From the human T2T-CHM13v2.0 reference genome, Homo sapiens: a stretch of DNA of 64,000 nt. The stretch lies in the NCBI RefSeq assembly GCF_009914755.1, contig NC_060944.1. The stretch is one strand, 5' to 3'. Positions 1 to 64,000 of the stretch are shown one piece after another; the stretch's first letter is position 1; every line of letters starts with the position of its first letter. The translations under genes and the position numbers were made by a program. The notes under the pieces were generated by a model. The model did no database searches, had not been told where the DNA came from, and saw only the letters and a list, made by a program, of their open reading frames with translations.

Positions 1-297
<297 letters not shown>

Positions 298-309
298 TCA
301 GATCCTATG

Positions 310-703
310 TACTATGGTCTGAAGTGTCCTGCAACATTAATATGTTGAAACTTACTTGCCAATGTGACAATATTAAGAAGTAGGGCCTTTAAGAGGTGAT
401 TAAGTCGTAAGGGCAGAATTACTTATAGATGGGATTATGGCCTTTATCAAAGGGCTTGTGGGAGTGAGTTTGTTGCCTTGCATCCCTTCTGCCTGTGAGG
501 ACATGGTGTTCGTCTCCTCTGGAGGAAGCAGCATGCAAGGTGCCATCTTGGAAGCAGAGACTGGGCCCTCAGCAGACACTGAACCTGCTGGAGTCTTGAT
601 CTGGGACTTTCCAGCCTCCAGAACTGTGAGAAATAAATTTCTGTTGTTTATTTATTACCCATTTTTAGGTATTTTGTCATAGCAGCAAAAATGGACAGAA
701 TCA
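310..703 (+). mobile_element. MaLR solo LTR (MSTD/MSTC-like)
   Basis: Starts tactatggtctgaa, has ccagcctccagaactgtgagaaataaatttctgttg near the end; exact 5-bp TSD ctatg at 305-309 and 704-708. Confidence 0.85.
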
Positions 704-899
704 CTATGTTAGGACAGAGCCTTCAAGTTACAAAGGCACAGAAAATAGAGACCCATTTTACCACTTAAAGTAAATGTCAATGTCTTCCTCGAGGCTGTCA
801 TAATAATTAGAAGCTCCTACATCATAGCCCCTCCCCCAATCCTCACCAAATTGTCTACCACTTTCTCCATTGCCTACTCTGTGCCAGCCATGTGGATCT

Positions 900-1330
900 C
901 CTTGTGATGGTATCCATGCCACCTTCTCACTTCTTTGTAGTTATTGCTGAAAAGCCACCTTGTCAGTGTGGCTTTCTCTGGCCACGGTTTTTAAACTTAT
1001 GGGAGCTTCCTCCAGTTTAGCACTGACTAATCCCTTTCCCAGCTTTATTTTTCAACCAAAGCCTTTATCACAACCCAACATTCTAAATATTTCAGTTCAT
1101 GATTTATTCATTGTCTGTCTCTTCCATATTAGACTGGAAGTTTCATGAGGGCAGCCACTTAGTCTTATACGCCATTGCCTTTCCCATACCTACAACAGTA
1201 GGGGTGTGTAAATCACATTCTGTGAACCAAACAATGTGGTTCTCATCAGATCTCCTCCAGCCAGCCGGTCTGCCTGGGAGCTGGAGGTACAACAGTGTAG
1301 GTTCCTGATAAAAATGTTCAACAATGAATG
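900..1330 (+). mobile_element. L2 LINE 3' end, interrupted by an insert at 1200-1287
   Basis: ttgtctgtctcttccatattagactggaagtttcatgagggcag...cctacaacagt...aatgaatg resembles the L2 3' terminus. Confidence 0.65.
1201..1286 (+). repeat. 86-bp local duplicate of 2931-3016
   Basis: 80/86 identical by direct comparison; flanked by tacaacagt at 1191-1199 and 1288-1296. Confidence 0.92.
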
Positions 1331-1784
1331 CATAAGCATAGTATATACTAAAAGAGGCCCCAGATGCTAGGGGACTGCAAGTCACTCAGAGGCTGGGGTG
1401 TGGAATTTGAGTGTGGGACAGTGAAATATGAGGGTGGAATAGTATAGATTTTGGACTCAGATGGTGGACAAGAGAGAGCCATGGAAAGGTGAGTGAGTGA
1501 CCAGAAGGCAGAAGAGGGACAGGATTACCAGGAATGTTTTGCTGTTTTGCAAACCAAAGAGATGTTTAACTGTTAATCTCCATGAGTCTGAAAGTAGGGC
1601 CTTTCTAAAAAATGTTTAAAAATAATAAAAATACTGAAGAGTCTGCTTAGATAGAATTTGAATAAGCTCCAAAGGTTGCAATTTACTTTGGTTTTCCCCC
1701 AAAATACTGACTTAATTTCAAACAACTTCAGGCCTTAGAGAACTGATCAGAGAAGGTAAAATAATGAGGTGGCTCCAGGATGAA

Positions 1785-1990
1785 CAACATAGAGTCATCC
1801 CAATTGGATTCAAATTCCAGTTCTGCTGCTTGCTTGCCATGTAACCTTGGAACAATTACTTAACCTCTCTGAACGTTTTTTCTCATCTGCAAGGTGGAAT
1901 TAATTAGACCTACACTTCCAAGCTGTTTTGAGCATTAAATTAAAATTTTTTTTTGGTCACATGCCTCCTGTAATAGTAGGTACTGAATAT
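1785..1990 (+). mobile_element. MIR SINE
   Basis: MIR core ggattcaaattccagttctgc...gtaaccttggaacaattacttaacctctctgaa...tctcatctgcaa. Confidence 0.8.
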
Positions 1991-2251
1991 ATGGAAACTG
2001 GATTTATTAAAGCAATTATGTATTTTTATGAATGATTTCACAAATGAATGCATCTTATTTTTAACCAATGTGAAAGGTGAACTGAATTCTTACAAGCATA
2101 AATGCCTTAAAATAGAACATTATGGCTTTTTTTCTGTCTTTGATTTGGCTTCTTAAGCATATTGTGAAATGGAATATAAAATATACAATATATAATATAT
2201 ACAACAATATACACATACTTGTATTTTTTCTTAGCACCTCATAGGACTATT

Positions 2252-2494
2252 TTATTTTATTTTATTATTTATTTTTCAGTCAGAGCCTCACTCTGTTGCC
2301 CAGGCTGGAGTGCAGTGGCGTGGTATCAGCTCACTGCAACCTCCGCTTCCTGCCTGGCTAATTTTTGTATTTTTAGTAGAGAGGGGATTTCACCATATTG
2401 GCCAGACTGGTCTCAAACTCCTGGCCTCAAGTGATCTACCCGCCTTGGCCTCCCAAAGTGCTGGGATTATAGGCTTGAGCCACCGCGCCCAGCC
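2252..2494 (-). mobile_element. Alu (AluS/J) with an internal deletion in the right arm
   Basis: Antisense Alu jumping from cctccgcttcc to tgcctggctaattttt; TSD-like gactat(a)ttttatt on both sides. Confidence 0.9.
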
Positions 2495-2930
2495 AGACTA
2501 TATTTTATTATATTAGGTGTCAACATAGCACTCAGAGTGTATACAACCATCTCTACTTGTTGCATCTTATGTATTTCCCTAATATTGGCGTAAGTTGCTG
2601 CTTCAGTGGAAGTATGTTCTTGAGTTGTAGACCAAGGCTAAAAATCTCTTCCTCTTTTGAGGAGTCAGATAGACTCTGCTTTGAGACCATGGGAACAGTA
2701 CTTCATCATTTCTTGAATCCTGTGAGTACTATGGATTACACTTTATTTAATATATACAGTATGTAAATAAGTTTCAGAGGCATAAAAGCTTCAAAACTAA
2801 ACGAAAAGGAAAATTTAATAACCGGCAGATTTTTAGATTGTGCACTAAATAATCTGTTTTTCATTCTAAGAAAGGGGAGGAGGAAGGCAGAGTTTAATAG
2901 ACGTATATAACAAATTAAAATTCAGTATCT

Positions 2931-3016
2931 GGGGGGTGTAAATCACATTCCATGAACCAAACAATGTGGTTCTCATCAGATCTTCTCCAGCCAGCCACTC
3001 TGCCTGGGAGCTGGAG
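2931..3016 (+). repeat. Probable donor copy of the 1201-1286 duplicate
   Basis: gggggtgtaaatcacattc...tgcctgggagctggag, 93% identical to 1201-1286. Confidence 0.92.
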
Positions 3017-3276
3017 CATAATTCAACCAACTGTAAAACAGGAAGATACTCTTGATAAAGGGCAGAAGACAGCACACAGTCCATGGCTCTTTGCCAAGTT
3101 CTGTGCAGCCCAGCTATCTATATAATAACATGTCTGTAAAATGATGTGTTTAGAATTATCCTTCTAGGCCTGGGATAGAAGAAGAGAAAGCTATAAAGGG
3201 AAAAAGAAATTTGTGCAACTGTGGCTATCTTGGGGTCTAAGAGAGAGAACTGGAACTAGGGTGTTAGAGAGTAGAG

Positions 3277-3476
3277 ATTCAACTGCGGGCAATTTGGCCC
3301 CCAGGGGACGTATGACATAAGACAATGTCTGCAGACTTTTGGTTGTTCCAATGGGTGGGTGTTACTGGCATCTAGTGGGTAGAGGCCAGGGATGCTGCTA
3401 AACATCCTATAGTGCACATGACAGCCCCCGCGGCAAAGAATTATCTAGCCCCAAATGCCAAGACCAAGAAGCCGTC
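3277..3476. mobile_element. MER20 (hAT-Charlie) DNA transposon
   Basis: actggcatctagtgggtagaggccagggatgctgctaaacatcctatagtgcac; 8-bp TSD gagtagag at 3269-3276 and 3477-3484. Confidence 0.88.
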
Positions 3477-3709
3477 GAGTAGAGGGTTCAACTCTCACTG
3501 TTGGCAGGTTTGACTGTGATTCCCATGACTTAGTCATCTAAAGTCTTTGGAATTATACACAAGTGTTTTTGTTAGAAGGCCCAAAGTTCCAATATCATTC
3601 TAGCATTGTCTTTCTCAGGAGATGATGCAATGGATGTGAATGCATTGTGTCCTCATCTGTTTTGTCTTCTTTTTTTTTGGTGAGAGGCCACTGAATTGAC
3701 ATGGGTCTC

Positions 3710-4052
3710 TGTATTTGTCCATTTTAACACTGCTGATAAAGACATACCTGAGACTGGGCAATTTACAAAAGAAAGACTTTTAATGGACTCACAGTTCCAC
3801 ATGGCTGTGAAGGCCTCGCAATCATGGCAGAGGGTGAAAGGCATGTCTCACAAGGCACAGACAAGAGAAGAGAGCTTGTGAAGGGAAACTCACCTTTTTA
3901 CAACGATTGGATTTCATGAGACTTACTCACTGTCACGAGAACAGCACAGGAAAGACCTGCCCCCATGATTTAGTTACCTCCCACCAGGTCCTGCCCACAA
4001 CACGTGGGAATTCAAGATGAGATTTGGGTGGGGACACAGCCAAACAATATCA
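3710..4052 (-). mobile_element. THE1 solo LTR (THE1B-like MaLR)
   Basis: tgctgataaagacatacctgagactggg...gagatttgggtggggacacagccaaacaatatca; 5-bp TSD gtctc/gtttc. Confidence 0.92.
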
Positions 4053-5348
4053 GTTTCTGAGCACTTGGTTTTGATCTGGCATGGTGAACAAAAGGGCATC
4101 AGTGTTAGAAAGCTGTCCTGTGTCCTGAGAGAGAGAAATAAATGGGCTTTCTTTCATGTGGATAAGAATTTATGTCTTAGTGAAGATGGCCTGTGAAATG
4201 GCCCTGGATTAAACACAAGCCTAAATCACAGTGTTCCATTATTTCCTAAAAGTGTCTCCACTGTAAGTTTGAGGAGAAGTGGTAGGAAAGTGGACAGGGT
4301 TTTCATTGCCTCTGTCTGTGCCACACCCGGTTAGTGGTTAAATGGAAGATTTCAGTCTCCAGAACTGTCAATCCATGACTTTATAATGGCATCAAATTTG
4401 TTTTAAAAAATTCATGCTGTGGGCTTTGAGGACATAATTGTAGCTCCTGAAAAGTTTGTTAAAGATTGCATTAGATAGATTCTTTTTAATGGACGGTCTG
4501 TATGCTTGGCCATTTATACTTCATAATAGTATATTTGGAGGATAAAAAAAGTATGTGAGTTAGAGGTTTTTCAGCAAATTTCACTACTATTGCTGTCCTT
4601 GTCCAAATGTCTTTGAAAATTTTATGGGAGAAAGAATTTTGTCCTTATTATGCTTGACTGAATAATTTGTTAAATTATGTTTTAAATCAGCATTTCCTCA
4701 AATTGAGAACAACTAATGCTAAAGTATATCATGGATTATTTTACATGCAATTTGCATAAAAGTTTTAAAAAGTCACTGCTTCAGTAGTACCAGAGGGCTG
4801 TCTAGAAAGATTGCACAAAACCAATGTCTAAGATGGATATTGTTGGTGTTCAGACCTTCTGTTATCTAATTATAAAAAAGCATAACATAGCCACCCAATT
4901 GAGTGCGCTCATAATCAAACATAACCATTTGAAGTAAAGTGGAAGCTTAATGTGAAACTGCTGATACAGCATTTTTAATTAAAGCTCCTTTGTATTTTGA
5001 GAGTAAAATTCTAAATTTCAGTATTTTGATGTTTTCTAAATGGTTCCCTCAAAATGCAGGAAGCAGCTCAGGGAGCTTCAGGGTTCAGGATGGCAGGGGC
5101 TGCTGTGGGGTTGGATGTCCAGGACCCAGGCCAGCTCTGCTCCCCAGCCCTCCAGCCCAAGCTTCATCCAAAACAGCTCCAGGGAATCTGTTTTATTTAT
5201 TGGACTCCTGCACAAGGTTTTTTGTGAAGACAGGAATCTATGGCTTTAAAAAGTTGGAAATCGATTGGAATAGTGGATAGAGATTCCAGGAGGAAGAGCT
5301 ATTTTTTAAATGTATGTAAGATAATGCAAGAGACCCATACTTAAAAGC

Positions 5349-5375
5349 AAAAAAAAAAAAAAAAAAAAAAAAAAA
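5349..5375 (+). repeat. Poly(A) tract (27 nt)
   Basis: Pure A run just upstream of an Alu. Confidence 0.9.
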
Positions 5376-5382
5376 GATTTTA

Positions 5383-5713
<331 letters not shown>

Positions 5714-5714
5714 T

Positions 5715-5860
5715 TATGACACCTATTGTAGAGATAAAGAAAGTGGGACTTAAAGAGCTAAATATCTCATAGACACATACATAAATGGACTAATTGTGAA
5801 GTGATCCCAAACCTATTTGAGAGCAAAGCTACCCTGACAACAATTCCAGTATACTGTCTT
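5715..5860 (-). mobile_element. Degraded MIR
   Basis: cctattgtagagataaagaaagtgggacttaaagag resembles the antisense MIR core. Confidence 0.45.
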
Positions 5861-6482
5861 CCAAGGACAGTAATTGCGGTGAGGCTAAGGGTAGAAACAG
5901 CCAAACTAAAATAGGAATAATGGTTTTTCATGGGTGATGCATCTCAAATATGTGCTCAGAACAAAAGACAGAGTGTAAGAGTAGGGATAATTTAAATAAT
6001 GTGACACATTCCACCAATACACGACCAGATGAGCACACACCCAGAATGTGAGATGGAAGACAGGAATCTCCTGTTTATTTGAGGATTAAGGGAGAGGCTC
6101 TATTTTTCTCTTGGTATGAGCAATCCTGCATTACATTGGTTAAAGATGCCTGTCTGTGGCTCAGATAATGAAACAGTAATTGATTTCAATGCAGGAGGTA
6201 GAACTGGCTGTTCTGCACTTACTTGTTAAAAGCTGATAAAGGACGGAAATCTTTGGGATATTTGAGAAATTCTCAGGAGGTGTAACTAAAAAAAAAATTG
6301 AAGTTTTATTATAAGCAACTTTCATCTTACATATTAACTTTACTAACATATATCTAAGAGGTGATTTTGTTGTATAGTGACTTGTTTCTTGCCTCATAAC
6401 ATTCAGAGGATTAAAATTGATGAAAAACACAAAAAAAGTAACAAGGAAAATTGATTTATAATTATTTATTTATTTATTTTTT

Positions 6483-6850
6483 AAAGTGAACATGTAGAAA
6501 CAGAATAAAATGGTGGTTATCAGGGTCGGGTGTGGGGAATGGGGGTGGGAATGAGATCAAAAAGTACAAAATTGCATTTATATAGGGTAAGCTGTAGATT
6601 TAATATATAATGTGAGGACCATCATTAGTTATGTTGTATTGCATATCGATAATTTTCCAAGAGAGTAGATTTTAGGTACTCTTACCACACACACACACAA
6701 ACAAAACAGAAAGATAACTATATAAGATGATGGGTATGTTAGTTTGCTTGACTGTAGTAATCACTTCACTTTGGATATGTATATCAAGATAAGCATATCA
6801 AAACTTCATGTGGTATACCTTAAATATAGACAATGAAATCATAAATAAAT
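6483..6850 (+). mobile_element. L1 3' UTR fragment (L1MA8/L1MA9-like)
   Basis: gagagtagattttaggtactcttaccacac...gtatgttagtttgcttgactgtagtaatcacttcac...taccttaaatata. Confidence 0.8.
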
Positions 6851-6881
6851 GCATAAATTGACCATTTGATGAAGAATAAAA

Positions 6882-6953
6882 TTGTAGACAGAATAATGGC
6901 TCCTGCCAAATATGTCCATGTCCAGTCCCCAGAACCTGTGAATATGTTACGTA
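6882..6953 (+). mobile_element. MLT1C/D LTR 5' fragment
   Basis: tgtagacagaataatggctcc...atgtccatgtccagtccccagaacctgtgaatatgttac. Confidence 0.7.
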
Positions 6954-7639
6954 AACATTGATTTCTGTCTTCCTAACACAGTAGCGCTTCCTCACCAAGC
7001 CTCTGCAGTAGTTTTTCCCTCTGACCAGAATGTGTTTCCCTCAGCTCTTCGCAGAGTCAGCTCTTTCTCACTCTTCATATTTCAGGCAAAATATTACCCT
7101 TTAAAAGATACTGTCTACAACGAATCACATTCATTTTCTCTAACTACATCAAGAATAGCAGTTCCGTAGCCCTCTGCCAGTGCAGCCATTCAACTTTAAC
7201 CTGAAGGAAAGATGAATCTCTTGAAGTTTAACTACTTAGCATGGGTAAGGAGCATGGGTATCTATCTGTATATGGTTCTTAGACTTCATGCCAGCCATCA
7301 GTCAATGTCATATGACATGCCTGCCTTATAAGAAGATGTAACAATAGATAATGCAACTAACCAAATACAAGATTCCTTTTTTCTCCCGAAATTACTTTGG
7401 TGGGGGTTGAGTGGAACAGGAAGGGCCTCTTGCACTACAGGGCACACTCTCACCTCCTTACACCGCTTTCCTGTTTGAAGTAAAGTCACTGTCCAAAATA
7501 ATTTCAACCTTTTTCTGCCCAAGCATATTCTATCAGATCATTCTGCCTAATTTCCTTCAGAGCATTGATCATTGTCTGGAATTATCTTGTTTATGTATCT
7601 GTTTCCTTTTTTTAACTTGCTATTCAAAAGCTATATGGT

Positions 7640-7762
7640 AGAAGGAGGGAAGGCAAGAAGGAAGAGAGGAAGAAAGGAAGAGAAGGAAAGAAGGAAAAAT
7701 TGAAGGAAGCAAAGAAGGAAGAAGAAAGGGAGGGTCATAGGGAAGAAGGGAGAGAAAGGGGA
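7640..7762 (+). repeat. GA-rich low-complexity tract
   Basis: Degenerate (GGAA/GAA)n. Confidence 0.8.
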
Positions 7763-7791
7763 ATTATAAAGTGTGTGTAGGTTCTGGTTAA

Positions 7792-8183
<392 letters not shown>

Positions 8184-8388
8184 AGGTTAGATTTTAAATT
8201 AACTAATAAAGTGTAAATTAGAGATAGTTAATATTATCATTGAAGAATGCTTATGTCACTGTAAAATAGTGTACTCATGGTTTTATGTATACAATTATAC
8301 AGTGCAAGTATTTGTAAATGTATAATAATGTATCTATAATATGCACTCTATAAAATAGTACATATGCAAAATATAATTTTATAGTATA

Positions 8389-8722
8389 TAGTCATGTGCA
8401 ACATAATGACGCTTTGGTGAGTGTGGGACCACATACGTAATGACAGTTCTATAAGATTATAAAATTGTAGTTTTACTGTACTTTTCCTATGTTTAGATAC
8501 ACAAATACTTACCATTGTGTTATAGTGCCTAAGGTATTGAGTATAGTGACATGCTATATAGGTCTGTAGTCTAGAAAGCCATAGGCTATACCATATAGTT
8601 AAGGTGTGTAGTAGGCTATGCCATCCAGGTTTGTGTAAGTCATCCTATAATGTCCACACAATGCCATCACCTAACGATGCATTTCTTAGAATATATCCCC
8701 ATCATTAAGTGGCACATAACTG
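8389..8722. mobile_element. Tigger3a/MER7A DNA transposon
   Basis: Termini tagtcatgtgcaacataatgac and cattaagtggcacataactg; internal gtgtagtaggctatgccatccaggtttgtgtaagt. Confidence 0.85.
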
Positions 8723-8902
8723 CATTAGATATACCATTAAGTCACTATATTCATTTCTTGCTCTTTTTAAATTTTTTTGCCCTGTTCACATGGTTGAATT
8801 CACATATGAGGCAACTTCAATTTTTCTACCTCATGGAGCTGTTGTGAGCAACAGATGACATTGTGTCTAACTGGAAAATTACTAAATCTATATATGATAG
8901 AG

Positions 8903-9047
8903 GAGATGATGACAATGAAGGAGAATATTGATACTGATGACGAAAATGATAATGAAGATAATAATAATAAATGATGGTGATAAAGATGATGAAAATGATG
9001 AAGATGGTGAAGCTGACCAGAATGATGATGATGAAAATGATAATGAT
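8903..9047 (+). repeat. Degenerate (GAT/AAT)n trinucleotide tract
   Basis: gatgatgacaatgaag...gatgatgatgaaaatgataatgat. Confidence 0.85.
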
Positions 9048-9734
9048 TTGAAGACTTCAACCTCATTCAGCTTCCTCAGACTAGTATTTATTATTGTAAG
9101 GTTTTCCATGCTGACAAAGAGGAGGAAAATTCCAATCATAAGACAATATTCTTTCTATTAATCAACAAAATTAAAATAACATTATTTTATAATATTATTA
9201 TATACAAGTATAGGTTATGATACTTAAAACATAGAAACTGCAACTCCATCTTTGATTTAATTCCATTTGAGCGTGTCAAGCCTAATATACTCTAATCAGA
9301 ACCTCCTGACTTTGATAGGGTTAAGCCTTAAACATATATACCAAAGTGCTTTTGTCTGCATTGATGTGAAAGATCAGTTAGAACAACATTATTTTGTAGT
9401 TATAAGACTTCAAACCACAGTGAACTTTAGCTCCCTGAATGACTCTTCAGATGTTTAATATCGTTCTAAAAATGTACAAATGTAAGAGCAGAGAGCAGAT
9501 TAGTGGCTGGGAGGAGAAAATATCCCTGATCAAGGATGAATGATGGGCTCTTTGTATAAAGTTGCACCAGGTCTTTCCTTTCCTCAGAAAACAAATTGCG
9601 TGGTTGGTGATTTGGGCCATATCTTCAGATCATAAACGTTTTTCTGCAACAATACAAAATATGCATTGTTACAGTCAGATGAGATTTTTAAAAAAGAGTT
9701 GACAAAATACTTTAAAAATAACCTATTTAAGTAT

Positions 9735-10320
9735 AACTTTTTATTATGGAAATTATCAAACACATACTAAAGTAAAAAGAAAAGTATAACAATTCCCCTT
9801 GTACCTCATCATCTAGCCTCAACATGTTGCCACTTTTATTTCATCTTTGACTCACTAATCCGCCCACTCCCCATCTTGTTTTTCCTGGTATATTTTAAAG
9901 AATATCCCAGACAGGCTGGGTGCAGTGGCTCACGCCTGTAATCCCAAGCACTTTGGGAGACCGAGGTGGGCGGATTGCCTGAGGTCAGGAGTTCGAGACC
10001 AGCGTGGCCAACATGGTGAACCCCGTCTCCACTAAAAGTACAAAAATTAGCTGGGCGTGGTGGCGGGTGCCTGTAATCTCAGCTACTTGGGAGGCTGAGG
10101 CAGAGAATCGCTTGAACCCGGGAGGAGGCAGAGGTTGCCGTGAGCCAAGATCACACCATTGTACTCCAGCCTGGGTGACAAGAGTGAAACTCCATCTCAA
10201 AAAAAAATCCCAGACAGTGTATGATTTCACTGTAAGTTATTCAATATATATCTTTATAGAGTAAGACTTTAAAACAATGTAGCTCTATATTAAGGATAAT
10301 TTCTTAATATCTTAATTCTT
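9735..10320 (-). mobile_element. Old L1 3' fragment (L1MC/L1ME class), split by an Alu
   Basis: ttttattatggaaattatcaaacacatactaaagt...ttttaaagaatatcccagaca continues past the Alu as tgtatgatttcactgtaag. Confidence 0.6.
9914..10203 (+). mobile_element. Alu (AluSq-like)
   Basis: gacaagagtgaaactcc diagnostic; TSD aa(t/a)atcccagaca at 9901-9913 and 10204-10216. Confidence 0.95.
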
Positions 10321-10528
10321 AAGAAATTAAGAAGGATTTCTTAATAATATAAAAAACAATTATAAAACTCTTTTAAATAATAGCAGTGCTGAAAACTATC
10401 AGAACACCTTGCCTTAGGCACAAATCTGTTCTTACTAGCTCTGGCATTGGTGGTTCAGCTTGAGCATCCTATTGCACCCTGAGTTTGGCAACATGTGTTG
10501 GAGTTATTATATTACTAATGGTATAGAT

Positions 10529-10747
10529 CAGGCTTGGCAAACTTCTCTGTAAAGGGCCAGATAATAAATATTTTCAGCTTTGCTGCCCATAAGGTCTCTG
10601 TCATGACTACTCAACTTTGGTGTTGCAGTGCAAAAGCAGGCACAGATAATATATTAAATGGGCGTGACTGTGTGCCAATAAAACTTTAATTATAATGAGA
10701 AGAAGAGGGCTGGATTTGGTCCTTGGGCCAGAATTTGCTGACCCAGG
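10529..10747. mobile_element. MER58A (hAT-Charlie)
   Basis: ggcaaacttctctgtaaagggccagataataaatatttt...gggccagaatttgctgaccc. Confidence 0.88.
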
Positions 10748-11224
10748 CTCTGAATAAGGTAATCCAATTCCTTCCCAAAGGGGGTTGGCAGACCCTGGGG
10801 CCATCATTACCTTGGAGAGTTGAGTATGTTGCGATTGAAAAGCAAAGCATTAGGATTCAGAATACCCAAATTCCACATCTCTCTAGCATTTGGAAACTCT
10901 TGAATAGGCCACTTGCTTTTTGGTTCATGGTTTCACATTTATTAGATGAAGATAGAGGCACCTACCCTTCTTGCTTAACCAGGTTTTTGCAGACCCAGAA
11001 GCCCATGGTTATGGAAGTGTTTACTGAGCCATAGTTGGCTGCTGCAATACGAGGCATTCATTATCCACCATACATTGTAAGTCTGGGTGGTTCCCAGGTA
11101 ATGATTCTTAATTATATTTTTATCCCTCTTTTGCCATTTTTTGGGGGTTCCAGATGTAACAATAAAAAGCAAACTTAAATTCACTGACCACTTCTACATA
11201 TATGACAGGGACAGTAGGACCAGG

Positions 11225-11710
11225 GAGTTTTATATGCATAATTTGATTAGTCAGGTATTATTACCTTGCTTTTTAAAGGTGAAGACACTGAGACTGAAAA
11301 CAAGTAATGGCCTAATCCCTGTTTTCTTTTTCTTCTTGAGACGGAGTCTCGCTCTGTCACCGAGGCTGGAGTGCAGTGACACCGTGTTGGCTCACTGCAA
11401 CCTCCGTCTCCTGGGTTCAAGCAATTCTCCTGCCTCAGCCTCCTGAGTAGCTGGGATTACAGGCTCCCACCACCACGCCTGGCTAAGTTTTTTTTTTTTT
11501 TTTAATATTTTTAGTAGAGACGGGGTTTCACCATGTTGGCCAGGCTGGTCTTGATCTCCTGACCTCAGGTGATCCACTCGCCTCGGCCTCCCAAAGTGCT
11601 AGGATTACAGGCATGAGCCACCCCGCCCAGCTGGCCTAACCTCTGTTGAGAGTGAGTGTCAGGGTCAGGATTTGAACCCATCTTTATCTGAGTCCAAAGC
11701 TCTTGAACTG
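11225..11710 (-). mobile_element. MIR split by an Alu
   Basis: aggtgaagacactgagactg before and tcaggatttgaacccatc...tccaaagctc after the Alu. Confidence 0.6.
11322..11631 (-). mobile_element. Alu (AluSx-like)
   Basis: Antisense dimer; TSD tggcctaa..ctgtt at 11308-11323 and 11632-11647. Confidence 0.95.
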
Positions 11711-11859
11711 TATGTATGTCTAGTGACATTGAGGGTGGACAGTCACCTTTCTCTATTTTGCCACATTACCAACTAACCCTTTAGTAGTTTTCATAGTGCT
11801 TTCCACCAACATTAGCTCATTTAATCTTCACAGCAGTGAAGCTATGCAACTCACTCAAG

Positions 11860-12118
11860 TCATCAACCTGAAGAACCCCCACTTATTCTCAAGGACCATG
11901 CTGAGCTGTCACTTATTAAATCACCTAGACTGAGTCGGGTTCCTGTGTCAGATGCTTTTACTGTCACACCTTGTATTTGCTTTGTGATGCACACTTCATT
12001 ACTGTGACTTAAGTGTCATCCTACAGAAAACTTCATGAGAGCAGAAACTATGTTGTTCTTGCTTGCCACTCTATTACCACCCCTGGCCCAACAGTAAATA
12101 TCTGTTGAATAAGTGAGT
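11860..12118 (+). mobile_element. L2 3' fragment
   Basis: aacttcatgagagcagaaactatgttgttcttg...gtaaatatctgttgaataagtga. Confidence 0.55.
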
Positions 12119-12619
12119 TTCTAAAAGTCACGGGGTGGAAGCTGGATGATTCTGAGTGGTTTGCAACATAATAGTATTTATCGCACTGTAAGTTGAGCTG
12201 GTCATGTGAACCATCCAGCAGGAAGCTTGTTAGGAATTCCAAGTCAGTGACTCTATGTCTGGGAGTGCTAGAAGTGATAGACATCCGGTCTATCACCAGC
12301 TTCTCAGATAGGCAAGTCATTCTTCTTGCATAGAGAAACCTGGAGGCATCAGAGGTCGGGTGGTGCTCAGGTTACAGTACTTTGGCGCAGGTACGGGAGA
12401 GGTGGTCCCTCTTCTGTTTGGAAATGTGAAGCGCGTGTGTGTGTGCACGTGAACGTGGTGGACAAAGGCTACTTCCTCATACTATACATGAAAGGGCCAT
12501 AGGAAGATAATCAAAAAGGAAAAGAAAGGTAAGAGTTGTTGCAAAATGAATTGTCTTCAGAGGCTAAATGGGTAACATACATTTGGGGGAGGGCTGAATA
12601 TAAGAAAGAGAATATTGAT

Positions 12620-13397
12620 GCAAACCACAGTGAAACACCATCTCATGCCAGTTAGAATGGAAATTAAAAAGTCAGGAAACAATTAAAAAGTCAGGAAACA
12701 ACAGATGTTGGGAAGGATGTGGAGAAATAGGAATGCTTTTATATTGTTGGTGGGAGTGTAAATTAGTTCAACCATTGTGGAAGACAGTGTGGTGATTCCT
12801 CAAGGATCTAGAACCAGAAATACCATTTGACCCAGCAATCCCACTACTGGGCATATACCCAAAGGATTATAAATCATTCTACTATAAAGACACATGCACA
12901 TGTATGTTTATTGCAGAACTGTTCACAATAGCAAAGACTTGGAACCAACCCAAATGCCCATCAATGATAGACTGGATAAAGAAATGTGGCACATATACAA
13001 CATGGAATACTATGCAGCCATAAAAAGGATGAGTTCATGTCCTTTGCAGGGACATGGATGAAGCTGGAAACCATCATTCTCAGCAAACTAACACAGATAC
13101 AGAAAACCAAACACCACATGTTCTCACTCATAAGTGGGGGTTGAACAATGAGAACACATGGACACAGGGAGGGGAACATCACACACTGGGGCCTGTCGGC
13201 GGGTGGGGGGCTGGGGTAGGGATAGCATTAGGAGAAATACTTAATGTGGATGACACGTTGATGGGTGCAGCAAACCACCATGGCATGTGTGTATACCTAT
13301 GTAACAAACCTGCATGTTCTGCACATGTATCCCAGAACTTAAGGTATAATAAATAAGTAAATAAATATATAAATAAATAAAAATTAGAAAAAGAAAA
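12620..13397 (+). mobile_element. 5'-truncated L1PA (L1PA7/8-like), end of ORF2 plus 3' UTR
   Basis: gaaataccatttgacccagcaatccc...ggagaaatacttaatgtggatgac...cccagaacttaaggtataataaa and A-rich tail. Confidence 0.95.
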
Positions 13398-13749
13398 GGC
13401 AGAGTATAACAGTTAAAAAAAAGAAGAGACAATGATGAAGTCTTTAGTGATCTAGAGAATCCATATTCACCCTAAAGACATTTAAATTCAACATGTGAAA
13501 GCAGGTCACTTTGTAGACAAGACACAGGCAGGCACAAGGCTGCCCGTGGAATTCAACTTTGCAATTCCCCAGAAGATGGAGATAGGGAAGGAGCGATGAC
13601 AGCAGAGAGGAGAGGATGTGACACAAGAGAAATGATTCCTGGGCAGATCGTGATTCCTGGATGATCCCTATGGGCTTCATTTCTTGAATTCACACAGATA
13701 CCCTTCTAGTCTTAAGACAGTAGTATGCAGAATTCCACCCACAATATGG

Positions 13750-16130
13750 TATTATTTGGTAGTAATTACATCATCAAATTTTCATTCTCATGCACTATGT
13801 ATGATAGGTTGGGACTAATTCAGTGAAACAAGGACATTTTCTTATGGCCTCCTGTGATATTTCTAAATGAAGGTGGCTGATTTTTCAGCTTACTAAATTC
13901 TAAACAGATAATTGGAATAATACTGATGTTTCTGGGTGCTTTTATTCACAGATTTTCTTCTTCCTTACATTAATTTCTGATTTGGCTTCCAGAGTATGTA
14001 CAGGCCATCGTGCTCCTCTTATCTTTAATTAAGGTCTTTGCCATTTCTCTTCAGCAGAGTCTGAGCAGGTAATGCCAGGGTGCCTGAGGACTCTGTGGGC
14101 ACCTCGGTTAATGTTGGGCCATGCTAGAGTCACAACGTGTGCAAGAGTCACTTATTGGGCCGGACCTTCATCTTGTGTTTAATTATCTTAAACGTTGCAG
14201 GCTCAGCCTTTCTGTTTGCCATGGTCTGTCGGGTATAGAGAATGTTGATGGAGTTTCCTTTAGGTTTCTCCAAAGAGCCAAAAGTTAGACCCTTATGAGG
14301 CTACTGAAGCCAAGGGCTTCGTGGCAGGACTGAGATTCCAGAACTGGATAAAAATTACCCTCTAATCCAGCACTTGCTTTTGCGAATACATCCAGAGGCA
14401 GACAATTAATTGAACCAATTGTTCAGCAACATGGATATTTAGTGGGCGTGAACGCAGAGGATGCTTACAGATGAAAGCTTGGAACTGTTTTCTTGCTCTG
14501 TGTGTTTGGGGACGGGTAGGGGAAGAAACAAATGAGCACAGAAGCCTCCTCCTCCTTGAGTAGGATAAATATGGCTTAGACTAATAAAATACAAGCTGGA
14601 ATGCACCATTTCCTATTCCCCAAACAGGCGTCCTGGCAGTTGAAAGCAAGGAGAGGAAGGAAGTCTTTCATGAGAAAGGAATTGGGGAGTGGAGGCATTG
14701 GGGCTTCACGTGGTAGTTCTCCTGATTACTGACACCCGCCTGCTCCTAACAGCCCATAGAGCTACAGCCACCAACTCCCAAATTTGTCACTGTCACTTCA
14801 CAAGTGCCCGGCATTGTTCAGGAAATTGTGTGTGTAAAGTAGAGCTGCCTGCGCCCAGCTTCGACAAGGGAGCAGCCTTGCGAAGGTGCTTGAAACCGAA
14901 ACAGAGGCTTATGTATCCTATTATGTGCCTGAGCAGGAGTCATAAATAATTGTGACAAGTTTTTTTTCCCATCCCACGTGACAGTCCTTGACTCTGCCTC
15001 CTGTCTCCTCTCCCCTCTGCCTCATAGACTAGACTTGCCAGGCTGAGTGATGATAGATGTTACCAGGCAGCAAATGACAGCTGGATAGATTTTTTAGTTG
15101 GTGCTTTAGAGGGAATCAGATATGCTGTATAAAGCAATAAAAAAAGTACACTCACAAGGTGGGTTAAGAATAGCCAGCACAGCAGTAACCCGCTTTGTTG
15201 TGTATCAAAAGTTAAATCTCACATGGTCTTAGTGATGTGTTAATTTTTCAGACTCCTGTCAGAGTGACGGTGAGGACAGTCACTTTAAAAAAAAATTTAA
15301 GAAAAGGATAAAAGCAATCAACTGTTTTCTTAGTATATTTTGGTTTTTCAAATGAGACAAAAGCGTTCTCTTTTTAAAATCATATCTAAGAAGAGAAATA
15401 GGATTCTGGTGTTTTGCCGTATTGCTGTATTGCTGTATTGCTGTATCCTTCTCAATCTCAAATTTAAAACATAAAATTGGAGATGTGTAAGGTGTGGAAT
15501 TATTCAGCCCCTGTTCAATTAAATAAATTTTTTTTTTAACATTGCTCATCTTCTTCCACACACTGTATTGATCTAGATTCTGTGTAACAAATGGTCTGGT
15601 TTCCCAGCCACCTTGGAAATGTCATGTAGGAGTCAACAAAACTACTTAGTGTATTTTTTATAAAGAATTACAGCCTCCTCTGAATTACTCAGACTTTCAT
15701 CTCGGGCAAGCCGGCTTGGCTACCTCGTGTCTCGATGGATATGCAGAGCTACCAGAACATGATTCAGTGAACTACCCCACTCCCTGGTTCACGGACGTGA
15801 CAGGCTGAGACGTACTTAGTCATCGCATTTCTGTCTTCTCCTGCACTATATGGGAAGTGGCTGCTGTGTAATTTAAGAGTGCTCAGTATATCAGATCACG
15901 ACTCTTTTCCCCCTTGATTTTTCTGATGAATCACGTTAGGAAGGCTGTGGCTTTTACACGGCAGCGTGCAGCATGAGGAGGCAAGGCAGCACAAAATGTT
16001 TATTAAAAAAATATGTCTTTCGGGCTAGGTACCAGGCAAGGGGGGTAATTTGAGTTACGCCTCTATAATTCAAATTTGGGGATAATTCAATACTGGTGTA
16101 GTTACATTTCCAGCCACATCAAGTTGTACA
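13750..16130. promoter_or_regulatory. Repeat-free block, candidate conserved noncoding/enhancer sequence
   Basis: No recognisable TE over >2 kb; caattaattg 14403-14412, ctggaatg, CACGTG E-boxes, retained CpGs; function is inferred. Confidence 0.3.
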
Positions 16131-16297
16131 TGTATTATTGGGTGTTGTTTATTACTTTGGTTGTAGCATTCTCTCCATAGGACAATTTCCATAATGAAAC
16201 CTATTTTCTATGGCTTTATCACTTAACGGGTTCAGTGTTTTTCTTTTTTTCCAGCAGACATGAATTGATGAGATATATGAATGCCCAGAAAATGTCA

Positions 16298-16560
16298 TGA
16301 AATAGTTAAAAGGGTAGGTTTGGAGATCTGCTGTCTAAGTTCAAATCCCAGCTTGTCTTCTTACTCCTTGGGTGACCTTGGGCAAGTAATTTAGCCTCTT
16401 TATGCCTCCAGTCTTTTAACTGGAAAATAGGGATAATGATAATCCCCCCATCATAGGGTTGTTTTCAGGACTCAATGAAATAAATGTGCTTAGTACAATC
16501 CCTACTAATAGGTATTGAATACATATTATTTTAGTTATTATAATCATTATGATTGAGTTG
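16298..16560 (+). mobile_element. MIR
   Basis: gttcaaatcccagc...gtgaccttgggcaagtaatttagcctctttatgcctccagt...aaaatagggataatgata. Confidence 0.88.
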
Positions 16561-17168
16561 TTATAATTATTACTGGGCTAGTTTCCCCCAGGCCACCTAC
16601 ATCTCCTCACTTCAGGTCTTTCCAGACTTGATGACCATATGTTGGATGGGTGGATGGAAAGTTATTTTAGGAATGGAGCCCTCTTTGTGGTTAAATGAAC
16701 AGTAATGTTTTACATTGGTTCAGAGTAGTCTTTGATAAGGATGCATATTCTGTACATCACTGATACTACTTTTTGGACCATTTTCATCTCTTCCTCATTT
16801 GAAAAGAACCTTCAGTGAAATGCTTTATGTGGACATGGCAGGTAGAGTACCTGGATTCATCGATCAGTTCTTTTTCTGTTCTTTCTCTCTTGCTTGCCAT
16901 TCTAGCTACCTAGGTAGACCTTGTTGGCTTATAAACATAAGTCATAGGCAGGTTCTAATATGATTTTAGAAACATTAAAAAAATTGGACTGTGATTCACA
17001 GTAAGGAATACATTTTATATTGTGACCCAGGGTGCACGTGCATGCATAATATATAGACATTTTGCTGAAGCCAGTGCTCCATGAAACATCAATTATCCTT
17101 CCCACATGTGTGATACACTTTGGCATTTTCTATCCTTTTCTATTTCATTTGTTAAAAGTGATGCTTTA

Positions 17169-17404
17169 GGTCAGGCAAGGTGGCTCATGCCTGTAATTCC
17201 AGCATTCTGGGCGGCTGAGGTGGATCACTTGAGCCCAGGAGTTCGAGACCAGCCTGGACAACAAAGTGAGACCCCTGTCTCTAGAAAAAAAAAATAGCTG
17301 GGCAAGGTGGTGCGTGCCTGTGGTCCCAGCTACATGGGAGGCTGAGGCAGGAGGATCACTTGAGCCCTGGGCAAGAGACCAAGACTCTGTCACTTAGAAA
17401 AAGA
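17169..17404 (+). mobile_element. AluJ with internal deletion in the right arm
   Basis: Exact 15-bp TSD aaaagtgatgcttta at 17154-17168 and 17405-17419; right arm jumps cacttgagcc to ctgggcaag. Confidence 0.93.
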
Positions 17405-17421
17405 AAAAGTGATGCTTTAAC

Positions 17422-17746
17422 CAGGGTGAGCAAACTTTTTCTATAAAGAGCCATAGTAGATATTTTCAGCTTTGAGGGCCATGGAGTTCTTGTTGCAGCT
17501 ACTCTACTCTGCTGTTGTAGCCACAGACAAAACACAAAACAATGGGCATGGCTGTGTTTCAGAAGGACTTGACTTACAGACACTGAGGTTTAAATTTCAT
17601 ATAATTTTCTTGTGTCACAAAATATAATTCTTCTTTTGTTATTATTAAACCATTGGAAAGTGGAAAAACCATTCTCAGCTTGCAGGCCACACAACACCAT
17701 GCAGTAGCCAGATTTGCTCGATGGACTGCAGCTTGCTAATCCCTGC
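17422..17746. mobile_element. MER58B (hAT-Charlie)
   Basis: cagggtgagcaaactttttctataaagagcc...gcagcttgctaatccctg. Confidence 0.87.
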
Positions 17747-17951
17747 TTTAGCCCACGAAGCTGATTTTTATGACTTGTACTTGCAACACTCTTCTGGGAC
17801 ATTTCCCAAAGTGACTGCGAAGGGACATCTGTTTAGCAGGGATTCAAATGGGTGCTAATGGAGAGAAAGCATCTCTCTTCAAGTAGGTTAGTGACCCTTC
17901 AGAGTAAATAAAAGGTGCCTACCTCTTAGCAGAAATTCTGTGACTCTTTAA

Positions 17952-18268
<317 letters not shown>

Positions 18269-18704
18269 CAGACCTGATAACTTTCTAAGAAGGGTACAAT
18301 AAGGCATACTCTCTAACTGTGTGACCACAAGACGCTTATTTTTGGAAAATATCTCTGGGTCTTGAGTTCTGAGGAATGCACTCAGTGGAACTCTGTCTCG
18401 AAGCAGAAGTCTGGGGAAGGCCGCCCTGTTTTAGTGACGGCAAGCATTCTGTGTAGACATCACAGTGTTTGCCACTGAGAAAGGTCTTTGGCGATTATTA
18501 GCCTCCCAGTGAAGGAACACATTTTGGGATCTCCTGTGAGCACAACACTGCACAAAATATATGAAAAAAATGATGAGCCCAATCTTATTCCCAGGGAGTT
18601 TATAGGCAAATTTGAACTTGGTTACAGGCAACATGTCAACAAGCACAAACTAACATGGTCTCGTTTAGACTGAAGACCCAGGTGTTGGTGATATCACAGT
18701 AGGT

Positions 18705-18910
18705 GATAATAATGATAATATCTAGAAGCATTTTCTGTTCTCTCATCATCTTTGCATATGTCATGTCATTGATTTTAACAAGAGCTATGTGATTTGGTGG
18801 GGCCAGTGTTTACCAGCCCATTTTACAGGCAGAGATATGAAACAATGGCTTCAAGTCATACTGTTACTGAGGCGCCAAGTTGAGGATGCAGGTCTTCCTT
18901 AGAATTCCTG
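18705..18910 (-). mobile_element. MIR
   Basis: cccattttacaggcagagatatga with typical antisense MIR flanks. Confidence 0.6.
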
Positions 18911-19018
18911 TAGTTTCCTCTAAAAATAGTGGAAATACTTTGAAAAGGAGGAAAATTTGCAGTGGGATCTCGAAAGAGCTCACAGAGATTGATCCTTAAG
19001 AGAATCTGGAGGATGCAG

Positions 19019-19020
<2 letters not shown>

Positions 19021-19054
<34 letters not shown>
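19021..19054 (+). repeat. (GT)17 microsatellite
   Basis: Perfect dinucleotide run. Confidence 0.97.
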
Positions 19055-19055
<1 letters not shown>

Positions 19056-19365
19056 CACACGTGTGAGGTTGATTTTGGAAAAGACACGGGTAGAAATAAG
19101 TCCTATGTAAGAGAAGCAAAGCCTTTTGACAGAAATATCAGTAGTTGCTAATTTAAAAGCAACCAACTAACCAATAAAGTAACCCTTTAACCCCTAACAC
19201 TATTAGAGATTATTCCAAGTTAGAAATCTTGAATTCAACTTTATAGTACCTCCTAGTAGCAATTCTGAATCAGCTTCCTGTTTTGGAACTATGGGAAGCC
19301 CCACTCTAAAACTATTTGAGAAAAAAAAAGTGCTATGCAATCCTTTGGCATTGAGGTTGATATTA

Positions 19366-19733
<368 letters not shown>

Positions 19734-19799
19734 AAAAGACAAATTAAGCAGTGAGTCTCTTTCTGCTTCTGTGTTTTCCCCAAGAGAACTTTCATGGAA

Positions 19800-20260
19800 A
19801 TACTTTTGTTTTGCTTGAAAAAAATACTTTGGCAGCTGTGAAAAAGTTACTGCAGTTCAATAGGATGTAAATAAAAGAGGCCCTGTCAATTCAAGGTTGT
19901 AATTTGACAGTGCACCATTATTTAGACGGAATATTGAAACGAGAGTAAAAATGACTTCAGGTCATGGTACTACTTCCAATTTAAAGAAAATTAAAAACTG
20001 CTTTGAAAAACTGTGCTGCATATTTAAAACTCCTATCTCCTAGTTGCTGGGGGTTAGATGTTCCACACGGCACCTGGAAATCTGTCAATATTAATAGGTA
20101 TGATGATTCTTACTGGCATATGCTTATCATCTACAATTTTGATAACAGCGTTGAGTGAATCCATTGCTGTTTTCTGGCGTTTGCAGTGTACATTGAGGAA
20201 TTAATAATTAGTGAAAGTGTAGCCAACTTCTAGAATTAGCAGTCCACTCAGAGATGCCCA
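19800..20260. promoter_or_regulatory. Candidate enhancer with TGACAG/CTGTCA and TAAT clusters
   Basis: ccctgtcaatt, tttgacagtg, atctgtcaatattaat, gaattaataattag in unique sequence; function is inferred. Confidence 0.3.
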
Positions 20261-20467
20261 GGTGAACAACACGCTGCTTCCCTTTGTCATTCAGGTCCCA
20301 GAGAGATTCCTCCTGACAACTCTATCTACAGCGGCCGCCATCCTCAGTCATTCCTTAGCTTGTTGCTTCATTTTATTTCCTTCTTGTTTATGTGTTCTTT
20401 TACATCCTTACTGTCCATCCCCTCCACAGTGTCAGACCCTTGAGAGGACAACCTGTGCATCTATACC

Positions 20468-21090
20468 CAGGGTCAGCAAACCATGGCCCATGGGCTGTAT
20501 CTGCAAGCTAAGACTGCTCTTCACATTTTTATTTTTTATTTATTTTATTTTTAAATTTATTTCTGAGACAAGTTCTTGCCCTATTGCCCAGGCTGGAGTG
20601 CAGTGGTGTGATGACGGCTTACTGCAGTCTCAACTTCCCAGGCTGAAGCAATGCTCCTGCCTCAGCCTTCGAAGTAGCTGGGACAACAGGCATGCACCAT
20701 CATGCTTGGCTAATTTTTCTTTTTTTTTTTGTAGAAGTGGGGTCTTGTTATGTTGCCCAGGCTGGTCTCAAATTTCTGGCCTCAAGCAATCCTTCTGCCT
20801 TGACTTCCCAAAGTGCTGGGATAATAAGGGTGAGCCACTGCACCCAGTCTACATTTTTAAATGGTTGAAAACAAGCAATATTTCATGACACATGAAAATT
20901 ACAAAATTCAATTTTCAGTGCTCATAGGCAAACTTTATTGGAACACCACCAGAGTTATGTGGTTATGCATTGTCTATGGCTGTTTTTGCACAACATACAT
21001 AGATAGTTGAGTAGTTTCCCAACATGATATGGTCCCAAAAAGCTAAAATATTTAGTACTGTGCCCCTTACAGAAAGTGTTCACTGACCCC
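20468..21090. mobile_element. MER58B split by an AluJ, sitting within an L2 fragment
   Basis: cagggtcagcaaaccatggccc...ccccttacagaaagtgttcactgacccc; L2-like sequence at ~20330-20465 and 21091-21160. Confidence 0.82.
20532..20849 (-). mobile_element. AluJ
   Basis: Diverged antisense dimer; acattttta on both sides. Confidence 0.92.
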
Positions 21091-21479
21091 ACCCTGTGTC
21101 CGGCACAATGCCTGGTAATTCATAGGGGCCCATTAAATGCTATGGATGAACTAATGAGGAGCAGAGCTTGGCAAGAGCTATTTCCAAGTGTCCCTTCCCT
21201 GCTGCCAATAAACAAGAAGGAGGAACAGATGAACCCAAATTAAATACTAACTCCAGGTTCTCAGACAATCACCAAATCTAAGAGGGCAGGTGGAGTCTGC
21301 TCGGAAAATTTGCTTAACATTTCTTTAAAAGAGATGACAAGGTACGGTCTCAGGAATTCATGGTATCTCAGGTTCCAATTTCTAAAAACTGAGTACGTTC
21401 AATTTTCCTTTGGTCTAATATGTTTTCTCTACCCCAGCTCTTCCCCACCTGCTTTTGATGTGTAATCTGACTGAAGACT

Positions 21480-23110
21480 GAACTCTGATTTTTACCACCC
21501 TAAACTCAGCTGACCTCCCTTCCAAAAAATGTCAGCCTCTTAATCCTCTTAATAAAAAGGCCCATGTAACTGGGAGAATACATTTGAAATAGTCCACAGT
21601 ACAAAAAGACGGTCTGAAAATAACAAGGGGAAAAAAATGTACTAAACGCATCTGCACACACACAAAGTTGCCAGGGAAACATGGCAATCCCTTGCAAACT
21701 GCCAGCACCGTCACATTTATAAAGAAATGACAACAACTGACCTTTGTCTCCTCTTTTCCTGCCTGCCTTTTACCAGGAACAGAAGAGCCTTGTGGCTTGA
21801 ATGATGCTTTTGATAGGCAGATTTTCAGATTCTGTGCTGTCTGCCTGGATGAGGGGTCCCGGTTTACAGCTCTGCTGAGAGCTAGAAAATCTTTTATGAC
21901 TGTCACCTCCATTATGACCTAGTCTGTGCAATTGAAAGGTGCATTTTCACATTGGAATTTGGCTTCTATAGTCCTGAGGAGAAAAATGACATATTTTGTT
22001 GCATTATTTAAATATTCCTGCTGAACAACAAATTAAAAATATCCATTAAAGGTTTATTTGATATCTTCCTAATTATTGCCCATTGCGCATTTGACAAATT
22101 ATTTACACATTTTAATAATTGCGACTTTCTTTGGAAGTGACACAAAAACAATTACTTTTTCGAAATTCCACTGTGTATATGCTTTTGAAACTACATAGCC
22201 ATTAAAAACAGTCTGTCGAATTAAAGGTTGGGCAATTAATTAAGTGCAAATTCTGTAAAACTGGACCAAGGAGAAAATTCATCAAACCTATGAAATATGA
22301 CCTATCTTGTCCAAAAGACAAATATGTTTAAACAAAAGATGAAAATTGATGACAAAATTATGGGTAGCAAAATGCACACAGAGCAAATATAAGACAGCTG
22401 TACTTGGTTTCAGAGTGTTGGGTTTACCCTTACAGAATTCATGATTCATTACCTTCACCGTCTTGTAAAACTTTTCCTAGTTAATCTCCAAAGTACTGTA
22501 TCTGGGATAATAAAAGTTCTCAATAAGAGCTTGGAAGGCCATTACATTAATGATTTGCTGGCCTTTGCGGGATCCCAATTAAATGCAACCCAAGTTGAGG
22601 CTGGTAGCCTAAGGGTACGTCTCCCTAGGACAGTTGAAAGCCACTTTGCCCATGTGGCTATTTTCTTTTGTTTCTCTCTTTGTGCCTTCCTTACACCAAT
22701 TTTCAGTGTCGAAAGTTTCTATTTCCCTTTATCTAGAAAGTACTCTGCCATTATTAAGACTTTGGCTCTTACCATGAGCGACAAGCCCTGCGTGGGTTTC
22801 GAGTATATAGCAGGGGACACCAAAAGCCAGAACAGCGGTTCACATGTGTGTATCCATAATGGGCCCTAGACATGTGTATTACAAGTTCTGGATGTTACCC
22901 TTAGGTGCTCAGGTTCACAAATCAACATCAGCCCTGGTGCAAAGTGGGCGGAAGAGGGAGGTGGGTTCGCGGACTGTGGGGATTGTTAAGGATACACGGC
23001 TGTTATTTCCATATTAAAATGTAATGATCTCATTAAAGTTAAAACCACTGTTAAACTTGATTGAGTAAATTACTTAATTAACCATAGCATCCAGTGCATT
23101 CCTCCAGGGT
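21480..23110. promoter_or_regulatory. Repeat-free homeobox-motif-rich block, candidate conserved enhancer cluster
   Basis: ctaattattgcccattgcgcatttgacaaattatttacacattttaataattgcg, gcaattaattaag, tacttaattaacc; function is inferred. Confidence 0.35.
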
Positions 23111-23205
23111 ATACCTCTATTCCTCAAGATGCAGAACAAATGCAGGCTCAGCTTATAGAATGTTATCCAGGGTGGTATGATAACACTCATCTTAGACTGA
23201 CTTAT

Positions 23206-23243
23206 TTCAGAATCTGTTAAAAAATTCAGAATCTGTTAAAAAA
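23206..23243 (+). repeat. 19-bp perfect tandem duplication
   Basis: ttcagaatctgttaaaaaa x2. Confidence 0.9.
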
Positions 23244-23754
23244 ACAATGAAAAGCGAGAAAGTGAGGGTGTTACTCGGTGTTAAAGGAAGATGGGAATAG
23301 CCTACCAATGAAAGCAGATATATTTTATTGTTAGGCTGACATCTCCGAAGATTTTCTTGATTAAAAAGAAAACCACCTGATAAGCAGTTTGTGGAGCGAC
23401 TGCTTTAGCTGGTTCGACAAAGCATTTCCTTTTTCTCGCATATTCTACCTTTCTCTCCTTTTCTTTGCTTGAATATCCAAAGATATCTCCATGGGGTTGG
23501 CAGAAGCTCTTCGAAAGCTTTGTTTGGGGTTGTGTTTGGTTAAGTGACTCTGAATTGGGGTTGCAGTGAGTTTTTGTGGGTGAGTGGGTGGATGGGGGAA
23601 TATTTAGGAAACATCTCCAATTTGCCTGCCCAAAGCCTGCTTTTTGAAATATAAGGGTTTTTTGTTTGTTTGTTTTGAATGACTACCTGTGACACAAGTG
23701 GCCAACCAAACTGTACTTGAAAGAAGTAAGTTGTCCCAATTTCTGGTGTTTCTT

Positions 23755-23890
23755 GGTTTTTGCAAATATAGCATAAGGATAATAATAACTGACTACTTCC
23801 TGAGGTTGTCGTAATGGTTACGTACGTGAATATACGTAAAGTGCTTAGAATAGTGATCTGTTCCCAGGAGGTATTGACTATTATTATTAT
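23755..23890 (+). mobile_element. MIR 3' half
   Basis: ggataataataactgactacttcctgaggttgtcg...gtaaagtgcttagaatagtg. Confidence 0.7.
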
Positions 23891-24624
23891 TCCTAAGCAT
23901 AGGAAAGGGAGGGGGCAGGGATGGAGAATGGTCCAGAAACAATGCAGTCGGAACTCTTGGTCAGCAGATCACCTCCCAGACAAGCTTTTTCTTGGCTGCT
24001 GAGTCCAGTTAAAGAGGCCAGGGATCCCCAGACACTTAGTAGCCAGAAAACCTGGGTTTTGTTTGATTTTTTTTTTTTTTAAAATATGTTTTCCTCTAAC
24101 CCAGTGTGTTGCTTATATCAGAGCCTGGAGTGGAGAACTGTGCTGGGGTAGGGTCTTGCTGTTGCTTGCATAACGTTTGCCATTTAGAAAGATAAGTCTT
24201 GCAAATCCCATCTGCAGAGGGATTAGAACTAAACTTAATAAAGCAGAAGCTGAACACAACTGGAGTAACCTTCTTATGCCTAGTTTAATATGGTGCCTTT
24301 GTAGATAGACATCTTTTAAATATATTTTTATATTTTAGATTTTTTTGGATTAATCCCAAAAGAAGAACTTGAGGGATTTCAAAGAAAACTATTTATTTGG
24401 GAGGTTAGGGCAGGAAACATAGCGAAAGATTGAGAAAGTGGCATAGAGAAGGGAAGAAATCCAGTATATAATTTTAAAACTATATAAACATATAAAATGG
24501 TTTCCAAAAAGGAAACCAGGTCAGGATAATTATTTTCTAAAACTAGTGGTTTAGAATAAAAACCAGATATCAAGATATCTCCTGAATTGATACTCATCAC
24601 AACTCTAAACAAAAATGAACAGTA

Positions 24625-24850
24625 CTTACTGGGCATTTACACTGTGGCATAGAAAAGCCAATTCTAAGCCACTACATAAACTCATTTTAATAACTGTGAG
24701 ATGGATGTAGATGCTTCTATTATATCCGTTGTATAGATGATGAAACAGACACAGAGAGGTTAATAAAATTGCCCAAGCTTACCAAGCTAATAAGGGGTAG
24801 TGTTTGAATTTGAAAGAGTTTGACTTAAAAGCCCATATTCTTACCATTCC
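24625..24850 (-). mobile_element. MIR
   Basis: tatagatgatgaaacagacacagagaggttaataaaattgcccaag...gaatttgaa. Confidence 0.8.
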
Positions 24851-25733
24851 ACTAGTTTCAATTTCACTCTCTAAAAGGGGAAAAATCCTCTTACATTAAT
24901 ATGCCTTGCTTAAAGATGTGACTCAGGAGAAGGCATAAGAGACAAAGAAAGATAGCCAAATAGAAGCTTCCGGCAATCATCTGCCCAAAGGAACACCAAA
25001 TTAAACAACTATCCACACACCTTCATAAGAACCAAACATTAGGTGAGCAATCACAGTACCTGGTTTTAACACCATGTTAAGGAAAGAGGCACCAAAAAGG
25101 GTGGGAAAGACAGTCTTGAATCACCTACACCACTCCTCCTACATCCCGCGGCAGCTGCCCTGGGGTGTGGAGAGAGCATCTGTGCACTTGGGGGAAGAAG
25201 AGTGTGGTGACTGTGGGACTTTGCATTGGAACTCAGTGCTGCCTTGTCACAGTGGAAAGCAATATGGGGCAGAACTCGGCCAGTGTCCACTGAAGGAGCA
25301 TTTAGACCAGCCCTAGTCACAGAGAAATTGCCCATCCTAGTGATTAGACCAAAGTTCAGGCAATCTCCATGACCACAGCAAAATCCTCCAGCATACTAAA
25401 TGAACTTGAAAGGCATTCTAGGCCACAAGGACTGAAATTCCTGGGCAGGTCCTGGTGTTGTGCTTGTCCTGGAGCCAGTGTACTTGAGGTGCATGTGGCC
25501 TACTGAGACACCAGTGGGGGTGGCCAACAGAGTGCTTAATCACCCTTCACCCAACCCCAGGCAGCACAGCTCATGGCTCCAGGAGACTCCTTCCCTCTGA
25601 TTTAGGAGAGGAGAGGGGAAAGTAAAGAGGACTATGTCTTGGCAACTTGTATACCAGCTCAGTCACAGTAGAGTAGGACACTAATCAGAGTCCTGAGACC
25701 CCTATTTCAGGCATCACGACCATCTAGGAAAAC

Positions 25734-26630
25734 ATGACCTTACCAAAGGAGCTAAATAAGGTACCAGTGACCAATCTGGGGAGCAGAATATGTGACCTTT
25801 TCAGACAATTCAAAATAGCTGTTTTAAAAAAGCTCAATGAAACCCAAGATAACACAGTGAATGAATTCAGAATCCTATCATATAAATTTAACAAAGAAAT
25901 TGAAATAACTAAGAAGAATCAAGCAGAAATTCTGGAGCGGGGAAATGCAACTGACATACTGAAGAATGCATCGAAATTTCCAGCAGCAGAACTGATCAAA
26001 CAAAAGAAAGAATTAGTGAGCTTGAAGACAAGCTATTTGCAAATACATAGAGGAGACAAAAGAAAAAGAATAGAAAAGAATAAAGCATGCCCATAAGATC
26101 TAGAAAATAGCCTCAAAAGGGCAAATATAAGAGTTATTGACATTAAAGAGGAGATAAAGAAAGAGATCAGAGTAGAAAATTTATTCATGGGATAATAACA
26201 GAGAACTTCTCCAGTCTAGAGAAAGATATCAATATTCAAGTACAAGAAAGTTATGAAATACCAAGCAGGTTTAACCCAAAGAAGACTACCTCAAGACATT
26301 TAATAATCAAACTCCCAAAGGGCAAGGATAAAGAAAGGATCCTAAAAGCAGCAAGGGAAAAGAAACAAATTACATATGAAGGAGCTCCAATGGTTCTGGC
26401 AACAGAATTTTCAGCGGAAACCTATGGGCTAAGAGACAGTGGCATGACATATTTAAAATGCTGAAGGAAAAAAAAAACTTTAGAATAGTATATCTGGTGA
26501 AAATATCCTTCAAACATGAAGAAGAAATAAAGACTTTCCCAGACAAACAAAAACTGAGGGATTTCATGAACACCAGACCTGTCCTACAAGAAATGCCGAA
26601 GGGAGTTTTTCAGCCAGAAAGAAAATGACA
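25734..26630 (+). pseudogene. Disrupted L1 ORF1p
   Basis: ORF 25734-26096 (FKIAVLKKLNETQDNT..FNKEIEITKKNQAEILE) is the ORF1p coiled coil; frameshifts and stops follow. Confidence 0.85.
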
Positions 26631-27129
26631 TTCATGATCAATAAGAAATTATCTGGAGGCACAAAACTCGTTGGTAATAGTAAATACACAGAACAACAAC
26701 GAATATTAGAACACTGTAATTGTGGTGTGTAAACTACTCATATTTTGAGTAGAAAGACTAAAAGATGAAACTATCACAAATAATAACTACAACAACCTTT
26801 CAAGACATAGGCAGTTTAATAAGATGTAAATAGAAACCACAAAAAGTTAAAAAGCAGGAGTTGAAATTAAAGTGTAGAGTTTTTATTAGTTTTCTTTTTG
26901 TTTGTTTGTTTTGCAGTCAGTATTAAGTTGTCATGAGTTAAAAGTAATGGGTTATAAGATATTTACAAGCCTCATGGTAACCTCAAATCAAAGAATATAC
27001 AACAGATACACAAAAATAAAAAGCAATAAATTAAAGCATGTCACCGGAGAAAATTACCTTCACTAAAATGAAGACAGAAAAGAAGAAAAGATGGAAGAGA
27101 AGACCACAAAACATCCAGAAAGCAAATAA

Positions 27130-30100
27130 GAAAATGGCAGAGTAAGTTCTTACCTATAAGTAATAACATTGAATGTAACTAGACTAAATTCTTCAATCAA
27201 AAGACATAGAATGGCTGAATGGATGAAAAAAATTAGACCCAGTGATCTGTTGCCTACAAGAAACACAGTTCACCTATAAAGACACACATAGACTGAAAAT
27301 AAAGGGATGGAAAAAAGTTATCCCATGCAAATGAAAACTAGAAAAGAGGAGGAGTAGCTATACTTATATTGGACAAGATAGAGTTCAAGAGAAAAACCTA
27401 TAAAAAGAGACAAAAAAGGTCATTACATAAAAGAGTAAATTCAGCAGGAGGATACAACAATTATAAATATATATGCACCCAACAGTAAAGCTCCCAGATA
27501 TACATGAAGCAAATATTATATTATTATTAGAGCTAAAGCGAGAGCTAGACTCCAACACAATAATATCTAGAGACTTACACCCCACTTTCAGCATTGAACA
27601 GATCATCCAGACAGAAAATCAACAAAGAAACATTGGACTTAATCTGCACTAGAGACCAAATGGACTTAATAGATATTCACAGTACATTTCCCTTAACACC
27701 TGCAGAACACAATTCTTCTCCTCAGCACATGGATCATTCTCAAGGATCGACTATACATTAAGCCCCAAAACAAGTCTTAAAACATTCAAAAATTGAAATC
27801 CTATCAAGTGTCTTGTTTGACCACAATGGAATAAAACTAGAAATCAACAACAAGAGGAACTTTGGAAACTATACAAAAACATGGAAATTAAATAATATGC
27901 TCCCGAATGACCAGTGGGACAATGAAAAAATTAAGAAGGAAATTTAAAAATTTCTTGAAATAAATGAAAATAGAAACACAACACATCAAAATTTATAGGA
28001 TACAGCAAAAGCAGCACTAAGGGGAAAGTTTATAACAATAAGTGCCTACATCTAAAAAGCAGGAAAACTTCAAATAAACAACTTAATGATACATCTCAAA
28101 GAAATACAGAAGCTAGAGCTAACCAAACTTAAAATTAATAGAAGAAAATAAATAATAAACATTGGAGCAGAAATTAAAGAAACCAAAAAATACAAAAGAT
28201 CAGTGAAAGCAGTGGTTGATTTTTTTTGAAAAGATAAACAAAATTGACACACTGTTTGCCTAAGAAAAAAGAGAGGAGACTGAAATAAATAAAATCAGAG
28301 GTGAAAAAGGAGAAATTACAACTGATAACACAGAAATTCGAAGTATTATTAGAGGCTCCTATGAGCAACTATATGCCAATAAATTGGAAAACCTAGAAGA
28401 AATGGATAGATTCTTAGACACATACAACCTATGAAGATTAAAACGTAAAGAAATTCAAAATCTGAACAGAGCAATAACAAGTAATGAGATCGAAGGCATG
28501 ATAAGAAGTCTCTTAGCAAAGATAAGCCCAGGACCTGATGGCTTCACTGTTGAATTTTACTAAACTTTTAAAGAACTAATACCAATTCTACTCAAAGATT
28601 TCAAAAAATAGAGGAGGAGAGAATACTTCCAAACTCATTCTACAAGGCCAGTATTATCTTCCTGCCAAAAACAAAAGACATCAGAAAAAGAAAACTACAG
28701 TCCAGTATCCCTGATGAGGATTGATGCAAAAACCCACAATAAAATACTAGCAAACAGAATTCAACACCACATCAAAAAAAAAAAAATCATTTGTTATGAC
28801 CAAGTGGGATTAATCCAGGGATGCAAGGATGGCTCAATATATACAATTCAATTAATTTGATTCACTCTATCAACAGGATGAAGGGCAAACACCACATGAT
28901 CATTTCAATCGATGCTAAAAAAGCATTTGATAAAATCCAACATCTCTTTATGATAAAAACCCTCAAAAAACTGGGTATACGAGGAACGTACCTCAACATA
29001 ATAATATCATACTGAATGGGGAAAAACTGAAAGCTTTTCATCTAAGATCTGGAACACAACAAGGATGCCCAATTTTATTATAATTATTCAGCAAAGTACT
29101 GGAAGTCCTAGCTAGGGCAATCAGATAAGAGAAAGAAATAAAAGGCATCAAATTTGAAAATAAGAAGTTAAATAATCCTTGCTTGCAGATGATATAATCT
29201 TATATTTGGAAAAACCTAAAGACGCCACCAAAAAACTATTAGAGTGGATAAACAAATCAGTAAAGTTGCAGGATACAAAATCAACATACAAAATCAGTAG
29301 TATTTCTATATGCCAACAGCAAGCAATGTGAAAAAGAAATTGAGAAAGCAATCTCATTTACAATAGCCACAAATAAAATAAAATACATAGGAAGAAAACA
29401 AAAAAAGTGAAAGATCTCAATAATAAAAAGTATAAAACATTGATGAAAGAAAGAGGATAACAAAAAAATGGAAATATACTTCATGTTTTCATAGATTGGC
29501 AGAATCAATATTGTTAAAATGTCCACACTACCCAAAGCAATCTACAGATTAAATGCAATCTCTATCAAAATACCAATGACTTTCTTCACAGAAATAGAAA
29601 AAAAAATCCTAAAATTTATTGAGAACTACAAAAGACCCATAATAGTCAAATATATCCTGAGAAAAAAAGAACAAAACTGAAGTAATCACATTACCTGACT
29701 TCCAGTTATCCTATGGAGCTATAGTAACAAAAGCAGCATGGTACTGACATAAAGACACATAGACCAATAGAACAGAATAGAAAACCCAGAAATAAATCCA
29801 TGCGTCTTCAGTGAACTCATTTTTGACAGAGGTGCCAAGAATATACACTGGGGTGAGGACAGTCTCTTCAATAAGTGGTGCTGTGAAAACTGGATATCCA
29901 TATGCAGCAGAATGAAACTATACCCCTATCTCTTGCCATATACAAAAACCAAATAAAATGAATTAAAGACTTAAATCTAAAACCTCAAACTATGAAACTA
30001 CTTAAAGAAAACATTGAGGAAACTCTCCAGGATGTTGGACTGGGCAAAGATTTCTTGAGTAATACCCCACAAGCACAGACAACCAAAGCAAAAATAGACA

Positions 30101-30760
30101 AATGGGATAACATCAAGTTAAAAAGCTTCTGCACAGCAAAGGAAATCATCAACAAAGTGAAAAGGCAACCCACAGAATGGAAGAAAATATTTGCAAACTA
30201 CCCATCTGACGAGGGATTAATAACCAGAATACATAAATAGCTCAAACAACTCTGTTGGAAAAAATCCAACGACCTGATTTAAAAATGAGTAAAAGGTCTG
30301 AATAGAGATTTCTCAAAAGAAGTCATACAAAGGATAAACAGGTATATGAAAAGGTGCTCAATATCCTTGATCATCAGAGAAATGAAAATTAAAACCACAA
30401 TGAGATATCATCTCACCCCAGTAAAAATGGCTTTTATCCAAAAGACAGGCAATAACAAACGCTGGCAAGGATGCAGAGGAGAGGGAACCCTCACACACAG
30501 TTGGTGGGAATGTAAATTAGTACAACCACTATGGAGAACAGTATGGAGGTTCCTCAAAAAACTAAAAATAGAACTACCACATGATTCTGCAATTCCACTG
30601 CTGGGTTTATACCCAAAAGAAAAGAAATCAGTATATTGAAGAGATACATATCTGCACTCTCATGTTTATTGCAACACTATTCACAATAGCTAAGCTTTGG
30701 AAGCAACCCAAGTGTCCATCAGCAGATGAATGGATAAAGAAAATTGTGGTACACAATGGA
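27130..30760 (+). pseudogene. Disrupted L1 ORF2p (endonuclease/reverse transcriptase)
   Basis: Fragments [65 protein letters not shown] in different frames. Confidence 0.92.
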
Positions 30761-31250
30761 ATACTATTCATCCATAAAAAAATGAAATCCTGTCAATTGC
30801 AACAACATAGATGGAACTAGATGTCATTATGTTAAGTGAAATAAGCCAGGTATAGAAAGACAGACTTAGCATGTTTTCACTTATTTGTGGGAGATAAAAA
30901 AGTTCAAGGAATTGAACTAATGAGATAGGGAATAGAAATGGTTACCACAGACTGGGAAGGGTGGGAGGTAGTTAATGAGTCAAAAAATATAGTTAGAATG
31001 AGTAAAATCTAGTATTTGATAGCACAGCAGGGGGACTACAGTTAATAATAATTTATTGTACACTTTAAAAGAGTGTAGTGGGATTATTTGTAACATACAG
31101 AAACAATAAATGCTTGAGGTTATGAATACCCCATTTACCCTGATGTGATTGTCATGCATTCTATGCCTGTATCAAAATATCTCATGCACTCCATAAGTAT
31201 ATACACCTACTATGTACCCACAAAAGTTAAAAATTAAAAAAAAAAAGAGA

Positions 31251-31985
31251 ATGCAACTCAGGAGTCAAGTGACCTGTGTTTTAGTTCTAGCTCTTTAATT
31301 ATTACATGTGTGATCACTGAAAACATTATTTACTCTCTCTGAGCTTTCATGTTCTTATCCATAAAATGGGAACAATAGGAGCTGCTGTCTGCAGGCAGGT
31401 AGTCGCCTTGCCCGTATCTCCGTGGCTCACCTTGGAAGTGCCCTGCTGATCAGAGGACATTCCCTATACCTGCTAATAGCTTCTTACTTCAAGCACCAAT
31501 GTCTCCCTCCTTGAAGGCTTTCTCTGACTGTAAGAGGCAGCTCAACCTGCACGTGGGCAAGTTGGCAGTGCTGGGGGTGATACCCCCAGGAGTGATCTGC
31601 AAATGATAAGAGGAGCTGGTAGATAAACGTCCCAGCCTCCTCACCACCCCCACACCCCCAGGGAATGATTCTATGTTCCACTCAGTCTCCCAGAAGGTCT
31701 TCCGTTGGAGTGAGTTCCAGACATCCCCAGGGGTAACTAGCTTGTTACACACCCTCTATTGGCTTTCCTCCCATCCTGAGTCAATTTCCCAATCCTTCAC
31801 TATGTTCCTGCCCTACATTCCCAAATAAAGAGCTTCTTTTCAAATCCTTCAAGTTTCTCCTTTGGGGAGAACCCAAACAAAGATGCTCTCAGGATTGTGG
31901 TGAGAATTCAATGAAACGATGCATGTAAATAGTTGGTGCCATATCTGGTGTGTAGCAGATACCGTAATAACCATAAGTTTTATTA
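31251..31985 (+). mobile_element. MIR split by an LTR
   Basis: ctctctgagctttcatgttcttatccataaaatggg before, caggattgtggtgagaattcaatgaaacgatgcatgtaaa after the LTR. Confidence 0.75.
31386..31885 (+). mobile_element. ERVL solo LTR (LTR16-like)
   Basis: 3' end cccaaataaag...caaatcctt...ttggggagaacccaaacaaaga is typical of the LTR16 family. Confidence 0.7.
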
Positions 31986-32183
31986 CCTACGATGATTATT
32001 ATGTCAATATATGAATTTTGACTGTAATGGGGAAGCTGTAATAAAGAGTCTGACTCTAGAAGTGAGACAGGGACACATGGGTGAGGAAGATCAGGTCCAG
32101 ATAAAATGGAAAGATTCTGTAGGAAAGCATATGAGGGTCCCCAAAAATCCTAAGGATACTGCTCAAGACATGCCTCCACTTCC

Positions 32184-32632
32184 TGGAATCAACAACACAA
32201 ATGCCCATCAATCAACGAGTGGATAAAGAAACTGTGATTACATATATATATATGATGCAATGCTACTGAGCCATAAAAAGGAATGAATGAATAGCATTCA
32301 CAGCAACCTGGATAGAATTGGAGACTATTATTCTAAGTGAAGTAACTCAGGAATGGGAAACCAGACATCTTATCTTCTCACTCATAAGTGGGAGCTAAGC
32401 TATGATGATGCAAAGACATAAGAATGACACAGTGGACTTTGGGGACTCAGGTGGAAAGGGTGGGAAGGGGGTGAGGGATAAAAGAATACAAATTGAGTTC
32501 AGTGTATACTGTTCAGGAGATGGGTGCACCAAAATCTCACAAATCACCACTCAAGAACTTACTCATTTAACCAAATATCACCTGTTCCCCCAAAACCTAA
32601 GGAAATAAAACATTTAAAAACAAAGATAAAAG
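32184..32632 (+). mobile_element. 5'-truncated L1PB (L1PB1-like) 3' end
   Basis: cataagaatgacacagtggactttgggg...gggtgcaccaaaatctcacaaatcaccac; decayed TSD agacat..ctcca.ttcc. Confidence 0.9.
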
Positions 32633-32945
32633 AGACATTTCTCCATTTCCAGAATATTCCTTGCACATGACTTTGTTGAGGGGACAGCAGTCTGGTGAAG
32701 TTGCCAGGCCTATTGATTCCAAATCCATGAAACTGGTGATTATTTAGTGAACAGCCTTTGGCCAAGAGGAAGGAGACATGTGACTGGCATCCAAATCACA
32801 GCACTTATTTCGTGCTCCTGGGGATGTCGTTTTTTCTTGGTTTCTACAGAGATGAGCATTAGGATTTTAAGGATGAGTAAAGGGGTCTAAAGAAGTGTCA
32901 TGGAAAAGGGAAACCAAGGAAAGGAGAAGGGAAGAAAAACAGCAA

Positions 32946-33080
32946 AAAAGATCTGAATAGAGATTTCTCAAAAGAACTCCTACAAGTGACAAGGTAAGTA
33001 GTTGCTGCCTTGCCCATATCTCCATGGCTCACCTTGGAAGTGCCCTGCTGTTCAGAGGACCTTCCCTATGCCTGCTAATA
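32946..33080 (+). repeat. Chimeric local duplicate of 30291-30330 (L1) and 31405-31478 (LTR16)
   Basis: 37/40 and 69/74 identities by direct comparison. Confidence 0.88.
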
Positions 33081-33108
33081 CTTTAGGCTCATTAAGGGAG
33101 AAAATGTT

Positions 33109-33542
<434 letters not shown>

Positions 33543-33639
33543 CTAGTTAAATTGTGACTGGATTCTTGAATATATTTTAATTCTGCACAATTATTTTGGC
33601 CTTGGTTTTGAAGGCCAAATCTGAAGTTAACCTAATTAT

Positions 33640-34052
33640 CTAATAAAATGCATACATTAAAAAAGAGTCAGACTCCGTTGTTTGATGTTTATGGACAGGT
33701 TTTAGGCCTCATTCATCCTTCCTCCCTGTCTGTTCCACATCTGGGGAAACTGTTAAGAAATCCCGGACAATCCTTCCTTTGGTGCCGGTGGGAAGTTTAA
33801 ACCAGGCATCACGGGAACCCTAATGTGGGCCCACCCCTTAACCACCATCAAAGCCCCAAGTCAGTGTCCTTTCCCTGCTCTGTCAAGAAATTTTGGATGT
33901 GCTTGAAAGTCTGCTCTGCTCTCTCCAGAAAGCCTTATTATGTGAGTCACAAAGCTTGTACGCACCCTCTTTGTCTCTGTGTGGTGTCATGAGTCTTGAC
34001 ATCTGAACCACATTTTGGGTCAAGTCTATCCTGTTTCTGTAGAGTCGTCACA
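33640..34052 (+). mobile_element. Probable ERVL-class solo LTR (MER73/MER74-like)
   Basis: ~410 bp block ending in ca with LTR-like ggaaccctaa...cccacccctaaccacc...tgtgtggtgtcat motifs; family uncertain. Confidence 0.45.
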
Positions 34053-35184
34053 ATAGAGGCAATTCTACGCTTTACCACGAAAAGCACCATAAGATTCCTT
34101 ACAGTAACAAAAGCTTCTGGGATTTTAAAAAAATGGGTATTATTTATTTAAGGAGGGGTCCATATGGCGGCGGTGAGAGTTCAGGGCAGGGGTCTGAAGC
34201 TCAAGGGCAGAGAATGAAGGAATGAGTCACAGAGGGCTGCCGAAGGTCGGGGCATAGATCAGAGACAGTGAGCTCACCATTCCCTTCCCAGCAGCCGAAT
34301 AAAGAGATCTGGGATTTACGCATAGCCTTTGCTTAAAGGAAAGTGTACCTTTTTGAACCTTGCGACACATTGGACCCTCATCAACTCGGATTTTAATGAG
34401 AGGAATTAGTATTCCAATGAACAATCTACATAATATCTTGTAGGCAAAATATTTATTTGGGGCTTGGGACAATGAACAGGCTAGAAATACTCATGGGCAA
34501 AAATGTAACATAGTCATAAATGTCTACATTCATTTTCCATTGGTTGTAGAAAAAGAATCTCCGTTTTGGTTTTTACAATTTCAGAATAGGCTGCCCAAAT
34601 CCAGGGCATTGAATCAGAGTTATATAACTTCTCTGCTAGCTTCTCTATTTATAACAGTGAAGTGTTGGCATGTATGTGAAAATTTAAAGTAAAGCCTGCT
34701 TCCTCATGATCTTGTGATCTTTAATTTTTACCTTTAGTTTAACAAATATTTCATCATGATAACTTTTTAGTGGATAAGGAGGGAGCATTCTTTTCAAGAC
34801 TGCAAAATTTTAATTTGCTTTAATAAAAAATTCTGGTTAGTATAAACATTTAACTGTAAATATGATGCTAAAGGTCAACAATACTGTGCAACTAGTTGCT
34901 GGAAATATGTAAAACATTATATAGACATCATATATTAAGCATTATATAGATTTTTTTATTTAGTATGTATATTTATGTATCTAAAATATGGGTGAAATTA
35001 GTATGTTACAAATATATTTTTTAAATTTCAAAAATGGCTTTAAAACCAAAGATTATAAGAGGTGGCTCATGAAGAAGACTTAGGTGACAGTTTATGCTCA
35101 CTGTTAAATGTAATCATTAAAAAAATTATTTTACAAAGAAAACAATCAGAATCCCAGTATGTTCCGATTCTCTATCCTTCCTTC

Positions 35185-35596
35185 TGTGGCAATGGATGTC
35201 TGTGTTCTACCCACATTCCCCCAATCTCACACTTCTGATAACATGCCTATGGCTTCTTACTGGAAAGCTGTGACTCTCAGCAGCAGGGCTTTCTCTTGCC
35301 ATAAGAATGTTGGCCTTTGCGTGTGAGTGGGGTTGGCGGATAAATATTTCAGCTTACTTTCCCGTATATAGGAGGCTTTGGAGTTGTGTTCTGTACTGCC
35401 CCCAGAGTCCTCTGTAGGATTCAATCCCAGCTGCCAACAGCAGTCACTTGCTCCTATCTATGTGCCCTGTAGGGAAGTGTTCCATCCTTTGTCCCCTGTC
35501 TCCCTTCCTTACTCCTTTCAATATGATTCCTGGGATCACCTTTCATTCAAATCCTTGTCTTGGGGTCTGCTCCTGAGGAAATTCAACCCCAGACAG
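35185..35596 (+). mobile_element. ERVL solo LTR (LTR16-like)
   Basis: tgtggc start; ttcctgggatcacc...caaatccttgtcttggggtctgctcctgagg...agaca end. Confidence 0.72.
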
Positions 35597-35678
35597 TTTC
35601 CAGGAATGAATTTGTTTGGTGTCCATTTTTTTTGCTTCTATTTCTCTTTCCCTCTCTTTCTCCCTCACTTCTTCACTC

Positions 35679-35732
35679 ATATATATATATATACATATAT
35701 ACATATGTATACACACCCATATATACATATAC

Positions 35733-35781
<49 letters not shown>
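35679..35781 (+). repeat. Compound (TA)/(CA)/(TG) microsatellite in an Alu tail
   Basis: Nearly continuous purine-pyrimidine alternation. Confidence 0.92.
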
Positions 35782-36094
<313 letters not shown>

Positions 36095-36639
36095 TAATAC
36101 TAGCTGTGTACAGACACTGTGAAGTGTTAGAAGCTTTCAGTCAAGTAGACTCTACTGAAGGAGACAGAAGTTACAGTAAATACTGAGTTTAACTTTTGAG
36201 AATTTAACTATATGCAAGGTTTTAAAAAGTGAGAGAAAGAGTTATTTAAGTGGCCAACACTGCCATTCTGTTCAATAAATGCAGACCCCAGCTGGAGTGT
36301 GAGAGGCGAAAGGAAGCTAGAATTTTCTCAGTGAACCTCAGGTTGCCTGTGCCTCTCATAGGACATCTTCTCGTGTTGAGTGGTTGAGTGTCATCCTCGC
36401 ATTTAAACATCCAACATCGTTGTATTTTTCATGCAATGTGGTCCTGAAATACAAACCAACTACTTTATAATGTGCTTAACTAATGGCATAGTGATTTTTC
36501 CAACACAAGAAGAAAAACTAGTTGTGATTGACTCATTGAGAAACAGTCTGTCCATCTGCACCATGGGACTTTCTAAAGAGATTTTAAAATATATTTTTCC
36601 CCTACATAATGTTTGCTCCAGGCTCTGACTTTTCAACCT

Positions 36640-36835
36640 GGTCTCATAAGATATGACTCTACTCTCATTACAATGCAATGTGGTAAGTGCTTTCTGGAAG
36701 GCATATGCTAATGGGATATTGTGGGGACACAGAGACAGGACCAATGCTGGCTGATCAGATCAGGGAAGAGTTCTCAGAGCAGGTAATGCTTGAGTTGGGG
36801 TTTTAAAGATAAGTAGATATCTGCCTAATATTTGG
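36640..36835 (-). mobile_element. L2 fragment
   Basis: tacaatgcaatgtggtaagtgc...tcagggaagagttctcagagcaggtaatgcttgagttg. Confidence 0.6.
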
Positions 36836-37094
36836 GGGAAGGAAATAAATGCAGCTCTTAAAATTCAACCACAAAACGTTAGCTTTGCCATTCTTAATCC
36901 TAGTACACAGATCCTGTGGCTTTTATTTTAATCAGCAATATAGACTATCTGCACTATGTAAGCTTTGGGGAAGATTAGACTGAGATTTACTCTATCTAAT
37001 GCTTATTTGAGACATCTGATATTTGGACAAAACAATTTAGTGGGACTTCTTCCTGCCTGTTCATTTGGTCTCCACAAGATGCATTAGGTAATGT

Positions 37095-37806
37095 CAATAT
37101 GTGAGTCTGGTTCTCTGAGGGGCAGATGTGAAAGCAGGGCTAGGCACACACAAAGAGGACTGGGGGAAATGCTTACAAAGGAAAATGGAGAGGAATCTGA
37201 GAGAGAAGCTGGGTGAGCCATCAGACTGTGGAGTAATTTTGATCCTTGTAAAGTAGGGAAGGAAGGAAGGGAGAAAGGAGGGAAGGGAGGAAGGAAGGAA
37301 GGAAGGAAAAGGAAAGGGAAGGGAAGGGAATGAGGGAGGGACGCAGGGAGGGAGGGAAGGAGGGAGGAAGGAAGGGAAGGAGGGAGGGAGGGAAGGAGAG
37401 AGGGAGGGAGGGAGGAAGGAAGGAAAGGGAATGGAAGGAGGGAGGGTGGAAGGAAGGGAAGGGAAGGAGGGAGGGAGGGAAGGAGGAAGGGAAGGAGAAA
37501 GGAAGAAAAGGAAGGAAAGACGGAAGGAAGGTCAAGTGGAAGCCTCTTAGACTGCACTGCTGCTCTGAGAAGGTTTGTCAAAGTTGATGAACCACAGTTG
37601 CCAGGCAGGGAAGCCCCATGCCTTTGAGGAGTGGGCCTGCTTTCATGTCCTGTTGCCCTCGGCACTGGTGGGAGCAGCTTGCCTATGGGCAGTGTGGCCT
37701 CTTGGAGAACACTATGATGGATTTCAGAGTGCAGCCTTTGGGTTTGTCGGTCCATCATTCTCCCTATTGTCAGTGACCTGAGAGATGAATTTACATCCAT
37801 GCCCAC
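37095..37806 (-). mobile_element. ERVL LTR (LTR33-like) carrying an expanded purine tract
   Basis: gtctggttctctgaggggcagatg...gagccatcagactgtgg...cttagactgcactgctgctctgagaagg. Confidence 0.6.
37256..37531 (+). repeat. (GGAA/GGGA)n polypurine tract
   Basis: ~275 bp almost entirely G and A. Confidence 0.95.
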
Positions 37807-38792
37807 TCTAATCCTTATTTCCCAAATGTAGGACACATACCACAGAGAGCACTTGAGATTATTTGAGTGGTAGCACATTGAATTTTTTAGTATGAAAATT
37901 ACTTTATCATTCTCTTTCATCTGTTAGTGAAGGAGAATGAGTCAGGTTGGTGCTATCATTTTGTAGTCCTCCTTTGAACAACAGGCACACCTCAGGCATA
38001 TAAACTTTGGCAGGCTACAATATCTAGATAAAATGGAATAACCTTGTCTTATTTTCATGTGTATTTATGATGATAGGTATCTTACATTTATATCTATTAT
38101 GGTGGATGGCACTGTTTTTCAATTCATACTACTCAAATCATTTTTTTCTTTTAAAATAAATTGAATGATGCCCATACATGGCAATCAATTTAATAAAAAT
38201 AGTGAGTAACTAACGAACAGAGAGCAAGTGGCCATGGGAAAATGTGAAAATGTTTTACAAATGAGTGTCTGGGAACTCTGACCTAGGTCATCTGAAAGTA
38301 GCATGGTAGGTCCATGTTGTCTCAAGTTTTCACAGAAAAATACCTTCACTGCTGCACTATTTTAAGTTATGCCTTTTCCTTCTGGACAGGGTCACTGAAA
38401 GGACTGTCCAGTTTTATAGTGTGTCTGTGATTTTGTGGCGAAGATGTTGTTCACTCTGTTCCTCAGCCTTTAAACAAATCCCCAGAGGACAAATCCAGCT
38501 TGAATTTAGTTCTAGGGGGATAAAAAGTATTGTCTCTGCACAAAGGTGTATACTTCTTCCTGTCAGAAAAAGACAAGTAGACCTGTCATGATGCTTGCCT
38601 TACCTTCCAGAATCCTTAGGGGTGAATTTACTGCTTTTATCTTCCCATCTATTCCAATCTGGCACCTGAAAGCACATTGTCTTCCTGGTTCCTTCAGAGT
38701 ACTCTGTTATTTAAAAAGCTCTTTAAAAATGTCAGATATCCCTGGGTCCTTCAGCTTTCCTAAAATATCCACAGAGACTAGCTGAATCTATC

Positions 38793-39200
38793 TGTATCAG
38801 CTGAGATAAGCTAGCTTGTGCTGTGGTACCAAATGACCGCCATGTTGTCCTGACTTATAAACAGCAAAGGTTGATTTCTTGCTCATGCTCTATGTCTATT
38901 TCAAGTTAGCTGGTGGGCTCTTTAAATATCCTCATTGAGGAAAGCTGGTGAACAGAGTCTTTATTCCCTGGATGGTGGTTTGTTGCTATGGCAAGGCAAC
39001 AAAAGAACATGGCAGTTTATTCATTTTCCTCTATAGTTTTCACCATGGAAGTAACATGTCTTACTTTTGCTCACATTACATTGGCTGAAGCACATCTTCT
39101 GACCATGCTGAACTTGGAGGAGGTGGGAATGCACGATTTCACCATTTTCCTGAAAGGAGGGGAACTGTAACATTGGTGTATAGCCCCAAATGTCACCATA
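38793..39200 (-). mobile_element. Old MLT1 LTR (MLT1J/K/L-like)
   Basis: tgtatcagctgagataagctag...acagcaaaggttgatttcttgctcatg...ttttgctcacattacattggc. Confidence 0.72.
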
Positions 39201-39544
39201 TTGCCACACCTCATATTGTGGGAGGTCAACGAAGATCTCCTTGGTATCTCTGAGGCTTTCTGAATCAGCCTTTGCTACAGTTTGCTTGTCTGAGATCATC
39301 TGTTTTGAGCCATTACTCTTCCTTCCTGTGACCGTCATCCAATGTTGCTGGTCTTGTTTTAACTCATATTAGACAACATCTATTGTCCTTTATTTCCCAA
39401 ATGAACTATTAAAATAATGCTGCTGTTTGTAGTAGAAGTTTGTTGCCTGTTTGGGATGGAGTGAAGAGCAATGATAGCAGTGATAACTCAGGGCAGAAAA
39501 TAACCTTACATTGTTGAGAGTATCCTTGGGGTAATTTGATGTTT

Positions 39545-39625
39545 TATTAACTGGCTATTCTGTCCTTGGTGCCTAGAATAGAACATGACACATAGTAGGA
39601 GCTCAATTAATACTTAGTGAATGAA
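39545..39625 (+). mobile_element. L2 3' terminus
   Basis: gtgcctagaatagaacatgacacatagtaggagctcaattaatacttagtgaatgaa. Confidence 0.7.
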
Positions 39626-39659
39626 AGCACTTCAATATATCATCACTGATCCTACACAT

Positions 39660-40450
39660 TTTTTTTAGAATTTCGGTTTTCATTTTAGATTCAGAGGGTA
39701 CATGTACAGGTTTGTTACATGGCTACATTACATGATGGTGAGGTTTGGAGTACCATTGATTCCATTACCCAGTTAGTGAGCATAGTTTTTCAACAGTTAG
39801 TTTTTCAACCCATTATCCCTCTGCCCTCTAGTAATTCCCAGTGTCTATTGTTACCATCTTTATATCCATGAGTACCCTAGTTTAGCTCCCACTTATAGGT
39901 GAGAACATGTGGTGTTTAGTTTTCTATTCCCAAGTTAATTTGCTTAATAATGACCTCCAGCTGCATCCATGTTGCTGCAAAGGACATGATTTGTTTCTTT
40001 TTAATGGCTGCATAGTATTCCATGGTGTATATGTACCACATTTGCTTTAGCCAGTCTACTATTGATGAGTATTTAGGTTGAGTTCATGTCTTTGCTATTG
40101 TTAATAGTGCTGCAATGAACATACAAATGCATGTGTCTTTATGGTGGAACAATTTATAGTCCTTTGGGACTATACAAACCCAGTAATGGGTTGAATGGCA
40201 GTACTGTTTTCAGTTCTTTCAAAAATCTCCAAAGTACTTTCCACAGTGGCTGAACTAATTTACATTCCCATCAGCAGTGTACAAGCATTTCCTTTTCTGT
40301 GCAGCCTCACCAGCATCTGTTGTTTGTGGACTTTTTAACGATAGCCATTTAGACTGGACTGAGATGGTATCTCATTGTGGCTTTAATTTGCATTTCTCAG
40401 ATGAGTAGTGATGTTGAGAATTTTTTCGTATGTTTGCTGGTTATTGTGTG
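39660..40450 (-). mobile_element. L1PA (L1PA15/16-like) 3' end
   Basis: ttagattcagagggtacatgtacaggtttgttacatg...gctcccacttataggtgagaacatg...gagatggtatctcattgtgg. Confidence 0.92.
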
Positions 40451-41367
40451 TTTTCTAAAAATCCTTTCCTACCACATAGAAGTTCCTACTGTCTGTACTG
40501 TCTCTGAACTCCTACTCTGTAAATTCCTAGTATGTTCCTGTGCTTCCTTTTCCATTTCCCTTCCCTTTAAATCATATTGTTTCTTTTCTTCTTCAGACTC
40601 TTCATCTCATAGCCTCTAGAGTTGCCATCAAAGAGTCATCAAATTCCTCTTTTCCCTTTATGTAAAAGTATTTAGCCCTTCCGGTGTTTTACTCTTGACT
40701 TCCCTACTGTGACCTAAAGACCTCAGTTTTCACATTCAAAGAACTCTATCAGGTGGTTTCCAAGGTTAAAAAAAGAGGACTTGAACATTTCTTAGGATGA
40801 ATTGTGTTACAGCTCTTGAAAGCAAAAGTGGCTGCAGTAAGTGCTTATTTTCAATAATATTTCTTATCTTTCTGTCAACATTTATTTTAATTTGAATTCT
40901 CTGAGCCAAGGTATTTTTTCCAAAAAAGGTGCATAAATCAATGAATAGTTCATTGCTTTTTATTACTGAGTGATATTACATTTGATAGAGACTACCATCT
41001 TTTTTAAATCTATTCACCAGTTGATGTGTATTTGAGTGTTTTAATTTTTTGGCTGTAATAAATAATATAGCCATATATTTTCATTTCCCCTTAGAATGGA
41101 ATTACTTGATTATAAGTGTATATATTTTTAACTTTTTAAGAAACTGCCAATATGTTTCCCAAAGTGACTGTATTATTTTAAATTTATGCTAGCTGTGTAT
41201 GAGGTCTCCAGGTGCTCTCCGTCCTCACCAACACTTGCTATTTTTGGCTATTTTAAAATTTTACCTGTTTGCTGGCTTCATAGGAGTATCTCTTGTTTTT
41301 TTAATTTGCATTTCGCTTATCTCCAATTATATTAAAATTGTTAATGTGTTTGTTGGCCATTTGTACA

Positions 41368-43638
41368 CAGGCATACTTTGGAGATATTGTTAGTTTAGTT
41401 CCAGTCCACTTCAATAAAGTGGATATTGCAATAAAGCAAGTCACACAAATTTTTTGGTTTCTTAGTGCATATAAAGGTTATGTTTACACCATACTATAGT
41501 CAAGTAAGTGTGCAATAGCATTATGTCTAAAAAAGGAATGTACACAACTTAATTAAAATACTTTATTGCTAAAAATGCTAGTGATCATATGAGCCTTCAG
41601 TGAGTAGTAACCTTTTTGCCAATGAAGAGTCTTGCCTTGATGTTGATGACTATTGACTAATTGGACAACAGTGAATTTTGCTGCATCAATTGACTCTTCC
41701 TTTCATGACAGGATTCTCTGTAGCATGCAATGCTGTTTGATAGCATTTTATAGCATTTTATCCACAGTAGAACTTCTTTCAAAATTGGACTTGATCCTCT
41801 CAGGCTATGCTGCTGCTTTATAAACTAAGTTTATGTAAAATTCTAAATTCTTTTTTTGCCATTTCAACAATTCACAGCATTTTCACCAGGAGCAGATTCC
41901 ATTTCAAGAAACCACTTTTTTTGTTCATCCATAAGGAGCAACTCTTCATCCATTCAAGTTTGACCATGGGATTGCAGCAATTCAGTCCCATCTTCAGGCT
42001 CCAGTTCTAATCTAATTCTCTTGCTCTTGTTACCACATCTGCAATTATTTCTCCCACTGAGGTCTTGAACCCCTAAAAGTCATCCATGAAGGTTGAAATA
42101 AACTTTTCTAATTTTCAGCTATTCAATTTACTTTGTCCAGGTTCTTCAGAGAAATCACTATAGCAACCATAGCCTTCCAAAATATATTTCTTAAATAATA
42201 AGACTTGAAAGTCAAAATTAATCCATGAGCTACAGAATGGATGTTGTGTTAGCAGCCATGAAAACAACATTACTTTCCTTGTACATCTTCATTAGGGCTC
42301 TTGGGTGATCAGATACATTGTCAATGAGCAGTAATATTTTGAAAAGAATATTTTTTTCCTTGGCAGTAGGTCTCAATAGTGGGCTTAAAATATTCAGTAA
42401 ACCATGTTGTAAGCAGATGGGCTTGCCATTCAGGCTTTGTCCACTTATAGATCATAGACAGAGTAGATTTAGCATAATTCTTAAGGACTCCATGATTTTC
42501 ACAATGGTAAATGAGCATTGGCTTTAACTTCAAGTCACCAGCTGGATTACTGCTAACAAAAGAGCCAGCCTGTGCTTTTGAAGCTTTGAAGTCAGGCATT
42601 GAGTTCTCCTCTCTAGCTATGAGAGTCCTCTATGGCATCTTCTTTCACTTTGAGGCTGTTTTGTTCTCATCGAAAATCTGTTGTTTTATATATAAGTACC
42701 TTCATCAATTAACTTAGCAATATTTTCTGGATAACCAGTTGCAGTTTCTACATCAGCATTTGCTGCTTCATCTTGCACTTGTATGTTATAGAGACAATTT
42801 CTTTCTTTAAACCTCATCAACCAGCCTTTACTGGCTTCCAACTTTTCTTCTGCAGCTTCACCTCTCTAGGCCTTCCTAGACTTGAAGAGAGTTAAAGGGT
42901 CTTGATTTGGATTAGGCTGCAGCTTAAAGGAACGTGGTGGCTAATCTGATCTTCTGTTCAAAGAACTAAAACTTTCTTCATATCATCAATAAGGCTGTGC
43001 TGCTTTTTTATTATTTGTGGACTCATTGGAGTAGCACTTTTAATTTCCTTCAAGAACTTTTCCTTTGTATTCACAGTTTGGCTGTTTTGCACAAGAGGTC
43101 TAGCTTTCAGCCTATCTTGGCTTTCGACTTGCCTTCCTCACTAAGCATCATCATTTCTAGCTTTTGATTTAAAGTGAGAGACATGTAACTCTTACTTTCA
43201 CTTGAACACTTAGAGACCATTGTGGGTGATTAATTGGCTTAATGTCATGTTGTGTCTCAAGAAGTAGGGAGGCCCGAAGAGAGGGAGAAAGATGGGGGAA
43301 TGGCCTGTTGGTGAGCTAGTTAGAACACACAACATTTATTTATTAAGTTTGCATCCTTATATGGACATGGTTTGTGGAAACCCAAAACAATTACAATAGT
43401 AACATCAAGATCACTGATTGCAGATCATCTTAATAGAAATAATAATGATAAAAAGTTTGAAATATTGCAAGCATTACCAAAATGTGACACAGAGACACAA
43501 AGTGAGCACATACTGTTGGAAAAATGGTGCTAACAGATTTGCTCCAAGGATGCAGGGTTGCCACAAACCTTCAATTTGTAAAATTGCAGTATCTGCAAAG
43601 TACAATAAAATAAAGCATGATAAAACAAGGTATGCATA
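41368..43638 (-). mobile_element. Near-complete Tigger1 (TcMar) DNA transposon
   Basis: TIR-like caggcatac and aaggtatgc ends, ~2.27 kb, transposase remnant inside. Confidence 0.93.
42321..42599 (-). pseudogene. Tigger1 transposase fragment (pogo DDE domain)
   Basis: MPDFKASK..AGDLKLKPMLIYH.EN...LKNYAKSTL...[13 protein letters not shown]. Confidence 0.88.
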
Positions 43639-44059
43639 TGTATACATATATATTCACTTTTGCAAAGGGTCTCTTAAAATGTTTCACCTATTTTTTTGTT
43701 GGTTTGTTTGCCTTATTGTCAAAGCATTGTTTATATATTCTGGATAGAAGTCCTTTGTAAGCTGTATAATTTTCAAGTAGTTTTCTTTCATACTTTGTTA
43801 TTTACTTTCTTAGGGTTTGATTTCTTTCTTCTTGTTCTCACTTCTTATGATGAAATTTTAGATAATTGATCTTAGACCTTTCTTCTTTTTGAAGGTAAGC
43901 ATGATGGCTGTAAATTCCCCTCTAAGTTCCGTTTTAGCAGAATCTCACAAATTTTGACATGTTGTACTGTTACTATTAATTTGTAATTTAACTCTACTGT
44001 GATCAGAGGACATACTTTGCATGATTTCAGTTCTTTTAAATTTATTGAGACTTTAACAA

Positions 44060-45045
44060 AATAGACTCTATCTTTTTTAGAATGGTTTTAGATTTATAGA
44101 ATTGAGATGATAATACAGAGTTCTCATATACCCTGTAGCTAGTTTCCTCTCTTTATTAACATTGTACATTAGTATGATATAATTGTTACCATTAATAAAT
44201 GAATATTGATATATTATTATTAACTAAAGTCTGCAGTTTATTAAGAACATTAGTTTTTACCTAATGCCCTTTTTTTCTGTTCCAATATTCTGTCCAGGAT
44301 GGTATATTACATCATGTGCTAGCCTAGGAGTCACTAGGTCCACCAGACTCCTCTTGGCTGCACCAGTTTCTCAGACTTTCCTATTTTGATGACCTGAAAG
44401 TTTTGTGTTTTTATTTATTTATTTATTAGACAGAGTCTCATTCTGTTGTCCAGGCTAGAGTGCACTGATGTGTTCTCAGATCACTGCAACCTCCGCCTCC
44501 TAGGTTCAAGTGATTCTCGTGCCTCAGCCTCCTGAGTAGCTGGGATTATAGGCACCTGCCACCATGCCCAGGTAATTTTTGTATTTTTAGTAGATACAGG
44601 GTTTCACCATGTTGGCCAGGCTGGTCTAGCACTCCTGGCCTCAAATGATTCACCTGCCTTGGCCTCCCAAAGTGCTGGGATTACAGGCGTGAGCCACCAT
44701 GCCTGGCCTGATGACCTAAAAGTTTTGAGGAGTACTGGTCAGGTATTTTGTAGGATGCCCCTATATTAGGAGTTGTCTGATGTTTTTCTCATAAGACTGG
44801 GGTTATGGTTACTGGGAAGAAGATGACAGTGATAAAGTATTCTTTTCACATTATGTCAAAGGTATATGATATCAACATAATTTATGACTTAAATCATGAT
44901 TTATCCACATGATGTTGACCCTGCTCACCTAGCTGAGGTAGTGTTTGTCAGGTTTTTCCACTGTAAATGTCTTCTTTTGTCCCTGTATCATACTCTTTGG
45001 AAATAAGTCACTATGCAGAGCCTACATCTAAGGAGTGGGGAGCTA
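44060..45045 (-). mobile_element. L1MC (L1MC1/2-like) 3' end split by an Alu
   Basis: tacagagttctcatatacc...attaactaaagtc...ttttgaggagtactggtcaggtattttgtaggatg...gctgaggtagtgtttgtcagg. Confidence 0.82.
44406..44708 (-). mobile_element. Alu (AluSx/Sz-like)
   Basis: TSD tgatgacct(g/a)aaagttttg at 44387-44405 and 44709-44727. Confidence 0.95.
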
Positions 45046-45924
45046 GTTTTTCTGGTATAAAATTCTTGGTTAACAGATTCCCCCCCGCCAATCCCCTCAA
45101 CCCTTCAGTACTTTCAACATGTCATTACAATGTCTTCTGACCTCCATTGTTTCTGATGGGAAATTAGTAGTTGACCTCATCTTTGTTCCTCTATGTAACG
45201 TGTTTTTCTCTTGCTATTTTCAAAAAAATTTATTTTGTAGGTTTTGGAGAACTTTTTTAAGTACAGAAAGTGTTTTCTTGCTTCAGGAAGTGGATGTTCC
45301 TGTCCCACTGGTGGTAAAGAGTAATGATAATAACAATCAACATGATGTAATCCCTCAGTCACATTTAGAAGTATCAGCCAGACAAGTGTTAAGTACTAAC
45401 AGTTGCTAAGTGATGCTGTGGTTTTAATTGGATCACTCAATAATTTGGTTGAGTTCTTTAGAACAGAATAATAGAAAAAAATTCTATTAAAGAAAAGTAG
45501 GAGAAAGGTAGAAGAATGGCAGTTCTGAGTTCTCACACCTCCAGGATCCATCCCTTCTCCCTTCACTTCCTGAGTAATTCTGTTAGCTTTTTGTAGAAGT
45601 TTGCTTGATCTTTCACTTCAGTGTCTGGTTTCTGGTCTCTTATAAGCTGTTGTAACCTTGACACTACAGAAGGCTTCACCATTGTGTAGAAAGTGTCCTA
45701 TGAAGAAAGAAAATTCTGTAATTTTGAGAATAATTTTGTTGCCAATTCAAACCCATTGTTGTGATTTTCTTGTTGTATAAAATGTCTGTATCTGTGTCAG
45801 ATCCCCTAATCCCTAGAGACATCAGGGGCAGCATCTTGGGAACATTTTGGTGGGAATGCAGTTGGATAGCAAGAGAATTCTATTAGTATTCAAGCTCTGA
45901 TGGGAGGTAAAGAATAAAAAAAAA

Positions 45925-46060
45925 CTAATACTGATTGAGAACCTACCATATGTCAGGTGGCATACTTTGCTTTTTGTGTAATCCTTACAACAATTCTTCA
46001 AGGTAGGTATTAATACACCCAACTTACCCTTGATATTATTCTCGGAGAAGTTTAAACTTC
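45925..46060 (-). mobile_element. MIR fragment
   Basis: attgagaacctaccatatgtcagg...taatccttacaacaattcttcaaggtaggtatta. Confidence 0.65.
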
Positions 46061-46249
46061 TTTTCTCTTTTTTTATTCAACTGATTTTGGCTTCTTAGCT
46101 AGGTTGCGATTGGCAATGTAGAAGATTATCTCATGGTTTGAACCCTAGGTGTCTATTATTCCTCTGACCACAGTTTTGTTCAGTAATGACCCAGGACATT
46201 TGTCCCAATTTTTGAAAGAAGAGTTGAAAGAAGTTTATTTTCCTGCTGC

Positions 46250-46511
46250 ATTTGAACCTGTGAGGATATTACCATGTGGCTGCTGATAGTTATCTTACCG
46301 TTACATGAAATTTGAGGAAGAAATCATGGCTGAGAGCACAGAGAAAGAAAGAGTTAGGTCTGGGTGAAATAGTTTAACTCCTGAATTAACGGATCCCTGA
46401 AGCAAGATTCATCTGTACTTTTTAGTTACATGAGTCACTAAATTCTCCTTTGCTTAAGTCAGTATGAGTAGGGTTTTCTGCCTTTTATAACTGAAATGGT
46501 CCTGACTGATA
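46250..46511 (+). mobile_element. MLT1 (MLT1J-like) LTR 3' part
   Basis: ttagttacatgagtcactaaattctcctttgcttaagtcagt...ggttttctg...tcctgactgata. Confidence 0.7.
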
Positions 46512-46809
46512 TGACCTTTTTTGTTCCTCCATTGAGCACATCTCAGCAAAGCCTTCTTTGGAAAGGGAATTATACTAAATTAATGTAATATTCTTTGATT
46601 CTTTGATCCTACAGCTTGAGGACTAAGTGTCCTTGGGTCAGTCCTGATCTCTTTCTGAGGTTTGGTTTTCCTTTTTGAGGAATGTATTCATTTCCATGTA
46701 AGTGGATTGTATTATATCTCTAATTACGCTTCTTAGTGTAAAATTATCTGGTTTTAGGAAATCCTTATTTCAGACTAAAATGTGAATGACTCTAAGATTT
46801 AATAGAATC

Positions 46810-47030
46810 TACGAGCTTGAGTTTTGAAGTTACAGACACATACATTTGAAAGCTGACTCTGCCACTTACCAGTTATATAACCAAAAGTAAATTTCTTTAT
46901 CTGTTTACATTTCAATATTCCTAATTATAAAGGGGACATAATTCATAGGGTGGTTGCAAGGATTAAATGACATCAGGTATATGGAATCATATGTGGTAAG
47001 CACTCAATACCTGATAGCTATCATCATTTA
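46810..47030 (+). mobile_element. MIR
   Basis: ctgactctgccacttaccagttatataacc...catagggtggttgcaaggattaaatga. Confidence 0.78.
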
Positions 47031-47474
47031 TTACTCCTTCCTAGTGACATCCTTATACGAAAATAGGATTTCCAAAGGTGTGTTTGGTGGAAAACAGTCC
47101 TGCAAAATGCCCTCACAAAAGGATTTCGGAGTCAAATACATTTAGGAAATGCTTATGTTTAATCTTCCCGTATTTTCAAGATATATTAACATATTAAAGG
47201 CGCTAAAAATTCTTCAGTAAATAAATATGCTTAAAGTTGTTGATCCAGCATCCAAAATATATTTGACTACACAATGCTTTTTTCCTTCATAGATGTATAC
47301 CTATTAACATATATTGACAAAAATAGTTAAAACCCTTAAGGGGTGATTTTAGGCATCCATCAGTTGGGTTGAAGCAGTGGAAGGGAGAATTTCTGGGGGG
47401 AGTTCAAGTCTCAGATATGAGCTCCTGTAAGCTCCTACTAGAAAATTGGGCTTTATCCAAAATTTAGCCTAGAT

Positions 47475-47760
47475 CAGCCATTGGCAAACTCTGGCTTGTG
47501 GGCTAGCCACTTGTTTTTGTAAATAAAGCTTCATTAAAACACTTATGTGCATTCATTTATGCATTGTCTGGCTTATGGGCTAGCCACTTGTTTTTGTAAA
47601 TAAAGCTTTATTAGAACAGTTATGTGCATTCATTTATGCATCGTCTATAGTTGCTTTAATGCTGCAAGAGCAGAGTTGAGTGGTAGTGGCAGAGACTACA
47701 GCCTGCAGAGCCTAAAATATTTACTATCTGGCCCTTTTCAGACAACGTTTGTTGGCCCGT
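47475..47760. mobile_element. MER58A with internal 77-bp tandem duplication
   Basis: ttggcaaact...ttgtttttgtaaataaagc (x2)...cctaaaatatttactatctggccc. Confidence 0.88.
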
Positions 47761-48524
47761 GGCCTAATGACAAGGTTGCATCTGTAAGAACTGCATGAAC
47801 TCAAAGTAGATTTCTTTTTTGGTCCGTCTTAGTAAGTTCTTGTTATTCCAGCTCATAAAGTGAGATGCTATCTCCTTATATTAGTAATCCTGACTTCAGA
47901 AAAATATCAAAAGAACCCGATAACTATTTTACTCAAAGGGAGTAGAAGAAGAGAGAAACTCCCTGAAAAGATAGGAATTTATAGCTCATGGAACTGAATT
48001 GCTCTTCAGTGACTTTGCCCTTAAATCTGAACACATAGCAGTTGCTCACTTCCTTAGGAAGCTTTCCCACATCGACACCATATAGTACTGAGTTGTCCTG
48101 TGGAATAAATGACATTATTATAAGCTACTACTATATCTTTCACGATGTCTCCTAAGTTTCACGGTAATTCCTGTTGAGTTACTTTTCGGGTAGCAGTGCC
48201 ACTGAGGGCGACAATAAACAAAATTTCTTCACTGAAGTGATTAAAAACAGCCTCCTTTAGGCTCCATGGGTTTGGATCCATGGCTGTTATCACATCAGTG
48301 GCTCTCAGGAAAATGAATAAGACTTCTGAAAAGAGACACCAAGTTTTTTATTTGTATCACATCATAAAGTGGACCATGTTAACTCCCTGGCTAAAATTTC
48401 TCTCTTTCAATTTTTGGAAGACAGGAATAAGCTGTGCCTTATCATACAAACTAGGAGTCTTTGGTCTCACAGCAGATTTACTTGTGGTGGCAGAAGTTCA
48501 TTTTGAGCTCTGAGTTTTAAGTCT

Positions 48525-48890
48525 CCATTCACTCATTCGTTCAACAATGTACTGAGAACCTATTCATACTTTATGCCACACACTAACTGTGCAGCAGAGT
48601 AAGCAAATTAGATAAGATCCTTGCCTTCATGGAGATGGAAAGTCTAATTGGAGAGATACATGATCAAAAAGTACTCAGATAGCTAGACAACCATAACCTG
48701 TGATACATGCTCTGCAAGAATGAAAAGATGCAGGCGTGACAGGAGACATCATTTAGATAGAGAGGAGGACTTGTGGTGTTGTGTGTAAGGGTATCACCTG
48801 AATCCTAAAAAGTGTGATGGAGCCAGGTCTACCTGGAAGAAGAGGAAACTTTCCAGGTAGAGGGAGCAGCATGACAGGAAGGCTTTTAAT
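48525..48890 (-). mobile_element. L2 3' fragment
   Basis: cattcactcattcgttcaacaatgtactgagaacct...ccttgccttcatggag. Confidence 0.72.
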
Positions 48891-50144
48891 CTGGTGGCTA
48901 CATTTGGAAAAAGACCTCAGTCCCTGGATTCAGACCTTGATACATTCTTAAATTAGTTTAATTTCAAGTAACTTCACCATTCTTGGTCCTAAACTTTCCA
49001 TCTCTTAAATGGCAAGAACAACTTCTACATGAGTGGTTTATAAAAAACCATGGAGAATCTTGCTAATATTTTGATTAGAATTGATGGGAGAAAATAGCTT
49101 TCATGTTAACATCAGCTCATTTGTTAAAATCTTGGTTATAGATGCCAGATGAAATCTTAGCGGTCACTCAAGCATTTCGTAAAGAAGTATTTGTAAAGGG
49201 GTAGGATGAAGCAGAGTCTGAATAGAATTAGAATTTGAATTCCATTTCACATTTTTGTAATGTCAGTCAAATATGACAAATCTGAAATAATATCACTTTC
49301 TTCTAACCTGCCAACTGGAAGAAAAATTCCCAGTGATATTTATGTGATTTATTGTGAGTTAAAAATAAAAACAGATAAAATGAAATGAAATTCTTTTATT
49401 AAGCAATTTGCCCCAAACCCAACTGTACTAATTAAGTCTCCATGGATAAATATATTCATAAATAGTCATGTTTTATCAAAGTCAAATACAGGGCAAACGC
49501 TTACGTTCATGCACTACTAAGCCTGAGTTATTAAATAAAATCTGTGCCATACTCTTTAAATTAAGATTCTATCCATTAATAAATGTTTAATAAAAATGTA
49601 AAGATGGAATATTGTTTGAAGAAGAAAAACATCCCCAGTACTTCCAGTTGAATCCAGCTTAGTGAAATGCAAATTTTATAAATTCCAATCTATCAAATAG
49701 AAATTTTACTATAAAAGGTTTTCATGGAAATAATAGCTGTCAACTATCAATTAATGCACACAGTCCCATTTTCCTTAAGTACTGTATTGAACTTTAATGA
49801 AAGGTTACTTATTCTATCAAATTGCTTTATACTTCGTACCATTAAACTTAACCAAAAATTAACATCAGTATTCCATGAAGAGAACATGCAAACAAAATTC
49901 ACCAAAATGACAGGGGAGCCTAAATGTTTTTGTTGCACACTGAGAAATATGCTTCCACACACATTTTAAAAACGCAAAGAATTCATTTTTAAAACCGATG
50001 CTATCAGAAAATTTAACCCATTCTCAACTGCATGTCTCTCTTATATTTCTTTGCCTCCTTACATTGAGCCATGTATGATATACAAACAATATTTTTAATT
50101 ATGTCAATAGGGCAAAAGCTTAACTCGGCAGAAGCCAGCCAGCA

Positions 50145-50385
50145 TGGCATACAGTAGCAGGACCAAGGACTTGAAGCCAACATATCCAGGTTCAAATTCA
50201 AGCTGTCATTAACTAGCTGTGTAACCCTGGGCTAGTTGCTTAGTCCTCCTGAGGCTTAAATTCTTCATCTGTAACATGAGAACAATAAACTGATCTTTGA
50301 GGACTGCTTTGGGTACTTAGGAGAAAGGTGTATGGGTAAGCTTGGAACATAGGAGGTGTCCAGTAAGTGGTAGCTGTACTTAATG
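50145..50385 (+). mobile_element. MIR
   Basis: ggttcaaattcaagctg...tagctgtgtaaccctgggctagttgcttagtcctcctgaggcttaaattcttcatctgtaa. Confidence 0.82.
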
Positions 50386-50699
50386 ATTTACAGGGGTTAG
50401 GTAAGGATATCAATAAACGAAAGCAGAAAGTCACTGCCCGTGCAAATTAGAGGTGCATATAGATGGGAAGGTCTTAATGCATTTTTATAGTTTTGTAAAA
50501 TCACTCTTATTTAGTTCTTATAGAAGCAATAACGTACATGTGCTGTAATGAAGAGTGATCGATCATAATACTAATGACCCAGGCATGCCCTATGCCCTTT
50601 GAAAACCCCCTAAACACTGGATTAAAATTTTTCCTCCTAAAACCATATGCATATCAATATGAAATGGCATTGAGTGATGCTAAATAAATAAATAAATAT

Positions 50700-51125
50700 G
50701 GTAGAGTCAGGAGATTTGGGTTCTTATCCCAGCTCTCACTCTAGCGGAACACATGTCCTTGAATAGCCCTTCCTCCTTTCCAGACATCAGTTTCCTCATC
50801 TGTCAGATGAGCAGTGGGCAGGTCTAAGTGGGCACGAGTAAATACTAGGGAGAGGTAGGAGCTATGGCCAAATGGAGAGCATGTATTCTTTCTTTCCATA
50901 GGGACATCCTCTCCTCAGTTCCAGCTGACTGTTGCCTTGCTGGACCCTGGACCCCGTATTGCTAGATCTGTAAGAAAAGTCAGAAATTCAGATGTTGAAA
51001 ACAATTAAAAACAATTATTAAAAAACTGTGCTATTCAAGAAAATCCTGTCTCCTGGAAGACTTCACATTTGTGGGCTGCCTGTTTAGAACTTTGGACTAG
51101 ATATTTTCTGAAAGCCCTGACCGGA
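50700..51125. mobile_element. MIR fragment followed by a MER102-like hAT element
   Basis: MIR cagtttcctcatctgtcagatg to ~50815, then ggccaaatggagagcatg...ccagctgactgttgcc...gtattgctagatct. Confidence 0.55.
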
Positions 51126-51229
51126 TCTGCAGTTTTGTAATTTTAGGGAAATCTCTTTTTTGTCTGATTTTCTACACTGTAATCCTGAAAAATGATTTAC
51201 AAAACCCAAATAGATTTTGGCATGAACTA

Positions 51230-51800
51230 AGCTTAAATTAACTGCTCTCTATCGTGAATTAATATTAAGCAGAGCTTGGCAGACACTAAATATTTGTTTT
51301 AGGAATACACACAGCTTCCACTTTCATCTGGGTTAAGCGCTAATCTTTGGCCTGTCAGTTGCAGGATATAGCACTGGATAAATCATGCTCTCTTGAACAG
51401 ATAGATGCCAGGGTGGTTGTATACAAATGGAACAATGTGTCAATGAACACCCGAGTTTGGGTTACATCTACTATAAACATCGACATTCCTTTGCAGTGAG
51501 CCCATTTGCTGGTTAAGCAGTTACAGCTTCGCAAGGTTTGATGCGCCTGTGCCCAATCACGGTGTAATGATTTCAGATGTTTGCAATTAATGAACCATTA
51601 GATTAATTGGCAGAGTATCATAAGAAAGGTGTTAAGAATTGGGTCAAAACCACAGACAAGCTATCACCCACAGGGACAGCAATCACCAGAGGCAAAAAGG
51701 TGAGAAAATGAATTAATGATTTTATTTACCGCTTCTCACCCCTCCCTCCACACACTTTCTTTCTCTGTAAAACATTAGCATTGACCAGCGTCTAAGTTCG
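51230..51800. promoter_or_regulatory. Candidate conserved enhancer with dense homeodomain sites
   Basis: ggtgtaatgatttcagatgtttgcaattaatgaaccattagattaattggc, gaattaatgattttatttac; function is inferred. Confidence 0.4.
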
Positions 51801-52484
51801 CCAAACACAGAAAGGAAGGAGAAAGCTGAAAGGAAAAAGAAAATATGTTTTCATATTCCTACAGTTAAGACTTGATCTTTGGAAAGCTGGGAGTTCCATT
51901 GGTACCAAAAAGTGACACCATTTCTCAGTGTATGCCCAAATCTCTCTCTGTGGGCTTTTTTCCTAAGCTCTTATGTTTTATTAATTATGTAACACATCAA
52001 CCATCTTAGAAAAATGATTAATAGTACTTCAGAAACATGGAAATAAATAAGCCAAGCTTCAATATATGATTATGTAGGCTTGATATAAACCCCAGGGTAG
52101 CCATCTTTTAAGATGTGAGGAGTTTAACACCAAGCTGTCGCTACAGTACTTAAAATCTGGCAGCATAGTGAGTTATTGCCTGGCAGTGGATGGTGCTTCA
52201 GATGAATATGTAATTTGGAAAGTTAAATTAACCCTGAAATATTTTATTTGTTGTCTATTTTCCACTCAGGAAAGAGATCTTCATGTAAACAGAGTCCCTC
52301 TTATTGGCTGAAGTGAAGAGTCATTCTGAGGTGAGCTAAGCCCAGATACTTGGTAAATTTATGGTGGCTGTTATTTTCATAACAAAGAAAGTCAATTTTT
52401 GGAAAAGGATACTACCATGACACACACAAAAAATAATTTTCAAATAAAATCCTGGTGCTTCCTCCATAGTGTGTGTTGTTACCG

Positions 52485-52650
52485 GATATTTTGTTTGGCA
52501 TTTATTTACTTATAGGTTCATTTCTGTCTCCCCACTACGATGTAAGCTCCAGGGGACCAGAAACTTGGTCATTTAGTTTATGGTTCTACCCCCACTGACT
52601 AAGATCCTGGCACACAGCAGGTGCTCAATAAATACTTGTTGAGTGAATGC
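52485..52650 (+). mobile_element. L2 3' terminus
   Basis: tctgtctccccactacgatgtaagctccagggg...cctggcacacagcaggtgctcaataaatacttgttgagtgaatg. Confidence 0.88.
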
Positions 52651-52756
52651 AGAAATGAGTTGTTGTTGTCAAAAGAAAATGGCTTTGGAATTCTGTGTTG
52701 TCCTGGGGGAATACTGATGGGTCCAGGCAGTGACCTTACTGCTCTTGGACAGGCTC

Positions 52757-53845
52757 ATTTATTGGTTTATTCAACCAATCTTTATTGAAGACCTACTATG
52801 TGCCAGGCCCTGTCCTAGGCACTGCAGATTCAGCAGTTAACAACGCATAGTTCCCTAACCTCACAGAACTTACTTTCTTATGAGGAAAGCAGAAATCAAA
52901 CACATGCTTACACAAAGGATCAATTTCATTAAAACTTGGTTACTCTCTTGAAGAAAAAAGTATAGAGCCATAAGAATATGTGATATGGGAGCCTCATCTA
53001 GCTTGGGGAGACTAGGAAGCCTTCCCAGGGAAAGTCACACTTAACCTGAGACCTTAGAGATTAATAGGAGAGTATCTGGAGCAGAGGGAAAGCATGTGCA
53101 AAGGTCCTGGGGAAGGAGCAGCTTCATGTTTGAAATACAGCAAGCAACCAGTGTGGCTGCAGAAGAGAGAGTGGGGAGGACAGTGAGAAGCAAGATGCAA
53201 AGAAAGTTTCAGGTCACAGATCCCATTACTGGGTATATACCCAAAGGATTATAAATCATGCTACTATAAAGACACATGCACATGTATGTTTATTACGGCA
53301 GTATTCACAATAGCAAAGGCTTGAAACCAACCCAAATGTCCATCAATGACAGACTGGACTAAGAAAATGTGGCACATATACACCATGGAATACTATGTAG
53401 CCATAAAAAAGATGAGTTCATGTCCTTTGCAGGGACATGGATGAAGCTGGAAACCATCATTCTAAGCAAACTATCACAAGGACAGAAAACCAAACACCAC
53501 ATGTTCTCACTAGTAGGTGGGAGTTGAACAACGGACAAAGGGCGGGGAACATCACACACCGGGGCCTGTCAGGGGGTAGGGGGTTGGGGGAGGGATAGCA
53601 TTAGGAGAAATACCTAATGTAAATGACAAGTTGATGGGTACAGCAAACCAACATGGCACATGCATACCTATGTAACAAATCTGCACGTTGTGCACATGTA
53701 CCCTAGAACTTAAAGTGTAATAAAAAAAAAAAAAGAAAAAAGTTTCGAGTCAAATTACTAGATCTGTGAAGGCCCGTTTCTGCCCTTATCCTGAAAGAAA
53801 TGAGGTGTCATTGAAGTGTTCCAAATAAGATAGGAAAGTCATCAA
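52757..53845 (-). mobile_element. L2 3' region split by an L1PA
   Basis: attcaaccaatctttattgaagacctactatgtgccaggccctgtcctaggcactg...agcatgtgcaaaggtcctgggg. Confidence 0.82.
53217..53738 (+). mobile_element. 5'-truncated L1PA (about L1PA5-7) 3' end
   Basis: atcccattactgggtatatacccaaagg...cacatgtaccctagaacttaaag plus A-tail; TSD aaagtttc(ag/ga)gtca at 53203-53216 and 53739-53752. Confidence 0.95.
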
Positions 53846-54608
53846 ATTTTAATTTTTAAAATTTTATTGAAATTAATTAGAAATAAAATTATGTTTACAC
53901 AGTGAGAGGAGTACGTCTTTAGCTTTCCTTGGATTCTCTTAAAAGAAGGAAGTTGACTCATACTCTTAAAGTGGGGTAAATTAGTAATGAGCTGGTGGTT
54001 GGAGGCAAAAGGGCTTACCTCCAATTATCTGTGTGTTAATCCAGTCCTATTCCAGGGACATTTTTGTCTGCAATCCTCAGAGATTTTATGAGATTGACTG
54101 GTTTTGTTTTGAATTAAATAAGAAATTGCTAAAGTGCCAGTTGTTCAAAATGTGTTTTTCCCCTTTGCTAAGTTTGCATGGATAGTTACTGGCAAACATA
54201 CCACGAGTACCTCCTATGCATCACGCCTTAGTTGTCAGGGCTAGAAATGACGTAGATGTATTCTCCGTAAGCCGTATAAATGCTGCTCAACCAAGTGTTT
54301 CATAAATGGCTGAATGACAAACAGGGTGTTCCCCATCAGGAGTGGATATGTAAATATCACAACCTGGCCCTTGTTAGAAGAGGTATATAAAAAAGAAAGT
54401 GCTGTGGAAGAAACCAATCCTTTTTGGGCATAAAAAGAATGAGAGATCAGAGAAGGGACATTTGATTTGGGCTTTGAAGAATAAATTGGAATTTCTGAGC
54501 AAAGAGTATAACATAAACAATGGTCAACATGCCTAACTGCTCAAAGTTTAGTTATTGTGTGATTTAAGAGTATAGTAACTCATATTTAATGGTGTATTTC
54601 AGTAGACT

Positions 54609-54789
54609 TAAAACTTAGCCTTAACCAAAGCAACAAGAGCTATGAAAACATGCATGTTCATTTCTTTAAATGTGTATTAGAAAACAAACTAAAATTAGCA
54701 CACGAACCCATGTTTTCATAGCTCTTGTTGCTTAAGGCTAAGTTTTTTTAAAAGGTTTGTTTCTAATGCACATTTAAAGAAATGAACAT
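54609..54789. repeat. Interleaved double inverted repeat A-B-spacer-A'-B'
   Basis: 54610-54652 is the reverse complement of 54709-54746; 54654-54689 is the reverse complement of 54755-54789. Confidence 0.93.
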
Positions 54790-54791
54790 CC

Positions 54792-55272
54792 TATAGCTTG
54801 CCTATCCAATGTCCATTTTCCCCCTTCCTCTTCTAACAGAACCCCAATGTATGAGGTTACCCACCCATCCTCCATGCAATCTTGTGCTTCAAGGAAAGCT
54901 GACCCCATTCCCACCTCAAGTAAATAGAACTTACTAAGACAGGTATCAGAATCTTGTTTTCCTTTCCAGTGATTGGCTCAGGAGAGGTCATATGATCCAG
55001 CTCTGGCCAATGAGAAGTAAGGAAAGATCTGCCCAGGGATTTCTGGGAAAAGTTTTCTCCTTAAGGAGACACCAGAGAGGACTTTTCTGCATTCTGTAGC
55101 TGCAGTAGCTCATCTTCCCACCAGGAAAAGAGCTAGCTTGCAGGTGATGCTAGTACATTAATGATGGCAGAATGGACACGTGGAAAGAATCTTGATGTTG
55201 ATGAATCACAGACCTATTCCCTTAAACGACTGTAGAGAGTTGCTCTGCCTCTGGACTTCTTACTCTATGAAA
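54792..55272 (+). mobile_element. MLT1 (MLT1J/K-like) LTR
   Basis: ccagtgattggctcagg...catatgatccagctctggccaatgaga...gatttctgggaaaagttttctcc...gcctctggacttct. Confidence 0.75.
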
Positions 55273-55274
55273 GA

Positions 55275-55590
55275 AAGTAAAGGGCCAGAGAGTTAATATT
55301 TTAGGCTTTACAGCCCAAGAGGCAAAATCAAGGGTATTATGTTGGTATTTATATAACAACAGGGAAAACAAATTTTGTCCAATTTTTTACTGATGAAATT
55401 CAAAATTTAATGAGAGTGTAATTTTTGTAATAAAGGTTTATTAATAAAAAAGGGATTATTTTCTTTTTAGTGCTCACTATCACCAAACTGAAAATACTCA
55501 TATGTAAAAACTATTCTTGATTGGCAGACCATATAGAAACAGGCAATGGGCCAGAATTCACTTGTAGGCTATCGTTTGCCATGCCCTGTT
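55275..55590. mobile_element. MER58-family hAT element (MER58D-like)
   Basis: gtaaagggccagagagttaatattttaggcttt...gggccagaattcacttgtaggctatcgtttgccatgccctg. Confidence 0.72.
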
Positions 55591-55774
55591 TTAAAGTAAT
55601 TTTTATTTTAAACTTTTTATTGGTTGAAAATTACTGTTCCCAAATAATATCTACTATTCATAGCCATGGTCATCATAATTGATACACATTAAACATTAAA
55701 AAATTCTCTATGAATCACCTCTAGCTGTCTTATATCCATAAAAGGGATGATTAAAAGATTTTGGGAAATAATAG

Positions 55775-55910
55775 TTTACTTTTGCTAAATACTTTTGTGC
55801 CAATTACTGGATTCTAAAATTATGTGCATGAGCTAATTTAATCTTTACAAAAATCCATCAGGTAGGCAGTATTATCATTATTTTGAAGATGAGGATATTA
55901 TGTCACAGAG
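55775..55910 (-). mobile_element. MIR fragment
   Basis: tttaatctttacaaaaatccatcaggtaggcagtattatcattattttgaagatgagga. Confidence 0.68.
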
Positions 55911-57854
55911 CACTTAGATGGTTCTCTGTTAAAGTGAGATTGGTTATTGTCTCTCTACTACTGTGCTGTTCAACTCTGATCTTTCCCTATTTATGTGCAA
56001 ATGAACCATATATATAAACTTGTTTCTGATTCGAACTTCCTAAACTAACTGGCACATTGCAGGGAAGTCAGTTATGGAAACAGATGATGCAGCTTTAAAA
56101 AAAATTATCATTACATTTCTTTATGGCTAAAGAGCATCTGGAACAATTTAAGAAATTAGAAGGAGAATAAGATGTTTTACAACATAATATGCCCCAGGAT
56201 TGCCATACAAGTGGGAAATGTGTTAGTTGAATTATGGCTCCGTGCTTTCCTTTTGTGGTATGCTTTATCCAGATCTCTGACATTACGGTACTGAGGTTGG
56301 CTCTTTATTTAGTTAGTTTTGAAAAATGTTCTTTAATTCTAGCATTCCAGGGAATAAAGTAGCACTCCAAATAATAATGCACGCTCAAGATGGAGAAATC
56401 AGACCCTTCGTGGGGAGAGAACAAAAATTAAAATGTGAATCATTAAAAAGCAAAACAAATAAATAAATAAGACTGTAAATAGACCCCTATAATTATATAT
56501 CGCACAAGAAAAGCCAACTCCAGATGGTTCGGTAATCTCATCACCAGCCTCACTAATAATCATTGTAACATTCTTGGTCTCTCCCTTAAGATAATGAGCA
56601 ATATGCACTAAAAAAAAAAAAGGTGTAAACATGAACTACAATTTCTCATCTAAATACAAAACAAAATAGAATGACTCACCTTAAGGTCTGCTAGTGTAGA
56701 GTGTTTTAATCTATAATCTTTCCCTTCCTTTAAAAGGTTAACCAATGGGGAAATACAACCAAATTATGAAAGTTGCCTTTCTAAGTAGACAATATGTTTC
56801 CCCCCGACTTCCTCCAAGGGTGGTCCCTTCTGAAATGAACCCAGAAAATTAATGCTCCAATAATTAAGCAAATTTAAAGACTATGATTAGTAAACAACTT
56901 TGTCACCCTTAAAGCTGTACCACTGCTAACATTTTTTAAAGTTTCCTAAGGCCCTTTCACCTTAGAAAATGATCGTTACTAGTTGAGCCAAGAAACAGTA
57001 TAGCATATAGCGCTTGTTATTATTTTTCTCCATACCTGCTGTTCCTTCTCTAGAATTTATTTTGAAGGACCAAAAAAAAAAAAAGAAAAAAATCTTCATT
57101 GATGGGGAAGAAAGGACCAAAAGAACATTATGCAAAACAGATGTAAAACCATCTCTATAATATTGCATGCTACTATTGAGCCTTTATTTCTGTCTTTTTT
57201 GCCTTGCAAGGCAGTTCTGCCCCAGACTCATAACTTTGTTTCCTCTCAATTAAGGTTGTTCAATATAAAATTGGATCATCTCAAACATACCTACCGGGAT
57301 GTAGAAAGAAAGATAAGTTTAGATTTTTTTTAATATGATGTTTTATCTGTTGGAGTGGGTTAAATTGCAATACTCTTTGAGCACATTCTGTTTTCCTGCT
57401 CCTTCAGGAAATCATCTGTGGCTCTGCTTCTTGGGTAATGTAGCCTACTTCATTGAAAAAAAGAGTAACTCAGTTTTGTTGCTTATACATGGGCTTCTGG
57501 ACTGCTTATGTGTTTGTGTATCACACACTCAATTCAAGGGCTCCCTTTGACTTTCTGCACTGAGCAGAGCAATTTCATTCAAATTTTCATTCAAAATTCA
57601 ATGTCGTCATCAGCCACCCAAATGCAAGGATGTGATTTAGGGATGAGTGATGTCAGTTATGAAGATTTCAAAGTCTATTTAAAATTTTCAAGAATGCTCT
57701 GCATTCCAATCACACACACTCTAGTCTAAGAAGTTCTGGCCATTCCTGTCATGTCATCTGGTGGATTTTTAATAATAAAATCCCTTATCTTTCTGCCCAA
57801 GGATCTGACCTATTTAGGAGCTTCTGGACTATTTTCATCTAGTCCCTTGGCTCA

Positions 57855-57990
57855 TCAGTTGATTCAGTAAATACATATTGAGTACTTGCAATATCCAAGG
57901 CACTGTTCTAGGATCTGGGGACACAATGTCCAAGACTGACAAGACGCCGTGAAACTGGCAGTTTAGTGGGAGTTGCCAGGAGAAGAAGCT
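57855..57990 (-). mobile_element. L2 3' terminus
   Basis: attcagtaaatacatattgagtactt...ggcactgttctaggatctggggacaca. Confidence 0.78.
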
Positions 57991-58339
57991 CTCCAAAGCC
58001 CATGCAAGTGAAAGGTATTGTATTGAAAAGTGATAGGAAGCCATCATTGGAAATGGTAATTCCTCATGGTATTTGGGGCCAGAAACTGCTATTCTGTTAG
58101 GTATAAACCCACTCTTTAGTGTTCTCTAGGGCCATGTTGTTTTTGGACTTCTCCTTTTAATATGTGTCTGCTGCAGTATTTTTCTTCTTTCTGAAGATCA
58201 GCATTTTTTTGATTCTTCTATCAAGTGTATACTTGGCAGAAAACATCCCCTCCAGCCTTGACTTGATGTGACCGTGTAGTTCTTGAGCTCAGTGCCATCT
58301 GACTCTTAAGACGACATTCTTGAGGGAGAATCAGATGGG

Positions 58340-58490
58340 TTGCTGTTGAGTCAGTGGACCCCGCCCTCCTGTGCTAGCTGTTTGTTATTGGTGCCACGTG
58401 CTGCCATCTGTGAAGTCGAGTCACACACCACAGACATGGCTGCCAGAGACCAAGGCGGGAGGATGTTTGCAGGGAAGGCGGCCTGAGAAA
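58340..58490. promoter_or_regulatory. Compact motif cluster (AP-1, GC box, CCAAT, E-box)
   Basis: TGAGTCA 58347-58353, CCCCGCCC 58359-58366, ATTGG 58387-58391, CACGTG 58395-58400. Confidence 0.35.
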
Positions 58491-58872
58491 CACTCCCAAG
58501 TGCACCTGCAACCGGAGGACTGTTCATCTGCAGCTCCAAATGCATTGTACAGGCACAGGCTCACTCTTCCCCTTTTTCTCACAGTTGTTTAGATTGTGGT
58601 ATGTTGTGGAAAACAGATATGCTGAGCTTCTGGCTCTGTGGTTTCCAGGATTGAGGAGACATAAGTAGGGAAGTTGGCCTTTCCTTCTGTCTTGCATTTT
58701 ATTATATTTCATTTTAAGGGGGGCATTTCTAAAAAATATTAACTTTCTCATATTACAAAAGTAATATGTATTCATTGTGGGAAAACTGGAAAACAGAAAA
58801 AGTAGTGAAGAAAAGAATACTCTCTCACATTCTCACTTCTCACAGATAACTGCTATTAATATTGTATGCCCA

Positions 58873-59175
58873 GGCCGGGCACTGTGGCTCACGCCTGTAA
58901 TCCCAGCACTTTGGGAGGCCGAGGCAGGTGGATCATGGGATCACGAGTTCAAGATCAGCCTGGCCAATGTGGTGAAACCCCATTTCTACTAAAAAAAATA
59001 TAAAAAATAAAAAATTTGCTGAGCGTGGTGGCACATGCCTCTAGTCTCAGCTGTTCGGGAGGCTGAGGCAGGAGAATCACTTGAATCCGGGAGGTGGAGG
59101 TTGCAGTGAGCCAAGATCATGTCACTGCACCCCAGTCTGGGCGACAGAGTGAGACTCTGTCTTGGAAAATAAAAT
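58873..59175 (+). mobile_element. Alu (AluSg/Sx-like)
   Basis: Full dimer; TSD tgtatgccca on both sides. Confidence 0.95.
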
Positions 59176-59762
59176 AATGTATGCCCACACTTGTTTGTGC
59201 AACAAAAATGGAACCTTACTCAATATTCTCAAAATAAAAGTATCTTTACCTTAATACCCATATGCTCTGTGCCCATTATGTGAGTTCACCCAATAAAGAA
59301 ATGTAAGAAGCAGAAAATGAAAATTTTCTCAGAAATTTCACCTCTTCAGAGAGAGTCGTTGATTACAGTTTGGCATAAATCCTTCCAGATTTTTAAGATA
59401 GGTGTGTGTGAGTATATACTTTTCCATACAAATATCAATACTCTTTCATGTCTTTTACAGCTTCAGCATAGTATTGTATTGAATGAATGTATTGTAATGC
59501 AATTAAAATTCTCTTTCAGTGGACATTCAGGGAGTTTCCAGTTTTTTCTTTATAATTATAAATCAATTTTGCATAGCTGTCCAAATATTTCCTTAAGATA
59601 TACTGCTATCTGTGGGCCAAAAGTTGCCATTTCTAGCCAAGTAGGAGGGAGACCATATTGAGTAATTAAGTATCCAAGATATATATAAAAATAAAAGAAA
59701 ACAACCAAAAAAATCAAGACCCTTAATATCTGGAAGTTCTGTGGGAGAATTAGAATAAAAAA

Positions 59763-60064
59763 TGGGCACAGTAGCTCATGCCTGTAATCCCAGCACTTTG
59801 GGAGGCTGAGGTGGGAGGATCAATTGCAGACAGTTCAAGACCAGTCTGGGCAACACAGTGAGATCGTGTCTCTACAAAATCTCTACAGAACGTTTAACAA
59901 ATTAGCTGGGTGTGGTGGTGTGCACCTATGGCCTCAGCTTCCTGGGAGGCTGAGGCAGGAGGATCATTTGAGCCCAGGAGTTTGGGGCTGCAGTGAGCTA
60001 CAAACATGTCACTGTACTGCAGCCTGGGTGACACAGTGAGATCCTGTCTTGGATAAAAAAAAAT
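59763..60064 (+). mobile_element. AluJ
   Basis: ggatcatttgagcccaggagtttggggctgcagtgagc and A-tail. Confidence 0.92.
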
Positions 60065-61659
60065 GTAAGAGTGCCAGAAAATGATAAAAACAAAATTAAA
60101 AAAATGTAACCCAAAACTTTTTTTTTCGTTAAAGGAGGATCTGAAAATGTAGAGGTGAGACGCTAATGGCAGAGTGGCCTCAGCTTTCACCAGGTTTTGA
60201 AAACATCTGTGAGGGAGGCACCAAATTCACTGTCCTGCAGCTTTGACTTCCCAATCCTCGTTGCCTCGTGCTGCCAGCCTGTATGCTGGTAGAAGTGTGT
60301 TCCTGGGAACATCCTGGCATCTTGTGTTAGGACTACACTGGTGCATGGGACAGATCACGCTCAAGAAGGTCGATGTAATTTGAAAAACAGATGGGCTCTG
60401 CTTTGTGAAAACTCCAAGCATATGAAGTCTAACTTGAATAAAAGGTACATGTTTGGAAGGAGAGTGTTTGTTATAAAAGGACTGTTCACCATTGGGGTGT
60501 ATAAATGGAAGTGCTCTTTTAGCCAGGCAGATCCTTAACCTGTCTAAAAGAGTATTTGATTTTAAAGTCCCTTGAACTAGGTCTATTGCATATATTTTCA
60601 AATATACCACTTTGGCTGGGAGTAATATTTAGCCACAAATATTCTCTCAGCAAGAAAAATGGAGGATAAAATGTTATATATGTTGGTGTCTTTTTCCCAT
60701 CTAGTTTCTATTTCTTACTTGAATCATCTTAAAACAACTAAGAAAGTTATAATCAGAACTAGGTCCAAATTTGTCGTCCTAGTTTGTTTTTGTGACTTTG
60801 TCTAAAAGCTGAGCAAAATCTGCTCAACAAGGGTCTTGGAAACATTGTTACTTGTGTTTTCCATCCATCACTCCTGTTCATCTGCATATACCTGAACAGA
60901 ATTATTCCTAGCGCATTGAATCTATATACCCTCTCTTAGTCTCTGTTCATTATAGTAAGCTCCAGAAAAAATAATATAAAAGAAATATTACAGAAAGAAA
61001 AGAAGGGCAAAGAAAAAAGTTCTGCTGGTTAAGAAATCCCTTTTAGCCAGAGGGGCGCCAGAAGAATCCAGGGACATCAATAGTTCCTGAACTGCTAAAG
61101 TATTTCCTACTCTTGTGAATTCTAAACATCTCTGAAGTCCAATATAGATCCCAAATATACTGATAGGATTAGAAATAGCATTTCCAATAAAAAATGCATA
61201 ACACAGTAGGACATGAAATAAGGTATTTCTCTTTGAAACCATGAAATTGCACCATATTTGTCTGGAAATGTGTACGTGAAATTTAAACAACCCTTGAAGA
61301 CATCCATCTATTTTTTTTTTGAGTTTGCTCCTCAATTGAAATTCCACTCTCTGGAAGTTTGTGCTGCGGGCTCCCAACTTCACTCTCTGCCTCTCCTCTG
61401 TTTCCCTCCATTTCCTTCCCTTTATGACCCTTTTCAGTTGCGCCCCCTTGATTTATGGTCATTTGTGTGATTGCACTGCTTTGGTTTATGGCAGTTTATG
61501 TCATCCTGGTCTTGTCATAAATGACTACCATAAAGTGAGGTAAAATATCATAAAACATTAGTGAGTCCCTGCTACTCAAGGTTCTTCAGAATAAACCCTG
61601 ACAGGTACCAGCTATAGAAAAATAGATCTGGCCATTTGAAAGGTGCAGTATTTGTAATA

Positions 61660-61905
61660 ATAATCATAATAATGATAGTTAAAAATAAGTTACTAAAGTT
61701 TGCTGAACTCTATGTGCCAGTCACTGGGTTAAGTTTATTTCATACATTATGACATAGAATCCTTGTTACTGCCCTCTATGGCAAAAACTAGGATTATCAC
61801 CGTTGTATAGATGAGGAAACTGAGGCAGGGAGAAGTTCAGCATGGCCAGTACTCAGTACAGTCCACAGTCTTACTGTGTCTTAAGAGCTCGTGCTTTTAA
61901 CTGTT
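61660..61905 (-). mobile_element. MIR
   Basis: ctatgtgccagtcactgg...tatagatgaggaaactgaggcagggagaagtt. Confidence 0.82.
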
Positions 61906-62169
61906 GTTGGTCTAGATGCTGCAGCTCGTGCTGTGTGCACATAAGGGGTTGAGTGGATTGAAATGTGGGTTTAGCATTTGGCAGACAGTTTTCATGACTG
62001 AGGAGCTCTTGTCACCTTCAGGCCTTTTTTGCTCTACTTCCCCTCCCAGTTCACAGAGCCTTCTGGCACACCCTGCTACCCTGGCCGCACTGTCTGCCTT
62101 TGTTACCTCACCATGCCCTCTAGACCACAAGTTATCTGCAAAGTTGTCTTTCTTGATTCATCCAGCTCA

Positions 62170-62935
62170 CTTCTGACCTTGTCCTTTGGAATCTCAGCTG
62201 TGCTAGCACATCTTTGAGCCAGAAGCCTGAGAGTCACCTTTGATTCCTTCTCTTTCTAACTAGCAAGTCCTGCCTGTGCCACCTCTAAGAGGCATCTTAC
62301 ACCCATCTGCATTTCACTTTACCTTCCAGAAGGTGGGTACTGTAAGCCACTGCCATCTCTTTCCTGCACTGCTAGAGATCAGGCTCTGCAAATGCTCCCA
62401 GCCACCTGTCCTTTGGGCTCTATGCAGGAGCAGAAGCACTTATAAGCACGAGCTGGGACTGCCATTGACAGCCCTCATTTATCCCTGTGGTTCGCTTCCT
62501 TTTGTGCTTTCTCTGACTCCTGCCTCCCTCATGACATTTTGTCGTGCTGTTGTCTCCGCCTCACTGGCCTCCCCCGAACCAGGTGAATTATTTTGTAACT
62601 TAGAAACTTCACACCATAAACTTTGCTCTCTGCTTGGAACTTGCAGCCCTTAACTTTCCTGTACCCATTCTTGTCTTTATGGAGTCAATTTTCTTATCAT
62701 TGTTCCTGCCTGAAGTTTCTCCCTCTTTCTTCAGTTCTCTACTACTGCAACTCTTTCCTTCCTAGATCTGCCCATATATACTGAGGAGTGATTTGTTTAT
62801 GTATTGATGATCTGTTTCCCTGTCTAGATTGTAAGCTCCATGGGGACAGGAACACAACTATCAAGTCCATAGCCACATTCCTAGCATTCGTCACAGGGCC
62901 CAGCACAACAGCATGGGACATATTTGTCGAGTGGG
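62170..62935 (+). mobile_element. Degraded L2 with 3' terminus
   Basis: gccagaagcctgagagtcacctttgattcc...ctagattgtaagctccatggggacagg...cacagggcccagcaca. Confidence 0.65.
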
Positions 62936-64000
62936 TTTAGATGGGATTGCAGGTTATATCTCCACATCTAAACTGGATCGTGAGGGCTAAAAGGACAGCC
63001 ATGCATCATCTGTTTCTGTGAAATATGTTATACCAAGAGCATTCACATTGTAGGAACAAAGTGGATGTTAATGTGATACATAGCTGTTGACTGAATTATA
63101 GTAGCCCTCACAAAACCTTGGCTCCTAGGATTAAGACAGTGCATTGCATTGGATTGGGCATTGGAGACTGGCCATGGGGTGTATGAAAAGGGGAAATGGA
63201 TCATAAGACAAGTTAGGACAACAGTTTCTATGATCCAATAAATTCATTGAAAGAAATATGTGAGCATCTTGGTTAAAAAAGAAAAAGAGAAGAAAAAAGG
63301 AACCAGGAGGAAAAATGGAATCAGTGTATTTCTCTCTCTTTTTTTTTTTTTTGCCCCCTCATCTCCTGTCTTTTCCAAAAATCTTTCTAGGTTTCCTCTG
63401 TCACATCCGTATGAAGTGTAAATTATAGTTTCCAATATAAATGGCCATTTTCAGCAAATTTTAGCAAGGAACAAAATTTCATTTGAGACTGAAATTTGGC
63501 ATCCCTTTGCCTCTTCATGCTGGGAACTATTTTTTGTCTTTACAAAATGCAATGAGACATAAATCTTTTTGCTTTTATTTCTAAATGATACTACACCAAG
63601 CCGAAAATGCACTGGGAAAATAGGAATGCCTCCAAGCTCGGGCCAGCCTTTGCAATCCTAATTCATAGTGCGTGCTGTTATACAAGGGAGAAATCAGATC
63701 AGGGTCCTATAAAAATGTGAGGCTATTTTTAATTGTATGTACTCACTTCCAATCCCATTCCTCTCCCTGCAAATTTCGTTTTACCCTGGCACTCCTAACT
63801 AACTACATTGCCACCCACAAAGAAGCCTGGTACACTCAACAGCTAACACTTGATTTGACACCATTTAGGAGGCTGGCAACTCCAAAAGCATATGGAATAT
63901 TCCAGATGGATTCCCAGGGACATTTGGCTCCAGGTTTCTCATGTTGGGGAACACAGTTGGCACATGGAGCAGGCCAGTTCTTTATGGCATCCCATCCAAG

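What the first reader, a model, noticed from the sequence alone, without database searches (positions are those of the whole stretch)
32946..33080. Two-donor chimeric insert built from the neighbouring L1 and LTR16
Seen: 32946-32985 matches 30291-30330 in the local L1 (37/40). 33007-33080 matches 31405-31478 at the start of the LTR16-like element (69/74, two differences being CpG to CpA). The donors are ~1.07 kb apart, in the same order and strand, 1.6-2.6 kb upstream. Both donors carry caggta next to the join (30339-30344 and 31396-31401) and the insert has aaggta at its junction. The L1 piece shares aatagagatttctc with the local copy, where I recall aatagacatttctc in the consensus, which points to the local element as template. 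Inference: either serial template switching at caggta, or reverse-templated repair from a spliced local RNA (donor AAACAG|GTATAT, acceptor CTGCAGGCAG|). The ~20-nt junction fits neither model exactly.
Basis: partly seen in the sequence, partly recalled or inferred. Interest (0 to 1): 0.75.

Follow-up and report, generated by a model that had tools for sequence, protein, structure and literature searches.

The report
Two-donor DNA repair patch in pseudogene
A 125-base patch made of two pieces of neighbouring DNA sits at the old stop codon of a dead gene copy; it is likely the scar of an ancient chromosome-break repair, a rare but already described kind of local duplication.

Summary
32946-33080 consists of a local L1 stretch (30291-30337) and a local LTR stretch (31394-31478), collinear, 1,056 nt skipped, no filler. 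The LTR piece has no other source in the genome. The L1 piece shares three rare variants with the local copy; a two-variant motif occurs in 2 of 408 genomic matches, donor and insert. The parent gene and three other copies show the empty site, with 3-6 nt and 4-5 nt microhomology at the ends, no poly(A) and no target duplication. Insert-donor divergence is 14 of 132 sites (about 25-40 My), probably younger than the pseudogene. This is a chimeric repair-mediated duplication (Pace et al. 2009: 5 of 824 proximal cases had two nearby donors); the locus is not in their table. The middle junction does not fit a switch at caggta. Splicing needs a 3-nt loss and a poor acceptor (about 6%). New member of a known kind; low interest.

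The parts
32952..33076 (+). Net inserted sequence (125 nt), between the host's last Lys/Arg codons and the remainder of its stop-codon word
   Evidence: Absent from the parent gene and three other copies, where the flanks are contiguous
32946..32992 (+). Insert part 1, copy of local L1 30291-30337 (first 6 nt are the left microhomology, AAAAGA)
   Evidence: 41 of 47 identical; three shared non-majority states at 32962, 32978, 32989
32993..33080 (+). Insert part 2, copy of local LTR 31394-31478 (last 4 nt AATA are the right microhomology; both donor and parent continue with G)
   Evidence: 77 of 85 identical plus a 3-nt gap; sole genomic source
30291..30344 (+). Donor 1, inside an old L1 (ORF2 C-terminal region; family name recalled); copied part ends at 30337, CAGGTA at 30339-30344
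31390..31479 (+). Donor 2, 5' end of an LTR16-like solo LTR (name recalled, no repeat library available); copied part 31394-31479
   Evidence: one 73% relative on C23 aligns from 31389
30338..31393 (+). Skipped segment, 1,056 nt (L1 3' end, poly(A), MIR-like piece)
   Evidence: No trace of it near the insert; its ends do not pair better than random (duplex -9.1 kcal/mol, 42% of random pairs as low)
32057..33658 (+). Host: processed pseudogene MRPS33P4, with 5' UTR, intronless CDS, 3' UTR and poly(A) signal; much longer than the annotated 32681-32932
   Evidence: Aligns to parent exons 1, 2, 3 and 3' UTR on C7
32040..32056 (+). Left target-site duplication of the pseudogene
   Evidence: 15 of 17 match to 33659-33675
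33659..33675 (+). Right target-site duplication of the pseudogene
32185..32632 (+). Old L1 3' end inserted at the pseudogene's start codon (approximate ends; about 20-nt diverged target duplication)
33108..33400 (+). Old Alu inserted in the pseudogene's 3' UTR, 27 nt right of the insert (approximate ends)
   Evidence: Best other Alu hits 82% identical, 40 of 7,276 candidates scored; target duplication

Best explanation
The insert is a two-piece copy of nearby DNA lying at the stop codon of pseudogene MRPS33P4, and it is likely a germline double-strand-break repair patch made when one broken end primed on short microhomologies and hopped once along the same neighbouring strand. Shown: both donors are local, on one side, same strand and in order; the host is continuous around the insert with 0-3 nt lost; microhomology at both outer junctions; no poly(A), no target duplication. 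Inferred: after a break, the right end paired by AATAG with the + strand 1.6 kb upstream (resected overhang of the left end, or the sister chromatid), copied about 85 nt leftwards through the LTR, re-primed 1,056 nt further on in the L1 (1-nt overlap, or the CAGG(Y)A overlap with a 3-nt slip), copied about 45 nt and annealed to the left end at AAAAGA. The polymerase is not identifiable. About 25-40 My old, neutral since (inferred). The wider class (DNA-templated repair patch, this model plus the two-ended rival) gets about 0.83.
For: Empty site in parent and three copies; outer microhomologies (AAAAGA at 0.11% and AATAG at 0.15% of positions within 5 kb); local-copy variants; unique LTR source; size 135 nt, distances 1.5 and 2.6 kb and donor spacing 1,056 nt all inside the ranges of Pace et al. 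(mean 162 bp; <5 kb; 289-3,432 bp). Same side, same strand and collinear order are required by a one-strand hop and are only about 1-in-8 to 1-in-16 for two independent invasions (my estimate). Both proximal two-donor rows that I saw in their Table S1 (2 of 5) also have both donors on one side. A second, single-donor local doublet lies in the same window, so the process is common.
Against: The middle junction fits best with only a 1-nt overlap, weak for re-priming. The left microhomology is 6 nt only if the host read like copy L033; with the parent's reading it is 3 nt with 3 nt lost. Pol-theta insertions are generally under 25 bp and come from the flanks (PMC12426944 passages), so kb-scale reach is atypical for that enzyme. 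7 of 16 nt right of the junction differ from the parent, unexplained (my count; no local template). Sequence alone cannot separate ssDNA from an unspliced + strand RNA as template.
Confidence: 0.55

Rival explanations
1. Two-ended SDSA as drawn by Pace et al.: the left end invaded the L1 by AAAAGA, the right end invaded the LTR by AATAG, and the two new strands were joined in the middle with little or no overlap.
For: Strongest microhomologies are at the outer junctions and the weakest in the middle; this is the published model for chimeric acceptors.
Against: Does not by itself predict same side, same strand and collinear order.
Confidence: 0.28
2. One 1.19-kb copy (30291-31479) was inserted and later lost 1,056 nt internally, or the template was a since-lost deletion allele.
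For: Explains collinearity for free; a 1-nt overlap is typical of simple deletions; both parts are equally diverged (6/47 vs 8/85, Fisher P 0.57).
Against: Needs a second event; the longest of 824 proximal duplications was 619 bp, although that pipeline is biased against repeat-containing inserts; no residue of the skipped segment.
Confidence: 0.09
3. The break was patched by reverse transcription of a spliced + strand RNA (L1 donor site at 30341/30342 joined to the AG at 31394), primed at AATAG.
For: The locus lies in a + strand lncRNA intron (hub annotation); the L1 site CAG/GTATAT matches 7 of 9 consensus positions (top 4.5% of 3,345 GTs) and lies 4 nt from the junction; the LTR side starts exactly after a CAG; spliced RNA can template repair in human cells (PMC12065846 passages).
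Against: The insert lacks the last 3 exon bases before the junction, outside the 2-bp margin used for intron-loss scars; the acceptor has 8 of 17 pyrimidines and 2 upstream AGs; a CAGG microhomology switch predicts the same junction without RNA; no annotated exon here; described RNA-templated repair uses the transcript of the broken site, not an ectopic one.
Confidence: 0.06
4. The patch was picked up during retrotransposition of the MRPS33 mRNA (L1 reverse transcriptase switching to a local RNA and back).
For: The insert is inside a retrocopy; under the most conservative comparison the age gap is only borderline (Fisher P 0.051).
Against: Insert-donor divergence 10.6% against 18.4% for pseudogene versus parent 3' UTR (binomial P 0.010); against twice the pseudogene's own branch (0.14-0.17 by triangulation) P 4e-5. 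An Alu with at best 82% relatives and an old L1 also sit inside the pseudogene.
Confidence: 0.02

Closest known systems
Chimeric repair-mediated duplication (Pace, Sen, Batzer, Feschotte 2009, PMC2671141)
   Same: Short insert (50-619 bp), donors under 5 kb away, two donors 289-3,432 bp apart in 5 of 20 chimeric cases, microhomology, no poly(A).
   Different: Host is a processed pseudogene, not a transposable element, and one donor is a repeat, so their pipeline could not find it; not among the 25 chr20 rows of Table S1.
Doublets (Thomas et al. 2004, known here only as cited by Pace et al.)
   Same: Short local non-tandem duplications attributed to break repair.
   Different: Single donor, near-identical pairs.
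Pol-theta templated insertions / MMBIR-type serial template switching (PMC12426944 passages)
   Same: Minimal-pairing priming, reiterated priming and release, patchwork of segments.
   Different: Usually under 25 bp and copied from the immediate flanks; here 45 and 85 nt from 1.6-2.7 kb away.
Class 2 templated sequence insertion polymorphisms (PMC5110952 passages)
   Same: No target duplication, no poly(A), microhomology; break-repair patch.
   Different: Donors are distant, alleles polymorphic, RNA intermediate proposed; here local and old.
RNA-templated break repair / whole-intron deletion (PMC12065846 passages)
   Same: Would leave a collinear junction at GT-AG sites.
   Different: Precise junction and a template homologous to the broken site; neither holds here.

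Membership tests
Repair-mediated duplication (Pace 2009) | Insertion of at least 50 bp interrupting a recognisable older sequence | tested here: met
   125 nt net in MRPS33P4; parent and three copies contiguous. Host is a pseudogene, not a transposon as in their search design.
Repair-mediated duplication (Pace 2009) | Donor within 5 kb, identifiable as the unique source | tested here: met
   LTR part unique; L1 part assigned by three rare shared states, not by best identity
Repair-mediated duplication (Pace 2009) | Microhomology, small deletion or filler at breakpoints; no poly(A/T) tail | tested here: met
   Left 3-6 nt, right 4-5 nt, 0-3 nt lost, no tail
Repair-mediated duplication (Pace 2009) | Empty orthologous site in an outgroup species | not testable with these tools
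   No primate genomes held; paralogues used as a proxy
Chimeric (two-donor) repair-mediated duplication | Two donors, second within about 3.5 kb of the first | tested here: met
   1,056 nt apart
Chimeric (two-donor) repair-mediated duplication | Short complementarity where the two copied pieces meet | tested here: inconclusive
   1 nt in the best-scoring model; 4-6 nt if a 3-nt loss is allowed
Chimeric (two-donor) repair-mediated duplication | Formed in one event, not trimmed later | not testable with these tools
   Needs orthologues
L1-mediated insertion (TPRT; class 1 TSIP) | Target-site duplication of 5 bp or more and poly(A) tail | tested here: not met
   Neither at the insert; the host pseudogene has both
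Class 2 TSIP | Donor at a distant genomic site | tested here: not met
   Both donors under 2.7 kb away
Class 2 TSIP | Polymorphic among humans | not testable with these tools
   One genome only; 10.6% divergence makes it unlikely
Pol-theta templated insertion | Small (generally under 25 bp), copied from the break's flanks | tested here: not met
   45 and 85 nt from kb away
Pol-theta templated insertion | Dependence on POLQ | not testable with these tools
   Fossil event
Spliced-RNA-templated repair | Precise exon-exon junction at GT-AG | tested here: not met
   3 nt short for the first AG; 8 mismatches and a gap for the second
Spliced-RNA-templated repair | Functional acceptor with polypyrimidine tract | tested here: not met
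   8 of 17 pyrimidines against 14 and 16 in two real acceptors; crude count on today's sequence
Spliced-RNA-templated repair | The spliced transcript exists | not testable with these tools
   No RNA data
Segmental duplication | Longer than 1 kb at over 90% identity | tested here: not met
   135 nt, 89%

The most novel reading that the evidence does not exclude
The patch is a germline fossil of break repair templated by a spliced local lncRNA: an ectopic, in-cis cDNA patch with no poly(A) or target duplication whose middle junction is an exon-exon join between a cryptic L1 donor and an LTR acceptor, blurred by a later 3-nt loss. If so, part of the published chimeric repair duplications would be RNA-derived and identifiable by GT-AG at their skipped segments.
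Probability: 0.06. Interest if true: 0.7.

Novelty: new member of a known kind. Interest (0 to 1): 0.22.

Why it matters
Little on its own: a neutral scar in a pseudogene in a lncRNA intron. It is a clean, previously unlisted example of the rare both-donors-nearby subtype (5 of 824 in Pace et al.), and it shows that processed pseudogenes can serve as hosts with a known empty site, outside the transposon-only search space. A genome-wide set of such patches would make two questions testable: whether the donors are collinear and one-sided (one-strand hop or two-ended invasion) and whether skipped segments are enriched for GT-AG (RNA template).

Tried and rejected
Better donors elsewhere: none for the LTR half; seven L1 copies are closer by raw identity but none shares all three rare states. 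Switch at caggta or splice to 31399: worst of four models. Filler or third template at the middle junction or right flank: best window matches have 4 mismatches in 16-17 nt. Hairpin bringing the two donors together: not better than random. Retrotransposition signature at the insert: absent. Insert as part of the parent mRNA: parent and three copies lack it. Polarity of the 3-nt gap in the LTR part: one 73% relative has extra bases at that spot like the insert, too weak to rely on. Source for an extra about 50 nt in the pseudogene 5' UTR: none in the parent stretch, the window or the genome. Literature: six searches; 'MRPS33P4' is in 3 papers, obesity and hypertension genetics by title, seen as listings only; no description of this insert was found in those searches. 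Earlier scan findings were not available. No primate orthologues or RNA data could be examined.

Full report
1. Observation. The two matches are as reported: 37/40 and 69/74, same strand and order. A genome-wide search with the 135 nt returned 19 matches: itself, the local LTR donor (93%, E 8e-23, the only hit for that half) and 17 L1 copies. The whole 511-nt LTR has only one other relative detected, at 73%.

The L1 half needed a better test than identity, because the local copy ranks 8th of 17 by score and 7 of the other 16 have fewer mismatches. Against 30 other copies, donor and insert share three states that are absent or single among them: G at 30307 (0 of 30), T at 30323 (1 of 30), A at 30334 (1 of 30). 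The 28-nt motif with the first two states occurs twice in the genome, in donor and insert; the degenerate motif occurs 408 times and the first state alone 3 times. Of the 17 L1 hits only the local one has all three; three have two. The donor has three further private changes that the insert lacks, and the insert three of its own, as expected if the copy was made part-way through the L1's decay.

2. Anatomy. The insert is not free-standing. It interrupts processed pseudogene MRPS33P4 (name from the hub annotation), which extends well beyond its annotated 32681-32932: exon 1 matches from 32066, the joined exons 2 and 3 run from about 32633 to 32951, the 3' UTR to about 33657, and a 15-of-17 target duplication frames it at 32040-32056 and 33659-33675. 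An old L1 3' end sits at its start codon and an old Alu in its 3' UTR, each with its own target duplication. The intron-containing parent on C7 and three other copies (C15, two on C4) have no such insert; their last codons run straight into the stop codon. They stand in for the empty site.

Left junction: the host ends in AAAAGA (32946-32951); 28 of 30 L1 copies have A at the last position, where the donor now has G. If the host read like copy L033 the overlap is 6 nt and nothing was lost; if it read like the parent the overlap is 3 nt and 3 nt were lost. Right junction: donor and parent both read AATAG; the window reads AATAC (33077-33081), so 4 nt seen, 5 inferred. There is no poly(A) and no target duplication. 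Middle junction: the L1 match runs to 32992 (30337) and the LTR match starts at 32993 (31394), with a 3-nt gap a few bases on; there is no filler.

3. Age. Insert and donors differ at 14 of 132 sites (10.6%, K2P 0.115; 95% interval 5.9-17.2%), equal in both halves (P 0.57): 26 My at 2.2e-9 or 38 My at 1.5e-9 per site per year, range 14-65 My (the first rate is, the second is my assumption). The pseudogene differs from the parent 3' UTR at 42 of 228 sites (K2P 0.21), and its own branch is 0.14-0.17 by triangulation with three copies (my arithmetic). Equal age is rejected at P 0.010 (binomial) or borderline at P 0.051 (Fisher) on the most conservative footing, and at P 4e-5 using the branch estimate. 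So the insert most likely arrived after the pseudogene.

4. Mechanism. Shown: local donors, intact host, microhomology at both ends, no retrotransposition marks. Inferred: a germline break at the old stop codon was repaired by microhomology-primed copying. Both templates are the + strand upstream of the break, the strand left exposed when the left end is resected, and a primer from the right end would meet them in the observed order (LTR first, then L1). I therefore favour one end hopping once along that strand (0.55) over two ends invading separately (0.28). A trimmed 1.19-kb copy (0.09) needs a second event and would be twice the longest of 824 published cases. The spliced-RNA reading (0.06) has one real point: a 7-of-9 donor site 4 nt from the junction and a CAG at the other side. 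Against it, the junction is 3 nt short, the acceptor tract is ordinary, and a CAGG switch gives the same join. These probabilities are judgements, not computed values.

5. Known kinds. Pace et al. 2009 (PMC2671141; read parts 1-5 of 8 of the text, further passages, and searched rows of Table S1) describe 824 human repair-mediated duplications within 5 kb, mean 162 bp, with microhomology and no poly(A); 20 acceptors were chimeric and 5 had both donors within 289-3,432 bp. This locus fits every feature that I could test except a clear overlap at the middle junction. It is not among the 25 chr20 rows of their table (16 proximal, 9 distant; none lists two donors), as expected for a pipeline limited to transposon hosts and single-copy donors. 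For Pol-theta insertions (PMC12426944), TSIPs (PMC5110952) and RNA-templated repair (PMC12065846) I read passages only; each works similarly in part and fails a defining feature.

6. Background. A self-comparison of the window found a second local doublet, 86 nt at 93% and 1.65 kb apart, with only two copies in the genome, so short local copies are common here. The two-donor structure is the uncommon part.

7. Verdict. Real, well explained, new member of a known kind. Interest 0.22. Left open: orthologues and RNA evidence.

Noticed in passing
window 1201-1286 and 2931-3016: A second short local duplication: 86 nt, 93% identical, same strand, 1,645 nt apart, only these two copies in the genome; a likely single-donor repair duplication, direction not determined.
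   Followed up: partly
window 54610-54689 and 54711-54789: Two adjacent stretches (about 41 and 36 nt) are each repeated in inverted orientation just downstream, in the order A B A' B' and not as a simple palindrome, nearly identical; looks like a young fold-back template-switch event.
   Followed up: partly
window 32991-32999: The insert's middle junction now reads AAG/GTAAGT, a 9-of-9 match to the splice-donor consensus, one of 2 among 3,345 GTs on the + strand of the window; neither donor has it. Use in a transcript is untested.
   Followed up: no
window 32102-32150: About 50 nt between the exon 1 and exon 2 matches of MRPS33P4 have no counterpart in the fetched parent stretch, in copy L033, in the window or in the genome search; possibly another old insertion or a lost alternative 5' exon.
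   Followed up: partly
window 33081-33096: 7 of 16 nt right of the insert differ from the parent, against about 18% in the 3' UTR; no local template found. Possibly error-prone fill-in.
   Followed up: partly
L033 (C4 copy of the same gene): An Alu is inserted at the same stop-codon region with a target duplication; the A-rich end of this CDS was hit in two independent retrocopies.
   Followed up: no
window 32057-33675: The annotated span of MRPS33P4 (32681-32932) covers only part of the retrocopy, which includes both UTRs and three later insertions.
   Followed up: yes
window 47490-47646: Tandem duplication of about 78 nt at 94% identity.
   Followed up: no

What the first reader, a model, noticed from the sequence alone, without database searches (positions are those of the whole stretch)
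54609..54789. Inverted, circularly permuted ~81-bp copy: possible re-integration of a small DNA circle
Seen: A (54610-54652, aaaacttagccttaaccaaagcaacaagagctatgaaaacatg) is the reverse complement of 54709-54746 apart from 5 extra nt. B (54654-54689) is the reverse complement of 54755-54789 with one mismatch and one indel. A simple fold-back would give A-B-B'-A'; the order here is A-B-A'-B'. So 54609-54689 is the reverse complement of 54709-54789 with its two ends joined (aaaacatg|catgttc, at a catg/atg microhomology) and reopened in the middle. It is bracketed by taaaacttagc (54609-54619) and taaaattagc (54690-54699), which also resemble the donor at the reopening point. Inference: this is what microhomology-mediated integration of an ~80 bp circle would leave, or a multi-jump template switch (MMBIR or polymerase-theta-like). 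As ssDNA or RNA it has H-type pseudoknot topology, but the loops look too short for both ~36-bp stems, suggesting two mutually exclusive hairpins.
Basis: partly seen in the sequence, partly recalled or inferred. Interest (0 to 1): 0.8.

Follow-up and report, generated by a model that had tools for sequence, protein, structure and literature searches.

The report
Scar of a two-step inverted copy
About 81 bases in a gene-poor part of human chromosome 20 were copied backwards from next door in two out-of-order pieces, most likely a harmless scar of a DNA polymerase that switched templates several times.

Summary
54610-54652 (A) and 54654-54690 (B) are reverse complements of 54709-54746 (A') and 53-54789 (B', 54753-54789), in the order A-B-A'-B'. 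They are the only two local inverted-repeat pairs of 18 nt or more in the 64-kb window. None appeared in 50 of 50 Markov resamples, and no interleaved pair appeared in 200 kb of other CHM13 DNA.

The locus is single-copy in CHM13 and the nearest old repeats stop at 54821, so it is not a transposon consensus. Rfam gives only sub-threshold hairpin matches.

Best reading (0.55): one complex templated insertion made by serial template switching. A 9-of-10 inverted microhomology (54691-54699 with 54737-54746, 37-nt spacer) serves for both entry and exit, and one internal jump occurs at a CATG. Complex multi-template insertions of this kind are already described as human germline variants (PMC8421209).

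Rivals are two separate switch events, copying of an 81-nt circle, and a transposon or RNA gene. Which block is the copy cannot be settled, because the structure reads almost equally well in both directions and no ortholog was available. As RNA or ssDNA it forms two mutually exclusive hairpins. No function is indicated.

The parts
54610..54652 (.). Block A (word a1 at 54610-54619 plus X): reverse complement of 54709-54746, with 5 extra nt at about 54623-54627
   Evidence: (I2, I3)
54647..54658 (.). Perfect 12-nt palindrome spanning the A/B joint; base 54653 matches neither donor flank
54654..54690 (.). Block B: reverse complement of 54753-54789 (1 substitution, 1 one-base indel)
   Evidence: (I1)
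54691..54699 (.). Word a2: a 9-of-10 direct match to 54610-54619 and a 9-of-10 inverted match to 54737-54746, 37 nt away. Proposed priming and landing microhomology.
54700..54708 (.). Unique spacer between the blocks, with no partner. Its end resembles the end of B' (gaac...)
54709..54746 (.). Block A' (X' plus word a' at 54737-54746)
54747..54752 (.). T/A-run linker between A' and B'. Its counterpart beside 54690 is shortened by about 8 nt.
54753..54789 (.). Block B'

Best explanation
This is a neutral scar of one complex templated insertion of about 81 nt, made by serial short-range template switching (replication-based, FoSTeS/MMBIR-like, or the equivalent snap-back synthesis during break repair).

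In the direction I favour (about 60:40), the minus strand was being synthesised leftwards.
1. It had just copied the word at 54691-54699. Its 3' end came off and folded back onto the near-complementary word at 54737-54746, on a strand of its own polarity. That is a 9-of-10 match with a 37-nt loop.
2. It copied the linker and B' up to 54789.
3. It jumped back 81 nt to the CATG at 54709 and copied A' up to the same word at 54737-54746.
4. That freshly copied word re-annealed to the original template word, and normal synthesis resumed.

The product carries A-c-B in front of the old word, so the two inverted-repeat pairs are interleaved. In the opposite direction (54709-54789 as the insertion) the same three joints are used with their roles swapped. 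The element has no indicated function. In the intron RNA of LOC105372666, or as ssDNA, it can only choose between two hairpins.

Shown: the anatomy, its non-randomness, single-copy status, and the fold energies. Inferred: that it was one event, the order of the jumps, the direction, and the enzymes.
For: - Two tracts are needed. One contiguous reverse-complement fragment explains only half of the block (score 68 against 131 for the unrolled donor).
- Both tracts come from within 100 bp and are inverted.
- The same 9-of-10 word sits at the start of A and just after B, and once in the partner block. One microhomology therefore explains both entry and exit.
- Such pre-existing inverted words are common. 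406 of 37,303 sampled 10-mers (1.1%) have an inverted partner within 1 edit, 20-120 nt downstream.
- The outer ends of the tracts are sharp and are joined at a CATG.
- The copies differ by 1 substitution but 5 gaps, which fits sloppy synthesis and/or A/T-run slippage.
- The locus is single-copy in CHM13.
- Literature. Complex germline templated insertions with several switches were 33 of 103 and 26 of 99 calls of 25 bp or more in two people, with templates within about 100 bp and junction 'microhomeology' up to 12-17 bp (PMC8421209: section 10 part 1 and passages). Yeast fold-back inversions are primed by a 10-bp imperfect inverted microhomology with a 41-nt spacer (PMC11724301, passages). Pol theta alternates between snap-back, in-trans and untemplated synthesis (PMC4912351, passages). 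Intra-strand switching is part of the four-point model (PMC5453318, passages).
Against: - No ancestral (empty) allele was seen. No ortholog or second human genome was available, so 'insertion', 'one event' and the direction are all inferences.
- The internal joint is not a clean microhomology join. It keeps both CATG copies, or carries 1 unmatched base.
- The joint at the linker needs an extra change of about 8 nt in an A/T run.
- Tracts of 38-53 nt and a total of 81 nt are long compared with the sizes quoted for Pol theta (median 7 bp in vitro) and for yeast fold-backs (mostly about 5-34 bp, abstract).
- The event is not in the great-ape template-switch catalogue within GRCh38 52.51-52.57 Mb on any chromosome except chr14.
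Confidence: 0.55

Rival explanations
1. Two separate, ordinary single template-switch mutations at the same spot. The first is a fold-back expansion of the small quasi-palindrome (54691-54699 with 54737-54746) that added B. The second, later, copied A' to the left of B.
For: Each step alone fits the four-point model (PMC5453318). Inverted repeats are reported to be expanded by switching (PMC13100816, abstract in the listing only). B/B' has 1 substitution and A/A' has 0, which is the ordering expected if B were older.
Against: 1 substitution against 0 is not a significant difference. The second step would have to return to the template with at most about 1 nt of microhomology, whereas the one-event model returns on a 9-of-10 word. 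Two rare events within 100 bp and within about 1% divergence is less parsimonious.
Confidence: 0.2
2. A small circle, or a discrete 81-nt fragment copied end to end, was the template. 54709-54789 (or the other block) was excised and circularised, then copied for about 1.1 laps or opened and inserted.
For: The block aligns colinearly to the unrolled circle over 90 nt, about 1.1 laps. The joint between the donor's two outer ends is blunt with 1 extra base, as an end-to-end join would be. eccDNA 'from tens of base pairs' and re-integration are described in a review (PMC9527254, abstract and passages).
Against: The 'second lap' word at 54691-54699 is imperfect and the linker beside it is cut by about 8 nt, while the first copy of the word is exact. 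The size is under the 100-400 bp quoted for microDNA. From general knowledge of DNA stiffness, not tested here, an 81-bp double-stranded circle would be strongly strained. The re-integration cases cited in that review concern large oncogene circles. Both outer junctions would then lack microhomology.
Confidence: 0.1
3. It is inherited structure: part of a transposon or MITE consensus, a structured-RNA or miRNA gene kept by selection, or an assembly artefact.
For: The RNA fold is very stable (-67.1 kcal/mol, z -9.8, 0 of 200 shuffles as good). Rfam gives weak hairpin-type matches (best MIR161, 42.2 bits, E 4e-07). The locus lies in an intron of a lncRNA (hub annotation).
Against: No other copy exists in 3.1 Gb of CHM13. 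The nearest repeat families cover only 54821-55072 and 55274-55592. A transposon too old to detect could not keep arms 95-100% alike. All Rfam matches are far below their gathering scores (42 against 90 for the best), and the top ones are plant miRNA families. The 56-nt loop is large for a pri-miRNA (general knowledge). The structure is 180 bp of ordinary sequence in a T2T assembly, which makes an artefact unlikely (inference).
Confidence: 0.05

Closest known systems
Complex microhomology-mediated templated insertions (MMB-TI, class 'complex'), Osia et al. 2021, PMC8421209
   Same: Short insertion copied from templates within about 100 bp, in inverted orientation, with several consecutive switches and imperfect microhomology at junctions. 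Found as germline variants in normal people.
   Different: Here both tracts come from one contiguous 81-nt donor and are joined in swapped order, so the result is a circular permutation and an interleaved pair of inverted repeats. I saw no such case described in the passages I read; the figures and supplementary data of that paper were not read.
Four-point-model template switch mutations, Loytynoja and Goldman 2017, PMC5453318; great-ape catalogue PMC7954356
   Same: Local switch to the nascent or opposite strand, a reverse-complement copy, and creation of hairpin-forming repeats.
   Different: The model allows one contiguous 2->3 fragment, and the authors state that they do not model multiple successive rounds. 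This locus needs two fragments.
Local fold-back inversions at double-strand breaks in yeast, PMC11724301
   Same: Priming by a 10-bp imperfect inverted microhomology with a 41-nt spacer there, against a 9-of-10 word with a 37-nt spacer here.
   Different: The yeast events are mostly about 5-34 bp, single-tract and completed by NHEJ. Here there are two tracts of about 38-53 nt, and the exit looks homology-guided.
Polymerase theta snap-back templated insertions, Kent et al. 2016, PMC4912351
   Same: Alternation of templated-in-cis tracts with a few untemplated bases in one product. The single unmatched base at 54653 would fit.
   Different: The median insertion quoted is 7 bp, against 81 nt here. 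No evidence on the enzyme is possible from sequence.
microDNA / eccDNA re-integration (review PMC9527254)
   Same: The two ends of a short genomic segment are joined head to tail, and the segment reappears in the chromosome.
   Different: The size is below the quoted 100-400 bp. The copy is inverted, lies 18 bp from its source, and is bracketed by a word that looks like a primer site rather than part of the circle.

Membership tests
Complex templated insertion / serial template switching (MMB-TI 'complex', FoSTeS/MMBIR-type) | Inserted sequence matches a template nearby (about 100 bp) | tested here: met
   The blocks lie 18-100 bp apart, with 82 of 83 aligned columns identical.
Complex templated insertion / serial template switching (MMB-TI 'complex', FoSTeS/MMBIR-type) | Two or more template tracts that are not colinear in the template | tested here: met
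   A single reverse-complement copy explains only A (score 68). The unrolled donor explains A+B+word (score 131).
Complex templated insertion / serial template switching (MMB-TI 'complex', FoSTeS/MMBIR-type) | Microhomology or microhomeology at the switch points | tested here: inconclusive
   Entry and exit use a 9-of-10 word. The internal joint has CATG but keeps both copies, or 1 unmatched base. The linker joint needs an indel of about 8 nt.
Complex templated insertion / serial template switching (MMB-TI 'complex', FoSTeS/MMBIR-type) | Derived state relative to an empty ancestral allele, arising on one branch | not testable with these tools
   No primate or second human genome is held. Exact-word scans of genome contigs and viral contigs for stray copies gave 0 hits.
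Single four-point template switch mutation | One contiguous reverse-complement fragment replaces the 1->4 interval | tested here: not met
   The model's authors exclude multiple rounds.
Transposable element / MITE with terminal inverted repeats | Other copies in the genome | tested here: not met
   Queries of 281 and 101 bases found only the locus itself and its own inverted halves. The 2001-base query gave non-self matches only at 55274-55592. The tool skips very common words, and only the best candidates are scored.
Transposable element / MITE with terminal inverted repeats | Target-site duplication flanking the inverted termini | tested here: not met
   The repeated word brackets A-B (54609-54619 and 54690-54699), not an A...A' or B...B' unit.
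eccDNA / microDNA re-integration | Head-to-tail junction of the source segment present in the inserted copy | tested here: met
   Source positions 54789 and 54709 are adjacent (1 base between them) in the copy at 54652-54654. The same joint is expected from a template jump.
eccDNA / microDNA re-integration | Size in the described range, and a circle actually observed | tested here: not met
   81 nt against the 100-400 bp quoted. The existence of a circle is not testable here.
Rfam RNA family (miRNA precursor or other) | Score at or above the family's gathering threshold | tested here: not met
   The best match is 42.2 bits against a gathering score of 90 (MIR161). 12 matches at E up to 10, none at threshold.

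The most novel reading that the evidence does not exclude
The template was a discrete 81-nt molecule: a single-stranded DNA circle, or a fragment copied end to end, made from 54709-54789 (or from the other block). A polymerase ran about 1.1 laps around it before the product was built back into the chromosome 18 bp away. That would be a germline-fixed footprint of rolling-circle copying of a sub-100-nt circle in a human genome.
Probability: 0.1. Interest if true: 0.65.

Novelty: new member of a known kind. Interest (0 to 1): 0.3.

Why it matters
On its own the locus matters little. It is a probably neutral scar in a lncRNA intron in a gene desert.

Its use is as a clean, fully resolved example showing that local template switching can run for more than one round in the germline, and that the result is an interleaved (A-B-A'-B') pair of inverted repeats. 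The standard four-point scans exclude multi-round events by design. A scan for this signature across T2T primate and pangenome assemblies could therefore measure how often multi-round switching happens. It could also show whether the second template is usually the loop of the first fold-back, as it is here.

Tried and rejected
- **Transposon or repeat origin.** Five searches of the whole CHM13 genome found no second copy. I fetched 10 copies of the nearest old repeat hoping they would span the site and act as an outgroup. Their homology covers only 54821-55072, and 54948-55075 among themselves, so they give no outgroup.
- **RNA family.** Rfam at E up to 10 over 53000-56500 gave only sub-threshold hairpin matches.
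- **Stray human or primate copies in other collections.** An exact 20-base flank word gave 0 hits in genome contigs and 0 in viral contigs.
- **Great-ape template-switch catalogue (PMC7954356 supplements).** Two phrase searches were uninformative: a control phrase known to be in the file also failed. Number-prefix searches 5251-5256 found only one chr14 event.
- **Background scan for the signature.** Only 200 kb could be fetched.
- **DNA-parameter refolding with constraints.** It printed the same numbers as RNA, so the parameter switch failed. DNA energies are taken only.
- **Full H-type pseudoknot.** Rejected on geometry (general knowledge, not computed): the loops are 1 nt and 6 nt against stems of 36-38 bp.
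- **Polarising the event from the 5-nt indel, the linker or the junctions.** Each reads equally well in both directions.
- **DUP-TRP/INV-DUP and simple fold-back (A-B-B'-A') models.** These do not give the observed order.

Full report
**What is there.**
- Block A (54610-54652) is the reverse complement of A' (54709-54746). The match is 25 nt at 100% (54628-54652 with 54709-54733) and 19 nt at 95% (54610-54628 with 54728-54746), offset by 5 extra bases in A.
- Block B (54654-54690) is the reverse complement of B' (54753-54789): 37 nt at 89% without gaps, or 1 substitution and 1 one-base indel with gaps.
- The order is A-B-A'-B', not the A-B-B'-A' of a fold-back.
- Aligned against the reverse complement of 54709-54789 written twice in tandem, 54610-54699 aligns colinearly over 90 nt. 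The score is 131, with 82 matches, 1 substitution and gaps of 5, 1, 1, 4 and 4. A single copy explains only A (score 68).
- The word at 54610-54619 recurs at 54691-54699 as a 9-of-10 match. Its inverted partner occurs once, at 54737-54746, 37 nt from 54699.
- The A/B joint lies in a perfect 12-nt palindrome (54647-54658). Base 54653 matches neither donor flank.
- The locus is 29.8% G+C, against 38.9% for the window.

**Is it more than chance?**
I scanned for inverted repeats with a 10-nt exact seed, arms of 18 nt or more, at least 85% identity and starts within 400 nt, dropping low-complexity arms.
- The whole 64-kb window has 2 pairs, both at this locus and interleaved.
- 50 of 50 second-order Markov resamples of the window have none.
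- 200,000 bases from 20 other places of the same genome hold 27 pairs and 0 interleaved. By eye most are pieces of oppositely oriented Alu-like elements and TA-rich simple repeats; that recognition is from memory.
- A larger sample could not be drawn.

**Is it a repeat family or an RNA gene?**
The genome (CHM13, 3.1 Gb) was searched with several queries.
- 54560-54840 and 54700-54800: only the locus itself and its own inverted halves match.
- 53800-55800: 233 first-look candidates, of which 40 were scored. All non-self matches fall on window 55274-55592, an old interspersed repeat at 71-85% identity.
- Left flank 53800-54608: one 43-nt match elsewhere.
- Right flank 54790-55270: 10 weak matches (69-90%) on window 54821-55072.

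I fetched those 10 places with flanks. Their similarity to the window stays within 54821-55072, and their colinear similarity to each other within 54948-55075. That family therefore neither contains the locus nor supplies an outgroup for it.

A transposon young enough to keep arms 95-100% alike should have detectable copies. One too old to detect could not have kept such arms. This is inference. The caveats are that the tool skips very common words and scores only the best candidates, and that Dfam was not available.

Rfam gives 12 matches at E up to 10 in 53000-56500. The best is MIR161 at 42.2 bits against a gathering score of 90. All matches at the locus are generic long-hairpin matches, and the top ones belong to plant miRNA families.

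**Folding.**
- As RNA, 54600-54800 folds at -67.1 kcal/mol into the A:A' hairpin (z -9.8; 0 of 200 shuffles as good).
- As DNA it folds at -44.3 kcal/mol (z -9.5).
- With A blocked, the B:B' hairpin forms at -49.9. With B blocked the energy is -59.6. With both blocked it is -15.2 (RNA parameters). The DNA-labelled half printed the same numbers and is disregarded.
- A pseudoknot with both full stems would need a 1-nt loop and a 6-nt loop to cross helices of 36-38 bp. From the known geometry of H-type pseudoknots (general knowledge, not computed) this is not possible.
- So there are two mutually exclusive hairpins, with A:A' favoured by about 17 kcal/mol.

**How it most likely arose.**
One contiguous inverted copy cannot give this order, so a single 'four-point' template switch is excluded. 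The authors of that model say they do not treat multiple rounds (PMC5453318, passages).

The simplest single-event path is the following.
1. A nascent minus strand, synthesised leftwards, has just copied the word at 54691-54699.
2. Its 3' end peels off and folds back on the near-complementary word at 54737-54746 (9 of 10, 37-nt loop).
3. It copies the linker and B' to 54789.
4. It jumps back to the CATG at 54709, which is the start of the loop of the first fold-back, and copies A' up to the word again.
5. That word re-anneals to the still-intact template word, so synthesis resumes exactly where it left.

This explains several features at once:
- why the bracket word occurs twice on one side and once on the other;
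- why the left copy of the word is exactly donor-type and the right copy imperfect;
- why entry and exit coincide;
- why the two tracts together make up one contiguous 81-nt source.

A pre-existing inverted word of this quality is no coincidence problem. 406 of 37,303 sampled 10-mers (1.1%) in 264 kb have an inverted partner within 1 edit, 20-120 nt downstream.

**What does not fit cleanly.**
- The internal joint keeps both CATGs, or has one unmatched base. A later 4-nt duplication or an untemplated base would be needed.
- The linker joint differs by about 8 nt in an A/T run.

**What cannot be decided.**
- **Direction.** The structure is nearly self-dual. If 54709-54789 is the insertion instead, the same three joints are used: entry and exit at the weak 'gaac' similarity between 54703-54708 and the end of B', and the internal jump on the 9-of-10 word. 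I favour the first direction about 60:40, because the stronger homology then serves the two steps that need priming and landing. Only an outgroup can settle it.
- **Replication error or break repair.** An exit guided by the same word that primed entry requires both the nascent end and the template to retain that word. This is natural for a dissociated nascent strand and awkward for a clean double-strand break (inference).
- **Age.** The copies differ by 1 substitution in 83 aligned columns. With recalled neutral rates of 0.5-1 x 10^-9 per site per year, this gives roughly 6-12 million years, but the Poisson range runs from well under 1 to tens of millions of years.
- **Gaps.** Five gaps against one substitution is far more than the roughly 1:7 indel-to-substitution ratio I recall for human-chimpanzee divergence. 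This suggests that most gaps date from the copying itself or sit in slippage-prone runs (inference).

**Comparison with what is known.**
- The closest described kind is the 'complex' class of microhomology-mediated templated insertions. Among germline calls of 25 bp or more in two people, 33 of 103 and 26 of 99 were complex, with several switches. Templates lay within about 100 bp and imperfect junction homology reached 12-17 bp (PMC8421209; I read section 10 part 1 and passages).
- A yeast study shows fold-back priming at a 10-bp imperfect inverted microhomology with a 41-nt spacer. That is almost the geometry seen here, but with single tracts of mostly about 5-34 bp (PMC11724301; listing abstract and passages).
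- Pol theta alternates between snap-back, in-trans and untemplated synthesis, with a median insertion of 7 bp in vitro (PMC4912351, passages).
- What I did not find described, in the passages read and in the search ('templated insertion', 'circularly permuted', 'rolling circle', 'template switching', 'inverted duplication'; 43 papers holding at least 3 of the 5 terms, 12 listed, none with 'circularly permuted'), is the particular outcome here: two tracts from one contiguous source rejoined in swapped order. That search does not show absence from print. Figures and most supplements were not read.

**The circle idea.**
It stays possible at about 0.1. The joint between the donor's outer ends is blunt, and the copy is colinear with 1.1 laps. 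Against it:
- the 'second-lap' word is the imperfect one;
- the neighbouring linker is mangled;
- the size is below the 100-400 bp quoted for microDNA (PMC9527254, passages);
- the outer junctions would then lack homology.

An empty allele that still carries the word at 54691-54699 would dispose of it.

**Verdict.**
This is a real and statistically solid micro-rearrangement. It is very probably a neutral scar of multi-round local template switching, and so a new, unusually tidy member of a known kind. Interest is modest. It would rise if orthologs or a genome-wide scan showed that this signature is recurrent, or that a small circle was involved.

Noticed in passing
window 55274-55592 (core 55277-55468): An old interspersed repeat with at least 40 scored copies across the genome at 71-85% identity (233 first-look candidates). 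The family was not named.
   Followed up: no
window 54821-55072: A weak ancient repeat, with 10 matches at 69-90% identity. Colinear homology among the copies covers only about 54948-55075. It contains its own small inverted repeat, 54958-54977 with 55006-55025 (20 nt, 75%).
   Followed up: partly
window 54451-54493: An isolated 43-nt match at 91% identity to G000:C9:135328743-135328785 on the minus strand. Unexplained.
   Followed up: no
L038 1978-2033 / 2342-2397 (G000:C12:5001978-5002397): A 56-nt inverted repeat at 96% identity with a spacer of about 300 nt. It does not look Alu-like and may be another local inverted duplication.
   Followed up: no
L028 3344-3378 / 3650-3684 (G000:C2:5003344-5003684): A 35-nt inverted repeat at 94% identity with a spacer of about 270 nt, not Alu-like by eye.
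   Followed up: no
L019, L022, L025, L017 flanks: Non-colinear matches of 70-82% identity over 150-290 nt between the flanks of the fetched repeat copies. These are presumably common interspersed repeats next to them; not examined.
   Followed up: no
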